Source of the DNA: Escherichia phage HMD-9
Direction: 5' to 3' (one strand)
Length of the DNA: 64,000 nucleotides
Sequence record: PV287714.1
In this document: positions 1 through 64,000 of the stretch, piece after piece
Numbering within the stretch: position 1 is the first letter of the stretch
Layout: every line of letters starts with the position of its first letter
The notes under the pieces: generated by a model
Seen by the model: only the letters and a program-made list of their open reading frames with translations
What the model was told of the DNA's origin: nothing
Databases searched by the model: none
Position numbers and translations under genes: made by a program

Positions 1-1
1 A

Positions 2-289
2 GTGGCATTGAGCGAAAGTACTAAAGATCTGACTGAGTCTCAAAAAGAAAAAGTCTCTGCTCTGGTCGAAGGTATGGATTATTCAGATGAATTCTCAAAT
101 AAATTGAGTGCCATCGTAGAAATGGTGAAGAAGTCTAATAAAGATGAAAGCACTATTACTGAGGGTATAAATACTCCTGATACTGAAGCAGCCGGACTGA
201 ATTTCGTCACTGAAGCTGTAGAAGATAAAGCTGCACCTGGTGCAGAAGATATTGTAAGTGTATATGCGAAAGTCGCATCTCGTTTCTAA
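2..289 (+). CDS. 22: prohead core scaffold protein gp22, C-terminal fragment (5' end outside window)
   Basis: Acidic ORF ending 19 nt before gp23 start; T4 synteny 22-23-24. Confidence 0.8.
   Translation: MALSESTKDLTESQKEKVSALVEGMDYSDEFSNKLSAIVEMVKKSNKDESTITEGINTPDTEAAGLNFVTEAVEDKAAPGAEDIVSVYAKVASRF
166..173 (+). promoter_or_regulatory. T4-type late promoter (TATAAATA), probable gene 23 promoter inside gene 22
   Basis: Exact TATAAATA about 135 nt upstream of gene 23 ATG. Confidence 0.45.
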
Positions 290-307
290 TTTTAAAGGTT
301 AACACAA

Positions 308-1873
308 ATGACTATCAAAACTAAAGCTGAACTTTTGAACAAATGGAAGCCATTACTGGAAGGTGAAGGTTTACCGGAAATTGCTAATAGCAAACAAGCG
401 ATTATCGCTAAAATCTTTGAAAACCAGGAAAAAGATTTCCAGACAGCTCCAGAGTACAAAGACGAAAAAATCGCTCAGGCGTTCGGTTCTTTCTTAACAG
501 AAGCTGAAATCGGTGGTGACCACGGTTACAATGCTACTAACATCGCTGCAGGTCAGACTTCTGGCGCAGTAACTCAGATTGGCCCAGCTGTTATGGGTAT
601 GGTACGTCGTGCTATTCCTAACCTGATTGCTTTCGACATTTGCGGTGTTCAGCCGATGAACAGCCCGACTGGCCAGGTATTCGCACTGCGCGCAGTATAC
701 GGTAAAGACCCGGTCGCTTCCGGTGCTAAAGAAGCATTCCACCCAATGTATGGTCCAGATGCAATGTTCTCTGGTCAGGGTGCTGCTAAGAAATTCGCTG
801 CTTTGAAAGCAAGTGATACTCTTGAAGTTGGAACTATTTACACCCACTTCTTCCAGGACACTGGTACTGTGTATCTGCAAGCTACAGAAGTTAAGCAAAT
901 TGATACTAGTGCAACTGACGCAGCTAAATTAGATGCTGAAATTAAGAAACAAATGGAAGCTGGTGTACTGGTAGAAATCGCTGAAGGTATGGCTACTTCT
1001 GTCGCTGAACTTCAGGAAAGTTTCAACGGTTCTACCGATAACCCATGGAATGAAATGGGCTTCCGTATCGATAAACAAGTTATCGAAGCTAAATCTCGCC
1101 AGCTGAAAGCTGCTTACTCTATCGAATTAGCACAAGACCTCCGCGCTGTTCACGGTATGGATGCTGATGCTGAACTGTCTGGTATTCTGGCTACAGAAAT
1201 CATGCTGGAAATTAACCGTGAAGTTGTTGATTGGATTAACTACTCAGCTCAGGTTGGTAAATCTGGTATGACCCTGACTCCGGGTTCTAAAGCTGGTGTA
1301 TTTGACTTCCAGGATCCGATTGATATTCGTGGTGCTCGCTGGGCGGGTGAATCCTTTAAAGCTCTGTTGTTCCAGATTGACAAAGAAGCAGTTGAAATTG
1401 CTCGTCAGACTGGTCGTGGTGAAGGTAACTTCATTATCGCTTCCCGTAACGTAGTTAACGTTCTGGCTTCAGTTGATACCGGCATTTCTTATGCTGCACA
1501 GGGTCTGGCTACCGGCTTTAACACTGATACTACCAAGTCAGTATTTGCTGGTGTTCTGGGTGGTAAATACCGTGTATATATCGACCAGTATGCTAAACAG
1601 GATTATTTCACTGTAGGTTATAAAGGTCCGAACGAAATGGATGCTGGTATTTACTATGCTCCATATGTAGCTCTGACTCCGCTGCGTGGTTCCGATCCGA
1701 AGAACTTCCAACCAGTAATGGGATTCAAAACTCGTTACGGTATCGGTATCAACCCATTTGCAGAATCCGCTGCTCAGGCTCCGGCTTCTCGCATCCAGAG
1801 CGGTATGCCTTCTATTCTGAATAGCCTTGGTAAAAACGCTTACTTCCGCCGTGTATATGTTAAAGGTATCTAA
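308..1873 (+). CDS. 23: major capsid protein gp23
   Basis: 521 aa; sequence recognised as T4 gp23 (MTIKTKAELLNKWKPLLEGEG...). Confidence 0.97.
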   Translation: MTIKTKAELLNKWKPLLEGEGLPEIANSKQAIIAKIFENQEKDFQTAPEYKDEKIAQAFGSFLTEAEIGGDHGYNATNIAAGQTSGAVTQIGPAVMGMVRRAIPNLIAFDICGVQPMNSPTGQVFALRAVYGKDPVASGAKEAFHPMYGPDAMFSGQGAAKKFAALKASDTLEVGTIYTHFFQDTGTVYLQATEVKQIDTSATDAAKLDAEIKKQMEAGVLVEIAEGMATSVAELQESFNGSTDNPWNEMGFRIDKQVIEAKSRQLKAAYSIELAQDLRAVHGMDADAELSGILATEIMLEINREVVDWINYSAQVGKSGMTLTPGSKAGVFDFQDPIDIRGARWAGESFKALLFQIDKEAVEIARQTGRGEGNFIIASRNVVNVLASVDTGISYAAQGLATGFNTDTTKSVFAGVLGGKYRVYIDQYAKQDYFTVGYKGPNEMDAGIYYAPYVALTPLRGSDPKNFQPVMGFKTRYGIGINPFAESAAQAPASRIQSGMPSILNSLGKNAYFRRVYVKGI

Positions 1874-1888
1874 TCTTTGACGATTTAA

Positions 1889-1917
1889 GGGACCTTCGGG
1901 TCCCTTTAGTTGTTTTT
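1889..1917 (+). terminator. rho-independent terminator after gene 23
   Basis: GGGACC-TTCG-GGTCCC hairpin followed by T-rich tract. Confidence 0.6.
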
Positions 1918-1921
1918 ATGG

Positions 1922-1929
1922 TATAAATA
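1922..1929 (+). promoter_or_regulatory. late promoter for gene 24
   Basis: TATAAATA about 28 nt upstream of gene 24 ATG, SD AAAGGAAAG. Confidence 0.55.
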
Positions 1930-1956
1930 AATCATATAAACTGAAAGGAAAGCGCA

Positions 1957-3240
1957 ATGGCTAAAATCAACGAACTTTTGCGCGAATCAACCACAACGAA
2001 TAGCAACTCAATCGGTCGCCCAAATCTCGTTGCTTTGACTCGCGCTACCACTAAATTAATATATTCTGACATTGTAGCAACGCAAAGAACTAATCAACCT
2101 GTTGCTGCTTTTTATGGTATCAAATACCTTAACCCAGATAATGAATTTACATTTAAAACTGGTGCTACTTACGCTGGCGAAGCTGGGTACGTAGATCGAG
2201 AACAAATCACAGAATTAACAGAAGAGTCTAAATTAACTCTCAATAAAGGCGATTTATTCAAATATAATAATATCGTTTATAAAGTATTAGAAGATACACC
2301 ATTTGCTACCATTGAAGAAAGCGATTTAGAATTAGCTCTTCAGATTGCAATTGTTCTTTTAAAGGTTCGTCTATTTTCTGATGCTGCAGTAACAAGCAAA
2401 TTTGAAAACTCTGATAGCGAAATTGCGGATGCTAGATTCCAGATTAATAAATGGCAAACCGCAGTTAAATCTCGTAAACTTAAAACTGGCATTACGGTTG
2501 AATTAGCACAAGATTTAGAAGCAAATGGATTCGATGCTCCTAATTTCTTAGAAGATTTGCTTGCAACTGAAATGGCGGATGAAATCAATAAAGATATTCT
2601 GCAGTCTTTGATTACAGTGTCAAAACGCTATAAAGTTACAGGAATTACTGATACTGGATTCATCGATTTGAGTTATGCATCTGCTCCTGAAGCTGGTCGT
2701 TCATTATACCGAATGGTATGTGAAATGGTTTCGCATATCCAAAAAGAATCAACTTATACAGCAACGTTCTGTGTTGCTTCTGCTCGTGCCGCTGCGATTC
2801 TTGCTGCATCAGGTTGGTTAAAACATAAACCAGAAGATGACAAATATCTTTCACAAAATGCCTACGGGTTATTAGCTAATGGTTTACCGCTTTATTGCGA
2901 TACCAACAGCCCATTAGATTATGTAATCGTTGGCGTAGTAGAAAATATCGGTGAAAAAGAAATTGTTGGATCAATTTTCTATGCTCCGTATACAGAAGGT
3001 CTTGACTTAGATGACCCTGAACATGTAGGTGCATTTAAAGTTGTAGTTGATCCAGAAAGCTTACAACCATCTATCGGTTTATTGGTTAGATATGCTTTAT
3101 CTGCAAATCCTTACACTGTAGCAAAAGATGAAAAAGAAGCAAGAGTAATTGATGGTGGAGACATGGATAAAATGGCGGGTCGTTCAGATTTGTCTGTTTT
3201 ATTAGGTGTTAAACTACCAAAAATTATCGTTGATGAATAA
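1957..3240 (+). CDS. 24: head vertex protein gp24
   Basis: 427 aa, gp23 paralogue, position after 23. Confidence 0.95.
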   Translation: MAKINELLRESTTTNSNSIGRPNLVALTRATTKLIYSDIVATQRTNQPVAAFYGIKYLNPDNEFTFKTGATYAGEAGYVDREQITELTEESKLTLNKGDLFKYNNIVYKVLEDTPFATIEESDLELALQIAIVLLKVRLFSDAAVTSKFENSDSEIADARFQINKWQTAVKSRKLKTGITVELAQDLEANGFDAPNFLEDLLATEMADEINKDILQSLITVSKRYKVTGITDTGFIDLSYASAPEAGRSLYRMVCEMVSHIQKESTYTATFCVASARAAAILAASGWLKHKPEDDKYLSQNAYGLLANGLPLYCDTNSPLDYVIVGVVENIGEKEIVGSIFYAPYTEGLDLDDPEHVGAFKVVVDPESLQPSIGLLVRYALSANPYTVAKDEKEARVIDGGDMDKMAGRSDLSVLLGVKLPKIIVDE

Positions 3241-3245
3241 AACAA

Positions 3246-3263
3246 AGGGACCAAAAGGTCCCT
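3246..3263. terminator. bidirectional terminator hairpin between 24 (+) and rnlB (-)
   Basis: AGGGACC-AAAA-GGTCCCT flanked by A-run and T-run. Confidence 0.55.
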
Positions 3264-3269
3264 TTTTAT

Positions 3270-4274
3270 TTAACTTACCAATTCAATCCAAGTCGGACGA
3301 AGTACATCTTGTACCATTTTAACTAATTCCTTTTTAATCAAAGAAGGATTATCCGCTTGAGTTAGAGTAATACCTTCACGAGAAGTTTCTTCCAAAATAT
3401 CTTGAACAGTTAGCCCCATCACCTTTCCAAAATCTTTTGGACCAATTTCGCCAATTTTAGAAATAACATTATTTACTCGGTTCAGTGTAACGTAGCAAGC
3501 TAAAATTCCCAGCAATTTATTATCAGCTTCTGACAACTCAACTTTAGCTTTAATAGGCTTATCAGACTTTTTCTTTTCGCTAAATTTAGAGTTCTTGCAT
3601 TTAATAGCGACACGATTGCCATTAGGCATCCAAGAAGGATAACAAGGTTTCAATACATATCCTTCAGCAGTAAATACTTCGCCTTTTGCTTCGGCATTCC
3701 AAACGCATTTATTTGCATCAACTAATCCAGCATGGTCTACTGTAAAATTATAATCCTGGACGACAGAATCTAAATCATTTGGCAATTTAATAAGTTCTTC
3801 AAATTTACCGCGACCTAAAAGTGGAGCCATTTTAAATTTAAATGTATTACAGAATGATTCCATCATATAATCATCGACATAAGTCACATCACCACTTTCC
3901 GTAGTAACAATAATGTCAAATACATAAAAATCTTTATCGCCATAATCGACATTCTTCTGAATGCCAGGTCCAGCGAATTCGCCAAAAACTTGATAAGATA
4001 CAACTGCTGAAGTTTCCATAATATCTTGCACTGCTTTAATGGAATCAGCGTAATTCTTTAAAATAATTTCATACCCAAAGAAATCTTCAGCAGGAAGAAT
4101 CGGTCCAGTACGTTTAGCACAAGTTGCTTTATCGCGTTCAATAATCAGTGAGAAATTTGTGCCATGAATCTTTTCACGAGCTACCCATTCGCCGCCAGTC
4201 AATCCTAAACTGTAAAGTTTTTCAATGAATTTAGAATTGTAATGATTTTCAAGACTGCTATACTTTTTAAACAT
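3270..4274 (-). CDS. rnlB: RNA ligase 2
   Basis: 334 aa; nucleotidyltransferase lysine motif KIHGTN; T4 position after 24. Confidence 0.93.
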
Positions 4275-4283
4275 AATTAATCC

Positions 4284-4562
4284 TCAAAATGTAATTTCTA
4301 ACCAATCACCATCACGCTGATCACTATTGACTTTAAAGCTAAATCCTTCTTTTCTCAGCCAATCACCAATTTCTTCAGTAATCAATTTATCGCGAGCGAT
4401 ACAATAATAACTAAAATATGTTTTACCTTGTTCAGCTGCTTTATTGGCAAGTTCCGAAAAATCTTTAATAAAACACTCTAGCTTAAACTGTTTACTTTTT
4501 AATGCTTTTTCGCGTAGTTGATTAGCAAAAGATTCATTTTCATAAAGATCATACTGTTCCAT
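4284..4562 (-). CDS. hypothetical protein (T4 24.2 position)
   Basis: 92 aa ORF, tightly packed in operon. Confidence 0.7.
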   Translation of the reverse strand: MEQYDLYENESFANQLREKALKSKQFKLECFIKDFSELANKAAEQGKTYFSYYCIARDKLITEEIGDWLRKEGFSFKVNSDQRDGDWLEITF

Positions 4563-4758
4563 TTTTCACCTTTTTATTGATATGTCTTTTTCTATAGACA
4601 ACTTTTTCTCGAGTTTCAAATTTATTCTTAGCAGTCATAGCTCGAGCCCATAATACAGCCACTTCTTTTGCCTGTAAGTTTAATTCACGAGCAATTTCAA
4701 TGAATGACTTTCCAGACTCATGAAGAGTAAACACCACAACCTCAGTTCTCATAATCAA
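4549..4758 (-). CDS. hypothetical small protein with helix-turn-helix-like segment (T4 24.3 position)
   Basis: 69 aa; SGKSFIEIARELNLQAKEVAVLWARA resembles HTH. Confidence 0.65.
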   Translation of the reverse strand: MIMRTEVVVFTLHESGKSFIEIARELNLQAKEVAVLWARAMTAKNKFETREKVVYRKRHINKKVKNGTV

Positions 4759-4832
4759 TCCCGTATTATTTGGTTTGTGCCATTATATACATCAATCTCA
4801 AGATGTGTTTTGTATGCTTTAAAACGAAGAAA

Positions 4833-4848
4833 GGGGCCGAAGCCCCTT
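4833..4848 (-). terminator. stem-loop/terminator downstream of hoc
   Basis: AGGGGC-CGAA-GCCCCT GNRA-loop hairpin immediately after hoc stop. Confidence 0.45.
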
Positions 4849-4852
4849 ACGA

Positions 4853-5983
4853 TTATGGATAAGTATAGATGATACCAGTTTCTAAAGCAGTTTTATGAAT
4901 GATGTATCCATTACGTGATTCTTGAACATCAACTTCTGGATAATCTTGAATCATCTTCTGAAGAGTGTAACGATGCAGGTAATATTTACTATCTGGGTCG
5001 TCAGTTTTCCAATCTTTACCTTCTTCGGTCATTTTTTGGATTTCATCCATAACCCACCAACCGCACCAGATGTAAGCTGAAGTACGATGTGGAAGAGGAT
5101 GAACATAAGGTAATTCACCTTCTGGTTCTGGAGCAACTTTATCAGTTACCTGAACTTGACCTGTTGCTGTAATAGTTTTGCTATCATAATCAGCAGCAGT
5201 AACAGTTGCAGTAACTTCAATAGTTTGACTTCCAACAGATGAAGTATCAACTGTATATACATTAGTTGACTCTTCTACAGTAGAAGAATCTTTCTTCCAC
5301 GAGTAAGTAATTTGTGCTTCTTCTGGAGCATCAGTAACATTAGCAGTAAATGTAGCCGAAGCATCTTGTTGAACGTTAATAGAAGGAGGAGTCAATGTAA
5401 CCTGTGGATTCATTGTCTTCTTATTAACCGTTAATGACACTTCATTAGAAGTAACGCTTAGTGCATCATAATCTGTCGCGGTTACTTGAGCTACACACTT
5501 GATTTTTTTAACTCCGCTTGTGGTAGGAGTGTAATTGAATGTAGCGCTAGTTGCTTCGTCCACAGGAGAATCATCTACATACCACTGATACGTAGCAGAT
5601 GCTCCATCAGGTTGAGAAGCTAAGGCAGCAGTAAATTGAACTGGGGTTCCGATTACTCCAGCGTCAGGGTTATCAGGAGTTACAGCCAATGTAGTTGACT
5701 GAGTTTTATTTTTAACTGTGATAGTTGTTGTCGCTTCAGCCGTTTCCGGGCCTCCTTCAGAAAGTGTATTTGTTGCAACAACTTTAATTGTTTTTGTTCC
5801 AGCAGGTCCTTTTAGTACATAACTAAAAGTTGCTTCAGCCCCATCTTGTAGAACATCATCTACGCTCCAAGCATATGTAATAGTTCCACCTTCAGTTTGA
5901 CCACTGGGTGCAGCAGTAAACTGCTCGGTTTCATCAATAACCCCCGTTGGTGTTTTAGGAGTTATATCAACTGTAAAAGTCAT
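4853..5983 (-). CDS. hoc: head outer capsid protein Hoc (Ig-like domains)
   Basis: 376 aa, Thr/Ser-rich tandem Ig-like segments, T4 Hoc size and position. Confidence 0.92.
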   Translation of the reverse strand: MTFTVDITPKTPTGVIDETEQFTAAPSGQTEGGTITYAWSVDDVLQDGAEATFSYVLKGPAGTKTIKVVATNTLSEGGPETAEATTTITVKNKTQSTTLAVTPDNPDAGVIGTPVQFTAALASQPDGASATYQWYVDDSPVDEATSATFNYTPTTSGVKKIKCVAQVTATDYDALSVTSNEVSLTVNKKTMNPQVTLTPPSINVQQDASATFTANVTDAPEEAQITYSWKKDSSTVEESTNVYTVDTSSVGSQTIEVTATVTAADYDSKTITATGQVQVTDKVAPEPEGELPYVHPLPHRTSAYIWCGWWVMDEIQKMTEEGKDWKTDDPDSKYYLHRYTLQKMIQDYPEVDVQESRNGYIIHKTALETGIIYTYP

Positions 5984-5992
5984 AAGTTATCC

Positions 5993-6673
5993 TTATTTTA
6001 ATGTTACGAAAGAAGAATTGCGTGTTTCACGAATTAAAACTGATCCGTCACGGTTAATGTAATAAATTAAGCTAAATAAAGTTTGGTGTGCTGACGCATG
6101 CTCAAAACTTGTTGGGTGAGATTTCCAATCCGGAGTTTCAGCAATCCATTGATAAATCCACCAAGGAACAGTACAGAATCCTGGATTTTTTCCAATCAGC
6201 TGAAGATTCGGGCTAAAGTTTTCCGGAAGAGTAAATACAGACGGCTTTTCAGATTCAATAATCTCAGCTACAGCTTGCTCGAATTTTTCTTCAACAAAAG
6301 GAGTATCTTCAATCAAAACATCGGTATTTTCGGGAATTTTATCCGTTTCGACTACTTCAATTTTAATGTCAGATTTAACCGGAGAATCAATCAGAAGTGC
6401 TGCCTCTGGATTGACTTCTTCATCGTCATATTTTAATCCGTCTGCGGCATCAGCAGCATCAATTAAGTCTTTAATAGATAACCCATCAGTCTCTGGCATA
6501 GGTTCACTAGCGAGCTTCTGGAGGGCTTCTTCAATATCATTAACGATATTATCAAAAGATTTATTCTTTTTGACCTTTATACCAAACTGTTCAGCATATT
6601 CAGCTAATTTAGCTTTAGCTTCTTTATTATCATCAAGAGCCTTCAGCTCTGCAATATAATCTTTATCTATCAT
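5993..6673 (-). CDS. inh: inhibitor of prohead protease Inh
   Basis: 226 aa, position between hoc and segD as in T4. Confidence 0.85.
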   Translation of the reverse strand: MIDKDYIAELKALDDNKEAKAKLAEYAEQFGIKVKKNKSFDNIVNDIEEALQKLASEPMPETDGLSIKDLIDAADAADGLKYDDEEVNPEAALLIDSPVKSDIKIEVVETDKIPENTDVLIEDTPFVEEKFEQAVAEIIESEKPSVFTLPENFSPNLQLIGKNPGFCTVPWWIYQWIAETPDWKSHPTSFEHASAHQTLFSLIYYINRDGSVLIRETRNSSFVTLK

Positions 6674-6686
6674 AATATTTCCTCAG

Positions 6687-6694
6687 TATAAATA
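6687..6694 (+). promoter_or_regulatory. late-promoter-like TATAAATA upstream of segD
   Basis: Exact TATAAATA 29 nt upstream of segD ATG. Confidence 0.4.
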
Positions 6695-6722
6695 TAGATA
6701 TATTTATTACTCGGAAAATAGT

Positions 6723-7340
6723 ATGTACCACTTTGTATATGAAACGACAAATCTAATAAATGGTAAAAAGTATATAGGAAAACACTCTACTGATGACTTG
6801 AATGATGGCTACCTTGGTTCCGGTAAAGCAATTCAGCAGGCTATAAAGAAATATGGTGAAAAGAATTTCTCTAGAACAATACTAAAAGAGTTTAAAACTT
6901 CCGAAGAAGCGTACATGTATGAAGAAGAAATTATAACTCCTGAACTAATAAAAAGCAAAAATTATTATAATATGAAACCTGGTGGAATTGGTGGAATTGT
7001 TATGACTGCAGAGGTTATAGCAAAGATGAAAGAATCTTCCGCTAAGAGATTTGAAAACTCACCGGGCACGGTATTAGGTACAACTTGTTACACCAATGGA
7101 ACTAAAAATATTTTTATTAAACCTGGAGAACTTGTTCCAGAAGGATTTGTAAAAGGGATGGTTCATCTTAATAGAAAGTCCAGAAAAGGATGTAAAGTCA
7201 AACCGACTACCACAGGAACTTTTTGGGTCAATAATGGAGCAATAAATAAATTAATACAACCAGACGGTATTATTCCCGACGGATTTATTAAAGGTCGTCT
7301 CATGAAAAGAGACTCTAAAGGCAAATTTAGTAAGGCATAA
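6723..7340 (+). CDS. segD: GIY-YIG homing endonuclease SegD
   Basis: 205 aa; N-terminal GIY-YIG motif (FVYETTNLINGKKYIGKH), free-standing, T4 position. Confidence 0.88.
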   Translation: MYHFVYETTNLINGKKYIGKHSTDDLNDGYLGSGKAIQQAIKKYGEKNFSRTILKEFKTSEEAYMYEEEIITPELIKSKNYYNMKPGGIGGIVMTAEVIAKMKESSAKRFENSPGTVLGTTCYTNGTKNIFIKPGELVPEGFVKGMVHLNRKSRKGCKVKPTTTGTFWVNNGAINKLIQPDGIIPDGFIKGRLMKRDSKGKFSKA

Positions 7341-7342
7341 TT

Positions 7343-8851
7343 ATGGATATTAAAGTACATTTTCACGACTTCAGTCATGTACGCATCGATTGTGAAGAGA
7401 GCACGTTCCACGAATTAAGAGATTTCTTTTCGTTTGAGGCCGATGGATATAGGTTTAATCCTCGCTTCAGATATGGCAACTGGGATGGACGAATCCGTCT
7501 TTTAGATTATAATCGCCTTCTTCCATTCGGCTTAGTCGGGCAAATTAAAAAGTTCTGTGATAACTTTGGCTATAAAGCTTGGATTGACCCACAGATTAAC
7601 GAAAAAGAAGAATTATCAAGAAAAGATTTTGATGAATGGCTTTCTAAATTAGAAATCTATTCAGGAAATAAAAGAATTGAACCGCATTGGTATCAAAAAG
7701 ATGCAGTGTTCGAAGGATTAGTTAATCGTCGTAGAATTCTTAATCTTCCAACATCCGCAGGTAAATCCTTAATTCAAGCTTTGCTTGCTCGTTATTATTT
7801 GGAAAATTATGAAGGTAAAATTCTTATCATTGTTCCAACAACTGCTCTGACAACTCAGATGGCTGATGACTTTGTTGACTATCGTTTATTCAGTCATGCA
7901 ATGATAAAGAAAATTGGCGGTGGAGCATCAAAAGATGATAAATATAAAAATGATGCACCAGTCGTTGTTGGTACATGGCAAACTGTAGTAAAACAGCCAA
8001 AAGAATGGTTCTCACAGTTTGGAATGATGATGAATGATGAATGCCATCTTGCTACAGGAAAAAGTATTTCATCTATCATATCAGGTTTAAATAACTGCAT
8101 GTTTAAATTTGGTTTGTCCGGTTCATTGCGTGATGGCAAAGCTAATATCATGCAGTATGTTGGAATGTTTGGTGAAATATTTAAGCCAGTAACGACTTCT
8201 AAATTAATGGAAGATGGACAAGTAACTGAGTTAAAAATTAATAGTATTTTTCTTCGCTATCCCGATGAGTTCACTACTAAATTAAAGGGAAAAACTTACC
8301 AAGAAGAAATAAAAATTATTACTGGACTCAGTAAAAGAAATAAATGGATCGCTAAATTAGCTATTAAGCTTGCGCAAAAAGATGAAAACGCTTTTGTCAT
8401 GTTTAAACACGTATCACACGGTAAAGCTATTTTCGATTTAATTAAAAATGAATACGATAAAGTTTATTACGTATCAGGGGAAGTTGATACCGAAACACGC
8501 AACGTAATGAAAACCTTAGCTGAAAACGGTAAAGGAATAATTATAGTAGCTAGTTATGGTGTATTTTCTACTGGTATTTCAGTTAAAAATCTGCATCACG
8601 TTGTTTTAGCACACGGTGTTAAATCTAAAATTATTGTATTGCAAACAATAGGTCGCGTATTACGTAAGCATGGTTCTAAAACAATCGCAACGGTCTGGGA
8701 CCTCATAGATGATTGCGGTGTTAAGCCAAAATCTGCTAATACGAAAAAGAAATATGTTCATTTGAACTATCTTTTAAAACACGGCATTGATCGTATTCAG
8801 CGCTACGCAGATGAAAAATTTAATTACGTAATGAAAACAGTTAATTTATAA
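7343..8851 (+). CDS. uvsW: UvsW RNA-DNA/DNA-DNA helicase
   Basis: 502 aa; Walker A LPTSAGKS and DECH helicase motifs. Confidence 0.93.
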   Translation: MDIKVHFHDFSHVRIDCEESTFHELRDFFSFEADGYRFNPRFRYGNWDGRIRLLDYNRLLPFGLVGQIKKFCDNFGYKAWIDPQINEKEELSRKDFDEWLSKLEIYSGNKRIEPHWYQKDAVFEGLVNRRRILNLPTSAGKSLIQALLARYYLENYEGKILIIVPTTALTTQMADDFVDYRLFSHAMIKKIGGGASKDDKYKNDAPVVVGTWQTVVKQPKEWFSQFGMMMNDECHLATGKSISSIISGLNNCMFKFGLSGSLRDGKANIMQYVGMFGEIFKPVTTSKLMEDGQVTELKINSIFLRYPDEFTTKLKGKTYQEEIKIITGLSKRNKWIAKLAIKLAQKDENAFVMFKHVSHGKAIFDLIKNEYDKVYYVSGEVDTETRNVMKTLAENGKGIIIVASYGVFSTGISVKNLHHVVLAHGVKSKIIVLQTIGRVLRKHGSKTIATVWDLIDDCGVKPKSANTKKKYVHLNYLLKHGIDRIQRYADEKFNYVMKTVNL

Positions 8852-8863
8852 GGGCTTCGGCCC
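8852..8863 (+). other. UUCG-tetraloop stem-loop between uvsW and uvsW.1
   Basis: GGGC-TTCG-GCCC directly after uvsW stop and before SD GGAG. Confidence 0.35.
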
Positions 8864-8876
8864 TTTGGAGAAAAAG

Positions 8877-9107
8877 ATGTTACTAGAATTTAAACAATTT
8901 CTTTATGAAGCTTCTATTGATGAATTTATGGGTAAAATTGCCTCTTGCCAAACATTAGAAGGTCTAGAAGAACTCGAAGCTTATTATAAGAAAAGAGTTA
9001 AAGAAACTGAATTAAAAGATACTGATGACATCTCTGTGAGAGATGCTTTGGCAGGAAAAAGAGCTGAATTAGAAGATTCAGACGATGAAGTAGAAGAAAG
9101 CTTTTAA
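8877..9107 (+). CDS. uvsW.1: hypothetical protein UvsW.1-like
   Basis: ATG with SD GGAG 6 nt upstream; track start at 8865 is TTG. Confidence 0.7.
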   Translation: MLLEFKQFLYEASIDEFMGKIASCQTLEGLEELEAYYKKRVKETELKDTDDISVRDALAGKRAELEDSDDEVEESF

Positions 9108-9164
9108 ATTAAAAAAGGCCCAACCAAAAAAAGGAAGGGCCAAAACTATAGACTAAAGGTCACA

Positions 9165-9332
9165 CTATAGCAAAAGTTGTGTTTCATTTAATTGTTCTTC
9201 CGAACTTTCTGAAACTGGTAGTTCTTTAATGTAATTATAGCAAGGCCCAGGATGTACAGGACCTTTGTCTGTTTCAACAACCAATGCAGAATCGATTGGA
9301 GTTTTACAGACAACACAAATCTTATCTGACAT
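9165..9332 (-). CDS. small Cys-containing protein (55 aa), not in ORF track
   Basis: ATG 9332 with SD GAGGAG; MSDKICVVCKTPIDS...PVHPGPC; late promoter just upstream. Confidence 0.5.
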   Translation of the reverse strand: MSDKICVVCKTPIDSALVVETDKGPVHPGPCYNYIKELPVSESSEEQLNETQLLL

Positions 9333-9357
9333 GATTGTCTCCTCTAAATTATATATC

Positions 9358-9365
9358 TATTTATA
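9358..9365 (-). promoter_or_regulatory. late promoter (TATAAATA on minus strand)
   Basis: Plus-strand TATTTATA 26 nt upstream of the 55-aa ORF. Confidence 0.4.
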
Positions 9366-9585
9366 TAACTCTCATATGCATATCAATGCCCATATCTTTA
9401 GAATAAAAATATTCATCAAGATATCCGGCAAATTTTCCTTTAATATAAAGTACATCTTCACCACATGGGTGGTCGGCCAGGATACGAATATCCTGGCGCT
9501 TGAGATTATACTTTTTCATTAAGAATTGAATTTCCGTTTCGAATTCTTCTTCATAATTAAAAGCATCATCAATGCTATATTTCAT
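9361..9585 (-). CDS. hypothetical protein (uvsY-downstream ORF)
   Basis: 74 aa ORF abutting uvsY stop. Confidence 0.7.
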   Translation of the reverse strand: MKYSIDDAFNYEEEFETEIQFLMKKYNLKRQDIRILADHPCGEDVLYIKGKFAGYLDEYFYSKDMGIDMHMRVI

Positions 9586-9998
9586 TATTTTCCAGCCTCA
9601 AATGCTCGCATGTCTTGAATATGCTTAATAGCAAATCCACGTGATTTAATAGCATCAAGAGCTCCACTACAGAAATCCAATAAAATTCCCCAATATTGTA
9701 ATGAAGTATCAACTTTTAAAACATCCTTATCAGCTGATAGAACTGTCTTCATTTCTGATTTCTCATAACGATCCATACTAAATTCATCACCATCTCCTCG
9801 TCCCGAGTAGTAGTCTAATTTAGCTTTAAGAGCAACTTTTTTCTGTGCTTCAATTCTAAGCATTTCCTTTTTAATACTTGAATGCTTATTAAGCCATTTA
9901 CTATATAACATCACATTATTAGCTGCTTCATACTGTAATTTAGTCGAATCTATAAACACATCTTTCTTCAATTCTTCTTGAAGATCTTCTAATTTCAT
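9585..9998 (-). CDS. uvsY: recombination mediator UvsY
   Basis: 137 aa, T4 UvsY size and position. Confidence 0.92.
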   Translation of the reverse strand: MKLEDLQEELKKDVFIDSTKLQYEAANNVMLYSKWLNKHSSIKKEMLRIEAQKKVALKAKLDYYSGRGDGDEFSMDRYEKSEMKTVLSADKDVLKVDTSLQYWGILLDFCSGALDAIKSRGFAIKHIQDMRAFEAGK

Positions 9999-10038
9999 AT
10001 TGTTCTCTATTCAATTGTTATTGGATGGACTTAGATTC

Positions 10039-10064
10039 ATTATACCACGTTTATACGTGAAGCA
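10039..10064 (-). promoter_or_regulatory. MotA-dependent middle promoter upstream of uvsY
   Basis: Minus strand aaTGCTTCA (MotA box) - 13 nt - TATAAT. Confidence 0.45.
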
Positions 10065-10463
10065 TTATACTCTGTTACTGGAAGCCAGTTGTAGTTTTAT
10101 CTGTTCAATATCATCAGGGTTATCGATGACCGAAAAGCGTATTTCTACTATCAGAGTATAATCATCATAAACCGGTATTACATTAACTGCTAATTTATCA
10201 ATACGTGGCTCGTAGTTTCTTACTGCGCTTTCAATGTTACGCTCAACAGTATCAGCAGTAAGAGGAGTCATATTCTCAAAAAGCTGGTCAGATAAATCGC
10301 ATCCAAATTCTGGGTCAAATGGTCTCGACCCTTTTCTGGTTGTAATAATTCCTAAAAGACTATTTTTAATTGACCTTAATCCAAGGGATCTAGAAACATC
10401 TTTGTCCCAATCCATTTTCATTTCTGGGTCAATGTCAGAATAAAGCTTATTAATATTTGCCAT
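10065..10463 (-). CDS. 25: baseplate wedge subunit gp25
   Basis: 132 aa, position. Confidence 0.92.
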   Translation of the reverse strand: MANINKLYSDIDPEMKMDWDKDVSRSLGLRSIKNSLLGIITTRKGSRPFDPEFGCDLSDQLFENMTPLTADTVERNIESAVRNYEPRIDKLAVNVIPVYDDYTLIVEIRFSVIDNPDDIEQIKLQLASSNRV

Positions 10464-11089
10464 TACAATAGCTCAAAGAATTCTTTGAGTCCTCTTATTA
10501 CATGAGCGTGAGATTTTCCACACTCTGGACATTTAATTGGAACAGCCAAATAAACAGTAGGCTTTAAAAGCATATCTTTTATAGCTACAATATCTGACTC
10601 TGTGATGATAGAATATAAATCTTCCAACTCTTTTTCATTCAAGTCTTCAATTGGAATGCTTTCACCGTTAGCATGAATTGTTTCTATACATGATACTATC
10701 ATGTGGGCTATATTTTTATCATCAAAAATTTTAGGGTAATGGAACTTAATTTTAATGTCGCCCAGTGTATACCAGAGGTCTTCTGGTGCATCTATTTGTG
10801 TATGTAATAGATTTATATGGGTTGGTATTTCAGTTCCACAAGTGCACTTCCAGGAGTTTTCGTGATTAACTTCTCCAAGAGAATGCGCCCATAAATGAAT
10901 CAACAGTAGTTCTGATTCTTGGCGGTTTAAATCTTTTGCATTTGTGCATTCTTTGATTAGCTTTTTAACGTTCTCTTCTACTGAACCGTTCTTTTTAGCA
11001 GTAATAAGTTCTAGATATTCTTTAAGAGTAAATGCGCGACAGTTGATTATTTTAGAACCAACTCTCACATCAAATTTGTATTCATACAT
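10463..11089 (-). CDS. 26: baseplate hub subunit gp26
   Basis: 208 aa, position. Confidence 0.9.
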
Positions 11090-11110
11090 ATTTAGCTCCT
11101 TTATTTATCA

Positions 11111-11122
11111 TATTTATAAATA
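11111..11122. promoter_or_regulatory. overlapping divergent late promoters for 26 (-) and 51 (+)
   Basis: TATTTATAAATA contains TATAAATA in both orientations between divergent late genes. Confidence 0.5.
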
Positions 11123-11139
11123 GAATAAAAGGAGCATCT

Positions 11140-11889
11140 ATGGCAAACATTATTCGTTGTAAATTACCAGATGGTGTTCATCGTTTTAAACCATTTACGG
11201 TAGAAGATTATCGAGATTTTTTGTTAGTTCGAAACGATATAGAACATCGGTCACCACAAGAACAAAAAGAAATAATTGCTGATTTAATTGCTGATTATTT
11301 TGGAGACTATCCGAAGACTTGGCAACCATTTATATTTTTGCAGGTATTTGTAGGGTCGATAGGTAAAACTAAAGTACCGGTCACATTTGTATGTCCAAAA
11401 TGTAAAAAAGAAAAGACAGTTCCATTTGAAATATATCAAAAAGAATTAAAGGAACCTGTTTTTGATGTAGCTAATGTTAAAATTAAATTAAAGTTTCCTT
11501 CTGAGTTTTATGAAAATAAAGCAAAGATGATTACTGAAAATATTCATTCTGTTCAAGTAGATGAAACTTGGTATGATTGGAAGGAAATTAGCGAATCAAG
11601 TCAAATAGAACTCGTTGACGCCATCGAGATAGAAACATTAGAAAAAATTCTCGATGCAATGAATCCTATTAATTTAACTCTACATATGTCATGCTGTAAT
11701 AAGTACATTAAAAAATACACTGATATAGTAGACGTGTTTAAGCTATTAGTTAACCCAGATGAGATATTTACTTTTTATCAAATTAATCACACACTTGTAA
11801 AAAGTAATTATAGCTTAAATTCAATAATGAAAATGATTCCTGCCGAGCGCGGATTCGTATTAAAACTGATTGAGAAGGATAAACAATAA
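11140..11889 (+). CDS. 51: baseplate hub assembly protein gp51
   Basis: 249 aa, position. Confidence 0.9.
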
Positions 11890-13064
11890 TGAGTATGTTG
11901 CAACGCCCCGGATATCCAAATCTCAGCGTTAAATTATTTGATAGCTACGACGCTTGGAGTAATAATAGATTTGTTGAATTAGCTGCTACTATTACCACAT
12001 TAACTATGCGGGATTCTCTTTATGGACGAAATGAAGGAATGCTGCAGTTTTATGATTCTAAAAACATCCATACAAAAATGGATGGAAATGAAATAATTCA
12101 GATTTCTGTAGCTAATGCAAATGATATTAATAATGTTAAAACACGAATTTATGGATGTAAGCATTTTTCCGTGTCAGTAGATTCAAAAGGTGATAACATC
12201 ATTGCTATTGAATTGGGAACTATTCATTCTATAGAAAATCTTAAATTTGGTAGACCATTTTTCCCTGATGCAGGTGAATCTATAAAAGAAATGCTTGGCG
12301 TCATTTATCAAGATCGCACATTATTAACTCCAGCAATAAATGCTATAAATGCTTATGTTCCTGATATTCCGTGGACTAGTACATTTGAAAACTATTTGTC
12401 ATATGTCAGAGAAGTTGCTCTAGCTGTAGGAAGTGACAAATTTGTATTTGTGTGGCAAGACATCATGGGAGTTAACATGATGGACTATGATATGATGATA
12501 AATCAAGAACCATATCCAATGATTGTCGGTGAGCCATCTTTAATAGGTCAATTCATCCAAGAATTAAAATATCCATTAGCATATGATTTCGTTTGGTTGA
12601 CTAAATCGAATCCTCACAAACGTGACCCAATGAAAAACGCTACTATCTATGCGCATTCATTTTTAGATTCTTCATTGCCAATGATTACTACAGGAAAGGG
12701 CGAAAACTCTATTGTAGTGTCAAGATCAGGTGCTTATTCTGAAATGACTTATAGGAATGGGTATGAAGAAGCTATTCGTCTTCAAACTATGGCACAATAC
12801 GATGGCTATGCTAAATGTTCTACTGTCGGTAATTTTAACTTGACACCTGGCGTTAAAATTATTTTTAACGATAGTAAAAACCAATTTAAAACAGAATTTT
12901 ACGTTGATGAAGTCATCCATGAATTATCAAATAATAATTCAGTAACTCATCTATATATGTTCACTAATGCAACGAAACTGGAAACAATAGACCCAGTTAA
13001 GGTTAAAAATGAATTTAAATCTGATACTACCACTGAAGAAAGTAGTTCTTCCAATAAGCAATAA
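11889..13064 (+). CDS. 27: baseplate hub subunit gp27
   Basis: 391 aa, position. Confidence 0.93.
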
Positions 13065-13542
13065 AGAAGTTTCTATTCCTAAAATGGGTCTTAAACATTA
13101 TAACATTTTAAAAGATGTTAAAGGTCCTGATGAAAATTTAAAACTTCTTATTGATTCTATTTGTCCGAATTTATCACCAGCAGAAGTTGATTTCGTTTCC
13201 ATTCATTTATTGGAATTTAATGGAAAGATTAAATCTCGTAAAGAAATAGATGGTTATACTTATGACATTAATGATGTTTATGTATGCCAAAGATTAGAAT
13301 TTCAATACCAAGGAAATACATTTTATTTTAGACCGCCTGGAAAATTTGAACAATTTTTAACTGTGAGCGATATGTTATCCAAATGCTTGCTTAAGGTCAA
13401 TGATGAAGTTAAAGAAATTAATTTTCTTGAGATGCCAGCATTCGTTTTAAAATGGGCAAATGATATTTTTACAACTTTAGCAATTCCTGGCCCTAATGGT
13501 CCAATAACCGGAATTGGCAATATTATTGGATTATTTGAATGA
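13009..13542 (+). CDS. 28: baseplate hub distal subunit gp28
   Basis: 177 aa, overlaps 3' end of 27. Confidence 0.85.
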
Positions 13543-15311
13543 AAAAGCCACAAGAAATGCAAACGATGCGTAGAAAAGTTATTTCAGATAATAAACCAAC
13601 ACAGGAAGCGGCTAAATCCGCTTCTAACACTTTATCTGGACTTAACGATATATCTACGAAATTGGATGATGCTCAAGCTGCTTCTGAGTTAATTGCTCAA
13701 ACTGTCGAAGAAAAATCGAATGAAATAATTGGAGCAATTGACAACGTAGAAAGCGCAGTGAGTGATACTACTGCTGGTTCTGAGTTAATTGCTGAAACCG
13801 TTGAAATTGGCAATAATATTAATAAAGAAATCGGTGAATCACTCGGGAGCAAATTAGATAAATTAACAAGTTTACTAGAGCAAAAAATTCAGACAGCTGG
13901 AATTCAACAAACAGGAACTAGTTTAGCCACGGTTGAAAGCGCTATTCCTGTTAAAGTTGTTGAGGACGATACAGCTGAATCTGTGGGTCCTTTATTACCG
14001 GCTCCTGAAGCAGTTAATAATGATCCTGATGCTGATTTTTTCCCTACCCCTCAGCCAGTCGAACCTAAACAAGAATCGCCAGAAGAAAAACAGAAAAAAG
14101 ACGCATTTAACTTAAAATTATCTCAAGCTTTAGATAAATTAACAAAGACTGTTGATTTCGGATTTAAGAAATCTATTTCAATTACTGATAAAATATCAAG
14201 CATGCTATTTAAGTATACCGTCAGTGCTGCTATTGAAGCTGCTAAAATGACTGCAATGATATTGGCTGTTGTTGTTGGAATAGATCTACTGATGGTTCAC
14301 TTTAAATATTGGTCAGATAAATTTTCGCAGGCTTGGGATTTGTTTAGTTCAAACTTTACTAAATTCTCTAGCGAAACCGGAACATGGGGTCCTTTATTAC
14401 AGAGCATCTTTAGTTCTATTGATGAAATTAAAAAATTCTGGGAAGAGGGAGATTGGGGTGGTTTGACAACAGCTATCATAGAAGGACTTGGAAGTGTTCT
14501 TTTTAATTTAGGAGAGCTTATTCAATTAGGTATGGCTAAATTATCTGCAGCAATTCTTCGAGTCATTCCTGGTATGAAGGATACTGCTGATGAAGTAGAA
14601 GGAAGAGCATTGGAAAATTTCCAAAATTCTACTGGAGCATCTCTCAATAAAGAAGACCAAGAAAAAGTTGCAAATTATCAAGATAAACGAATGAACGGAG
14701 ACCTTGGTCCGATAGCAAAAGGATTAGATAAAATTGCTAATTGGAAAACTCGTGCATCTAATTGGATTCGCGGTGTTGATAATAAAGAAGCACTAACTAC
14801 CGACGAAGAACGTGCAGCAGAAGAAGAAAAATTAAAGCAGCTTTCACCTGAAGAAAGAAAAAATGCTTTAATGAAGGCTAATGAAGCACGTGCCGCGATG
14901 ATTCGTTTTGAAAAATATGCTGATTCAGCTGATATGAGTAAAGACTCAACGGTTAAATCTGTTGAATCTGCCTATGAAGACCTTAAAAAACGGATGGATG
15001 ACCCGGATTTAAACAATTCACCGGCAGTTAAAAAAGAACTTGCTGCTAGATTTTCTAAAATTGATGCTACTTATCAAGAGCTCAAGAAAAATCAGCCTAA
15101 TGCCAAACCTGAAACTTCTGCTAAATCGCCAGAAGCGAAACAGGTCCAGGTTATTGAAAAGAACAAAGCACAGCAAGCTCCTGTTCAGCAAGCATCTCCT
15201 TCAATCAATAATACTAATAATGTTGTTAAGAAAAATACTGTCGTTCATAATATGACACCTGTAACAAGCACAACTGCTCCTGGTGTATTTGATGCGACTG
15301 GAGTTAATTAA
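13539..15311 (+). CDS. 29: baseplate hub / tail length determinator gp29
   Basis: 590 aa, central hydrophobic segment, position. Confidence 0.92.
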   Translation: MKKPQEMQTMRRKVISDNKPTQEAAKSASNTLSGLNDISTKLDDAQAASELIAQTVEEKSNEIIGAIDNVESAVSDTTAGSELIAETVEIGNNINKEIGESLGSKLDKLTSLLEQKIQTAGIQQTGTSLATVESAIPVKVVEDDTAESVGPLLPAPEAVNNDPDADFFPTPQPVEPKQESPEEKQKKDAFNLKLSQALDKLTKTVDFGFKKSISITDKISSMLFKYTVSAAIEAAKMTAMILAVVVGIDLLMVHFKYWSDKFSQAWDLFSSNFTKFSSETGTWGPLLQSIFSSIDEIKKFWEEGDWGGLTTAIIEGLGSVLFNLGELIQLGMAKLSAAILRVIPGMKDTADEVEGRALENFQNSTGASLNKEDQEKVANYQDKRMNGDLGPIAKGLDKIANWKTRASNWIRGVDNKEALTTDEERAAEEEKLKQLSPEERKNALMKANEARAAMIRFEKYADSADMSKDSTVKSVESAYEDLKKRMDDPDLNNSPAVKKELAARFSKIDATYQELKKNQPNAKPETSAKSPEAKQVQVIEKNKAQQAPVQQASPSINNTNNVVKKNTVVHNMTPVTSTTAPGVFDATGVN

Positions 15312-15319
15312 GGAATAAT

Positions 15320-16414
15320 ATGGCAATTGTTAAAGAAATAACTACTGATTTAATTAAAAAGTCCGGTGAGAAAATTTCAGCCGGACAGAGCACTAAATCA
15401 GAAGTAGTAACTAAAACATACACTGCCCAGTTTCCAACTGGGCGTGCTAGTGGTAATGACACTACAGGGGACTTCCAGGTAACAGATCTATATAAGAATG
15501 GATTATTATTTACTGCATACAATATGTCATCTAGGGATTCTGGAAGTCTTAGATCGATGAGATCTAACTACTCTTCTTCATCTTCGAGTATTTTAAGTAC
15601 AGCTAGAAACACTATTAGTAGTACAGTATCAAAACTATCAAATGGATTAATATCAAATAATAATTCAGGAACAATAAGTAAAGCTCCTGTGGCAAATATT
15701 CTTTTGCCGAGATCTAAATCTGACGTTGATACATCATCACATAGATTTAATGATGTTCAAGAAAGTCTTATCAGCAGAGGCGGAGGTACTGCTACTGGTG
15801 TGCTAAGTAATATTGCTTCAACTGCAGTGTTTGGGGCACTGGAAAGTATAACGCAAGGTATAATGGCTGATAATAATGAACAGATTTATACAACAGCCAG
15901 AAGTATGTATGGTGGTGCTGAGAATAGAACTAAAGTGTTTACATGGGATTTGACTCCACGTTCAACAGAAGATTTAATGGCTATTATTAATATCTATCAA
16001 TATTTTAACTATTTTTCTTATGGTGAAACGGGCAAATCTCAATATGCTGCTGAAATAAAGGGGTATTTAGATGATTGGTATCGTTCTACGTTAATTGAAC
16101 CTTTATCTCCGGAAGACGCGGCTAAAAATAAAACACTATTTGAGAAAATGACAGCAAGTTTAACGAACGTTCTAGTAGTTTCAAACCCGACAGTTTGGAT
16201 GGTGAAAAACTTTGGTGCAACATCTAAGTTTGATGGAAAAACGGAAATATTTGGCCCATGTCAAATACAGAGCATTAGATTTGATAAAACGCCTAACGGT
16301 AACTTTAATGGATTAGCTATTGCTCCAAACCTCTCTAGTACATTTACTCTTGAGATTACTATGAGAGAAATTATCACGTTAAACCGTGCTTCTTTATATG
16401 CGGGGACTTTTTAA
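15320..16414 (+). CDS. 48: baseplate tail tube cap gp48
   Basis: 364 aa, position. Confidence 0.9.
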   Translation: MAIVKEITTDLIKKSGEKISAGQSTKSEVVTKTYTAQFPTGRASGNDTTGDFQVTDLYKNGLLFTAYNMSSRDSGSLRSMRSNYSSSSSSILSTARNTISSTVSKLSNGLISNNNSGTISKAPVANILLPRSKSDVDTSSHRFNDVQESLISRGGGTATGVLSNIASTAVFGALESITQGIMADNNEQIYTTARSMYGGAENRTKVFTWDLTPRSTEDLMAIINIYQYFNYFSYGETGKSQYAAEIKGYLDDWYRSTLIEPLSPEDAAKNKTLFEKMTASLTNVLVVSNPTVWMVKNFGATSKFDGKTEIFGPCQIQSIRFDKTPNGNFNGLAIAPNLSSTFTLEITMREIITLNRASLYAGTF

Positions 16415-17379
16415 TGTATTCTTTAGAGGAATTTAATAATCAAGCAATAAACGCAGATTTCCAACGTAATAATATGTTTAGCTGCGTTTTTGCGACAACT
16501 CCATCAACTAAAAGCTCTTCGTTGATAAGTTCAATTAGCAACTTTTCTTATAATAACTTGGGCCTAAATTCAAATTGGTTAGGATTAACTCAAGGTGATA
16601 TTAATCAGGGAATTACCACGCTAATTACAGCTGGCACACAAAAACTAATAAGAAAATCAGGAGTCAGTAAATATCTTATTGGTGCCATGAGTCAACGTAC
16701 TGTCCAGAGTTTATTAGGCTCATTTACGGTTGGTACATATTTAATTGACTTCTTTAACATGGCATATAACTCATCTGGATTGATGATATATTCTGTAAAA
16801 ATGCCAGAGAATAGATTATCCTATGAAACTGACTGGAACTATAATTCTCCTAATATTCGTATAACTGGGAGAGAATTAGACCCTTTGGTTATTTCATTTA
16901 GAATGGATTCAGAAGCTTGTAACTATCGTGCAATGCAAGACTGGGTTAACTCCGTTCAAGACCCAGTAACTGGATTACGTGCTTTGCCACAAGATGTCGA
17001 GGCAGATATTCAGGTTAATCTTCATTCTCGCAATGGATTGCCTCATACTGCGGTGATGTTCACCGGATGCATTCCAATATCAGTGAGCGCTCCTGAGCTA
17101 TCATATGATGGAGATAACCAAATAACTACATTTGATGTTACTTTTGCGTACAGAGTGATGCAGGCTGGAGCAGTTGATAGGCAAGCTGCGCTTGAATGGC
17201 TTGAATCTGCTGCTATAAATGGTATTCAAAGCGTTCTCGGAAATAGTGGAGGTGTTACTGGACTATCTAATTCGCTTTCACGACTTAGTAGATTAGGAGG
17301 AACTGCGGGAAGCATTTCAAACATTAATACTATGACGGGAATTGTCAACTCGCAAAGTAAAATATTAGGAGCAATATAA
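16414..17379 (+). CDS. 54: baseplate tail tube initiator gp54
   Basis: 321 aa, position. Confidence 0.9.
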   Translation: MYSLEEFNNQAINADFQRNNMFSCVFATTPSTKSSSLISSISNFSYNNLGLNSNWLGLTQGDINQGITTLITAGTQKLIRKSGVSKYLIGAMSQRTVQSLLGSFTVGTYLIDFFNMAYNSSGLMIYSVKMPENRLSYETDWNYNSPNIRITGRELDPLVISFRMDSEACNYRAMQDWVNSVQDPVTGLRALPQDVEADIQVNLHSRNGLPHTAVMFTGCIPISVSAPELSYDGDNQITTFDVTFAYRVMQAGAVDRQAALEWLESAAINGIQSVLGNSGGVTGLSNSLSRLSRLGGTAGSISNINTMTGIVNSQSKILGAI

Positions 17380-17383
17380 CAAT

Positions 17384-17401
17384 GGGGACCTTTCGGTCCC
17401 C
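17384..17401. terminator. bidirectional terminator between 54 (+) and minus-strand alt region
   Basis: GGGGACC-TTTC-GGTCCCC followed by T-run. Confidence 0.55.
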
Positions 17402-17407
17402 ATATTT

Positions 17408-17698
17408 TTATTTACGGAATGAAATAAAAGCAGCAACTGAAGCAACTAAACTGTCTTCAATATAAACTTCAATTTTTACCGGAGCTTCTGACTCAAATTT
17501 ACCTGTTACTACACCTTGGAAAATACTTTCAGTCTGTTCTGGCTTTGAAAAATTTTCAGAAGGAAAAATTCCGAACTTTTTATCTGTTCCAAAAATTTTG
17601 ATAAATTCATCATAAACTGCTTCATTAAAAGCATTATCAGCAGGAATAACGCCTTCAACTACAAGTTCTTGACCTAAAAAGCGCAAAGAAGATTTCAT
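17408..17698 (-). CDS. hypothetical protein (T4 alt.-3 position)
   Basis: 96 aa ORF downstream of alt. Confidence 0.7.
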   Translation of the reverse strand: MKSSLRFLGQELVVEGVIPADNAFNEAVYDEFIKIFGTDKKFGIFPSENFSKPEQTESIFQGVVTGKFESEAPVKIEVYIEDSLVASVAAFISFRK

Positions 17699-17705
17699 TT
17701 TGTGT

Positions 17706-17760
17706 TCCTCATGTTATGTCAGTAAGATTACTATAACACAACATGAGGGACTTGTAAACT
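17706..17760 (-). promoter_or_regulatory. early-type promoter plus leader inverted repeat (copy 1 of repeated cassette)
   Basis: Minus strand GTTTACA..TATAGTAAT; inverted repeat CCCTCATGTTGTG/CATAACATGAGG spans SD; near-identical copy at 31232-31290. Confidence 0.45.
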
Positions 17761-17934
17761 ACATTTTGAACTTTTTAGTACGCGTAATAGGCATGCGTCG
17801 ATTTTATACTGTTTCATTGTTTGAAGAGCAGTATCAAAAACAGCATTAATGACACCAATTGGATTTCCACCCATGTTTTTAAGCTTAACTAATGATAGTT
17901 TCTCATTAACACCTATCATTACGATATGCATCAT
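17731..17934 (-). CDS. Alt N-terminal paralogue, distal half (T4 alt.-2-like)
   Basis: MMHIV..MKQYKIDACLLRVLKS aligns to Alt residues ~64-125. Confidence 0.7.
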   Translation of the reverse strand: MMHIVMIGVNEKLSLVKLKNMGGNPIGVINAVFDTALQTMKQYKIDACLLRVLKSSKCSLQVPHVVL

Positions 17935-18116
17935 TTTATCGCCCGGCTTAACGTTTTATTCGTATCACCGCCAGAGGTGTATGTACAAAATCTAAATCCA
18001 GGAAGCACACTTTCTTCACCGGCTTGAATAGCAAAAATTTGAGGTATTTTATGCTTAGGATTTAAGTTAACAACCGGCGCCGAAGCGCCGTCAAATAATT
18101 CTGTAATAAGTTCCAT
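17931..18116 (-). CDS. Alt N-terminal paralogue, proximal half (T4 alt.-1-like)
   Basis: MELITELFD..PGFRFCTYTSGGDTN aligns to Alt residues 1-55; out of frame with the next ORF. Confidence 0.7.
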   Translation of the reverse strand: MELITELFDGASAPVVNLNPKHKIPQIFAIQAGEESVLPGFRFCTYTSGGDTNKTLSRAIK

Positions 18117-18119
18117 GAT

Positions 18120-20171
18120 TTATCCTTGAACAAACTTGTAAGGCATGTTTGCAATATCTATGCAAGACGCAATAATTCCAAGAGATGATTCTGCTTTCTG
18201 TTTAACATTTGATGAAACAAACGATGCAAAGTCAACTCTATCTTCTATATCACCTGTCATTGTAACCAATTCACCAGTTTCCATTAAACGGTCACCGTCA
18301 TAAATTACCGATTCGGTGAGTTCTTCTGTGGTCATAACTTCAGCTTGAATAAGCTTGTTGTTAGTTCTAATTGTTCCATCGTTGTAAGATGCATCAGTTA
18401 TTTTATTAACTTTGACCATTAATCCACGTGGCAAAATGACTTCCATTTCATTTGAAGGCGCTAAACTTCCACCGGGTAAAACAACATTGACCTTATCAGC
18501 CCCAGTAATAACCCATCCAATTCCAACTAAATTATCGCTAGAATTTACAAGTCCTTCATCAGTTTTATCAATAGAAACACTTAAACGCTTTTCGTCTGGT
18601 AAAACACCCACAGATGAATCAGTCATCCAAGTACCAAAAATATTTGGATATAATGATGTTGACACAAAGTTTCTAAAATAAAAAACTCGATTTTTTACCA
18701 TTGCTTCGTATATTGAAGGTAACATTCGTTGTGAACGATACAAAGTAATACCTTTTGGTAATCGTTCACCATTTTTAAAGGCTGAATCTAAATTATCAAT
18801 GGCTTGTTCTATTTCAGGTGCTGTTAAAATACTTGTACGCTCATCTGGATTATATAATCCCAAAAGAGCATTATTCATGTCTACATATCCTGAACCTACA
18901 TATTCACGAATTCCGCGTTTTTGCGCTGGTGTGTATTTAGATGAATCTTTATTTTCGACTATAGGATGTAATGACCATCCAGCGGTAAGAGCATATCCAC
19001 GTAATTCTCTTCGAATAATCTTTGTTTTTATTGCATTCCAAGAATTTTGTACTAACTCATTTGCAGCATCTTGGTTTAAATGCGAATGTCTGTTAATATT
19101 TCTTTCAAACCAAGCACCTTTATATTTTTCTAAAGTATCATCGACGATAGAAGCAATAGTTTCTAAAGTTTTTATTGAAGTAATAGATTCTTTTCGTAAT
19201 TTTTCTAAAGCTTTATTTTTTATTTCTGCATTAATAATGGATTCTTTATCTTCAGGAATTATAGAAGCTTCTCTGAATGCCATCCCAGCTGTAACACTGC
19301 TAAGAGCATTCTCTAATGCAAATCCTGAAGTAGAAATAACAGTTAATTCGTTAGCATCAGAAATTAAAGGCGCGTCGGCGGGTTTATTTAATTCTGCTGC
19401 TGAAGCCTCAAATTTTTGAAACATTGGTGTTTCAAATCTAGAAGATTCCAATGACTGACTTTGTGCAATTGCTCTACGGGAAATTTTAACTTTAACAATA
19501 ACAGCTTGGTCAGAACGCTTATCATTTTCTTGCGCAATAGATGCAGCAATTGCCTCATTTTTAGTTACTTGAGCTCCAGTATCTTTATTGATATAAACAT
19601 CACCGACCTTCGATTCAACTTTAGTAAAGAGCTCGGTGCTAATTTCCGGAACTCCTGGAATGTCTTCTAGTGATACATTTTTGCGATGTATAAGAATATA
19701 TGCATACTTTTTATCGTAATCCCAGAGTTCCTTAAGAAGGACGTATCTGCCGCCTGAACGACTGCGGATAAGTCTATCAGCAATAACTTGAATTTGTCGA
19801 GCTTGACCAGCAGTTTTAGACTTAAGAATACGAAGCATGCAGGCATCAATTTTATACTGACGCATCGTTTGCATCGCAACAGTAAAAACTGAATTGATGT
19901 AATTAATTGGGCTTGGACCGAGACCTTTTAATTTAGCAATTGAACCTTTAGCAGTTAATGTAAAAGGAACGATGTGCATCATTTTATCGCCCATCTTTAA
20001 ATCACGGTTAGTATCACCTCCAGATGTATAAGTACATAAACGAAAGCCTGGTTGTTCTATTGCGTCATCAACATGAACTGAAAAAATTTGTGGTATTTTC
20101 TTCTTTGGATACAAATTTGTAATCGGAAGAGTAGTATTTTCGTCAAATAATTCTGTAATAAGTTCCATCAT
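18120..20171 (-). CDS. alt: RNA polymerase ADP-ribosyltransferase Alt
   Basis: 683 aa; T4 Alt size and N-terminal sequence. Confidence 0.93.
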   Translation of the reverse strand: MMELITELFDENTTLPITNLYPKKKIPQIFSVHVDDAIEQPGFRLCTYTSGGDTNRDLKMGDKMMHIVPFTLTAKGSIAKLKGLGPSPINYINSVFTVAMQTMRQYKIDACMLRILKSKTAGQARQIQVIADRLIRSRSGGRYVLLKELWDYDKKYAYILIHRKNVSLEDIPGVPEISTELFTKVESKVGDVYINKDTGAQVTKNEAIAASIAQENDKRSDQAVIVKVKISRRAIAQSQSLESSRFETPMFQKFEASAAELNKPADAPLISDANELTVISTSGFALENALSSVTAGMAFREASIIPEDKESIINAEIKNKALEKLRKESITSIKTLETIASIVDDTLEKYKGAWFERNINRHSHLNQDAANELVQNSWNAIKTKIIRRELRGYALTAGWSLHPIVENKDSSKYTPAQKRGIREYVGSGYVDMNNALLGLYNPDERTSILTAPEIEQAIDNLDSAFKNGERLPKGITLYRSQRMLPSIYEAMVKNRVFYFRNFVSTSLYPNIFGTWMTDSSVGVLPDEKRLSVSIDKTDEGLVNSSDNLVGIGWVITGADKVNVVLPGGSLAPSNEMEVILPRGLMVKVNKITDASYNDGTIRTNNKLIQAEVMTTEELTESVIYDGDRLMETGELVTMTGDIEDRVDFASFVSSNVKQKAESSLGIIASCIDIANMPYKFVQG

Positions 20172-20191
20172 ATCCTCTCTAGTGTTTATTC

Positions 20192-20199
20192 TATTTATA
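20192..20199 (-). promoter_or_regulatory. late promoter upstream of alt
   Basis: Minus-strand TATAAATA about 20 nt upstream of alt ATG. Confidence 0.45.
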
Positions 20200-20204
20200 A
20201 AATT

Positions 20205-20222
20205 AAAGGCCCGAAGGCCTTT
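20205..20222 (-). terminator. stem-loop/terminator upstream of alt
   Basis: AAAGGCC-CGAA-GGCCTTT, T-rich tail on minus strand. Confidence 0.45.
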
Positions 20223-20409
20223 AATAATCTAATGGTAAGAGAGTACGATATATTTCAAACTTTGGCCCTTTTTCATAGGCATCAAATGTTTCTGAAAATT
20301 TATTATAAGCATATGCATCTACAAATTCGAGAATGATTTGTGATACAGAAGTAGAAACATCTCCACCTTCTTTTTGAGCAACGACAATTGTTTCTAAGTA
20401 AGCTTTCAT
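20221..20409 (-). CDS. hypothetical protein
   Basis: 62 aa ORF overlapping gene 30 stop. Confidence 0.7.
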   Translation of the reverse strand: MKAYLETIVVAQKEGGDVSTSVSQIILEFVDAYAYNKFSETFDAYEKGPKFEIYRTLLPLDY

Positions 20410-21869
20410 AGACCAGTTACCTCATGAAAATCACCAAATACATCCTCGAATGTATTAGCTTTAGTTTTATCTTCACGTAAACGAATCGCAATCGGAAGAA
20501 ATAATTTAACGTAATCAGTGCGGCCATCAGATTTTAACCAACCATTGCATTCGCACTCTAGAATTTTTCCAATATAATAATTTTGGTTTTCCATAATGCG
20601 AGTACGGTCAAGTTCATGCGATTTTACACCGGCTTTATCTTTTAAGCCTGAACCAGCATTTACTTTAATTTTTCCACACTCTGACTCAAGAATAAATCCA
20701 CCTGCTTTAGTAGGGTCTTTACGGTGAGGATAAATTCCTACAATTTTTAAATCAACATCAATTACTTCTTTAAATTTATAGAGATTTTTTGAACGAGCAT
20801 TTTCCCATAATCCATCGATATTTTTGAGAATAATACCTTCAAGACCTTGGTCAATATACTTTTTATAAATTACCTTAGCTTCATCTAGGTTATTTACTAC
20901 CTGGTTTTCAATTAAAATTACTTTATCATAGCCTGATGTCATTTGTTCTAGTTTAGAAAAACGTACATCATATTTCAAACGAAATGCAGGAAGACCGTAT
21001 ATTTCTACCAACGGGACATAATCCCAGACCTGAAACTTCATGCATTGAGCTTCTTTTTCAGAAATGGTTCCCTTTAAAGATTTATTGGCGATGCCATTAG
21101 ATGCAGTACGTGATTCAGCTACTTCTGTGAAGTCTTTAACTTTGCTGTTTCCAGGATGAGCATCAAAAAGAAAATCTAGGCCTTCTGGCTCCTTTTTAAC
21201 TTGCTCGTGGTATACCAATTCGCCATCAATTAACACACCTTCTGGATGAATCTGGCGGGCTTCAGCAGTCATTTTGATTAACTCTTCCTTAAGAAGATCT
21301 AATCCTAGATATTCATTACCAGCTCGTGATAAAAGACGAACATCATCTAATTCATCACCTCGGACTTCAGCAAAACACCGAGCTCCATCTGCTTTTAACT
21401 GTGCAAAGGCTGGAAACTTAATATTCTTATTAATGCCTTTTTCATCATAAGAACTTGCCAGCATTTGAGGTTGTTCAGGAATTAAACCTGGCCAAACTTT
21501 GTTTGCAATAGATACTGAAGCACCGCATTCAAGGTCTCGCATCATAACTCGACGCAAAACTTCAACATCATCCTTTTTACCATCAGTGATATATCCAGTC
21601 AATTCCTCAATTGCAGCATTTCCAGTCAATTTCCGAGTAGCTAATGTGAATTCAATGAAGTCAAGCATATCGGTAAGAGTCAACATTCCAAAACTCTGGG
21701 TAGTAATACCAGGTTTAGGCCATTTCTTGATATAATACTGCAACCCACGAGAATAAGTCAGACGATATACTCGTTTAAGCAATTCATTATCTTTATTCTT
21801 TTCAAGAATTGCTTGCTTCTGCTTAGTTGAACCAATAGATGCTATTTCGTTCAGAATTTTAAGAATCAT
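20406..21869 (-). CDS. 30: ATP-dependent DNA ligase gp30
   Basis: 487 aa; adenylation motif KADGAR. Confidence 0.96.
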   Translation of the reverse strand: MILKILNEIASIGSTKQKQAILEKNKDNELLKRVYRLTYSRGLQYYIKKWPKPGITTQSFGMLTLTDMLDFIEFTLATRKLTGNAAIEELTGYITDGKKDDVEVLRRVMMRDLECGASVSIANKVWPGLIPEQPQMLASSYDEKGINKNIKFPAFAQLKADGARCFAEVRGDELDDVRLLSRAGNEYLGLDLLKEELIKMTAEARQIHPEGVLIDGELVYHEQVKKEPEGLDFLFDAHPGNSKVKDFTEVAESRTASNGIANKSLKGTISEKEAQCMKFQVWDYVPLVEIYGLPAFRLKYDVRFSKLEQMTSGYDKVILIENQVVNNLDEAKVIYKKYIDQGLEGIILKNIDGLWENARSKNLYKFKEVIDVDLKIVGIYPHRKDPTKAGGFILESECGKIKVNAGSGLKDKAGVKSHELDRTRIMENQNYYIGKILECECNGWLKSDGRTDYVKLFLPIAIRLREDKTKANTFEDVFGDFHEVTGL

Positions 21870-22135
21870 TATTCATCCTTCAGAGTTTGGTTTACAGCTC
21901 TATTATAAATCAATTCATCATTAAGCTCAGTCAAAGACTTATGATATGTGGTTCTAACTTTATTTCCTTGCATCCAGTGCTTGATATAAATGAAACCTTG
22001 CTCTACACATTTTTTAAAAATTCGTTCGTCTTTTTGAGCTCGGAACTCTGGATTGCATCTAAAAAATTGATTTACGTGACCGTAATCACGTGTAGTATTA
22101 CCTTCATTTTCATAAATAGTGTGAACAACAAACAT
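21869..22135 (-). CDS. hypothetical protein (30.1 position)
   Basis: 88 aa ORF. Confidence 0.75.
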   Translation of the reverse strand: MFVVHTIYENEGNTTRDYGHVNQFFRCNPEFRAQKDERIFKKCVEQGFIYIKHWMQGNKVRTTYHKSLTELNDELIYNRAVNQTLKDE

Positions 22136-22998
22136 TAGAATGCTCCTTGAAAAATATTATCACCACTAGTAAGTCTATTAAAATACCCTGCGTCGCCAGG
22201 CTTAATATAACTCCACGTGTGGAATGGATTCATATGATACGGGTGTGTATAATATGGATTATATGGATGTGTATAATATGGATGATATGGATTTAATCCA
22301 GGCGTTCTCCAAGTAGTGTTCCAAGGAAAAGAATCGTTTTTAACCATCTTCTCAATTACATCTTTTATAGCTTTTTCACTATCAAAACTTTCTTTATTTT
22401 CCTTTGGTGAAAAAAGCTTATTCTCTACATCGTTCCATGTATAAACTCGCTGTGCAGTTTTTGGAATACTGTCACGCTCTCCTCGAGCCATCCAATAAAC
22501 TGGAACATTTAATATTTCACTCGCGTGATCGCAGTGGTGAGCGAGATCATCAATATAACAAATTACGTTATATTTCTCTTTTGCCTTTTTGAACAACTCT
22601 TCTTTTGAAGAATCATGACCACACATCAGTACTTCTGAAAAGGCACCAGGAAAAAGAGCATTCAAATTAAATTGACGATTCAGCAGAGCGTCAATAGAAT
22701 CACCCAGTGCTGTAACAGCTACAAAATTATAATCTTCTTTTAATTTGTTAATTACACACAGAGCATCTTTATATGGAGACAAATAACGAATAAAATCTGA
22801 TCGATTATATTTTTCAATTAACTTGACACCAAGTTCTTCATCACAATTAAAGAGTTTACCCGGAGAAATAAATTTCTCATCTTGGATCATTTTTAAAATA
22901 TGTTCTAACGGAAGATTATATTTCTGAGCAAAATAAGGAAGGCCTGATTGCCAGCTTAAACATACTCCATCAATATCAGTCAAAATAGTTGGCTTCAT
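22135..22998 (-). CDS. HAD-like hydrolase with C-terminal His/Pro/Tyr repeat (30.2 position)
   Basis: N-terminal ILTDIDGV (HAD motif I); C-terminal HPYYTHPY repeats. Confidence 0.8.
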   Translation of the reverse strand: MKPTILTDIDGVCLSWQSGLPYFAQKYNLPLEHILKMIQDEKFISPGKLFNCDEELGVKLIEKYNRSDFIRYLSPYKDALCVINKLKEDYNFVAVTALGDSIDALLNRQFNLNALFPGAFSEVLMCGHDSSKEELFKKAKEKYNVICYIDDLAHHCDHASEILNVPVYWMARGERDSIPKTAQRVYTWNDVENKLFSPKENKESFDSEKAIKDVIEKMVKNDSFPWNTTWRTPGLNPYHPYYTHPYNPYYTHPYHMNPFHTWSYIKPGDAGYFNRLTSGDNIFQGAF

Positions 22999-23459
22999 AG
23001 AGAGTCTCTTAATAGGTTTAACACATCAATAAATTCAGCTTCGGTTAGTATTGTATCATCTTTTGTTAGACCACTAGCCATGCTGTGCTTCAAAACTTTT
23101 CCTTTCGAGGCTTGTAATGCATCACGAAAGCCCCTGTTTTGGATCGCTGCTTCAAAATATGCATTTGTATATAATTCTTTCCACGCCGGGGAGTATCTTG
23201 AAAACGGAACTCCAAGCCAAAAGAGGGTCCCACGGTCCTGAGCTCTAGCATAAGATCGTCCAGCTTGTCGGGCGGCAAGCCCGGATAACCCAAATATGCG
23301 TCTTTGCTGTTCAACATTTTTCACCTTACACCCTTGGAGGAATCCTTCGAGACCTCCAAATTGAATACCATCCATAACGAAAGGCCATTGGGCGAAATTA
23401 CTTAATGCACATGATGGCCATTTAAAATTGCTTCTTATCTCTAGCTCAGACATTTTCAA
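22995..23459 (-). CDS. hypothetical protein (30.3 position)
   Basis: 154 aa ORF. Confidence 0.75.
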   Translation of the reverse strand: MKMSELEIRSNFKWPSCALSNFAQWPFVMDGIQFGGLEGFLQGCKVKNVEQQRRIFGLSGLAARQAGRSYARAQDRGTLFWLGVPFSRYSPAWKELYTNAYFEAAIQNRGFRDALQASKGKVLKHSMASGLTKDDTILTEAEFIDVLNLLRDSL

Positions 23460-23652
23460 TACTTATAATTTCAACATCAGCCCAATGACCATAGCAAGGA
23501 AGACGAAATTCAACTGGCCAGTTAGGGTCCTTTTCTAATATAATAGACTGAACTTGTGGCTCTTCATGTTCATCGGTATACGGACCTTTATACGTTACTT
23601 TATATGTGACCTTAATGTACTGAATTCCAAAAATCTTATTAATTATATTCAT
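23446..23652 (-). CDS. hypothetical protein
   Basis: 68 aa ORF in operon. Confidence 0.65.
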   Translation of the reverse strand: MNIINKIFGIQYIKVTYKVTYKGPYTDEHEEPQVQSIILEKDPNWPVEFRLPCYGHWADVEIISIENV

Positions 23653-23846
23653 ATTAATTCCTTTAATCCATAGATAGGAGATAATTCATCACCCATACGA
23701 AGGTCTTCATTTCCATCTACCCAGGAAACAATATAAGCCTCTTTTATTTGAATACCACTCCATTTAAATGGAGGTAGAACCTTAGAAATTAATCCAGGTA
23801 TACCAACTCCCTTTAATTCAACAGTTTGACCCGAAAAGAATTTCAT
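23649..23846 (-). CDS. hypothetical protein
   Basis: 65 aa ORF, 4-nt overlap coupling. Confidence 0.65.
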   Translation of the reverse strand: MKFFSGQTVELKGVGIPGLISKVLPPFKWSGIQIKEAYIVSWVDGNEDLRMGDELSPIYGLKELI

Positions 23847-24133
23847 TAGAACCTCATCTGAAAACCATGCGATTTAACATTACCGCCGCCAATATCAGAA
23901 ATGTTAATTTCGCGCGCAATTGAAGGGTCAATGTCAATTTCACGATTGAGTTTAGTGATAGCTAAAGTATCACGTCCATTTACAGTACGGAACTCTAAAG
24001 GGCAGACTACATTAACGTAGTTTTTAATCGATTCACTGGTAGGTTGCAAATGAGCAGGAAGGTCTTTAGGTGCCTTAGAGAAAACCACTTCACAGAAATT
24101 TTTGCGGGTATCAAAATAAGTAGTCATAAACAT
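23846..24133 (-). CDS. hypothetical protein
   Basis: 95 aa ORF. Confidence 0.7.
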   Translation of the reverse strand: MFMTTYFDTRKNFCEVVFSKAPKDLPAHLQPTSESIKNYVNVVCPLEFRTVNGRDTLAITKLNREIDIDPSIAREINISDIGGGNVKSHGFQMRF

Positions 24134-24174
24134 AGTATTTTCCTCAGTAAGGGGCCGAAGCCCCTCATTTTATT

Positions 24175-24540
24175 TTAAATATCAAATTCGTTAAGAACTA
24201 CATCAAAGATCGCTTCAAGATGCTCAGGTTTAGCTCTGTTACTCAGAATATGACGAATCCAAGTTTTAACCAGAAGCTTACGATTGACGCCATTCCAGCA
24301 AGGATGAGTACCTAAATCGCGTTGACGAAAATCATCATCTAATGCGATTTTAAAAGAAGAACCTTCTTTCGTGATTGAAACCGTGATGCCATTTTCAAAT
24401 CGCATATAAACGTAGTTAGGAGTCATATACTGTTCAATTTCGCATATTGATCCATTTTGGTGTTTCCAAAGGCAGATAGTATCAATAGAACCTGCAATAC
24501 CGTTAGAAACATATTTACGTTCAAAGTTGATGTAGTTCAT
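24175..24540 (-). CDS. hypothetical protein
   Basis: 121 aa ORF; early-promoter-like sequence upstream (24570-24603). Confidence 0.7.
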   Translation of the reverse strand: MNYINFERKYVSNGIAGSIDTICLWKHQNGSICEIEQYMTPNYVYMRFENGITVSITKEGSSFKIALDDDFRQRDLGTHPCWNGVNRKLLVKTWIRHILSNRAKPEHLEAIFDVVLNEFDI

Positions 24541-24608
24541 TTTTATTCTCCGAGATGTTTAATTGCGGTACAGGTATATAATATCATATCCTGTACCAAA
24601 GTAAACAA

Positions 24609-24941
24609 TTATTTTACTACTTTCCAGTGCTGCATGTCAAGTTTACCAACTTTTTTCATCTTCTCAATTAAGCGTTCGGCACGTTGGCGAGCTGTAACAT
24701 AATACCATTCACCCAATTCATTTTGTTCAATTTTTCCAACGATTACTGTATTCAATTCATAAATCCAACCAGTAAAGAAATTATGAACTTGGATTGTAAA
24801 GGTGAAATCTGTTCCCATACCTTCTGTTGTTTCTACTTCAATAATATCACCTTCAACTGCCATTAAGAACCACATAGTTTCATCATATTTACCATTGAAG
24901 CATTTAGTTTTAACTGTGGCGTTCAGATTAATCGTTTTCAT
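24609..24941 (-). CDS. hypothetical protein
   Basis: 110 aa ORF; early-promoter-like sequence upstream (24965-25000). Confidence 0.7.
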   Translation of the reverse strand: MKTINLNATVKTKCFNGKYDETMWFLMAVEGDIIEVETTEGMGTDFTFTIQVHNFFTGWIYELNTVIVGKIEQNELGEWYYVTARQRAERLIEKMKKVGKLDMQHWKVVK

Positions 24942-25028
24942 TTTATTCTCCTTTGTTTGTGTAAGATAATACTATCACAAAGGAACTATACTGTAAACAA
25001 CTTTATGCAATCTTTGGAAAATAAAAAA

Positions 25029-25046
25029 GGACTCCCGAAGGAGTCC
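25029..25046 (-). terminator. rho-independent terminator
   Basis: GGACTCC-CGAA-GGAGTCC then TTTTTTAT on minus strand. Confidence 0.5.
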
Positions 25047-25051
25047 TCAAC

Positions 25052-25228
25052 TTATGCTTTCTGCTTACCAAAACGAGAAGCATCATCTCGAAGAACCGCA
25101 CGTGCTCGGCGCATGATCTTCTCAACAGTTTGATTGATACGAGAGTTCGACCCACGCTTGTAACCAGCGCGTTTAGAATCACCAACTTTCTTTTCAACTG
25201 CTTTCTTTGCTTTAGCTTGTTTTGCCAT
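25052..25228 (-). CDS. small highly basic protein (58 aa)
   Basis: MAKQAKAKKAVEKK...; ATG at 25228 preferred over track start. Confidence 0.6.
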   Translation of the reverse strand: MAKQAKAKKAVEKKVGDSKRAGYKRGSNSRINQTVEKIMRRARAVLRDDASRFGKQKA

Positions 25229-25422
25229 TATAAATTCTCTTTTAAATGAAAATGCAGGACTTATTGGCATTGCCTGCGCAGGCCCTCAAGGGGAACATAG
25301 GTTTTGAGTATTTACCGACAGGATAACCATAAACCTCGTCAACATTCAAGAGGTACACCGTAAAACAAAGTTCGACGGCTCCTCGATTTTAGCTCACACT
25401 AAGGCAGTGACTCTCCAATAAA

Positions 25423-25671
25423 TTACTTCAGTGTTACCACAAAGTGACGAACTGCTTTTCGTGCGGCAGAAGCCAGAGGCTTAGCATACTTAAGTTCATC
25501 TTTTTCCTGGAGCTCAGCGGCTAATGCAGTTTGAGCAGGATTCAGATGTTTGAAATAACGCAGGATTTCAAGAGCTTCGGCTTCAACATCAATAGATGCG
25601 CCATAGTTTTCGTGACCATTATTCCATGCGTTTCGTTGCAGTTCAAGAGCGTGTTGTAATTGTTTAATCAT
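25423..25671 (-). CDS. rIII: lysis inhibition accessory protein RIII
   Basis: 82 aa, position between 30-cluster and 31. Confidence 0.8.
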   Translation of the reverse strand: MIKQLQHALELQRNAWNNGHENYGASIDVEAEALEILRYFKHLNPAQTALAAELQEKDELKYAKPLASAARKAVRHFVVTLK

Positions 25672-25818
25672 TTAAAAATTCTCGTTAGAGATTAAAACTC
25701 GGTAGTCACGTTCTTCTGAATTTCATCTTCTTTCGACAGATCTCTCAGTTGTAGACTACCACGTAGAATTGTTCGGTTAACTTATTATTCCGACACCCAA
25801 TTCATATTATTATTTATA

Positions 25819-26154
25819 TCACTTATAAAGACACGGAATAGCTTTATAGTGACAAGTAACGAATTTTTGTTTAATTTCTTTTGGCTGCTTAAGACCCAGA
25901 GCTACAAAAGGATGCGGAACGTTTCGAATTTGACCAACTGGAAGAGAAGTCAAATCACCAACTTCGCAGAAACCTTCAGGAACATCAGGACCAACAGAGT
26001 GAACTACACACAGTTCAGGAACTTCACCTTGGACACGTTTACCGATAATAAGTCCTGATTCTGTAACTTCTTCATCGCCGGCTTGTGCAGGTTCAGAAAC
26101 TAAAATAACATATTCACCGACAGCACGAATTGGTAGCTGTTGTACTTCAGACAT
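25819..26154 (-). CDS. 31: co-chaperonin gp31 (GroES analogue)
   Basis: 111 aa, T4 gp31 size and sequence. Confidence 0.92.
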
Positions 26155-26210
26155 CGTTTTTCCTTTTTGTTAACAGATGAATTAATAATAACAAATAATT
26201 CTTAAAGCAT

Positions 26211-26519
26211 TTATTTACCAATAAATTGAAGCAAATGCTCAACTTTCATACCATTAACAGAAATCAATTTGTCAATAGAAAAACCTCGCCATGCACCTAG
26301 TTCAACATCAAATACTGGAATCATATCAGTAGATTCTTTCCGAGTAGATTCAGTCAATTTACCGGTTTGCATGGTTGGCATAAAGTCAGCATCACGAGTG
26401 CCTTTCATAGTACGAATAGTACCATCAGACTTTTCAAAAACCACGTTTGAAATACCCATGGACAATTTAGTTTTCAAAATTTCACGAATTGCTACTTTCT
26501 GTTCAGTTGTCAGTTTCAT
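26211..26519 (-). CDS. hypothetical protein (31.1 position)
   Basis: 102 aa ORF. Confidence 0.75.
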   Translation of the reverse strand: MKLTTEQKVAIREILKTKLSMGISNVVFEKSDGTIRTMKGTRDADFMPTMQTGKLTESTRKESTDMIPVFDVELGAWRGFSIDKLISVNGMKVEHLLQFIGK

Positions 26520-26756
26520 TTATTTACCTATCACAGTTTTAATATGAGTTGTTCCACGTTCTTTAAGAGTGGAAAGCAATTTTTGGCATTTTTCTAGATC
26601 AGATTTCCAACTATACGGTTTATCAATACAAACCCAGTTTGACTTATAATACTGCTTCCATTTAGAGAAAAAATACTTCTTATACTCTACAGCAAATGAA
26701 ATATTCTCGTTAGAATAAGAACTAATTGCTGTGAGCTGTACCAAACGAAATTTCAT
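26520..26756 (-). CDS. hypothetical protein (31.2 position)
   Basis: 78 aa ORF. Confidence 0.7.
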   Translation of the reverse strand: MKFRLVQLTAISSYSNENISFAVEYKKYFFSKWKQYYKSNWVCIDKPYSWKSDLEKCQKLLSTLKERGTTHIKTVIGK

Positions 26757-27337
26757 TATTCACCACAGAATTCGTTGATATTTTCCCAATTTAACTTATT
26801 CAAGTTTTTCTTAGGAACATTAAACACTTCAATACCTGCATTTCGCAGAATATCATCCCAGCCAGGTTTATTCTTATCGTATGTTTCGCAATAAACCAGC
26901 TTTTTAATTCCAGATTGAGCTATCGCTTTTGCACAATCTGGGCAAGGAGAAAGTGTTACATACATAGTAGCACCTTCAATTGAAGAACCGTTTCGTGCAG
27001 CAAACAAAATCGCATTTAGTTCAGCATGAATTTCATTTTTAGACGACCATTCAGAGTGAGCGCTACGGTGTTCTTTCGCCAAGACAAAGCGATCAATTGA
27101 ACCAAACGATACACATTCAGGCTTATGACCTTGAATGATAGTATGTTTAGGCTTATTCAGCAACCAGCCTTGTTCAGCAGCATAATCACAGCAATTCACA
27201 CCACCCGCTGGAGAACCGTTATATCCGGTAGAAATAATACGTCCATTCTTTTCAATTACTGCTCCTACCTTCCAGGAGCAACATTTGGATTCTTGTGATA
27301 CTAAATATGCAATTTGAAGTACTGTACTCGCTTTCAT
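26756..27337 (-). CDS. cd: dCMP deaminase
   Basis: 193 aa; zinc motifs HAE...PCPDC. Confidence 0.93.
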   Translation of the reverse strand: MKASTVLQIAYLVSQESKCCSWKVGAVIEKNGRIISTGYNGSPAGGVNCCDYAAEQGWLLNKPKHTIIQGHKPECVSFGSIDRFVLAKEHRSAHSEWSSKNEIHAELNAILFAARNGSSIEGATMYVTLSPCPDCAKAIAQSGIKKLVYCETYDKNKPGWDDILRNAGIEVFNVPKKNLNKLNWENINEFCGE

Positions 27338-27672
27338 TTCATAATCACCAGATAAGCAGATTTAGCAGTTTCAACACGATAAATTTCGTGACGAAGTTTA
27401 GTTATACTTTTAATAACAGAACTAATTATATTCTGCCCATCTTTAAAGCGGTTTTTCTTATCAATAAAAATTGCACCAGCCATCTTTTTGTGAAGCTCAA
27501 CTGGATACTTCGTCACAATAATAGCATCATACACAGAAGGATGAATACTATTCACTAGAGTATCATTCATTAAAGTTATTCTAATGAACTGTGCTGTTTC
27601 AGAATCAAGCGCTCTATGATCGCCAGTATCATTTTCAAGACAATTATCAATTATATCAGTTAAATTCATCAT
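27334..27672 (-). CDS. hypothetical protein (cd.1 position)
   Basis: 112 aa ORF. Confidence 0.7.
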   Translation of the reverse strand: MMNLTDIIDNCLENDTGDHRALDSETAQFIRITLMNDTLVNSIHPSVYDAIIVTKYPVELHKKMAGAIFIDKKNRFKDGQNIISSVIKSITKLRHEIYRVETAKSAYLVIMK

Positions 27673-27905
27673 AGTACGCCATACACCCTTTGTGCTTCAA
27701 CTAATCCATCAAAATCCAGTTTGAGATGTGTTATTTGGTCACCATCACCTGGATTCACAGTTACTAATACTGAACGAGGAGTTTCGGTAATAACACGAAC
27801 CGATGTTTCTGGAAATCGTTCAGAAACCTTATTTACCAATTCTTGAGCAAATAGTTTAACTTTTTCTTGGAATTCTTTAACAGTAATTGGTTTTTCACTT
27901 AGCAT
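27669..27905 (-). CDS. hypothetical protein (cd.2 position)
   Basis: 78 aa ORF; early-promoter-like sequence upstream (27930-27962). Confidence 0.7.
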   Translation of the reverse strand: MLSEKPITVKEFQEKVKLFAQELVNKVSERFPETSVRVITETPRSVLVTVNPGDGDQITHLKLDFDGLVEAQRVYGVL

Positions 27906-27967
27906 TTCAATTTCCTCATTTGTTTTGGTAAAGCTATAATATCACAACTCTACCGTAAAGTAAACTG

Positions 27968-28243
27968 TTAAATTGCCTTGAATTCTGATGTCTGTGATTC
28001 AAAGCGAATATCGCCTTTGATGACTAGCTCAGCATCAAGACCAAATACGACAATGATATGCGCAGAACCTGGATACAGCGTAATGGCAATAGAATCCACC
28101 TGGTCTGGAAGCAAAGTGTTCAATACATGAGTCACTTGAGCATGAATTCGAAGCTCAGCTGCATTATCAAGCTTTTCAAACATGTTATTAGCGATAATTT
28201 GGCTAAACACTACTTCTACGATTTTAGAGTAAGTCGGAAACAT
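27968..28243 (-). CDS. hypothetical protein (cd.3 position)
   Basis: 91 aa ORF. Confidence 0.7.
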   Translation of the reverse strand: MFPTYSKIVEVVFSQIIANNMFEKLDNAAELRIHAQVTHVLNTLLPDQVDSIAITLYPGSAHIIVVFGLDAELVIKGDIRFESQTSEFKAI

Positions 28244-28245
28244 AT

Positions 28246-28446
28246 TTACCTCACATAATTTTCTTCAAGCCAATCAATAACATCCAAAGCGTTATCAAAA
28301 ATTGAACCATCTACTTTGTCTTCTGTTTCATAATCAAGAACATCTAAGCCTACTCTTCCATCAACAATAGGCCATAAACAAAATAGATATTTCTTTTCTT
28401 TTTCAATTTTATCACAAAGACGATAAATCTTTTCTATATTATTCAT
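28246..28446 (-). CDS. hypothetical protein (cd.4 position)
   Basis: 66 aa ORF. Confidence 0.65.
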   Translation of the reverse strand: MNNIEKIYRLCDKIEKEKKYLFCLWPIVDGRVGLDVLDYETEDKVDGSIFDNALDVIDWLEENYVR

Positions 28447-28635
28447 AAGTTTTCCATGGTAAAGGTAGTTTAGTTTTCTTTACTGTTAGTTCAATATCAG
28501 GATTCTTTTCTCTTAATTTAAGGCATTCCTCCCAAGCTCTTATTTCACTAGTGAATACACAAAATTGCCCATTACTAGTACCAACTAAACCGCTATTTAC
28601 AATAACAATAGACCAAGTTTCATGATGCCAAGCCA

Positions 28636-28636
<1 letters not shown>
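28439..28636 (-). CDS. hypothetical protein (cd.5 position)
   Basis: 65 aa ORF. Confidence 0.65.
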
Positions 28637-29854
<1,218 letters not shown>

Positions 29855-29858
<4 letters not shown>

Positions 29859-30085
29859 TTATTTTCCTCAACCAGTGATTGAATATAATCATGCAGGTCT
29901 TTAGATGCTTTGCCCCACTTATTTTGATATTCATTTTTAAGATTAGCACGTGATTGAGCTAATAAAACATCATTAGTTGGAGGTAAAGATTCTAACCGCT
30001 GAATCTGGCGTCCATAAATCATTGCAGCCATCTCGGATTCATAAATCAATCCTTTGAGATGTTCAAATTGATGCCATGAAATCAT
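29855..30085 (-). CDS. hypothetical protein
   Basis: 76 aa ORF. Confidence 0.7.
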
Positions 30086-30381
30086 TTACATTTATCCTCT
30101 TTTAGCTCTTGACGATAATAACATATCATGGTTTTTTGGTCATGTACATATCGTTTTACATCATTAAGCCAAATACGAAATTCCTGGGAATCTTCGAATG
30201 GCATACCGACCCAAGCTTTACCATCAATAACTTTAACTTGCCAGGATAGTTTAGCTTCATCATATGACTTTATCTGCACAGGCCAATTAGGATGAACTGT
30301 TTCTTTCTTTACTTCTAGAGGCTTTGTCGAACAACCAACTAGAAGACCAATAGATAATATTACTGCTGATAGTTTAATCAT
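30082..30381 (-). CDS. o-spanin (outer-membrane lipoprotein), T4 PseT.2-like
   Basis: Signal peptide with lipobox LLVGC; 99 aa; adjacent to i-spanin. Confidence 0.8.
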   Translation of the reverse strand: MIKLSAVILSIGLLVGCSTKPLEVKKETVHPNWPVQIKSYDEAKLSWQVKVIDGKAWVGMPFEDSQEFRIWLNDVKRYVHDQKTMICYYRQELKEDKCK

Positions 30382-30731
30382 TTAGAAAGTTCCTGGATGT
30401 CTTCTGCGAACTTGTTGAAGGAGTTGTTGATTTGTTTTTCAACCAATCCTGGCTTATGAGCCACCACATCCGCCTTCTTTGCGTCTTTGCGCAGTTTTTC
30501 ATTTTCACGCTCAATAGCAGCAATTGCCTCACGATTTTTATTATTCATCGCATCAATATAATTATACTGAATTCGCAAATTATCTAATGCTAAAGCGTTT
30601 TCATTGGCCGTTTTTGTAATTTCAGTAACCGATGTTTCTAATCTTTCTACCTTATTTTTTAAAATAATAGATGTTCCGCCAAATGCTATTACAAGTAATA
30701 GCAATCCAGCTGTAAAATTACTTACATGCAT
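30378..30731 (-). CDS. i-spanin (N-terminal TMD, periplasmic coiled coil), T4 PseT.3-like
   Basis: N-terminal TM helix GLLLLVIAFGGTSIIL then charged helical region; 117 aa. Confidence 0.8.
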   Translation of the reverse strand: MHVSNFTAGLLLLVIAFGGTSIILKNKVERLETSVTEITKTANENALALDNLRIQYNYIDAMNNKNREAIAAIERENEKLRKDAKKADVVAHKPGLVEKQINNSFNKFAEDIQELSK

Positions 30732-31228
30732 AAAGTTTTAATAACCTCTATAATATCGTCTTGAGAAAGACCGTTAATTAAAATATGATGTTCAGCCGGA
30801 GATTTAGAAATTTTAAAGCATGCCTCAACATCTTCTGCCATATCCGATGCGCTACGATTTGGATTACTAATTCCAAGACGATGTTTTCCCGTTAAAGGAT
30901 TAACGATGATATAGCATTTACAATTGTTAATATGAACATTAGGTTGAGTCTGATTAATGAACACATCACAATCATATTTCGCAAGCTGATTTTCTAAAAA
31001 GACTTTCATCTCCTCAACCGCATCAGGAAGCATATCACGGGCTTGCTCAAGACGACGATTTCGATATTCTTTAATGGTCGTTTTCCGCTTGACTTGCTTA
31101 GCTAAATCTTTCTTAAGATCGGTGATATATCCAACTCGACGATTTCCTTTAAATACAGAAATCCCATCTGTAGTATCACCGTATGCTTCAACGACCATTT
31201 CAGTAGTAATAAGCTGTAAATCCATCAT
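30722..31228 (-). CDS. alc: Alc, inhibitor of host transcription
   Basis: 167-168 aa, position upstream of spanins and downstream of rnlA. Confidence 0.82.
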   Translation of the reverse strand: MMDLQLITTEMVVEAYGDTTDGISVFKGNRRVGYITDLKKDLAKQVKRKTTIKEYRNRRLEQARDMLPDAVEEMKVFLENQLAKYDCDVFINQTQPNVHINNCKCYIIVNPLTGKHRLGISNPNRSASDMAEDVEACFKISKSPAEHHILINGLSQDDIIEVIKTLCM

Positions 31229-31231
31229 AAA

Positions 31232-31289
31232 GTCCTCATGTTATGTCAGTAAGACTACTGTAACACAACACGAGGGACTTGTAAACAGC

Positions 31290-31290
<1 letters not shown>
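31232..31290 (-). promoter_or_regulatory. early-type promoter plus leader inverted repeat (copy 2 of repeated cassette)
   Basis: Near-identical to 17706-17760; GTTTACA..TACAGTAGT; inverted repeat overlaps SD of alc. Confidence 0.45.
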
Positions 31291-32877
<1,587 letters not shown>

Positions 32878-32884
32878 AATAAAA

Positions 32885-32900
32885 TGGGCCTTGCGGCCCA
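32885..32900 (-). terminator. hairpin between nrdB stop and denA start (terminator and split Shine-Dalgarno element)
   Basis: TGGGCC-GCAA-GGCCCA followed by TTTTATT; AAGGAG lies 5' of the hairpin. Confidence 0.45.
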
Positions 32901-32904
32901 CTCC

Positions 32905-34083
32905 TTAAAAGTATTTTTTAAAACTCATCATAACTTTATCATCAACATCATTATCAATCTGTGCTACAAGATAAGATGACAGTTCTACTTCTTGCGGTGC
33001 AGATTGAACATTATCAGAATTAAGATATTCACGAATCCAAGGATACGGATGTTTAACCGGAGCATCGGTAATTGGACATGGAAGACCACACTGTTTCATA
33101 CGAGATACAGTTAAGTAATCAATAAAGCTCCACATGCTATTTGTATTTAATCCAGGAACATCGCCATCTTTAAATAAATGAACTGCCCAATCTTTTTCTT
33201 GGCGGTTAACTTCCATGAAAATATCAACTGCTTCTTGTTCACACTCTTGAGCAATTTTAACCCATTCATCGCCATCAGTACCGGATTGAAGTTGACGAAT
33301 AATATATTGAGTGCCTTTAAGGTGAAGCTGCTCATCACGAGCAATGAACTTCATAATCTTGGCATTACCTTCCATGATTTCCATGTTTTTGTGGAAGTTA
33401 AATGTACAGGCGAAAGATACATAAAAACGAATAGCTTCCAATGCGTTGATTACATGAAGGCAGAGGTAAAGAGATTTCATTAGCGCTCGTTTAGCTTCGG
33501 CTTCTTGTTTAATAGCTCGATTTAAACGAAAATCAGCATCAGGAGATTCTTTAGCTAGTTCTACGAATTCTTTAGCATTTTCCCATTCACGGGTCTTCTT
33601 AAGAACATCATCGTAGTAGCGACCAATGGACTCGGCACGTTTCATAATATCTTCATCTAATACAATCTCATCAAATACCTTTGACGGATCAGTATAAAGA
33701 TTTCGCATAATATGAGTGTATGAACGACTGTGAATAGTTTCGCTAAAAGTCCATGTAGCAACCCATGTATCAAGACTTGGGTCTGAAATTAACGACATAA
33801 GTACAGCAGACGGTGCACGACCCTGAATGCTATCTAGAAGTGATTGATACTTCAGGTTATTAGTAAAAATATCTTGCTGATACTGAGGAAGCTTGTTAAA
33901 TTGTGCAGCATCCATCATCAAGTTTACTTCTTCCGGACGCCAGAAAAATGACAAAGACTTCTCAATAAGTTCTTCAAATACTCGATGCCGTTGAATATCA
34001 TATCGAGCTAAACCCAATCCAGAACCAAAAAACATCGGCTCAGTCAAAATATTAACAGGTGATGTATTAAAAACAGTACTCAT
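32905..34083 (-). CDS. nrdB: ribonucleotide reductase beta subunit, uninterrupted
   Basis: 392 aa continuous ORF with diiron-site residues; no intron. Confidence 0.95.
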   Translation of the reverse strand: MSTVFNTSPVNILTEPMFFGSGLGLARYDIQRHRVFEELIEKSLSFFWRPEEVNLMMDAAQFNKLPQYQQDIFTNNLKYQSLLDSIQGRAPSAVLMSLISDPSLDTWVATWTFSETIHSRSYTHIMRNLYTDPSKVFDEIVLDEDIMKRAESIGRYYDDVLKKTREWENAKEFVELAKESPDADFRLNRAIKQEAEAKRALMKSLYLCLHVINALEAIRFYVSFACTFNFHKNMEIMEGNAKIMKFIARDEQLHLKGTQYIIRQLQSGTDGDEWVKIAQECEQEAVDIFMEVNRQEKDWAVHLFKDGDVPGLNTNSMWSFIDYLTVSRMKQCGLPCPITDAPVKHPYPWIREYLNSDNVQSAPQEVELSSYLVAQIDNDVDDKVMMSFKKYF

Positions 34084-34721
34084 TTAGAATCCTTAAATTT
34101 ACATTTATCATAATGCCATCTTAAAGCATTACCTTTATTAACTTTCTTTCCACAATGCGGACACGGCGGATACTCTGCACCTTGTTTAGTTCTCAAAGAA
34201 ATCAAATCGCGGGTTTCTTTAGTATGAGGAACATCTCTCGTTGGAGAGATTGTACCATACATTGGATTAAGCACGCCGACTTTAGCAGCAGCTATATTCT
34301 TTTTAGCTTCTTCAGTTTTAGGTTTTCTCATGCGAGCTAAATGCTCTTTAGTAAATTTCCTTCCTTTAAGAGCTCTACTTATCTTTTCTCTGGTTTCTAT
34401 AGAAACTTCACGTCCTATAGCAGCTCCAGACAAACGTCGTCTACCTAATTCGTATAGTTGAGAAGAAATTTTATATGAGCGATTTTTACCAGTCAAGCAC
34501 ATTAAACCAAAAGCTTTCTTTAATCCCGGGGTGTCATATATTTTACATAAAAGCCAATGCGCTATAAAATGCTCTCTACCTGTTAATTCAACTAAATTTT
34601 CTTTATCATCAGAACCTCCCATACATCTAGGGATTATATGATGAGTCTCTTTATATCCTAATAAAGGTTCCCGGGTTTGTGCCCGGGAAATTAAACTGTT
34701 ATATACGTTTTGATAATTCAT
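34080..34721 (-). CDS. mobE: HNH homing endonuclease MobE
   Basis: 213 aa; HNH motif HHIIPRCMGGSDDKENLVELTGREHFIAH; inserted between nrdA and nrdB with overlapping start/stop. Confidence 0.85.
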   Translation of the reverse strand: MNYQNVYNSLISRAQTREPLLGYKETHHIIPRCMGGSDDKENLVELTGREHFIAHWLLCKIYDTPGLKKAFGLMCLTGKNRSYKISSQLYELGRRRLSGAAIGREVSIETREKISRALKGRKFTKEHLARMRKPKTEEAKKNIAAAKVGVLNPMYGTISPTRDVPHTKETRDLISLRTKQGAEYPPCPHCGKKVNKGNALRWHYDKCKFKDSK

Positions 34722-36985
34722 TACAATTTACACGCTGCGCAATCTTCAGCTTTTGGAGTTTCTATTTCATAATCATCAGTACCGGAACCATCACGAGTAT
34801 TATGATAATAGAAGTTTTTAATGCCATAATACCATCCGTATAGCATGTCATCAATCATTACAGACATTGGAACCTTTCCTTTTGGAAAAATCTGCGGGTC
34901 ATAATATGTATTCGCTGAAGCTGATTGACATACCCATTTAAGCATAATAGCTACCTGCGTAAGATAAGGTTTATTACCTTTCTTAGCTAATTTCCATGTA
35001 TAATCATATAGGTCTATGTTATGTTCAATATTGGGCACGACTTGATTAAAGGAACCCTCTTTTGATTCTTTAACAGAGACTGGTCCGCGTGGAGGCTCGA
35101 TACCGTTTGTACTGTTGGAAACTTGGGAAGATGACTCACATGGCATAAGTGCTGATAATGTGCTATTACGGATGCCAAAGAGCTTAAGGTCTTCCCGCAG
35201 CGACGACCAGTCACAAACGTATTTTGGAGCTGCGATTTGGTCAATCTTTTTATTGTACCAGTCGATAGGTAATTCGCCTCGAGACCAACGAGTGTCTGAA
35301 TAATATTCGCAAGGTCCTTTTTCTTTGGCGAGCTTAATGGATGCTTTAATGAGTCCATACTGTAGTCTCTCAAATAGTTCATGTGTTAAATCGTTAGCAT
35401 CTTCATAAGAAGCAAAGTTACTTGCCAGCCAAGCTGCATAGTTAGTAACACCTACACCAAGATTTCGACGCTTTTTAGCTTTTTCTGCTTCAGGAACTGG
35501 ATATCCTTGGTAATCCAAAAGATTATCAAGAGCGCGAACTTGAACTTCTGCCAATTCATTAATTTTATCTTGGTCTTGCCAATCGAAGTTATCTAACACA
35601 AATGCAGATAACGTACACAATCCAATTTCGGCATCAGGACTATTCACATCATTTGTTGGAATAGCAATTTCACAACACAAGTTACTCTGACGAATAGGTG
35701 CCTTTTCACGAATAAACGGAGTATAGTTATTCGTATTATCAATGAACTGTACATAAATCCTTGCTGTTCCTGATCGTTCAGTCATGAGCAATTCAAACAG
35801 TTCACGGGCTTTAATACGCTTTTTACGAATATTAGGGTCTTTTTCTGCGGCTTCGTATAATTCACGGAAACGGTCTTGGTCTTTAAAATAAGAATAATAA
35901 AGCTCACCACCCATTTCATGTGGACTGAACAAAGTAATGTAGTCGTTCTTTCCAAAACGTTCCATCATTAGGTCATTCAGCTGGACGCCATAATCCATAT
36001 GACGGATACGGTTTTCTTCTACGCCTTTGTTATTTTTCAAAACGAGAAGATTTTCAACTTCCAAATGCCAAATAGGATAATAAGCAGTAGCAGCGCCGCC
36101 ACGAATTCCACCCTGTGAGCATGATTTAACAGCAGTCTGAAAATGTTTCCAAAAAGGAATAACACCAGTATGACGTACTTCACCTGTACCAATCTTAGAA
36201 CCTTCGGCACGAATCATACCAACGTTAATACCAATTCCAGCGCGTTTGGAGATATATTCAACAATTGAAGCGGAAGCCTTGTTGATAGACTTCAGCGAAT
36301 CACCCGCCTCAATAACAACGCATGAACTAAACTGCCGAGTTGGAGTACGGCAACCAGCCATAATAGGAGTTGGTAATGAAATCTGTCGAGTAGATACTGC
36401 TTCATAAAAACGAATAACGTGTTTTAGTCTATCAACAGGTTCATCTTGATGCAATGCCATTCCAATAGTCATAAATGCAAACTGTGGAGTTTCATAAATT
36501 TGACCAGTGGTTTTATCTTTAACTAGATATTTTTCTTTTAATTGCATCGCCCCGGAATAAGTAAATTCCATATCCCGCTCATGCTTAATTTTTGATTCTA
36601 AAAATGTAATTTCTTCTGCTGAATATTTTGACAGCAGTTCAGGGTCATATTTACCTTCATTTACACAGTAAGAAATATGGTCAATAAATGAACGGGGCTC
36701 ATACTGCCCGTAAACATGCTTACGAAGAGCGAACATTAAACAGCGTGCAGCTACATATTGATAATCAGGCTCTTCAACTGAAATAGAATTCGCAGCAGCC
36801 TTAATTACAATGGTTTGAATGTCATCAGTGGTCATTCCATCACGGAGATATGATTTAATATTTTCATATAATTCATAAGGATCTACAGATGTTCCTTCAG
36901 CTGCCCAAGATAAAACTTTAATAATTTTTTGCGGGTCAAAGCTCTGAGAAACACCACTACTTTTGATAACATTAATTAATTGCAT
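34721..36985 (-). CDS. nrdA: ribonucleotide reductase alpha subunit
   Basis: 754 aa; ATP-cone N-terminus, catalytic Cys region, C-terminal CxxC tail. Confidence 0.96.
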   Translation of the reverse strand: MQLINVIKSSGVSQSFDPQKIIKVLSWAAEGTSVDPYELYENIKSYLRDGMTTDDIQTIVIKAAANSISVEEPDYQYVAARCLMFALRKHVYGQYEPRSFIDHISYCVNEGKYDPELLSKYSAEEITFLESKIKHERDMEFTYSGAMQLKEKYLVKDKTTGQIYETPQFAFMTIGMALHQDEPVDRLKHVIRFYEAVSTRQISLPTPIMAGCRTPTRQFSSCVVIEAGDSLKSINKASASIVEYISKRAGIGINVGMIRAEGSKIGTGEVRHTGVIPFWKHFQTAVKSCSQGGIRGGAATAYYPIWHLEVENLLVLKNNKGVEENRIRHMDYGVQLNDLMMERFGKNDYITLFSPHEMGGELYYSYFKDQDRFRELYEAAEKDPNIRKKRIKARELFELLMTERSGTARIYVQFIDNTNNYTPFIREKAPIRQSNLCCEIAIPTNDVNSPDAEIGLCTLSAFVLDNFDWQDQDKINELAEVQVRALDNLLDYQGYPVPEAEKAKKRRNLGVGVTNYAAWLASNFASYEDANDLTHELFERLQYGLIKASIKLAKEKGPCEYYSDTRWSRGELPIDWYNKKIDQIAAPKYVCDWSSLREDLKLFGIRNSTLSALMPCESSSQVSNSTNGIEPPRGPVSVKESKEGSFNQVVPNIEHNIDLYDYTWKLAKKGNKPYLTQVAIMLKWVCQSASANTYYDPQIFPKGKVPMSVMIDDMLYGWYYGIKNFYYHNTRDGSGTDDYEIETPKAEDCAACKL

Positions 36986-37302
36986 AAGTCCTCAACTTGA
37001 AAATCGTCTTTAAACAATCGGTTAACTATATGAGCTATTATATCACCATGACACGGCTTTGGTTTACATGTGCATCCTAGCCTCATTCCACGTAAAGGCT
37101 CTAAATGTGCTTTAGTTATTTCTCCGGATTTAATTCGACGTATAAAATCTTTTTTGAATAATTCAATGGCAGCCTCCCGGCTGCCAGCATCTTTACCGAC
37201 GTAATTTCCCCAAAATGTACCACGGTGAATATTAACATCAAAGTCGGATTTATATTTATTCACTACCTGGCATAGACGGCCCGCGCGGTGATAATTCGTC
37301 AT
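36976..37302 (-). CDS. hypothetical protein (nrdA.1 position)
   Basis: 108 aa ORF. Confidence 0.7.
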
Positions 37303-37519
37303 ATTGTTTTTCCGTTAAAACAGTAATATCATAGTAACAATCTGAAGAAGTTTTAACTGTAGAAATTTTATTATCAAAATACTCACGAGTCATTTTATGA
37401 GTATAATATTTTTTGCCGTAAATGATAATAGGCTGATTTGGTCCTGGAACTTCTAACTCGCTTGGGTTAGGAAGTGTAAAAAGAACTACACCAGAAGTAT
37501 CTTTAAATCGTAAAATCAT
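37256..37519 (-). CDS. hypothetical protein (nrdA.2 position)
   Basis: 87 aa ORF. Confidence 0.7.
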
Positions 37520-37542
37520 ATATCCTCACAATTAATAATTAA

Positions 37543-37854
37543 TTACACCGCCATTTTTCCTTTAATAGGAGGGTGTGATTCGTAACCTTTAAGAACGAAA
37601 TCTTTAGGCCTGAGTTTAAGAATGTATTCCAATTGTTCTTTAGTAGAAAGATAACGGAATTTATAAGGCAATCCGCCTATTACCAGTTCACAAAGCTCTT
37701 TAGGTTCACGACGCAAAATTTCTTTACATTGTTCTACGTGATTCATATAGATATGAGTATTACCGCCAGAAAATATCAAATCTCCTGGAATAAGATTACA
37801 CATCTTAGCTACAATATGAACCAACGCAGCATATGATGCAATGTTGAATGGAAG
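37543..37854 (-). CDS. td: thymidylate synthase, exon 2
   Basis: Encodes LPFNIASYAALVH...; joins exon 1 to give 286 aa; the track's leading M is the intron 3' ATG. Confidence 0.93.
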   Translation of the reverse strand, partial: LPFNIASYAALVHIVAKMCNLIPGDLIFSGGNTHIYMNHVEQCKEILRREPKELCELVIGGLPYKFRYLSTKEQLEYILKLRPKDFVLKGYESHPPIKGKMAV

Positions 37855-38108
37855 CATTATGTTCAGATAAGGTCGTTAATCTTATCCCGGAATTATATCC
37901 AGCTGCATGTCACCATACAGATCAGACTATATCTCCATCTTGATGAAGCAAGATGTCTATCGTTTCGAGTCACTTGACCCTACTCCCCAAAGGGATAGTC
38001 GTTAGGCATTTAGTTCAAAAGAACATTTAGCACGGGATTGTCTACTAGAGAGGTTCCCCGTTTAGATAGATTACAAGTATAAGTCACCTTATACTCAGGC
38101 CTCAATTA
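37855..38108 (-). ncRNA. group I self-splicing intron in td, ORF-less (no I-TevI)
   Basis: 5' end TAATTGAGGCCTGAGTATAAGGTGACTTATAC..., 3' end ...CTGAACATAATG; exon 1 ends in U, intron ends in G; 254 nt, no ORF. Confidence 0.9.
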
Positions 38109-38657
38109 ACCCAAGAAAACATCTACACTTCTTTGGTACCATTGTAAATCAAGATAACCATTACGCACATTAAACTGATAGAACATATGACAGGGCGGTA
38201 ATGCCATTTGATTGATTTCAGCTGGATTCCATGCTGAAACGATTTGACGTCGATCAGTTGGTAATTTTTTAATACGATCAATAGTTTCAACTAATTGATC
38301 CACACCACCGAAATCACGCCATTGTTTACCGTATATAGGACCAAGTTCACCACTATGATATCCTAGGTCTTTAGCCTGGTTTTCATAGTTATCGTCCCAA
38401 ATAGTTTTACCTTGAATAAGACTACCATGAGTGCGAAGACGTAAATCATTAACATTGGTAGAACCGGAAATAAACCATAGAAGCTCAGCAATGCAAGCTT
38501 TCCAAGCGAGCTTCTTAGTCGTTACTGCAGGAAAACCTTTAGTTAAATCCCAGCGTAATTTAGTACCGAACAAAGCAATTGTTCCTGTGCCTGTTCGGTC
38601 ATCGGTTTCATAGCCATTTTCAAAAATGTCTTTAATTAAATCTTGGTATTGTTTCAT
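38109..38657 (-). CDS. td: thymidylate synthase, exon 1
   Basis: 183 codons ending QRSVDVFLG; the track's stop is the first 3 nt of the intron. Confidence 0.93.
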
Positions 38658-38676
38658 TTAGTACCTTATATAAATT

Positions 38677-38705
38677 ATAATACATTTTATGAAGCTAATA
38701 ATCAA
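38677..38705 (-). promoter_or_regulatory. sigma70-like promoter upstream of td
   Basis: Minus strand TTGATT - 17 nt - TG-TATTAT, about 20 nt upstream of td ATG. Confidence 0.4.
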
Positions 38706-39061
38706 TACGGTTTAGCATCAAATTTTCTTTCAATTTCAGGCGTAAAATACAATTCTTTACCACGCTTGGAAAAGCGACCAATAATATGATAATTATTCTC
38801 ATCAAACGTGATATTGCCGATATCCATAGCTTTCAACCAAATATCGATATTTCTGTCAAGCTTTATATCAAAATTCCAATACGGAGAATTATTACCAAAA
38901 ATACTACAAGCGGATTCAGTGAAACAACTGCTATAAATCTTGTCTTTAGGAACTACTAATTGATAGACGCCTTTAATAAACTGAGGACCCTGCCATTTTG
39001 GTTGTTTCGCGTCTTTTTCTAATAGAATAGGGTAATAATTAAAGTTCATATTTTCCGCCAC
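38702..39061 (-). CDS. hypothetical protein between td and frd (lineage-specific candidate)
   Basis: 115-119 aa; probable ATG at 39049; no recognisable family; frd and td are adjacent in T4 as I recall. Confidence 0.65.
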   Translation of the reverse strand: MAENMNFNYYPILLEKDAKQPKWQGPQFIKGVYQLVVPKDKIYSSCFTESACSIFGNNSPYWNFDIKLDRNIDIWLKAMDIGNITFDENNYHIIGRFSKRGKELYFTPEIERKFDAKPY

Positions 39062-39069
39062 GTGTTATT

Positions 39070-39896
<827 letters not shown>

Positions 39897-39906
39897 ATTA
39901 TTTTCC

Positions 39907-40149
39907 TTAAACAGACTTTTTCACAATTTTCCAATCAGCTTTAAACTGTTCAACGTCAGAATGGTAAATCCAGAATCCTGCGCTTTCTCCATCCTCATAA
40001 AGAGGGCATCCATCGCATTCATCTTCCCATCCCATATCACGCAAAAGACGTTCAGCTTTTTCAACAAGTTCAGAATCTTTACCGATGATATTAAAATACC
40101 ATTTACCCCTAACTTCTGAATCTTTAATGCTCTGACGTTGTAATCTCAT
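39907..40149 (-). CDS. hypothetical protein (frd.2 position)
   Basis: 80 aa ORF; early-promoter-like sequence at 40160-40204. Confidence 0.7.
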   Translation of the reverse strand: MRLQRQSIKDSEVRGKWYFNIIGKDSELVEKAERLLRDMGWEDECDGCPLYEDGESAGFWIYHSDVEQFKADWKIVKKSV

Positions 40150-40203
40150 TTTATTCTCCTTAGTTGATAGGGTAATAATATCACACTACTACCCTTCTGT
40201 AAA

Positions 40204-40584
40204 CTACTTTTTGAAAGTTTTTCGCAAAAGTTCAATGATTTCATCTACATTGTTTTCGTCAACAATGCAGTGAATTTTTGTTACGCCAGAAACCTTGTCT
40301 TCGACTTCGTCTTCTTCAGAAGTCGGTTCTTTATACTCACGAAAACAATGAAATTCGTCTTCGCAAATTTCTAAAAGTCTATCTTTGAGATAAAAATGCT
40401 TTCCATTTGCGCATTCAATGTGTTTTACTGCTTTATATCCATTAGCGAAGGAAACTTCTTTAACTTCAAACCATCCGCCATTATCTCGAATAGCTTTAAC
40501 TATTGATGAATTAGAACGTGGACTATAATTAATAAATGTATCAATAAGTCTTGGAACAAGTTCATACTTTCTACCAGTATACAT
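40204..40584 (-). CDS. hypothetical protein (frd.3 position)
   Basis: 126 aa ORF. Confidence 0.7.
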   Translation of the reverse strand: MYTGRKYELVPRLIDTFINYSPRSNSSIVKAIRDNGGWFEVKEVSFANGYKAVKHIECANGKHFYLKDRLLEICEDEFHCFREYKEPTSEEDEVEDKVSGVTKIHCIVDENNVDEIIELLRKTFKK

Positions 40585-40628
40585 TGCGTTTTCCTCATTT
40601 TAATAGGGGCTTGATAGCCCCTTGATAA

Positions 40629-40880
40629 TTACTGCTCAATAAATCCAGTGTAAAATTCTACATCTTCAGCATCCATACCGTCACAATATTCATTAACCAT
40701 AAATTGTTTAAGACGATTTAAAGGACCTTCAATAGCAACTGAAACATTGCAGTTAGGATCATTTAGTGCGCTTGTAATACGGAGTTCAGGATAACGATTA
40801 CGAATAATTTCTTCAATATATTCAAAATCAACAACATCAATATCAATTTTAGCCATGTTATTTTCCTCTTTAATCATCAT
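40629..40880 (-). CDS. hypothetical acidic protein
   Basis: 83 aa ORF immediately downstream of an early promoter. Confidence 0.65.
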
Positions 40881-40894
40881 CAGTATTGCCGATA

Positions 40895-40929
40895 GTTGTA
40901 TAGTACCATAGTCCTTGTTGTATGTAAAC
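40895..40929 (-). promoter_or_regulatory. T4 early-type promoter
   Basis: Minus strand A/T-rich UP, GTTTACA, about 17 nt, TACTAT; same architecture as motA promoter. Confidence 0.4.
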
Positions 40930-40960
40930 TGTTATGTGAAAAAATTTTTGAAATAAAAAA

Positions 40961-40979
40961 GGGGACCTCTAGGGTCCCC
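40961..40979 (-). terminator. rho-independent terminator downstream of gene 32
   Basis: GGGGACC-CTAGA-GGTCCCC followed by TTTTTATTT on minus strand. Confidence 0.55.
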
Positions 40980-41001
40980 AATTAATTAGTAATATAATCT
41001 A

Positions 41002-41910
41002 TTAAAGGTCATTCAAAAGGTCATCCAGGTCCGTGTCATCAGCACTAGATGAACTGCCAGAGCTTGAGCTCATAAAATCATCTTCAGTTTTTGTTTTGAA
41101 GTCATCAACATTGAATGCATCCAAATCATCAGCAACTTTATCGGCTTTCTTGGCAGCAGTTGCTGCGGCACCACCCATAGCAGCAGTTCCCATAACTTGA
41201 CTGAACTTAGTGCTCAGTTCTTCAAACGATTTGAATTTATCTTTAGAAGTCATTTCAGAAAGGTCAACCATTTGTTCGAACAGTTCTTTCTGGAAAGATT
41301 CATCATCAATGTTTGGAATCGCAGATTGATTCAGGAATTTAGATTCGTCGTAGTTACTAAAACCAGAAACTTGTTTAACTTTCAGTACAAAGTTAGCACC
41401 TTCCCACGGACAAGTTACATCAACCGGAGTTTCACCCATTTCAACATCAACTGCAATCATTGCATTGATTTTATCCCAGATTTTCTTACCGAAACGGTAT
41501 TTAAATACTTTACCTTCATTTTCTGGAGCAGCTGGGTCTTTTACTACAAGAATGTTAGCCCAGTAAGAAATTTTACGTTTAACAAGACCGTACTCTTTAT
41601 TGTCAGTATTATACAAATCATTTTTACTGATGTACTGACATACTGGACAAGAATCGTAATCACCGTGGGTAGATGAACATGTTTCAATATACCATTTACC
41701 ATTTTTCTTGAAACCGTGATTTACAAGAATTGCGAACGGTGCTTGTTCATCATTTTTAGACGGAAGAAAACGAATTACTGCTTGACCGTTACCCGCATTG
41801 TCGAGTTTCAGTTTCCACTCGCCTTTATCTTCAGAAGAAAAACCACCTTTATTTCCAGCCAGTTTAGCCATTTGTGCAGCGAGTTCAGCAGTAGATTTAC
41901 GTTTAAACAT
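41002..41910 (-). CDS. 32: single-stranded DNA-binding protein gp32
   Basis: 302 aa; zinc-binding H..C..C..C region, acidic C-terminus. Confidence 0.96.
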
Positions 41911-41990
41911 TTTTATTTCCTTTTTAATTTAATTAACAGTTGGTGCTATGACGATGTATGACCTCATAGCTGGTCAGTGAGATAATTATA
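41911..41990 (-). promoter_or_regulatory. gene 32 translational operator (leader pseudoknot plus AU-rich repeat tract)
   Basis: Leader reads GCTATGAGGTCATACATCGTCATAGCAC...TTAATTAAATTAAAAAGGAAATAAAAATG. Confidence 0.5.
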
Positions 41991-42009
41991 ATCTATTTAT
42001 AATAAGCAA

Positions 42010-42663
42010 TTAATACTTACAAGATTTCACAGTTTCAATAAAAACACTTTTAGCTTTCTGTGAATCAATATTTAAAATTTTTCTATAAGCCTTTAACTTT
42101 ATAGAATAATTATTCCAGACTAAATTATCAGTCTGTTCATCATGTTTATCAATTATATTTAAAAACGAATCAAGCAAGATAAACGTCTCAAACGAAATTA
42201 TATTCGATTGAAGTAGTTTAAAAATATAACTTGATTGAACTTTTGGATTATACTCAAAGATTTCTTTAAAAGCAGAAACTTCAACTTTTTTACTAAAATA
42301 ATAAATGTTGCGAATATCTTCTTCAAACTTAAATTTAATTTGCTTTAAGCGTCCGATATATTCACGATAAAACACAAGTGCATCAGCGTCAGAGATGTCA
42401 CCAATCCAAGCATCTTGGTTAGCAACAAGATTGCTTATAAAGATTAAAGCAAGTTCCTTTAATTTATATTTTTCTGATAACTTCTGGAAAAAATACTTAT
42501 CCCTTCGCTTTTGATAAGCGGCATCAGACACCCGCATGCACCAATTATACTTAATTACATCATACTTTCCATTCATATGTTGTTTTATCATTAAGTATAA
42601 TTTATAAACTGATTTACCATCAATGTATCTTTCACCACCAGCAGGCATGCGGAGTTTAATCAT
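42010..42663 (-). CDS. 59: helicase loader gp59
   Basis: 217 aa, position. Confidence 0.9.
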   Translation of the reverse strand: MIKLRMPAGGERYIDGKSVYKLYLMIKQHMNGKYDVIKYNWCMRVSDAAYQKRRDKYFFQKLSEKYKLKELALIFISNLVANQDAWIGDISDADALVFYREYIGRLKQIKFKFEEDIRNIYYFSKKVEVSAFKEIFEYNPKVQSSYIFKLLQSNIISFETFILLDSFLNIIDKHDEQTDNLVWNNYSIKLKAYRKILNIDSQKAKSVFIETVKSCKY

Positions 42664-42998
42664 AGTAGAAAATCTAATGTATTAGTTTTTTCACAACGAA
42701 CAACAGAAGGACGTAAAAGATTTTCGTCAATAGCTTCTGATTGAATTTTTTCAATTATTCCCGAAGGAATAAATTTAGCAAATTGAGTTTCAGGAATAGA
42801 ATTTTCTTCCAAGAATGCTGTTGTAGCTTCAAGATAACTCATTCCAAACTCTTCTACCATTTTTTCAATAATAAATCCATTTTCTTGGCGGTCAAGAAGT
42901 TTTGCTATTTCATCCTTTTCTTTCTTAATTGAAAGTTCTTTTTCTGAAAGACCGGTCTCATCGACCGGACGAATATCATTTAGAGAAAACTGTGTCAT
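42660..42998 (-). CDS. 33: late transcription co-activator gp33
   Basis: 112 aa from MTQFSLNDIRPV; track start is 3 codons upstream. Confidence 0.88.
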   Translation of the reverse strand: MTQFSLNDIRPVDETGLSEKELSIKKEKDEIAKLLDRQENGFIIEKMVEEFGMSYLEATTAFLEENSIPETQFAKFIPSGIIEKIQSEAIDENLLRPSVVRCEKTNTLDFLL

Positions 42999-43245
42999 AA
43001 AGTTCAACTACCTCTTCAGTTTCAGCTTCAAACACATCACGGTTATCTTTATGATACAAAGCTAATAGACGATTAAACATCTTACCATCAACGCCAAGTT
43101 CATCTTTGGCACGAATTCGAATATCTTTAATCAATTCATTATAACCAGAAATTTTCAGTTTATGGTCAGATGCTTCTTTGATAAATTTAGCTAAGTCTTC
43201 GCCATGGATAGCTTCATCAAATTCAACCATTTCTTTTTTAGCCAT
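42976..43245 (-). CDS. dsbA: dsDNA-binding protein DsbA
   Basis: 89 aa, position. Confidence 0.85.
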   Translation of the reverse strand: MAKKEMVEFDEAIHGEDLAKFIKEASDHKLKISGYNELIKDIRIRAKDELGVDGKMFNRLLALYHKDNRDVFEAETEEVVELYDTVFSK

Positions 43246-43253
43246 TATTCACC

Positions 43254-44171
43254 TCAAAATTCATTAATGCTATTAGTTAATTTAGAAAGACCCGCTTTTA
43301 CAAAATATGAATAAATTTTGCCACGCGGTGGTAATTTATATGAATTATAGTAATTCACAATGTTTGAAGCAATATTATCAGGAATATAATCAAAATCAAT
43401 TAGAACTAAATTTTCTTTGTATCGATTATATTCAGATTCGGTGAGAAGCACCTTAGCTTGCTCACGGTCATTAGCAATAGCTTCAACAATAGAGGTTTTC
43501 ATTGAAGGAGTTCGTTCACCTTCAACTCTGGTAAACCAAAAGTCAGATCGTACTTTAACTGAAGCAACGTTATCCTTTTTGTCGCCTTTAAGGATTTTAG
43601 TCATACAGTCAATTTCAGCAGAACCGCTTTTAATTTTAACCCATTTCTTGTGCATCGGTGACCATTGCTTAACATTTGGATACTTATGAAGTTGAGTAAA
43701 GTCGCTATCCGATGAAATGATTAAAATCTTATGTCCTTCTAAAGAGAACTTTTTAACAAGAACAGCAATATGGTCATCTGCTTCATACTTATCAATATCC
43801 ATAACGATGTATGGCATATAAGCTTTCAATTCATCTATAACTTTATGGCTGGATTCAAAATAACCTTCCCAGTCCCAAGTAGATTCTTCTCGTGCTTTTC
43901 CACGGTTTTTCTTATAATAATAAGCAAAATCACGACGCCAGTATCCAGATTTCGCGTTATCAATACACAACACAATTTTAGTGTATCCAAGAGTTTTTGC
44001 TTTTTTGACATTAAACTTAATTGAGTTCAATATCAAATGACGAACCATTGATAAATTAATTTTTTCTTTATCTGGGAAGTTTACCAAAGCAGTTGAAAGC
44101 GCAATTTGACTAAAGTCAATTAAGCAGATTCCTTCTTTGTAATCTTCATCCAGCATCATTTCTAAATCCAT
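43254..44171 (-). CDS. rnh: RNase H (5'-3' exonuclease)
   Basis: 305 aa from MDLEMMLDEDYKEG; FEN-family acidic residues. Confidence 0.93.
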   Translation of the reverse strand: MDLEMMLDEDYKEGICLIDFSQIALSTALVNFPDKEKINLSMVRHLILNSIKFNVKKAKTLGYTKIVLCIDNAKSGYWRRDFAYYYKKNRGKAREESTWDWEGYFESSHKVIDELKAYMPYIVMDIDKYEADDHIAVLVKKFSLEGHKILIISSDSDFTQLHKYPNVKQWSPMHKKWVKIKSGSAEIDCMTKILKGDKKDNVASVKVRSDFWFTRVEGERTPSMKTSIVEAIANDREQAKVLLTESEYNRYKENLVLIDFDYIPDNIASNIVNYYNSYKLPPRGKIYSYFVKAGLSKLTNSINEF

Positions 44172-44233
44172 ATGAACCTCGTTCAATTAGTGAGATTTCT
44201 ATTATATACCATCCAAATCTTAAAGTAAACAAG

Positions 44234-44241
44234 TATAAATA
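44234..44241 (+). promoter_or_regulatory. late promoter for gene 34
   Basis: TATAAATA 34 nt upstream of ATG; SD AGGAG. Confidence 0.55.
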
Positions 44242-44275
44242 CTTATTATTGAAAACACAATAGGAGCCCGGGAGA

Positions 44276-47200
44276 ATGGCCGAGATTAAAAGAAAGTTCA
44301 GAGCAGAAGATGGTCTGGACGCAGGTGGCGATAAAATAATCAACGTAGCTTTAGCTGATCGTACCGTAGGAACTGACGGTGTCAACGTTGATTACTTAAT
44401 TCAAGAAAACACAGTTCAACAATACGATCCAACTCGTGGATATTTAAAAGATTTTGTAATCATTTATGATAACCGCTTTTGGGCTGCTATAAATGATATT
44501 CCAAAACCAGCAGGAGCTTTTAATAGCGTACGCTGGAGAGCATTACGTACTGATGCTAATTGGACAACTGTTTCATCAGGACCTTATCAATTAAAGTCAG
44601 GCGAATCAATTTCAGTTGATACTGCAGCCGGTAATGACATTACATTTACTTTACCATCTTCCCCAATTGATGGAGATACTATCGTTCTCCAAGACATTGG
44701 AGGAAAACCTGGAGTTAACCAAGTTTTAATTGTAGCTCCAGTACAAAGTATTGTAAACTTTAGAGGCGAACAAGTACGTTCAGTACTAATGACTCATCCA
44801 AAATCGCAGATAGTTTTAATTTTTAGTAATCGTCTGTGGCAAATGTATGTAGCTGATTATAGCAGAGAAGCTGCAGTTGTAACACCGGCAAGTCTTTATC
44901 AGGCGCAATCTAACGATTTTATCGTGCGTAGATTTACTTCCGCTGCGCCGATTAATATTAAACTTCCGAGATTTGCTAATCATGGCGATATTATTAATTT
45001 CGTCGATTTAGATAAACTAAATCCGCTTTATCATACAATTGTTACTACATACGATGAAACGACTTCAATACAAGAAGTTGGAACTCATTCCATTGAAGGC
45101 CGTACAACGATTGACGGTTTCTTGATGTATGATGATAATGAAAAATTATGGAGACTGTTTGACGGGGATAGTAAAGCACGTTTACGTATTATAACGACTA
45201 ATTCAAACATTCGCCCAAATGAAGAAGTTATGGTATTTGGAGCGAATAACGGAACAACCCAAACAATTGAACTTCAGCTTCCAACTGATATTTCTATTGG
45301 TGATACTGTTAAAATTTCCATGAATTACATGAGAAAAGGCCAAACAGTTAAAATCAAAGCTGCTGGTGAAGATAAAATTGCTTCTTCAGTTCAATTGCTG
45401 CAATTCCCAAAACGTTCAGAGTATCCGCCTGAAACTAAATGGGTGACTGTTCAAGAATTAGTTTTTAACGGCGAAACTAATTATGTTCCAGTTTTACAGC
45501 TTGCTTATATAGAAGATTCTGATGGAAAATACTGGGTTGTACAACAAAACGTTCCAACTGTAGAAAGAGTTGATTCTTTAAATGATTCTACTAGAGCAAG
45601 ATTAGGCGTAATAGCTTTAGCTACACAAGCTCAAGCAAATGCTGATTTAGAAAATTCTCCGCAAAAAGAATTAGCAATTACACCAGAAACATTAGCTAAC
45701 CGTACTGCTACAGAAACTCGTAGAGGTATCGCAAGAATAGCAACTACTGCTCAAGTGAATCAGAACACCACATTCTCTTTTGCTGATGATATTATCATCA
45801 CTCCTAAAAAGCTGAATGAAAGAACTGCCACAGAAACTCGTAGAGGCGTTGCTGAAATTGCTACGCAGCAGGAAACTAATGCAGGTACTGATGATACTAC
45901 AATCATCACTCCTAAAAAGCTTCAAGCTAGACAAGGTTCTGAATCATTATCTGGTATTGTAACCTTTGTATCTACCGCAGGAGCTACTCCAGCTTCTAGT
46001 CGTGAATTAAATGGTACAAACGTTTATAATAAAAACACTAATAATTTAGTTGTTTCGCCTAAAGCTTTGGATCAGTATAAAGCTACTCCAACCCAACAAG
46101 GTGCAGTAATTTTAGCAGTTGAAAGTGAAGTAATTGCTGGACAAAGCCAAGAAGGATGGGCAAATGCGGTTGTAACGCCAGAAACGTTACATAAAAAGAC
46201 ATCAACTGATGGAAGAATTGGTTTAATTGAAATTGCTACGCAAAGTGAAGTTAATACTGGAACTGATTATACTCGTGCAGTCACTCCTAAAACTTTAAAT
46301 GATCGTAAAGCAACTGAAAGTTTAAGTGGTATAGCTGAAATTGCTACACAAGTTGAATTCGACGCAGGCGTCGACGATACTCGTATCTCTACACCATTAA
46401 AAATTAAAACTAGATTTAATAGTACTGATCGTACTTCTGTTGTTGCTCTATCTGGATTAGTTGAATCAGGAACTCTCTGGGACCATTATACCCTTAATAT
46501 TCTTGAAGCAAATGAGACACAGCGTGGTACACTTCGCGTAGCTACACAAGTTGAAGCTGCTGCAGGAAAATTAGATAATGTTTTAATAACTCCTAAAAAG
46601 CTTTTAGGTACTAAATCTACTGAAGCACAGGAAGGTGTTATTAAAGTTGCAACCCAGTCTGAAACTGTGACTGGAACATCAGCAAATACTGCTGTATCTC
46701 CAAAAAATTTAAAGTGGATTGTGCAGAGTGAACCTACCTGGGCAGCTACTACTGCGGTAAGAGGTTTTGTTAAAACTTCATCTGGTTCAATTACGTTCGT
46801 TGGTAATGATACGGTAGGTTCAACACAGCCATTAGAATCATATGAGAAAAATAGCTATGCGGTATCACCATATGAATTAAACCGTGTATTAGCAAATTAT
46901 TTGCCGTTAAAAGCAAAAGCTGCTGATACAAATTTATTGGATGGTCTAGATTCATCTCAGTTCATTCGTAGGGATATTGCACAGACGGTTAATGGTTCAC
47001 TAACCTTAACCCAGCAAACGAATCTGAGTGCCCCTCTTGTATCATCTAGTACTGGTGAATTTGGTGGTTCTTTAGCTGCTAATAGAACATTTACCATCCG
47101 TAATACCGGACTCCCGACCAATATCATTTTCGAAAAAGGTCCTGCAACCGGTTCAAACCCGGTTCAGTCAATGAGCATCCGTGTATGGGGTAACCAGTAT

Positions 47201-48145
47201 GGCGGCGGCTCGGATACGACTCGTTCTACCGTATTTGAAGTTGGTGATGAAACGTCTAATCACTTTTATTCTCAACGTAATAAAGACGGGAATATAACGT
47301 TTAGCATTAATGGTACTGTGATGCCAAAAAATGTAACTGCTTCGGGTATGTTGAATGTGAATGGCGCTGCAGCATTCGGTAGTTCAGTTAATGTAACCGG
47401 CGAAATTATTTCCAGAAATACAAACGCTTTCCGCGCTATCAGTAGCCAATACGGGTTCTTTATTCGTAATGATAGCTCTAATGTCTATTTTATGCTGACC
47501 GATCAAGGCGATCAGACTGGTGGATATAATGCATTACGTCCTTTAACCATTAATAATGCATCTGGTCAAGTAACGATTGGTGAAAGCTTAATTATTGCCA
47601 AAGGTGCAACTATTAACTCAGGTGGTTTAACTGTTAACTCGAGAATTCGTTCTCAAGGCACTAAAACATCTAATTTATATACTCGTGCACCAACATCTGA
47701 TACTGTAGGATTCTGGTCAATCGATGTTAATGATTCAGCTACTTATAACCAGTTCCCAGGTTATTTTAAAATGGTTGAAAAAACTAATGAAGTGACTGGG
47801 CTTCCATACTTAGAACGTGGCGAAGAAGTTAAATCTCCTGGTACACTGACTCAGTTTGGTAATACACTTGATTCGCTTTACCAAGATTGGATTACTTATC
47901 CAACGACGCCAGAAGCGCGTACCACTCGCTGGACCCGTACATGGCAGAAAACCAAAAACTCTTGGTCAAGTTTTGTTCAGGTATTTGATGGAGGTAACCC
48001 TCCTCAGCCATCTGATATCGGTGCTTTACCATCTGATAATGCTATAATGGGGAATCTTACTATTCGTGATTTCTTACGAATTGGTAATGTTCGCATTGTT
48101 CCTGACCCAGTGAATAAATCTGTTAAATTTGAATGGATTGAATAA
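44276..48145 (+). CDS. 34: long tail fibre proximal subunit gp34
   Basis: 1289 aa with internal ~40-aa fibre repeats. Confidence 0.95.
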   Translation: MAEIKRKFRAEDGLDAGGDKIINVALADRTVGTDGVNVDYLIQENTVQQYDPTRGYLKDFVIIYDNRFWAAINDIPKPAGAFNSVRWRALRTDANWTTVSSGPYQLKSGESISVDTAAGNDITFTLPSSPIDGDTIVLQDIGGKPGVNQVLIVAPVQSIVNFRGEQVRSVLMTHPKSQIVLIFSNRLWQMYVADYSREAAVVTPASLYQAQSNDFIVRRFTSAAPINIKLPRFANHGDIINFVDLDKLNPLYHTIVTTYDETTSIQEVGTHSIEGRTTIDGFLMYDDNEKLWRLFDGDSKARLRIITTNSNIRPNEEVMVFGANNGTTQTIELQLPTDISIGDTVKISMNYMRKGQTVKIKAAGEDKIASSVQLLQFPKRSEYPPETKWVTVQELVFNGETNYVPVLQLAYIEDSDGKYWVVQQNVPTVERVDSLNDSTRARLGVIALATQAQANADLENSPQKELAITPETLANRTATETRRGIARIATTAQVNQNTTFSFADDIIITPKKLNERTATETRRGVAEIATQQETNAGTDDTTIITPKKLQARQGSESLSGIVTFVSTAGATPASSRELNGTNVYNKNTNNLVVSPKALDQYKATPTQQGAVILAVESEVIAGQSQEGWANAVVTPETLHKKTSTDGRIGLIEIATQSEVNTGTDYTRAVTPKTLNDRKATESLSGIAEIATQVEFDAGVDDTRISTPLKIKTRFNSTDRTSVVALSGLVESGTLWDHYTLNILEANETQRGTLRVATQVEAAAGKLDNVLITPKKLLGTKSTEAQEGVIKVATQSETVTGTSANTAVSPKNLKWIVQSEPTWAATTAVRGFVKTSSGSITFVGNDTVGSTQPLESYEKNSYAVSPYELNRVLANYLPLKAKAADTNLLDGLDSSQFIRRDIAQTVNGSLTLTQQTNLSAPLVSSSTGEFGGSLAANRTFTIRNTGLPTNIIFEKGPATGSNPVQSMSIRVWGNQYGGGSDTTRSTVFEVGDETSNHFYSQRNKDGNITFSINGTVMPKNVTASGMLNVNGAAAFGSSVNVTGEIISRNTNAFRAISSQYGFFIRNDSSNVYFMLTDQGDQTGGYNALRPLTINNASGQVTIGESLIIAKGATINSGGLTVNSRIRSQGTKTSNLYTRAPTSDTVGFWSIDVNDSATYNQFPGYFKMVEKTNEVTGLPYLERGEEVKSPGTLTQFGNTLDSLYQDWITYPTTPEARTTRWTRTWQKTKNSWSSFVQVFDGGNPPQPSDIGALPSDNAIMGNLTIRDFLRIGNVRIVPDPVNKSVKFEWIE

Positions 48146-48153
48146 GAGGTATT

Positions 48154-49269
48154 ATGGAAAAATTTATGGCAGAGTTTGGACAAGGATATGTCCAAACGCC
48201 ATTTTTATCGGAAAGTAATTCAGTAAGATACAAAATAAGCATAGCGGGTTCTTGCCCGCTTTCTACAGCAGGACCATACGTTAAATTTCAGGATAATCCT
48301 ATCGGAAATCAAACATTTAGCGCAGGCCTTCATTTAAGAGTTTTTGACCCTTCAACAGGAGCATTAGTTGATAGTAAGTCATATGCTTTTTCGACTTCAA
48401 ATGATACTACATCAGCTGCTTTTGTCAGTTTCATGAATTCTTTTTCAAACAACAGACTTGTTGCTATATTAACCAGTGGAAAGGTTAATTTTCCTCCTGA
48501 AGTGGTATCTTGGTTAAGGGGAGCAGGAACGTCTGCTTTTCCATCAGATTCAGTATTGTCAAGATTTGACGTATCATATGCTGCTTTTTACACTTCTTCT
48601 AAAAGAGCTATTGCATTAGAACATGTTAAACTGAGTAATAGAAAAAGCACAGATGACTATCAAACTATTTTAGATGTTGTATTTGACAGTTTAGAAGACG
48701 TTGGAGCTACGGGATTTCCTAAAAGAACATATGAAAGCGTTGAGCAATTTATGTCAGCGGTTGGCGGAACCAATAACGAAATTGCGCGATTGCCAACTTC
48801 AGCTGCTATAAGTAAACTCTCTGATTATAATTTAATTCCTGGCGATGTTCTTTATCTTAAAGCTCAGTTATATGCCGATGCAGATTTACTTGCGCTTGGA
48901 ACTACAAATATATCTATCCGTTTTTATAATGCATCGAATGGATATATTTCCTCTACCCAAGCTGAGTTTACTGGACAAGCTGGGTCTTGGGAATTAAAGG
49001 AAGATTATGTAGTTGTTCCTGAAAATGCAGTCGGATTTACTATATATGCGCAGAGAACTGCTCAAGCTGGTCAAGGCGGAATGAGGAATTTAAGCTTTTC
49101 TGAAGTATCAAGAAATGGCGGCATTTCAAAACCTGCCGAATTTGGCGTCAACGGTATTCGCGTTAATTATGTCTGTGAATCGGCTTCACCTCCAGATATA
49201 ATGGTACTTCCTACACAAGCCTCTTCTAAAACTGGCAAAGTGTTTGGGCAAGAATTTAGAGAAGTTTAA
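48154..49269 (+). CDS. 35: long tail fibre hinge gp35
   Basis: 371 aa, position. Confidence 0.9.
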   Translation: MEKFMAEFGQGYVQTPFLSESNSVRYKISIAGSCPLSTAGPYVKFQDNPIGNQTFSAGLHLRVFDPSTGALVDSKSYAFSTSNDTTSAAFVSFMNSFSNNRLVAILTSGKVNFPPEVVSWLRGAGTSAFPSDSVLSRFDVSYAAFYTSSKRAIALEHVKLSNRKSTDDYQTILDVVFDSLEDVGATGFPKRTYESVEQFMSAVGGTNNEIARLPTSAAISKLSDYNLIPGDVLYLKAQLYADADLLALGTTNISIRFYNASNGYISSTQAEFTGQAGSWELKEDYVVVPENAVGFTIYAQRTAQAGQGGMRNLSFSEVSRNGGISKPAEFGVNGIRVNYVCESASPPDIMVLPTQASSKTGKVFGQEFREV

Positions 49270-49274
49270 ACTGA

Positions 49275-49297
49275 GGGAGCCTTCGGGTTCCCTTTTT
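49275..49297 (+). terminator. rho-independent terminator after gene 35
   Basis: GGGAGCC-TTCG-GGTTCCC followed by TTTTTCTTT. Confidence 0.55.
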
Positions 49298-49300
49298 CTT

Positions 49301-49308
49301 TATAAATA
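49301..49308 (+). promoter_or_regulatory. late promoter for genes 36-37-38
   Basis: TATAAATA 23 nt upstream of gene 36 ATG. Confidence 0.55.
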
Positions 49309-49331
49309 ATATTAAAATAAAGGGGCATATA

Positions 49332-50021
49332 ATGGCTGATTTAAAAGTAGGTTCAACTGTGGGTGGATCTGTCATTTGGCATCAAGGAAATTTTCCATTG
49401 AATTCAGCCGGTGACGATGTACTCTATAAATCATTTAAAATATATTCAGAATATAATAAACCGCAGGCAGCTGATAACGATTTCGTTTCTAAAGCTAATG
49501 GTGGCACAAAGTCTCAAGGTTTCCAAAAAGAAGTAGAATTTAAAGAAGGCGTTAAGATTTCTGCAACGTTTTCTGGAGGTTCAGACCTGAATGGGTTATA
49601 TTCTGGCAATGGAGATGGAGCTTCCAGAGAAAAAGCTAACATGGATTTACGTTCATGGTACGGCATTGGTATTTGGAACACATGCACAAGTGATGGGATA
49701 CAGGGACGCACAATCTGGTTTAATGCCAGGAGTGGTAAAGTTGAAACAGTTGGCAATATTGTTTCTGGCCAACAAGTTATTTCTAATGCTTCAGGACCGA
49801 CCGCCCCGGCACACTTAACTCGCAAAGATTATGTTGATGGAGCAATAAATATTGTTACAGCAAACGCAAACTCTAGGGTATTACGCTCTGGAGATACTAT
49901 GACAGGAAATTTAACTGCGCCAAACCTTTTTTCACAGAATCCTGCATCTCAACCCTCACATGTTCCACGATTTGATCAAATTGTTATTAAGGATTCTGTT
50001 CAAGATTTCGGCTATTATTAA
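49332..50021 (+). CDS. 36: long tail fibre distal subunit gp36
   Basis: 229 aa, position. Confidence 0.88.
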   Translation: MADLKVGSTVGGSVIWHQGNFPLNSAGDDVLYKSFKIYSEYNKPQAADNDFVSKANGGTKSQGFQKEVEFKEGVKISATFSGGSDLNGLYSGNGDGASREKANMDLRSWYGIGIWNTCTSDGIQGRTIWFNARSGKVETVGNIVSGQQVISNASGPTAPAHLTRKDYVDGAINIVTANANSRVLRSGDTMTGNLTAPNLFSQNPASQPSHVPRFDQIVIKDSVQDFGYY

Positions 50022-50029
50022 GAGGACTT

Positions 50030-53000
50030 ATGGCTACTTTAAAACAAATACAATTTAAAAGAAGCAAAACTGCAGGAGCACGTCCTGCCGCTTCAGTATT
50101 AGCCGAAGGTGAATTGGCTATAAACTTAAAAGACCGTGTACTTTTTACTAAAGACGATCAAGGGAATATCATTGATCTGGGTTTTGCTAAGGGCGGTAGT
50201 ATTGACGGGAATGTTATTCATAACGGTAACTACAACCAGACTGGCGATTACACTATAACCGGAGCTATTTCACAAAAGTCTGGACATTTTACTACTACCG
50301 GTAGTATAACAGCAACCGGTGATGTCACAGCAAAATCTCGCCTAATGACTGATATAGGCGAAGTTTTGGTACGTAGTAATGGTACCGCACATGTTCGATT
50401 CCAGGATTTGGCTGATGGACGCGAAAGAGCTATAATTTATTCTCAAAACCGTACTGGGAATACCAAGCAAATATTGAACGTTCGTGTTCAGGATTACACT
50501 AATTCAACATCTAATACTTTTGCATTCAACGGTGACGGTTTATTTTATGCCCCATCTATTTCCGGCGGAACATCAGTAAAATCTCCAGTAATTTATACCA
50601 ATACTGTTAATACAGACAGTAAGAATATTGGCGATTACGATATATCTTCATTAGCAAATAACACTCCATTGGCAGAAAGCGAAACGGCTATTAACCACCT
50701 CCGTGTTATGCGAAATGCTGTAGGATCTGGTATATTCCATGAAGTTAAAGATAATGATGGAATAACTTGGTATACCGGAGATGGCTTAGACACTTATCTT
50801 TGGTCGTTTACCTGGTCTGGTGGATTGAAAGCGGGTCATTCTATTTCTGTTGGTACTCCTGGTGGCAATAAAGGATACTCTGAATTAGGGACTGCTTCAA
50901 TTTCTCTTGGTGATAATGATACCGGGCTAAAATGGCATCAGGATGGATATTTCCAAACAGTAAACAACGGGACAAGAACTTTCACCTATGGCCCTACCGA
51001 AACACAAAGCCTTAGAAAAATGGTTATGGGTTATTCTCCGGACGGGATTCTTATGACAACGCCGCCGACAGAAAACTATGCATTAGCCACTGTTGTTACT
51101 TATCATGATAATAACGCGTATGGTGACGGTCAGACTCTTTTAGGATATTATCAAGGCGGTAATTATCATCACTATTTCCGCGGTAAGGGTACCACAAACA
51201 TTAATACTCATGGCGGTTTGTTAGTTACTCCAGGTGATATTAATGTTATCGGTGGTTCGGTTAATATCGATGGTATAAATAATTCTTCTACCCTGCTATT
51301 TAGAGGCAACACGACCGGAGCTAGTTCAGTTGATAATATGACAATTTCCGTTTGGGGCAATACGTTTACTAATCCTAGTGTAGGTAATCGTAAAAACGTC
51401 ATGGAAATTTCTGATGCAACTAGCTGGATGAGCTATATTCAAAGACTTACAACTGGTGAAGTAGAAATGAACGTTAACGGTTCATTTGAATCATCTGGTG
51501 TTACTGCTGGACATAGAGGAGTTCACACAACAGGCGAAATTTCATCCGGAGCAGTGAATGCGCTTCGCATTTGGAATGCAGATTATGGAGTCATTTTCCG
51601 TCGTTCAGAAAACAGTCTTCATATTATTCCGACTGCTTACGGTGAAGGTAAAAATGGAAATATCGGTCCACTTCGCCCGTTCCGTATGGACCTTGATACA
51701 GGTAAAGTAAGTATTCCTAATATGGATACTACTAATTTGATTATGAACCCAAATGGTTCTATTAAATTTACTGGTCATGGTAATGGTACCGAGCTGTATG
51801 GTAATCAGTATGGGCAAGCGGCACCGATTTATCAAGAAATTAATAATGATTCCGCTTCTGCTTATATTCCAATTATAAAACAGAAATACTTAAATGGCGG
51901 TATAATGTGGTCTATGGGAACAGAACTTAATTCCGGTGATTTTGTAATCCATAGAATTAATGCCGCCGGTGATGAAAACCGAATTATTAAATTTGATAGT
52001 AACTGCGTTCCGCATTTCCCGGATAACGTGCTGGTTGGCGGTGATATTAACATGAAAGGCGCGATGACTTTTGACGCCGGACGTTTAGGATCACGAGATT
52101 ATTTTAAATTTAACCATTGGGGTGATAGTAATAATGCTCGTGATAACATCATCCAGTTAGAAGATAGTCAAGGCGCTCATTTTTCCACTGAACGTACTTT
52201 AGCGACTGGTGCAATTAAAACTCGTTTCTTTGGCGAAACATTTACTGATGGTACATTATACCTAAATCAGATGAATAATAGCTCTGAACGATTCTCTATC
52301 AGAAATTGGGGAAATTCAGAAGTTGGTCGCGCGGCAGTGATGGAAGTCGGTGATTCCAAAGGTTATCACTTCTATACGGAACGCAGGACAGATAATAGTT
52401 TGGCGTTTGATGTTGCTGGCGTTTTTACCGTGCATGGACCTACCGGGATCACTATCAAAAACTCTGCTGGTGCACGACATATCTGGTTTAGAGATGATAG
52501 CGATGCAGAAAAGTCTGTTATCTGGGCTACAGATGAGGGTATTTTACATATTCGCAATAACTATGGTGGAGCAGTTGCACATCGCTTCCAGGGCGCGATG
52601 TTTAAACTTAACGGACGTGTTCCTTATGCCGCAGATCAAGGAATTATTCGTGGTGAGGTTTCTGGCGGTGCTTATGTGGATTGGAGAAATCGCCCTGCTG
52701 GTTTGTTGCTTGACTGTCAACAAAGCGTTGATAGTGCTCATGCCATTTGGAAAGCGGTTGATTGGGGGCGTAACTACATCGCTGCTTTGGATGTTCATAT
52801 GCCAGGTAATAGTAATAATACTGCAGCAGCGATTCTCCATGTTCAAGATGCTAATTATCAATTCCATGCAAGTGGAGAATTTCATGCCACTGGTAACGGA
52901 AGCTTTAACGATGTTTATATTCGATCAGACCGTCGCCTCAAAGAAAACATCGAAGATTATATAGGAAATGCAACTGATTTAATCGGTAAACTGAAAGTTA

Positions 53001-53278
53001 AAACCTACGATAAAGTTAAATCATTATCCGACCGTGAAATTATCGGTCATGAGATTGGCATTATCGCACAGGATTTACAAGAAATATTACCAGAAGCGAT
53101 TAATATTTCGAAAATTGGCAATCTTGATAAACCAGACGAAGTTCTGACAATTTCTAACTCTGCTGTGAATGCTCTTTTAATTAAGGCCATTCAGGAAATG
53201 AGTGAAGAAATTAAAGAATTGAAAACGCCTTTCTTCACTAAAATTGCTCGCAAAATTGGTAAATACTTTAAATTCTAA
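50030..53278 (+). CDS. 37: long tail fibre distal subunit gp37 with C-terminal chaperone-like extension
   Basis: 1082 aa; last ~117 aa begin [10 protein letters not shown]. Confidence 0.92.
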
Positions 53279-53310
53279 TAACAAGGGGCATTGCCCCTTT
53301 GGAGATAATT

Positions 53311-54090
53311 ATGTCAGTAGTTGGTGTTCCTGGTTGGATTGGTAGTTCATCCGTAAATGAAACAGGACAACGATGGATGAGTCAAGCGGCTGGTCAATTA
53401 AGATTAGGTGTTCCTTGCTGGATGAGTCAATTTGCAGGTCGCTCAAGAGAAATTATTCACACACTTGGAGCAGACCATAACTTCAATGGTCAATGGTTCC
53501 GAGATAGATGTTTTGAGGCAGGTAGTACACCTATAGTGTTTAATATCACTGGAGATTTAGTATCATATTCTAAAGATGTTCCTTTATTCTTCATGTACGG
53601 AGATACACCGAATGAATATGTTCAGTTGAATATACATGGCGTAACGATGTATGGTCGTGGCGGGAATGGCGGTAGCAATAGTCCCGGATCGGCTGGGGGT
53701 CATTGTATTCAAAATGATATTGGTGGAAGACTAAGAATTAATAATGGCGGAGCTATTGCAGGCGGCGGTGGCGGTGGCGGCGGCGGTAACTACGGTAGAC
53801 TATCATTTGGTGGTGGTGGTGGTCGCCCATTCGGTGCTGGCGGGTCTTCCTCTCATATGGGTGCTGGTGCAACCGCTGGCACCATTTCCGCTCCGGGTGC
53901 AGGATCTGTCGGTGAGGGGTCTCTTTGGGTATATACAGGCGGGAATGGCGGTGAAGTTGGCTCAGCAGGAGGTAGATGTAATATTCATGGGAACGGTACA
54001 GAATATAACGGTGGTGCTGCTGGTTATGCCGTCATAGGGTCTACACCGACATGGCAAAACGTTGGAGCAATATATGGTCCAAGAGTATAA
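53311..54090 (+). CDS. 38: T2-type tail fibre adhesin gp38 (glycine-rich motifs)
   Basis: 259 aa from MSVVGVPGW; poly-Gly runs; track start 53299 is non-ATG. Confidence 0.88.
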
Positions 54091-54120
54091 TTTGAATAAA
54101 TATCCTTAAAAGGAGGGTCT

Positions 54121-54777
54121 ATGGCAGCACCTAGAATATCATTTTCGCCCTCTGATATTCTATTTGGTGTTCTAGATCGCTTGTTCAAAGATAACGCTAC
54201 CGGGAAGGTTCTTGCTTCCCGAGTAGCTGTCGTAATTCTTTTGTTTATAATGGCGATTGTTTGGTATAGGGGAGATAGTTTCTTTGAGTACTATAAGCAA
54301 TCAAAGTATGAAACATACAGTGAAATTATTGAAAAGGAAAGAAATGCACGCTTTGAATCTGTCGCCCTGGAACAACTCCAGATAGTTCATATATCATCTG
54401 AGGCAGACTTTAGTGCGGTGTATTCTTTCCGCCCTAAAAACTTAAACTATTTTGTTGATATTATAGCATATGAAGGAAAATTACCTTCAACAATAAGCGA
54501 AAAATCACTTGGAGGATATCCTGTTGATAAAACTATGGATGAATATACAGTTCATTTAAATGGACGTCATTATTATTCCGACTCAAAATTTGCTTTTTTA
54601 CCAACTAAAAAGCCTACTCCCGAAATAAATTACATGTACAGTTGTCCATATTTCAATTTGGATAATATCTATGCTGGAACAATAACCATGTACTGGTATA
54701 GAAATGATCATATAAGTAATGACCGCCTTGAATCAATATGTTCCCAGGCGGCCAGAATATTAGGAAGGGCTAAATAA
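54121..54777 (+). CDS. t: holin T
   Basis: 218 aa; recognised as T4 holin; single TMD then large C-terminal domain. Confidence 0.95.
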   Translation: MAAPRISFSPSDILFGVLDRLFKDNATGKVLASRVAVVILLFIMAIVWYRGDSFFEYYKQSKYETYSEIIEKERNARFESVALEQLQIVHISSEADFSAVYSFRPKNLNYFVDIIAYEGKLPSTISEKSLGGYPVDKTMDEYTVHLNGRHYYSDSKFAFLPTKKPTPEINYMYSCPYFNLDNIYAGTITMYWYRNDHISNDRLESICSQAARILGRAK

Positions 54778-55050
54778 TTATTTGTTTGTATACATCTCTA
54801 GATATCGATATACACCCTCAAAACCCTCGTTGAATTCGTCGATGAGGGTTTTCTTATTTTCTTGGGTTAATTCAGAAACAATTTTACGGAATGAATTCTG
54901 ATTCAATTTTCTACCTTCATGCGTTACTCCAATCTCATTCAGAAATGCGATAAAATTAACACGATTCTCAACAATATCTTCTCTGGAAAATTTAATCAAA
55001 ATAGATGCAACAGTAATAATTTCACGAACTGTATCAATGTTTTTATTCAT
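54778..55050 (-). CDS. asiA: anti-sigma70 protein AsiA
   Basis: 90 aa, near-identical to T4 AsiA as I recall it. Confidence 0.92.
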   Translation of the reverse strand: MNKNIDTVREIITVASILIKFSREDIVENRVNFIAFLNEIGVTHEGRKLNQNSFRKIVSELTQENKKTLIDEFNEGFEGVYRYLEMYTNK

Positions 55051-55078
55051 TAACTACACCACTCAATTAGTTGACTTT

Positions 55079-55111
55079 ATTATAATATCATCAGACGCTT
55101 GATTTGTAAAC
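55079..55111 (-). promoter_or_regulatory. early promoter for asiA
   Basis: Minus strand GTTTACA - spacer - TATTATAAT, about 29 nt upstream of asiA. Confidence 0.45.
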
Positions 55112-55211
55112 TGGTCTGTGTTATTTTCTTCAAAAATTTTTTCTACGAATTCCTTGAACGACTCACGTTCCTGAGCTACATTATGCTCGATTACCTTTTC
55201 AAGATTATGAC

Positions 55212-55490
55212 TCATTCGAAATAATCTTCAATTTCGTAATCATGGACATAAATCATTATAGTTTTTAATACATCATCAATACTTTTTCCTGGAGCTGGAA
55301 TTACGTAAAAATATCCTGCTTTTGAGAGGTCTTTATAAGTTCCAACCAAGAAATCATTATTCTCAAGATGTAGTTCTTCAACTAATTCATCGACAATTGA
55401 GTGGTATAAATTTGGTAGAAACTTATATAGCTTTTCTAGAATGTCAATTTTGATTGTATATTGAACCACAGATTGAGAATCAATAATCAT
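55212..55490 (-). CDS. arn: anti-restriction nuclease Arn (McrBC inhibitor)
   Basis: 92 aa acidic protein; size and position match T4 arn. Confidence 0.8.
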   Translation of the reverse strand: MIIDSQSVVQYTIKIDILEKLYKFLPNLYHSIVDELVEELHLENNDFLVGTYKDLSKAGYFYVIPAPGKSIDDVLKTIMIYVHDYEIEDYFE

Positions 55491-55573
55491 AGACCTTCCC
55501 CTTATGTTTTTGTTTGCGATTAGATTCTTTAAACGCTTTCTTCTTATCTTTATGAACAGAAGCTTTATTAAAA

Positions 55574-55792
55574 TTATGTTTTGCGACTAAATTGTTCATA
55601 GTGCTGAATTACCTCTCTTAAACATTTGCATGTGAATGAAAACTTTTTAGCTACACCACATTCAAATATATGTTCTCTTAAATCACTTGTATCAGTATAT
55701 CCCATCTCAACGATAAAATGCCGTATTAGATTTTTATCTTTATCATTGAGAGAATTAAAATAATCGGATTTTGAATTAATTTCCCTGGCCAA
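55574..55792 (-). CDS. hypothetical protein (arn.x position)
   Basis: 72 aa ORF. Confidence 0.65.
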   Translation of the reverse strand: MAREINSKSDYFNSLNDKDKNLIRHFIVEMGYTDTSDLREHIFECGVAKKFSFTCKCLREVIQHYEQFSRKT

Positions 55793-56072
55793 ATTGAATC
55801 ACCTTCAGTTGACGTTTTAGCTCTTTTATCATCTCTTCGTTCATCGCAATATAAAGATCGCGTAAAGCAGGCTTTAGCATTCCATTTATTGGGGAACTAA
55901 ATGGACATACATAATCTTTTCCTACGAGCTTTTTAGTGAATTCCATATTACAGAACTGAAATGCCGGTTCATTGGCATAAATTCCCCATTTAGTTGACAT
56001 CATTTTATTGGCATATTCCAATGCCTGGATTTGATTCATAATTCCATCAATTTGAAACTTTTTAATATTCAT
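55776..56072 (-). CDS. hypothetical protein (arn.x position)
   Basis: 98 aa ORF. Confidence 0.65.
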   Translation of the reverse strand: MNIKKFQIDGIMNQIQALEYANKMMSTKWGIYANEPAFQFCNMEFTKKLVGKDYVCPFSSPINGMLKPALRDLYIAMNEEMIKELKRQLKVIQFGQGN

Positions 56073-56533
56073 TAGTAAAGGTCCTCAGAGTAAAGTTCTT
56101 TTTCACTACCACCACGTTCAATACGCACTTGTCCAGCGTAAGTTGCAATAATCATTGCTTCTTCACGTGTCCAATAATTACTATATTGGTCAATAAACCC
56201 TTGGTCATCATCACAAACTTGCTGAGTAACTAATTGAGGTTTAACTACATCTAAAACTTCTGCCATATCTTTAGAATAATGACGAGCACCTGGAATAACA
56301 AGAGTTCGTCCATCTTTTAATTTAAAACGGTTGGCTGCGCAAACAATTCGTCGTTGATACTTTTGGTTTTCATCCCAGTATGCGGTCTGCCAACAGATTT
56401 CAGGAACTTCTGTAAGAATATCTTCTTCTGCGCATTTATAACCATGTGCTTTAAATTTTTCAACAAGACTTTCTGGAGTTTCACGAGATAAAGGAACATT
56501 CAGCATTTTTAAACGATTAATAAATGGGTTCAT
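56072..56533 (-). CDS. hypothetical protein (arn.x position)
   Basis: 153 aa ORF. Confidence 0.7.
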
Positions 56534-56859
56534 TTAAACCATCCTTTAATACGTTGCCACAAAGTTTTCTGTTGAGCTTTGTTAACACCAATTGAGCGAA
56601 TAACTGGTTGAGATTCCTGAAATTCTTTATAATCAGCAAGGTAAATTTCGTAAGCTGAATCTGTAAAAGAACTTATCGCTGCCATGAAATTATTGCGAAT
56701 ACCTACTGGAGCATCTTTACTTTCACGAATAATCATGTATTTGCCAATCTTAATCTTTACGATGGTTCCAAGATAAGCTCCATGGTACCAGATATCCCAT
56801 CCCTCTTGAGTGGGTTCTGCACAACGACGAAGTTCATTGATAATTTCTAACTTGTTCAT
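56530..56859 (-). CDS. hypothetical protein (motA.1 position)
   Basis: 109 aa ORF. Confidence 0.7.
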
Positions 56860-56869
56860 TATTTATTCC

Positions 56870-57505
56870 TCACAGTTCAGATGCTACGGTGATTACAGCT
56901 TCAATGTTTTCTGCCGAGCGTTTAATGTCAAGATACACATTGCCATTTTTAGCGATTTTACATGACATTCCGATATCAGTAAATTTCTGAATATGATGTT
57001 CCATCATTTTGTATCCAAAAATTCGCATATTTCCATTGTTGTTAATTTCAAAATTACGAATTCCGTGAGTGCGTTTTTCTAAAATAGCGAGATAGTTACT
57101 GCGATAAATTTCAATCTTTTTAACAACAAATCTGGTTTCATTTAAAAGTTTTATCATGAAATCTTTATCTTCTTCCATATCAGAAGTAATTTCACGAGCT
57201 TTACGAGTTGCTCGTTTTTTCAGTAGTTCCGGAGCATTTTCTTGTGCGTATAAAGTTGCTGCATTTGAAATAATATCCTGAGCTTCACCCGTAATGATTA
57301 ATCCATCGCCAGATTTCTCCACCAGGCCTTTTTTAATCAATACCCCAATATTACTATTAACTACTGCGTTACCTAAATCTGGATGCACCTCACGAACTTC
57401 TGCAGCTGTAATGAAATCTTTCTTAGCAATGGTAATTAAAATCGCAGCAGTTTTTTCATTCAGAACATCGTTAGAAGCTTTGATGATGTAAGTTACTTTA
57501 GACAT
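56870..57505 (-). CDS. motA: middle-transcription activator MotA
   Basis: 211 aa, T4 MotA size and sequence. Confidence 0.93.
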   Translation of the reverse strand: MSKVTYIIKASNDVLNEKTAAILITIAKKDFITAAEVREVHPDLGNAVVNSNIGVLIKKGLVEKSGDGLIITGEAQDIISNAATLYAQENAPELLKKRATRKAREITSDMEEDKDFMIKLLNETRFVVKKIEIYRSNYLAILEKRTHGIRNFEINNNGNMRIFGYKMMEHHIQKFTDIGMSCKIAKNGNVYLDIKRSAENIEAVITVASEL

Positions 57506-57545
57506 TTTCTAATCTCCGTAATTCTGTATCAGTAGTTGATAGTTG

Positions 57546-57576
57546 TATAGTACCACAGTATGCTTTGGTTGTAAAC
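57546..57576 (-). promoter_or_regulatory. early promoter for motA
   Basis: Minus strand A/T-rich UP, GTTTACA, spacer, TACTAT. Confidence 0.45.
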
Positions 57577-57607
57577 CGTTTTGTGAAAAAATTTTTGAAA
57601 TAAAAAA

Positions 57608-57627
57608 GGGAGAGCCTCGGCTCTCCC
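57608..57627 (-). terminator. rho-independent terminator upstream of motA promoter
   Basis: GGGAGAGCC..GGCTCTCCC followed by TTTTTTATTT on minus strand. Confidence 0.5.
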
Positions 57628-57633
57628 TAAAAT

Positions 57634-57783
57634 TTACTGCATGACTGTGATAACTGTCATGATAACACGTTGAATGCCGAACGCAAGAAGACCTCCTGCT
57701 ACGGCTGGAACAACACCTAAACCCGCCAGTAAAATGCTACCAGATACTAATGCCGCGCTTGTAATACCTATGAATGGACTCAT
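57634..57783 (-). CDS. small hydrophobic protein (49 aa), not in ORF track
   Basis: ATGA overlap with gene 52 stop; Gly/Ala-rich TM-like sequence. Confidence 0.5.
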   Translation of the reverse strand: MSPFIGITSAALVSGSILLAGLGVVPAVAGGLLAFGIQRVIMTVITVMQ

Positions 57784-59108
57784 TTGATTTCCTCTAAATC
57801 TTTGGTGTATTCTGTAACTACATCAGTAGTTTTCCAGTATTCGTTTTCTTCTTTTTTAGCTTTAGCTTCTTCAGCAAGTTTCTTTGCTTCATCGGAAGTC
57901 ATATGAAAAATGTTCATTCCAACTAGTTTATCAACATAAGAAGAATACATATCAATTTTAGAAAGTTCTTCAGTCAGTTCTTTGCGAGTTTTACCTTGCA
58001 CAACAATTTCACCTGAAATCACTTTCTTAATAAAATGTGCCTTGGCAAAGGCTAAACGAAATGTTGATTCAGTTTCTTTGATTTTGTTATCAATTCGTTT
58101 TTGGACATAAGTTTTACGAACTTCAACGAAGTCTTTGATTAAATCAACTACGTTATCGTAAACTTGTAGTTTTCCTTTCTCATTAATAACCGTAATATTC
58201 TGGGAACGACGCTCAATCAACCCAAAGTCTTTCATAATTTTTGCATGGCGTTCTTCTTCGTTATCGCTCAAAGAATATTCTTTGCGGAATTTAACTTTGA
58301 AGCCAAAACCGTGCTCACCACAAGCATCATCCCACGTAATGAAGCCTTTATCTTCAAGCGGGTCTAAGATTTTACTCACATAAGTTTCACGATCATACTT
58401 ATACGGAATCTCAGTGATATTCATTTGAGTTCGTGAAGTAAACTTATATGTTCCACGAATTTCATATTGTCCATCAATTTCAACGACTTCACCACGAAAT
58501 TCTGGGAATTCTACCTTCGGTTTAGTTACTTTCTTTCCTTGAAGAGCTTGTAGTACAGCTTTCTTGACAGAAGAAACACTATGAGGAAGAATGTAAGTTG
58601 CATAACCAGTTGCAATACCGGAAACGCCATTAAGAAGAACAGTAGGAATAATAGGCAAATAGAAAGCAGGCGGAATGTGTTCTTTATCTTGATGTACCGG
58701 AGCATATTCAGTATCTTTATATACGTTATAGAAATTTTTACTTACACGAGCAAAAATATAACGACTTGCTGCTGCCTTTTGGACAGTACGAGAACCAAAG
58801 TTTCCTTGACCATCTAATAGAGGAAAGTTATTATTCCAAGTGTTAGCCATCAAAGCACCTGCGTCTTGCGCAGAGTTTTCACCATGATGATATCCAAGGT
58901 CCGCTACACCACCTGCGATAGAAGCGAGTTTGTGAAACTTATCTTTATTTCCTCGTGCCAAATCAAGAGCTCGAGCAATAACAAATCGTTGAACTGGCTT
59001 AAATCCATCAATCATATTTGGAATAGCACGATTTTCAACCGTGTACATAGCATAAGCCAATGCTTCATTATCAATGATACTTTTTAAATCGCGATTATTC
59101 AGTTGCAT
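57780..59108 (-). CDS. 52: topoisomerase II medium subunit gp52
   Basis: 442 aa, position. Confidence 0.94.
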   Translation of the reverse strand: MQLNNRDLKSIIDNEALAYAMYTVENRAIPNMIDGFKPVQRFVIARALDLARGNKDKFHKLASIAGGVADLGYHHGENSAQDAGALMANTWNNNFPLLDGQGNFGSRTVQKAAASRYIFARVSKNFYNVYKDTEYAPVHQDKEHIPPAFYLPIIPTVLLNGVSGIATGYATYILPHSVSSVKKAVLQALQGKKVTKPKVEFPEFRGEVVEIDGQYEIRGTYKFTSRTQMNITEIPYKYDRETYVSKILDPLEDKGFITWDDACGEHGFGFKVKFRKEYSLSDNEEERHAKIMKDFGLIERRSQNITVINEKGKLQVYDNVVDLIKDFVEVRKTYVQKRIDNKIKETESTFRLAFAKAHFIKKVISGEIVVQGKTRKELTEELSKIDMYSSYVDKLVGMNIFHMTSDEAKKLAEEAKAKKEENEYWKTTDVVTEYTKDLEEIK

Positions 59109-59112
59109 AAAT

Positions 59113-59253
59113 TTACCATACTAGTGAATGTAGTGCCATAATAACATCAGAAATGAAAAGCACGACTTGAATTAATCCGAACATTATTCCGTAATATAAT
59201 GCTACCAATAAAGCAGCAAGGGCTAATGAATAGCCCAAGATTTTCTTAATCAT
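59113..59253 (-). CDS. small hydrophobic protein (46 aa), not in ORF track
   Basis: MIKKILGYSLALAALLVALYYG...; ends 5 nt before gene 52 ATG. Confidence 0.5.
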   Translation of the reverse strand: MIKKILGYSLALAALLVALYYGIMFGLIQVVLFISDVIMALHSLVW

Positions 59254-59404
59254 TAGTAGATAACAACACAAATGTTAAATATGCACACATACCCTGAGCT
59301 AAAGCTTGCGAAAACACACTGCTAGCATCGATACAGATAGTTAAAACACATGCTACTATCCAACAAATAAATGAAATAACTCCTAATAATTTCGCAATAT
59401 TCAT
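59246..59404 (-). CDS. small membrane protein, Ac-like (52 aa)
   Basis: ATG at 59404 with SD GGAG; single TMD; T4 ac position. Confidence 0.6.
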   Translation of the reverse strand: MNIAKLLGVISFICWIVACVLTICIDASSVFSQALAQGMCAYLTFVLLSTND

Positions 59405-59414
59405 AATATTCTCC

Positions 59415-59570
59415 TCAACTATTTTTAGAACCAATGTACGCGAATAATGATAAAATCGCTAATACGCCCTGAGCTGATGCTTGCAAAAATACTGAAGTTT
59501 CTCCAGTTATTACTGTTCCGATGCATAAAAAGAACCAACAGAAAAAGGCTATACCGTGAACAAATTTCAT
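59415..59570 (-). CDS. small membrane protein, paralogue of the Ac-like protein (51 aa), not in track
   Basis: Shares F.CW..C..T...SVF.QA.AQG pattern with the adjacent ORF. Confidence 0.55.
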   Translation of the reverse strand: MKFVHGIAFFCWFFLCIGTVITGETSVFLQASAQGVLAILSLFAYIGSKNS

Positions 59571-59577
59571 ATTTTCC

Positions 59578-59658
59578 TCACTGGCGTCCGAAGACGCCTT
59601 TAGTTTTAAGATTGTTACGATAGAACTGCATCACGTGTTCGTTATGGAAATTGCTCAT
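59578..59658 (-). CDS. stp: Stp peptide (26 aa), anti-restriction / PrrC-activating peptide
   Basis: Translates to [26 protein letters not shown], matching T4 Stp as I recall it. Confidence 0.85.
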
Positions 59659-60101
59659 TAATATGCCTGCAAAACAAATTTAAAATTATCAGCCAACATA
59701 CGGTTCATTTCTTCAAGTGTTTGATACTCAGAATGATGATTACGAGTAAACGCCAAAGCTAACTGACCTTTTCCAAATCCTGTCGTCAGAGGTTTCATCT
59801 TAGAAGCAGGCAGATAAAATACTGTGTATACCATATTGTTATTTGCAATAGTACGCGCAAGCTGAGACCGACGTTGACGAATATGACTTAGAACTGCACT
59901 GAACCCTTGCTTAGAACGCTGATTACCTACATAAAATCGTGCAGATACGCATGAACCATCGAATTCACTTACTAAAAAGTAAAATCCAGGTTTAGATAAA
60001 ATATCTTTATGCGGAGTTCCAAAAACCCATTCACCGCCCTTGATTGTACCAATAACAGTAGCGCCTGCATTATTCAGATCAGTAACAGTCATGTATTTCA
60101 T
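59658..60101 (-). CDS. ndd: nucleoid disruption protein Ndd
   Basis: About 147 aa from [13 protein letters not shown] with SD GAGG; track start 60149 is upstream. Confidence 0.85.
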
Positions 60102-60161
60102 ATTAATTTCCTCTAAATTATTTTCTACTCCAAGGCCGCATGTATTCATGCGGCCATTAAA

Positions 60162-60377
60162 TTAATCGTCGCAGTCGACGCTCAATTCCCAAAACTCTTC
60201 TACGGTATAAGTTTCAGTATCATTTTCAATACAGAAACGTTCATTACTGTTATTTGCTAAAGTAGCATTAACTGTCGGTTTCTCGCTAGTGCTCTTAAGA
60301 GGTGAAATACGAATTAACTGATCACCGTTATCTAAACAGAAAATTTCACCAACTTTTACATCTTTAAAACTTTTCAT
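60162..60377 (-). CDS. hypothetical protein (ndd.1 position)
   Basis: 71 aa ORF. Confidence 0.65.
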   Translation of the reverse strand: MKSFKDVKVGEIFCLDNGDQLIRISPLKSTSEKPTVNATLANNSNERFCIENDTETYTVEEFWELSVDCDD

Positions 60378-60385
60378 AATTCACC

Positions 60386-60493
60386 TCAAGGAGTATAAAA
60401 TCCAAACGCAGTTGTTGACCATCCCATCCAATATGGGAAATTTGCACCAATGTAAAACATAAGAATATAAAACCAAATGTTTAGTAAATTCAT
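60386..60493 (-). CDS. tiny hydrophobic peptide (35 aa), not in track
   Basis: ATGA coupling to upstream ORF; MNLLNIWFYILMFYIG... Confidence 0.45.
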   Translation of the reverse strand: MNLLNIWFYILMFYIGANFPYWMGWSTTAFGFYTP

Positions 60494-60690
60494 CATTTTA
60501 CACCATTCCAAATTGTTTCAACTACGGATTTTAAACCATTTTGATGAATATCCATTCCGACTACCGCCATCAAATAGATTCCAACTACAACTGAACCTAA
60601 GGCAAAAATCAGCATGAAAATGAATAAAGCCGGAAAAATATTATCGAAAAACCATTCAATAAATGTAAAAGCACTACGTTTACGCTTCAT
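60493..60690 (-). CDS. small membrane protein (65 aa)
   Basis: ATG 60690 with SD GAGGA; TM segment FPALFIFMLIFALGSVVVGIYLMAVV. Confidence 0.6.
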   Translation of the reverse strand: MKRKRSAFTFIEWFFDNIFPALFIFMLIFALGSVVVGIYLMAVVGMDIHQNGLKSVVETIWNGVK

Positions 60691-60697
60691 ATTTTCC

Positions 60698-60811
60698 TCA
60701 CATAAATCCAAAGTAAGCGTTTAATACATCAATCATTAAAACGATTGGGAATATACTCAAAACTACTAGTATTATAACTACATTCCATATAGCTTTAACA
60801 ATCTTTTTCAT
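60698..60811 (-). CDS. small membrane peptide (37 aa)
   Basis: ATG 60811 with SD GGAGG just downstream of an early promoter; track ORF is an upstream extension. Confidence 0.5.
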   Translation of the reverse strand: MKKIVKAIWNVVIILVVLSIFPIVLMIDVLNAYFGFM

Positions 60812-60839
60812 TTTCTGTTCCTCCGTAGTTGATAGGGTA

Positions 60840-60869
60840 ATAATACCACAGAGGAACAGTCTTGTAAAC
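60840..60869 (-). promoter_or_regulatory. T4 early-type promoter
   Basis: Minus strand GTTTACA - ~18 nt - TATTAT. Confidence 0.4.
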
Positions 60870-60876
60870 AACTTTT

Positions 60877-60975
60877 TTAAAAATATTCGTAATAAATGTG
60901 AATACCAATCACTACTGCCGAAACTTGTGCAACCCACCACGCACAAGCAATAAGTACAGAATTCAAAATTTTCAT
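60877..60975 (-). CDS. tiny hydrophobic peptide (32 aa), not in track
   Basis: MKILNSVLIACAWWVAQVSAVVIGIH...; coupled to neighbours. Confidence 0.4.
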   Translation of the reverse strand: MKILNSVLIACAWWVAQVSAVVIGIHIYYEYF

Positions 60976-61058
60976 AATAACCTCATCACAAAAGTAAATG
61001 TTAAACAAATTAATGGAATACTAATTAACCAAACAAAACACCACCATAATGAACTCAT
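60972..61058 (-). CDS. tiny hydrophobic peptide (28 aa), not in track
   Basis: MSSLWWCFVWLISIPLICLTFTFVMRLL; ATGA overlaps on both sides. Confidence 0.4.
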   Translation of the reverse strand: MSSLWWCFVWLISIPLICLTFTFVMRLL

Positions 61059-61327
61059 AGTTCAATCTCAGCGATTTTCATTTCATTACTATTAATAGCC
61101 GCTTTAAGACTATCTGAAAGAATTACATCCCAGTGGTCATTCATATGACCATTAACTAAACGTGTAATTTCTTCGGGAGTTGAAAAATAAGGCGTATCAG
61201 ACTCCCAGTGCGATAGTCCCAAGCGAGTATAAATCATACCTTCATCATCGATAGAATATTCAACTGACACAAACTCATCAGTTATTTTATGTTTAGCGTA
61301 ATAAAATTTAAATTTCATTTTACTCAA
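61055..61327 (-). CDS. hypothetical protein
   Basis: 90 aa ORF. Confidence 0.65.
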   Translation of the reverse strand: MSKMKFKFYYAKHKITDEFVSVEYSIDDEGMIYTRLGLSHWESDTPYFSTPEEITRLVNGHMNDHWDVILSDSLKAAINSNEMKIAEIEL

Positions 61328-61542
61328 TAATCCGCTAAAAGATCGACAATTGCATCACGAAGACACTTATTCGCAATACGTTTAAGAGCAATTTCAGTTT
61401 CTGGAGCATTTTGAATAATCATTGAATTCAATTCAGCCTCAGCAAACTGAAGTTCTTTAACTAATTCAGCTTTATATTTTCCTTGCCCTTTCTTAGCTTT
61501 TGCTCGTTTTAATTCAGCTGTAGTAAACATTTTATTCTCCAA
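61324..61542 (-). CDS. hypothetical protein
   Basis: 72 aa ORF; early promoter (61564-61594) upstream. Confidence 0.65.
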   Translation of the reverse strand: MENKMFTTAELKRAKAKKGQGKYKAELVKELQFAEAELNSMIIQNAPETEIALKRIANKCLRDAIVDLLADY

Positions 61543-61563
61543 ATCCGTATCAGTTGATAGTTG

Positions 61564-61594
61564 TATAGTACCACAGTCCTTGTGGTATGTAAAC
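61564..61594 (-). promoter_or_regulatory. T4 early-type promoter
   Basis: Minus strand A/T-rich UP, GTTTACA, spacer, TACTAT; near-identical to motA promoter. Confidence 0.4.
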
Positions 61595-61611
61595 TGTTTT
61601 GTGAAAATTTT

Positions 61612-62169
61612 TTAAATGGAAAGATACCATCCGTTGTAGTTGCTTTTTCTTACAACTTTACGAAGGTCTTCTCTATCACCGATGAACTTCGGAGTGTACT
61701 GGATGACACCTGGATGAATTTCTTTAGTGTTGAATATAATTATACAGTCAGCGACTTGGTGATTCAGAATGGGCCCTAGATTTATTCCAGAACCATATGG
61801 ATACTCTCCGCTGCATCCTGTTGTTACCGAAATCCAACGTGAGTCAGTTTGATGGGTTTTGACTTCTACACGAAGTCCGCAGTATCTTGGGTGCGCCAAT
61901 ACATCCCACGCATATGTATACGGGTCATTAACATCCTCTTGGCCTTTGTTAACATACCCGCTTAGCCAATCTGCTACAAAAAACTCTGCGTACACCGCGA
62001 TACGGCATCTTTCGATAACTTCTGCTTTATCCTGATTTGGATTTTGTTTTAAAGAGTATCTTGCTGTATCAGCAATTTTGACCTTCATTTCACTAGTCAA
62101 GTCACTGTTCGATAGGGTAAATGTCGGAATCTGAAATAGTCTCTGTAAACCCGGATTCGTTTTCTGCAT
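61612..62169 (-). CDS. denB: endonuclease IV (DenB)
   Basis: 185 aa; size and position match T4 denB. Confidence 0.75.
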   Translation of the reverse strand: MQKTNPGLQRLFQIPTFTLSNSDLTSEMKVKIADTARYSLKQNPNQDKAEVIERCRIAVYAEFFVADWLSGYVNKGQEDVNDPYTYAWDVLAHPRYCGLRVEVKTHQTDSRWISVTTGCSGEYPYGSGINLGPILNHQVADCIIIFNTKEIHPGVIQYTPKFIGDREDLRKVVRKSNYNGWYLSI

Positions 62170-62431
62170 TTAGACTTTCCTTTTTACCGCTGAGATAAGC
62201 GTTATATACTTTAAGAGTACCATAATAAATTCTGTCATTTTCATCTAAAGACTCACGGTCGAGTTCATCGAGTTCCTTTTTATCCATGACTATAACATCA
62301 TTACAGTAAAGAAACCCAAGTTTTTCGTGACCAAACTCAAATTTATTGCAGTACACAATATTAGCGTGATGATTTCCGTGTAGATTAATCTCTTTTATGT
62401 CGGAATCACCGATATTCATACAATAAATCAT
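62102..62431 (-). CDS. hypothetical protein overlapping denB 5' end
   Basis: 109 aa ORF; start uncertain. Confidence 0.55.
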   Translation of the reverse strand: MIYCMNIGDSDIKEINLHGNHHANIVYCNKFEFGHEKLGFLYCNDVIVMDKKELDELDRESLDENDRIYYGTLKVYNAYLSGKKESLNAENESGFTETISDSDIYPIEQ

Positions 62432-62450
62432 AATTTCCCTTAAAACAAAA

Positions 62451-62462
62451 GGGCCGAAGCCC
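62451..62462 (-). terminator. GNRA-tetraloop stem-loop/terminator
   Basis: GGGC-CGAA-GCCC flanked by A-run and T-run. Confidence 0.45.
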
Positions 62463-62467
62463 TTATT

Positions 62468-62662
62468 TTATTTGAATTGTGCAATTCTTTTCTCTAAACA
62501 ATCTGCGTAAGATTTCATTGAGATAAATTGTGAAAGCAACAGTTCTTGTTCAACTTCATTAATCGTTATAAACTTTGTGCTTTCTAAAAATTTGCTCAGT
62601 GCATTAATTTTGAGCATTAATTGATCGTATTCTTCTTTTACTCGTGCTTGATAACCTAACAT
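62468..62662 (-). CDS. hypothetical protein
   Basis: 64 aa ORF between rIIB and denB. Confidence 0.65.
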   Translation of the reverse strand: MLGYQARVKEEYDQLMLKINALSKFLESTKFITINEVEQELLLSQFISMKSYADCLEKRIAQFK

Positions 62663-62690
62663 AATTTTCCTTAGTTAAGGGCCGAAGCCC

Positions 62691-63629
62691 TTATTTGAAT
62701 TGTTCAGTAACGTCTTCAACTACTTCGTATTGGCAGGTACGCATTTTAGCATCGTTGTAATCAATCGGAATTGATACTACATCGCGAGGATGTACTTTAA
62801 CTTTTACAACTCGGCTGGTTGAACTGCCAAAGTGACGAATATAAGATTTAGAACACACATGCAGACCACGAGAACAAGTTTGTGTATCATCGTCATTCAC
62901 ACGAGTACGTGGCATTTTAACTACTTTGCCAGGACTGTTATCAAAAGTATTTGAATGACAGTCAAAGTAATTACTGCGAACTACTTTCCAAGCATAGAAG
63001 TAACCGTCTTCTGTAATTTCAATATCGTTTGCTACCAAGAAATCAAAGAGTCGAGATACCGCTTTTTGGCTCGGGTTTTCCAACAGATTTTCCAAGAACG
63101 GAAAATAAAATTCAAAGTTTTCACCTTTTTCCATCGAATCGAGAATACGATCAACTAAACCAGACCGCAATTCAATATTTTGATAGAACAAGCTTCCACC
63201 TTCAATTCGAACATCACCGGAAATATATTTTTCAACAGCGCGACGAACGTTAATTTTTTGCGCTGCTTCTTCCAATTTATCTGCAACAAGCAGATTAAGA
63301 ATTTCCTGGAAGTTTGAATGAGTATTAGGAGTTGCGTTATAAGTTACACCGTCAACAGTAATTGAAATGAATTTTTTAGATGCATTCCAAATAATGTCAG
63401 ATTTAGCAACTGGAGCAATAGCTGCATCACTCTTAACTGTAACTGTAATGTCACCGCTAATGGTAACTTTGGAGCGTTTAGCTTCTTCAGCATTTTTCAA
63501 AACACGACGGATTGTGTCAACCGATACATCTTTCCAATAAGCCAATTCCTGTTGGGTATAATTACCGCTTGAATACAGTTTAACAATTTCAGCTTGTTCG
63601 TTTTTGGTCAGGCATTTAATATTGTACAT
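62691..63629 (-). CDS. rIIB: RIIB protein
   Basis: 312 aa, T4 rIIB size and position. Confidence 0.9.
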   Translation of the reverse strand: MYNIKCLTKNEQAEIVKLYSSGNYTQQELAYWKDVSVDTIRRVLKNAEEAKRSKVTISGDITVTVKSDAAIAPVAKSDIIWNASKKFISITVDGVTYNATPNTHSNFQEILNLLVADKLEEAAQKINVRRAVEKYISGDVRIEGGSLFYQNIELRSGLVDRILDSMEKGENFEFYFPFLENLLENPSQKAVSRLFDFLVANDIEITEDGYFYAWKVVRSNYFDCHSNTFDNSPGKVVKMPRTRVNDDDTQTCSRGLHVCSKSYIRHFGSSTSRVVKVKVHPRDVVSIPIDYNDAKMRTCQYEVVEDVTEQFK

Positions 63630-63640
63630 AATTTTCCTTA

Positions 63641-64000
63641 TTAGGCCGCAAGGGCCTTCATAGTTTTAGCGATTTGGGAAACTTCATCATCACTTAAAGA
63701 ATTGCGATAACCGATGAAGTCGGAAACAATACGGAATTTCTTGGTAAACTCAGCAACCATTTTATCACTGTTTTTTGAAGCATTATTTGATAATACATCA
63801 AAAAGATTAGTTACCGTCCAGATGTCATGACCGATGGTATCTTTTCCACCGTTGAAATATACACCCTGTAATGAACTAACCATATTAGCGAGTCGTGTAT
63901 ATTCTTCAGAAACTTCATCTACACTGAAGTACTTCATCATAAAATCTAACTCAGGATACTTTATAATTTTATAAATATATAGTTTAGCTGAACTTGAATA
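63641..64000 (-). CDS. rIIA: RIIA protein, C-terminal fragment (5' end beyond window)
   Basis: Open frame to window edge, immediately upstream of rIIB. Confidence 0.8.

Follow-up and report, generated by a model that had tools for sequence, protein, structure and literature searches.

Conserved hydrophobic micro-genes ndd.2 to ndd.6 in a Tequatrovirus genome and a candidate translational insulator at their internal early promoter

In a 64,000-nucleotide stretch of Escherichia phage HMD-9 (PV287714.1; hereafter the window), our analysis identified, by sequence and gene order, five tiny hydrophobic open reading frames (ORFs) between denB and ndd as the long-annotated T4 genes ndd.2, ndd.2a, ndd.4, ndd.5, and ndd.6. 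We consider it very probable that these ORFs are genuine, conserved early genes encoding peptides of 28–65 residues, each organized around one hydrophobic helix. This degree of confidence applies to our best explanation taken as a whole, in which the genes are genuine and would be distributed over two cassettes, their products would insert into the membrane and play an accessory role, and a hairpin would insulate the second cassette. The array genes, the promoter, and the shuffling habit of the region are already present in the T4 literature and family databases, and the observation itself is not new.

The window belongs to a T4-like phage of the genus Tequatrovirus, with 96–97% nucleotide identity to SYGD1 and RB14. 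An earlier sequence-only reading had described a chain of five ORFs of 28–65 codons between ndd and denB, linked by ATGA or near overlaps and encoding Trp/Phe/Ile-rich peptides. Its account of the structure was right: the coordinates were confirmed on the minus strand, and Trp, Phe, and Ile together make up 25–32% of each of the five peptides. What it missed was their identity as the annotated T4 genes ndd.2–ndd.6, along with the existing annotation of the promoter embedded among them. The peptides share 92–98% amino-acid identity with their T4 counterparts and match PHROG and Pfam profiles with E-values of about 1e-17 to 1e-30 (3e-17 to 3e-30 for PHROG), with Pfam DUF7248 scoring 71.9 bits against ndd.2a (cutoff 27). 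Their genes lie on the early strand, flanked by denB and ndd and arranged as in T4, and Tequatrovirus genome annotations already name the ndd.2–ndd.6 genes.

In the direction of transcription, with all features on the minus strand, the locus opens with a T4-type early promoter (61565..61593; TTTACA-17-TACTAT, with TG) that would start the first cassette. This is followed by an RB32ORF266c-like gene (61324..61530) encoding a soluble protein of 68 aa, which is missing in T4 and several relatives and whose ribosome-binding region, GGAGAATAAAA, agrees with the consensus for strong RegB sites, and by an RB14ncORF269c-like gene (61055..61318; 87 aa, soluble). Next come ndd.6 (60972..61058; 28 aa, phrog_8851), a single-helix hydrophobic peptide whose homologues with MSSKxWCLIWIxCIPxIC are present in JS98-type and other loci, and the hydrophobic ndd.5 (60877..60975; 32 aa, phrog_5011), which was found only within Tequatrovirus. 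Beyond a second, internal promoter lies ndd.4 (60698..60811; 37 aa, phrog_3098), with an N-terminal KK.VK and one predicted transmembrane helix; no other member of the array is as widely kept as this first gene 3' of the internal promoter. It precedes ndd.2a (60493..60690; 65 aa, Pfam DUF7248, phrog_2401), which combines a basic N-terminus and one predicted transmembrane helix with a conserved C-terminal tail, NGLKSVVETIWNG, and ndd.2 (60386..60496; 36 aa, or 35 aa; phrog_4135), an uncharged, aromatic-rich peptide in which the motif GxNxPYWxGxS is conserved. The second cassette closes with ndd.1 (60162..60377), which encodes a soluble, acidic protein of 71 aa. Stop and start codons overlap as ATGA at the ORF269c-like/ndd.6, ndd.6/ndd.5, and ndd.2a/ndd.2 junctions; gaps of 7 nt separate ndd.4 from ndd.2a and of 8 nt ndd.2 from ndd.1, each with the ribosome-binding sequence overlapping the preceding stop codon. 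The small ORFs have ribosome-binding sequences at correct spacing. Two adjacent hairpins lie 3' of ndd.1, before ndd (60136..60180; CGTCG..CGACG and GGCCGCATG..CATGCGGCC; z -4.30), the second of which is the annotated stem_loop 2009-2030 of X75802.

The internal promoter (60840..60868, minus strand; TTTACA-17-TATTAT with a TG extension) lies where the sequence-only reading had placed an early-type promoter, at 60840-60869. It received the top score in a 3-kb scan (10/12 matches, tied with one site lacking TG), fits the PST/T4 consensus TTTACW-N17-TAYWAT, and corresponds to the annotated promoter 1296-1332 of T4 record X75802. A 43-nt promoter-plus-leader motif occurs five times in the window against an expectation of zero. 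We infer from this layout that the variable 'region D' carries, between denB and ndd, two neighbouring early-promoter cassettes: cassette 1, starting at the 61593 promoter, would comprise the ORF266c-like and ORF269c-like genes, ndd.6, and ndd.5, and cassette 2, from the promoter at 60868, would comprise ndd.4, ndd.2a, ndd.2, and ndd.1 and run on into ndd. Host sigma-70 polymerase would transcribe both cassettes within the first minutes of infection, and the array would be translated largely through stop/start coupling. The ndd.2–ndd.6 transcripts of T4 are classed as 'early' (PMC9697503 Table S2). Insertion/deletion breakpoints among relatives adjoin the upstream early promoter (61565..61593): T4 is without both the ORF266c-like and ORF269c-like genes and five relatives are without one, the alignment resuming at the promoter. 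Recombination of promoter cassettes has previously been invoked to explain why ndd.4/.5 and other ORFs are exchanged for one another (PMC4122927 Fig. 6A). No stable hairpin was found in the 72 nt preceding the mid-array -35 (best fold -9.3 kcal/mol, inside the ndd.5 coding sequence), and Rfam matched no RNA family within 59400-62400 at E<=1.

The internal promoter is itself spanned by a 15-bp hairpin formed from an inverted repeat (60815..60859, minus strand; -23.2 kcal/mol, z -4.55). Its 5' arm (60859-60845) falls in the spacer of the promoter, between -35 and -10; its loop carries the -10 element and the predicted transcription start, near 60833; and its 3' arm (60829-60815) includes GGAGG, the ribosome-binding sequence of ndd.4. 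The promoter/SD duplex has an energy of -25.7 kcal/mol (p<=0.0005), the duplex test being non-significant in 4 of 10 lineages. We compared lineages through per-lineage folds and shuffle tests rather than a single consensus structure, because in a MAFFT alignment that keeps the -35, the -10, and the ribosome-binding sequence in register the hairpin arms lie at different offsets in each lineage. By this comparison, the hairpin appears to be retained in six T4-like lineages of distinct sequence, with arm changes that compensate one another; there, in arms of differing sequence, the GGAG of the 3' arm is fully paired in 10 of the 11 representatives and has three of its four bases paired in the eleventh. 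On read-through RNA from cassette 1, the ndd.4 ribosome-binding site would pair with promoter-spacer sequence, so that cassette 2 would be translated efficiently only from its own promoter. We therefore raise, tentatively, the possibility that the hairpin is a conserved translational insulator, restricting translation of the ndd.4/ndd.2a/ndd.2 block to transcripts from its own promoter. Hairpins of this design were found at 4 of the 11 T4-type early promoters in the window, about a third.

The same inverted repeat could instead act as DNA, or serve as a transcription terminator or a recombination signal of the promoter-early stem-loop (PeSL) kind, rather than as a translational insulator. Such a role would be in keeping with insertions and deletions in relatives that begin at early promoters, with the pairing of promoter and stem-loop in the PeSL cassettes of T4-type phages, and with three other early promoters in the window whose hairpins span the -10 and leave the ribosome-binding sequence untouched. 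However, in PeSL cassettes the stem-loop precedes the -35 and does not span the -10, no U-tract occurs 3' of the hairpin, and the 3' arm covers GGAG in all 11 representatives of the six lineages despite their different arm sequences. Concealment of the ribosome-binding site is, moreover, a logic already documented for the T4 genes e, soc, 49, and I-TevI, whose leader hairpins sequester it (PMC3014915). On this evidence, we judge a DNA-level or terminator function unlikely and keep translational insulation as the preferred, if tentative, reading of the hairpin. If true, it would extend the 'promoter inside RBS-hiding hairpin' rule from late genes to early accessory cassettes, offer a general rule for how shuffled early accessory cassettes stay independent, and mark ndd.4, ndd.2a, and ndd.2 as one functional membrane module.

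Turning to the peptides, the best 19-residue Kyte-Doolittle window scores 2.2–3.05 for ndd.6, ndd.5, ndd.4, and ndd.2a; ndd.2, which has no charged residue, reaches 1.29, a marginal value for a transmembrane helix. The N-terminal charges of ndd.4 and ndd.2a reside in KKxxK and KRKR, respectively, and the AlphaFold2 model of ndd.2a comprises helices 5-17 and 19-64 (mean pLDDT 80.5). All five peptides would probably insert in the inner membrane. Because their N-termini are basic, ndd.4 and ndd.2a are predicted to adopt an N-in, C-out topology, which would leave the C-terminal tail of ndd.2a facing the periplasm. In T4, CRISPRi-ART scored ndd.1 to ndd.6 as 'Not Fit', i.e. knock-down without fitness loss (PMC11879866), and phages with region D deleted, such as NB5060 (rII-ac), remain viable (PMC12115623). 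JEP6, a natural phage, carries a 13-nt frameshifting deletion in ndd.2. Searches of Pfam, PHROG, and NCBIfam recovered only the ndd families and DUF7248 and revealed no resemblance to Imm, to Sp, or to a characterised family: NCBIfam gave no match for the peptides, Pfam gave DUF7248 alone, and a PDB profile search with ndd.2a returned none. As for the literature, a search on ndd.2a found no paper, the main texts of the HIDEN-SEQ and Ojima preprints do not mention these genes, and ndd appears in PMC6893735 solely as a toxic control. We consider a conditional accessory role at the membrane plausible: the peptides would be non-essential accessory factors that, at our best guess, act by binding and modulating proteins of the host envelope, conferring an advantage only on particular hosts or under particular conditions.

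A different role was suggested in the sequence-only reading, namely that the peptides could be membrane-acting factors for host takeover or superinfection exclusion. As weighed here, they would be membrane-damaging toxins or exclusion factors, in either case acting early on the host envelope. Early transcription, single hydrophobic helices, and a neighbourhood with many early genes directed at the host (ndd, denB, stp, ac, and rIIB) would suit such a role. The suggestion nevertheless found no support in our analysis: the searched collections (Pfam, PHROGs, NCBIfam, and PDB) yielded no similarity to toxin families or to Imm and Sp, knock-down leaves fitness unchanged, deletions of the whole region are viable, and one natural phage has a broken ndd.2. 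We regard toxicity or exclusion as quite improbable and favour the conditional accessory role.

That the five ORFs are translated at all is supported by comparison across 16 relatives, in which their frames are intact except for three isolated lesions, and the stop/start overlaps are likewise maintained. Variation falls mostly at third codon positions (2/1/9 variable sites by codon position in ndd.5), and dN/dS values of 0.066 for ndd.5, 0.065 for ndd.2a, and 0.116 for ndd.2, against 0.092 for the coding control ndd.1, indicate purifying selection. For ndd.6 and ndd.4, which have only 4 and 5 variable sites in Tequatrovirus, too few for a meaningful dN/dS (0.58 for ndd.4), coding support comes from cross-genus conservation. 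In Dhakavirus, Gaprivervirus, and several more distant T4-like lineages, four of the five families (ndd.4, ndd.2a, ndd.2, and ndd.6) retain their motifs, their gene order, and the stop/start overlaps, and the protein motifs persist at 40–60% identity where the DNA of a lineage is no longer alignable. A homologue search with ndd.2a gave only 8 close clusters, and the family is narrow, because an exhaustive profile search gave only 32 representatives at 50% identity. The plus-strand ORFs 60477-60617 and 60898-61095 were considered and rejected, the substitution pattern tracking the minus-strand frames.

These patterns bear directly on the view that the small ORFs are untranslated and have arisen by chance in AT-rich DNA, whether intergenic or leader. 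In its favour, the ORFs are shorter than the usual ORF cut-offs, relatives annotate them inconsistently, with ndd.6, ndd.4, or ndd.2 absent from many annotation records, and T4 proteomics detected no ndd.2–ndd.6 peptides, listing these proteins as NA (PMC9697503); tiny hydrophobic peptides are, though, hard to see by mass spectrometry. Chance frames would not, however, be expected to show third-position-biased variation with dN/dS of 0.07–0.12, equal to that of ndd.1, whose protein was detected early in T4 infection (PMC9697503), nor to combine retained frames and overlaps with correctly spaced ribosome-binding sequences and motifs that outlast DNA alignability. We consider this alternative very improbable and treat the five ORFs as coding. 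The analysis offers a clean argument for the reality of the micro-genes and shows their omission from many phage annotations.

Two annotation artefacts are corrected as well. The first is a mechanical ORF of 82 aa (60698..60946, minus strand), of which only the last 37 codons, those of ndd.4, are genic; its extension crosses the promoter, and ndd.5 in another frame. The sequence-only reading had taken it for an artefactual extension through the promoter, and our results agree. That this ORF is the true ndd.4 product, with the internal promoter irrelevant, is scarcely credible even though it is open in the window and 9 of 16 relatives and phrog_28140 (80 aa), matched by ndd.4 at positions 44-80, appears to hold the extended form: in 7 of 17 sequences, poly-A-run indels cut the extension short or throw it out of frame, its sole start is a TTG within ndd.5 without a ribosome-binding sequence, variable sites by codon position number 8/1/0 in its own frame vs 1/0/8 in that of ndd.5, and homologues in other genera begin MKK right after the ribosome-binding sequence. 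The second artefact is the T4 'ndd.3', which arises from a single base missing at ATGAA(G)CGT in the T4 reference sequence, either by sequencing error or as a strain polymorphism; in the window, T4 'ndd.3' and 'ndd.2a' form one reading frame, that of ndd.2a. The most widely kept member, ndd.4, together with the regulatory hairpin proposed here, provides starting points for screening T4 accessory genes against host panels and defence systems.

Among known systems, the closest counterpart is the ndd.2–ndd.6 set of T4 itself (NC_000866 T4p270-T4p275; PHROGs 4135, 2401, 3098, 5011, and 8851), which shares the internal early promoter and the overlaps with the window. It differs in that the T4 reference splits ndd.2a into two genes, where the window has a single 65-aa gene, and in that T4 lacks the two extra soluble genes found upstream of ndd.6 in the window, as in RB14. 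At the protein level, bacterial small single-pass membrane proteins regulate larger membrane proteins (reviewed in PMC12648545), and an analogy to the ndd peptides can be drawn. These regulators, and the T4 proteins Ac, gp52.1, Imm, and Sp, resemble the ndd peptides in size, single hydrophobic helix, and charged terminus, and the genes for the small membrane proteins Ac and gp52.1 lie in the T4 region that holds the array; none shows sequence similarity to the ndd peptides, and the likeness would be one of form.

At the level of gene organization, the cassettes resemble the PeSL cassettes of T4-type phages (Arbiol 2010, PMC2839356; Comeau 2014, PMC4122927) in combining a strong promoter of sigma-70 type, preceded by an AT-rich tract, with a downstream ribosome-binding sequence and ATG, and also in their small non-essential ORFs, hyperplastic region, and promoter-bounded insertions/deletions; Fig. 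6A of Comeau 2014 (PMC4122927) uses this very locus as a PeSL example. The difference lies in the stem-loop, which sits upstream of the -35 in PeSL and here spans the -10 and the ribosome-binding sequence. In this respect, the locus resembles T4 genes e, soc, 49, and I-TevI, where the ribosome-binding sequence is paired on the long read-through RNA, as predicted for ndd.4, and where the promoter lies inside the DNA for the 5' strand, so that proximal transcripts are without that strand, as would likewise be the case here. Those genes, however, use late promoters to delay translation, whereas the internal promoter here is early and lies within an early operon, so that the effect of the hairpin would be cassette insulation rather than timing.

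Megablast of the segment 59600-62200 recovered 558 phage records, nearly all from T4-like phages of Escherichia, Shigella and Yersinia, with vB_EcoM_SYGD1 and RB14, both of the genus Tequatrovirus, as the best matches (96-97% identity). The genes considered here are all encoded on the minus strand, and we assigned gene names from the RB14, SYGD1 and T4 annotations. Between the flanking ndd (59658-60101, -) and denB (61612-62169, -), these annotations place ndd.1, ndd.2, ndd.2a, ndd.4, ndd.5 and ndd.6; the interval also holds RB14ncORF269c-like and RB32ORF266c-like genes (ORF269c-like and ORF266c-like), both absent from T4. The micro-genes are ndd.6 (60972-61058, -; 28 aa), ndd.5 (60877-60975, -; 32 aa), ndd.4 (60698-60811, -; 37 aa), ndd.2a (60493-60690, -; 65 aa) and ndd.2 (60386-60496, -; 36 aa). 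ATGA overlaps join ORF269c-like/ndd.6, ndd.6/ndd.5 and ndd.2a/ndd.2, and gaps of 7 nt (ndd.4/ndd.2a) and 8 nt (ndd.2/ndd.1) each carry a ribosome-binding sequence overlying the upstream stop codon. Trp, Phe and Ile together make up 25-32% of each peptide. The sequence-only reading, which had described a chain of tiny, overlapping ORFs of this composition, was thus accurate as an observation and sound in its structural interpretation; the array corresponds to genes ndd.2 to ndd.6, already annotated in the T4 reference genome, and its promoter and modular evolution have been described previously.

Annotation of the micro-genes is erratic among deposited relatives: calls of ndd.6 are very rare, many records omit ndd.4 or ndd.2, and some of the genes bear the label 'naphthalene 1,2-dioxygenase', apparently a mis-annotation that has been propagated. 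Between ndd.1 and ndd lie two adjacent hairpins (60136-60180, -; fold z -4.30), the GC-rich one of which, GGCCGCATG..CATGCGGCC, is an annotated stem_loop in X75802, the GenBank record of the T4 ndd gene. The mechanical 163-aa Ndd ORF begins at an ATG within this hairpin; the true, 147-aa gene starts at 60101. Some distant T4-like lineages carry a zinc-ribbon-like CxxC...C ORF of 41-45 aa in the denB-ndd interval (L028 3280-3405; L029 2762-2899); the window lacks one.

Aligning the region across Tequatrovirus (the window plus 16 other sequences), we found all five frames kept in the 16 relatives with four exceptions: ndd.2 of phage JEP6 (L046) has lost 13 nt, ndd.6 of phage G8 (L009/L048) has gained 2 nt at its 3′ end, ndd.6 of PD112 has an extra in-frame Trp codon, and ndd.2a of the T4 reference has a 1-nt gap. 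A frameshifted ndd.4 also occurs in one IMG/VR genome (L017), and the broken copies of JEP6, G8 and L017 are consistent with dispensability or sequencing errors. Most variation falls at third codon positions, with variable sites at positions 1/2/3 of 2/1/9 in ndd.5 (dN/dS 0.066), 3/3/22 in ndd.2a (0.065) and 4/3/13 in ndd.2 (0.116), against 1/5/22 (0.092) in ndd.1, which served as the coding control because its protein has been detected in T4. Within-genus variation in ndd.6 (4 variable sites) and ndd.4 (5) is too low for such a judgement.

The array also recurs across T4-like phages. In 36 IMG/VR loci found via the Ndd protein (47-93% identity), most lineages encode a member of the ndd.4 family (MKK[IL]LKAIWN..VL[SA]IFP.V.MID; 56-61% identity); the ndd.2a family retains a basic N-terminus, a single hydrophobic helix and a C-terminal [DNE]GLKSVV[ED].IWNG; and the ndd.2 and ndd.6 families retain GxNxPYWxGxS and MSSKxWCLIWIxCIPxIC, respectively. 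Gene order and the 4-nt stop/start overlaps recur as well. By sequence conservation, these loci settle the coding status of all the families except ndd.5, which among the loci compared was found in Tequatrovirus only. DNA-level alignment to the retrieved Dhakavirus and Gaprivervirus records was possible for ndd.4 only; what is conserved is therefore the protein sequence. Each of the five peptides has a PHROG family match, and ndd.2a also hits Pfam DUF7248. An exhaustive profile search with ndd.2a returned only 32 representatives at 50% identity, all but three of 25-81 residues, making this a narrow family. Its conserved C-terminal tail (NGLKSVVETIWNGVK) also matches 9-10 tandem xIKSVVTTAWNG repeats in large phage proteins (P0017, P0022, P0024; 820-976 aa) that look, from their sequences, like tail tape-measure proteins; this match probably reflects a common short helix motif and not homology.

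At codon 2 of ndd.2a (window 60685), the T4 reference NC_000866 (L003 3549-3629) and X75802 (L004) read ATGAA-CGT, and all others read ATGAAGCGT, including RB55, which is classified in T4's species. The intact 65-aa gene is present in the re-sequenced T4 clone OL964735, in RB55 and in all 14 other relatives. The G missing from the T4 reference yields an out-of-frame 26-aa 'ndd.3' and a 40-aa 'ndd.2a' starting at an internal Met. From this comparison, 'ndd.3' most likely arose through an error of sequencing or annotation, and the real form of ndd.2a is the 65-aa gene of the window.

In T4, transcripts of ndd.2, ndd.2a, ndd.3, ndd.4, ndd.5 and ndd.6 are classed as early and their proteins listed as not detected, with Ndd and Ndd.1 proteins early (Wolfram-Schauerte et al. 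2022, PMC9697503 Table S2). Transcriptome-wide CRISPRi-ART knock-down scored ndd.1 to ndd.6 as 'Not Fit', that is, without fitness effect (PMC11879866 supplement), and viable deletion mutants lacking region D, between rIIB and gene 52, include NB5060 (rII-ac, carried by T4GT7) and the SaΔ series (PMC12115623). The array is dispensable in the laboratory.

Four peptides reach a 19-residue hydropathy of 2.2-3.05 (ndd.6, ndd.5, ndd.4 and ndd.2a); ndd.2 is marginal (1.29) and has zero charged residues. The basic N-termini MKKIVK and MKRKRS suggest that ndd.4 and ndd.2a are single-pass peptides with the N-terminus on the cytoplasmic side. An AlphaFold2 model of ndd.2a contains a short helix (5-17) and a long one (19-64) at a mean pLDDT of 80.5, and the N-in topology would place its conserved tail in the periplasm. 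A natural 62-aa chimera, Shigella phage Sf25 gp120 (P0007), joins ndd.4 residues 1-28 in frame to the C-terminal 34 of ndd.2a and carries both PF26889 and PF23906 in precomputed annotation; the fusion is at least compatible with a common topology of the two. The 'outer membrane protein' and 'periplasmic protein' labels on these genes are old automatic predictions; a hydrophobic helix of 28-36 residues is not known to form an outer-membrane fold. Searches of Pfam and NCBIfam, and a PDB profile search with ndd.2a, found no similarity to characterised proteins, and we therefore limit our claim to small accessory inner-membrane peptides produced directly upon infection. They most probably act by binding host envelope proteins and would be useful on some hosts only; host takeover, toxicity or superinfection exclusion are guesses.

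The early-type promoter proposed within the array was recovered as the top-scoring site of a local scan: TTTACA-17-TATTAT with a TG extension (60868..60840, -), which scores 10/12 matches, equalled by a single further site without the TG, and corresponds by position to the promoter annotated at 1296-1332 of X75802. A 43-nt promoter-plus-leader motif (GTTTACA..TGGTAYTAT....CTATCAACT) has five copies in the 64-kb window versus 0 expected (40162-40204, 40887-40929, 57534-57576, 60827-60869 and 61552-61594, all -). These repeated leaders reappear as cross-matching guide targets, imm.1/ndd.6 and nrdC.8/ndd.4 (CRISPRi-ART supplement, PMC11879866). This exact locus served as an example for Comeau, Arbiol and Krisch 2014 (PMC4122927), who attributed the exchange of T4 ndd.4/.5 for ORF268/269 in phage PST to promoter-early stem-loop (PeSL) cassette recombination; the mid-array promoter and the one upstream of the array both fit their consensus, TTTACW-N17-TAYWAT. 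Comparing window 61094-61620 with L003, L007-L010 and L031, we found that T4 lacks ORF266c-like and ORF269c-like and five relatives lack ORF266c-like only. Homology resumes at an early promoter plus leader in every insertion or deletion case, and this gene-content comparison agrees with the PeSL shuffling model. The ORF266c-like ribosome-binding region GGAGAATAAAA (61530-61540, -) exactly fits GGAGRAYARAA, the strong-site consensus of the T4 RegB endoribonuclease (PMC3014915); that of ndd.4, GGAGGAACAGA, fits it poorly.

The mechanical 82-aa ORF (60698-60946, -) extends ndd.4 upstream through this promoter, and the suspicion that the extension is artefactual was borne out. Its sole start is a TTG within ndd.5, and in 7 of the 17 sequences the extension is truncated or re-framed by A-run length variation after the ndd.5 stop. 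In the overlap, the distribution of variable sites over codon positions is 8/1/0 in the frame of the 82-aa ORF versus 1/0/8 in that of ndd.5, and homologues from other genera start at MKK immediately 3′ of the ribosome-binding sequence. The match of ndd.4 to the 80-residue profile PHROG 28140 is confined to positions 44-80; the artefact has therefore seemingly been annotated in some genomes.

A repeat finder identified an inverted repeat (60859-60845 vs 60829-60815) whose 5′ arm on the transcribed strand sits between the -35 and -10 of the mid-array promoter, whose loop contains the -10 together with the start of transcription expected for this promoter, and whose 3′ arm, ACTACGGAGGAACAG, constitutes the ribosome-binding sequence of ndd.4. 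As RNA, the repeat folds into a helix of 15 bp (-23.2 kcal/mol; z = -4.55 vs shuffles). The 5′ arm would be missing from RNA initiated at the internal promoter; in transcripts that begin at the upstream promoter and read through, the ribosome-binding sequence would be paired. A local scan found no terminator-like site between the two promoters.

Elsewhere, ndd.4 homologues are preceded by a like layout with different arm sequences: CATCTCCATTAG/CTAATGGAGATG in the JS98-type lineage (z -5.18), CATCTCCGGTGGTTG/CAACTACTGGAGATG in VR7-type (z -5.75), CTCCGTTAG/CTAACGGAG in L019-type (z -3.83), TTGTTCTTCGGT/AACTGGAGAACAA in L025-type (z -2.90), and weaker pairing in L028-type (z -2.01). The layout thus occurs in six sequence-distinct lineages. 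One arm pair changes from T-A to G-C between JS98 and VR7, another from A-T to G-C between JS98 and L019, and within Tequatrovirus pairing is retained through G-U at 3 of 4 variable arm positions. In a duplex test of promoter segment against ribosome-binding segment, p was <=0.0005 for the window, JS98, VR7 and L019, 0.003 for L025 and 0.02 for L028. The test was not significant in four further lineages, two of which, L036 and L033, have the 5′ arm immediately 3′ of the -10 element. The window contains 11 T4-type early promoter-to-gene junctions; four share the design (60868, 31285, 17758, 24997 (-)), and three more have a hairpin across the -10 element only. From pairing and position, the hairpin is probably a translational insulator between the cassette ending in ndd.6 and ndd.5 and that beginning with ndd.4, and the design seems to be a general means of insulating early cassettes. 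Only this hairpin and the conserved ndd.4/ndd.2a/ndd.2 core are leads worth an experiment.

The hairpin differs from PeSL stem-loops, which lie upstream of the -35, whereas it spans the -10 and the ribosome-binding sequence; a PeSL-type stem-loop upstream of the mid-array promoter's -35 was looked for and is absent. Leader hairpins that enclose a late promoter are documented for T4 genes e, soc, 49 and I-TevI (Uzan and Miller 2010, PMC3014915). The ndd.4 hairpin shares the principle of those leaders, although their promoters are late and that at ndd.4 is early, and by its sequence it would be a new, unproven example of this already known principle.
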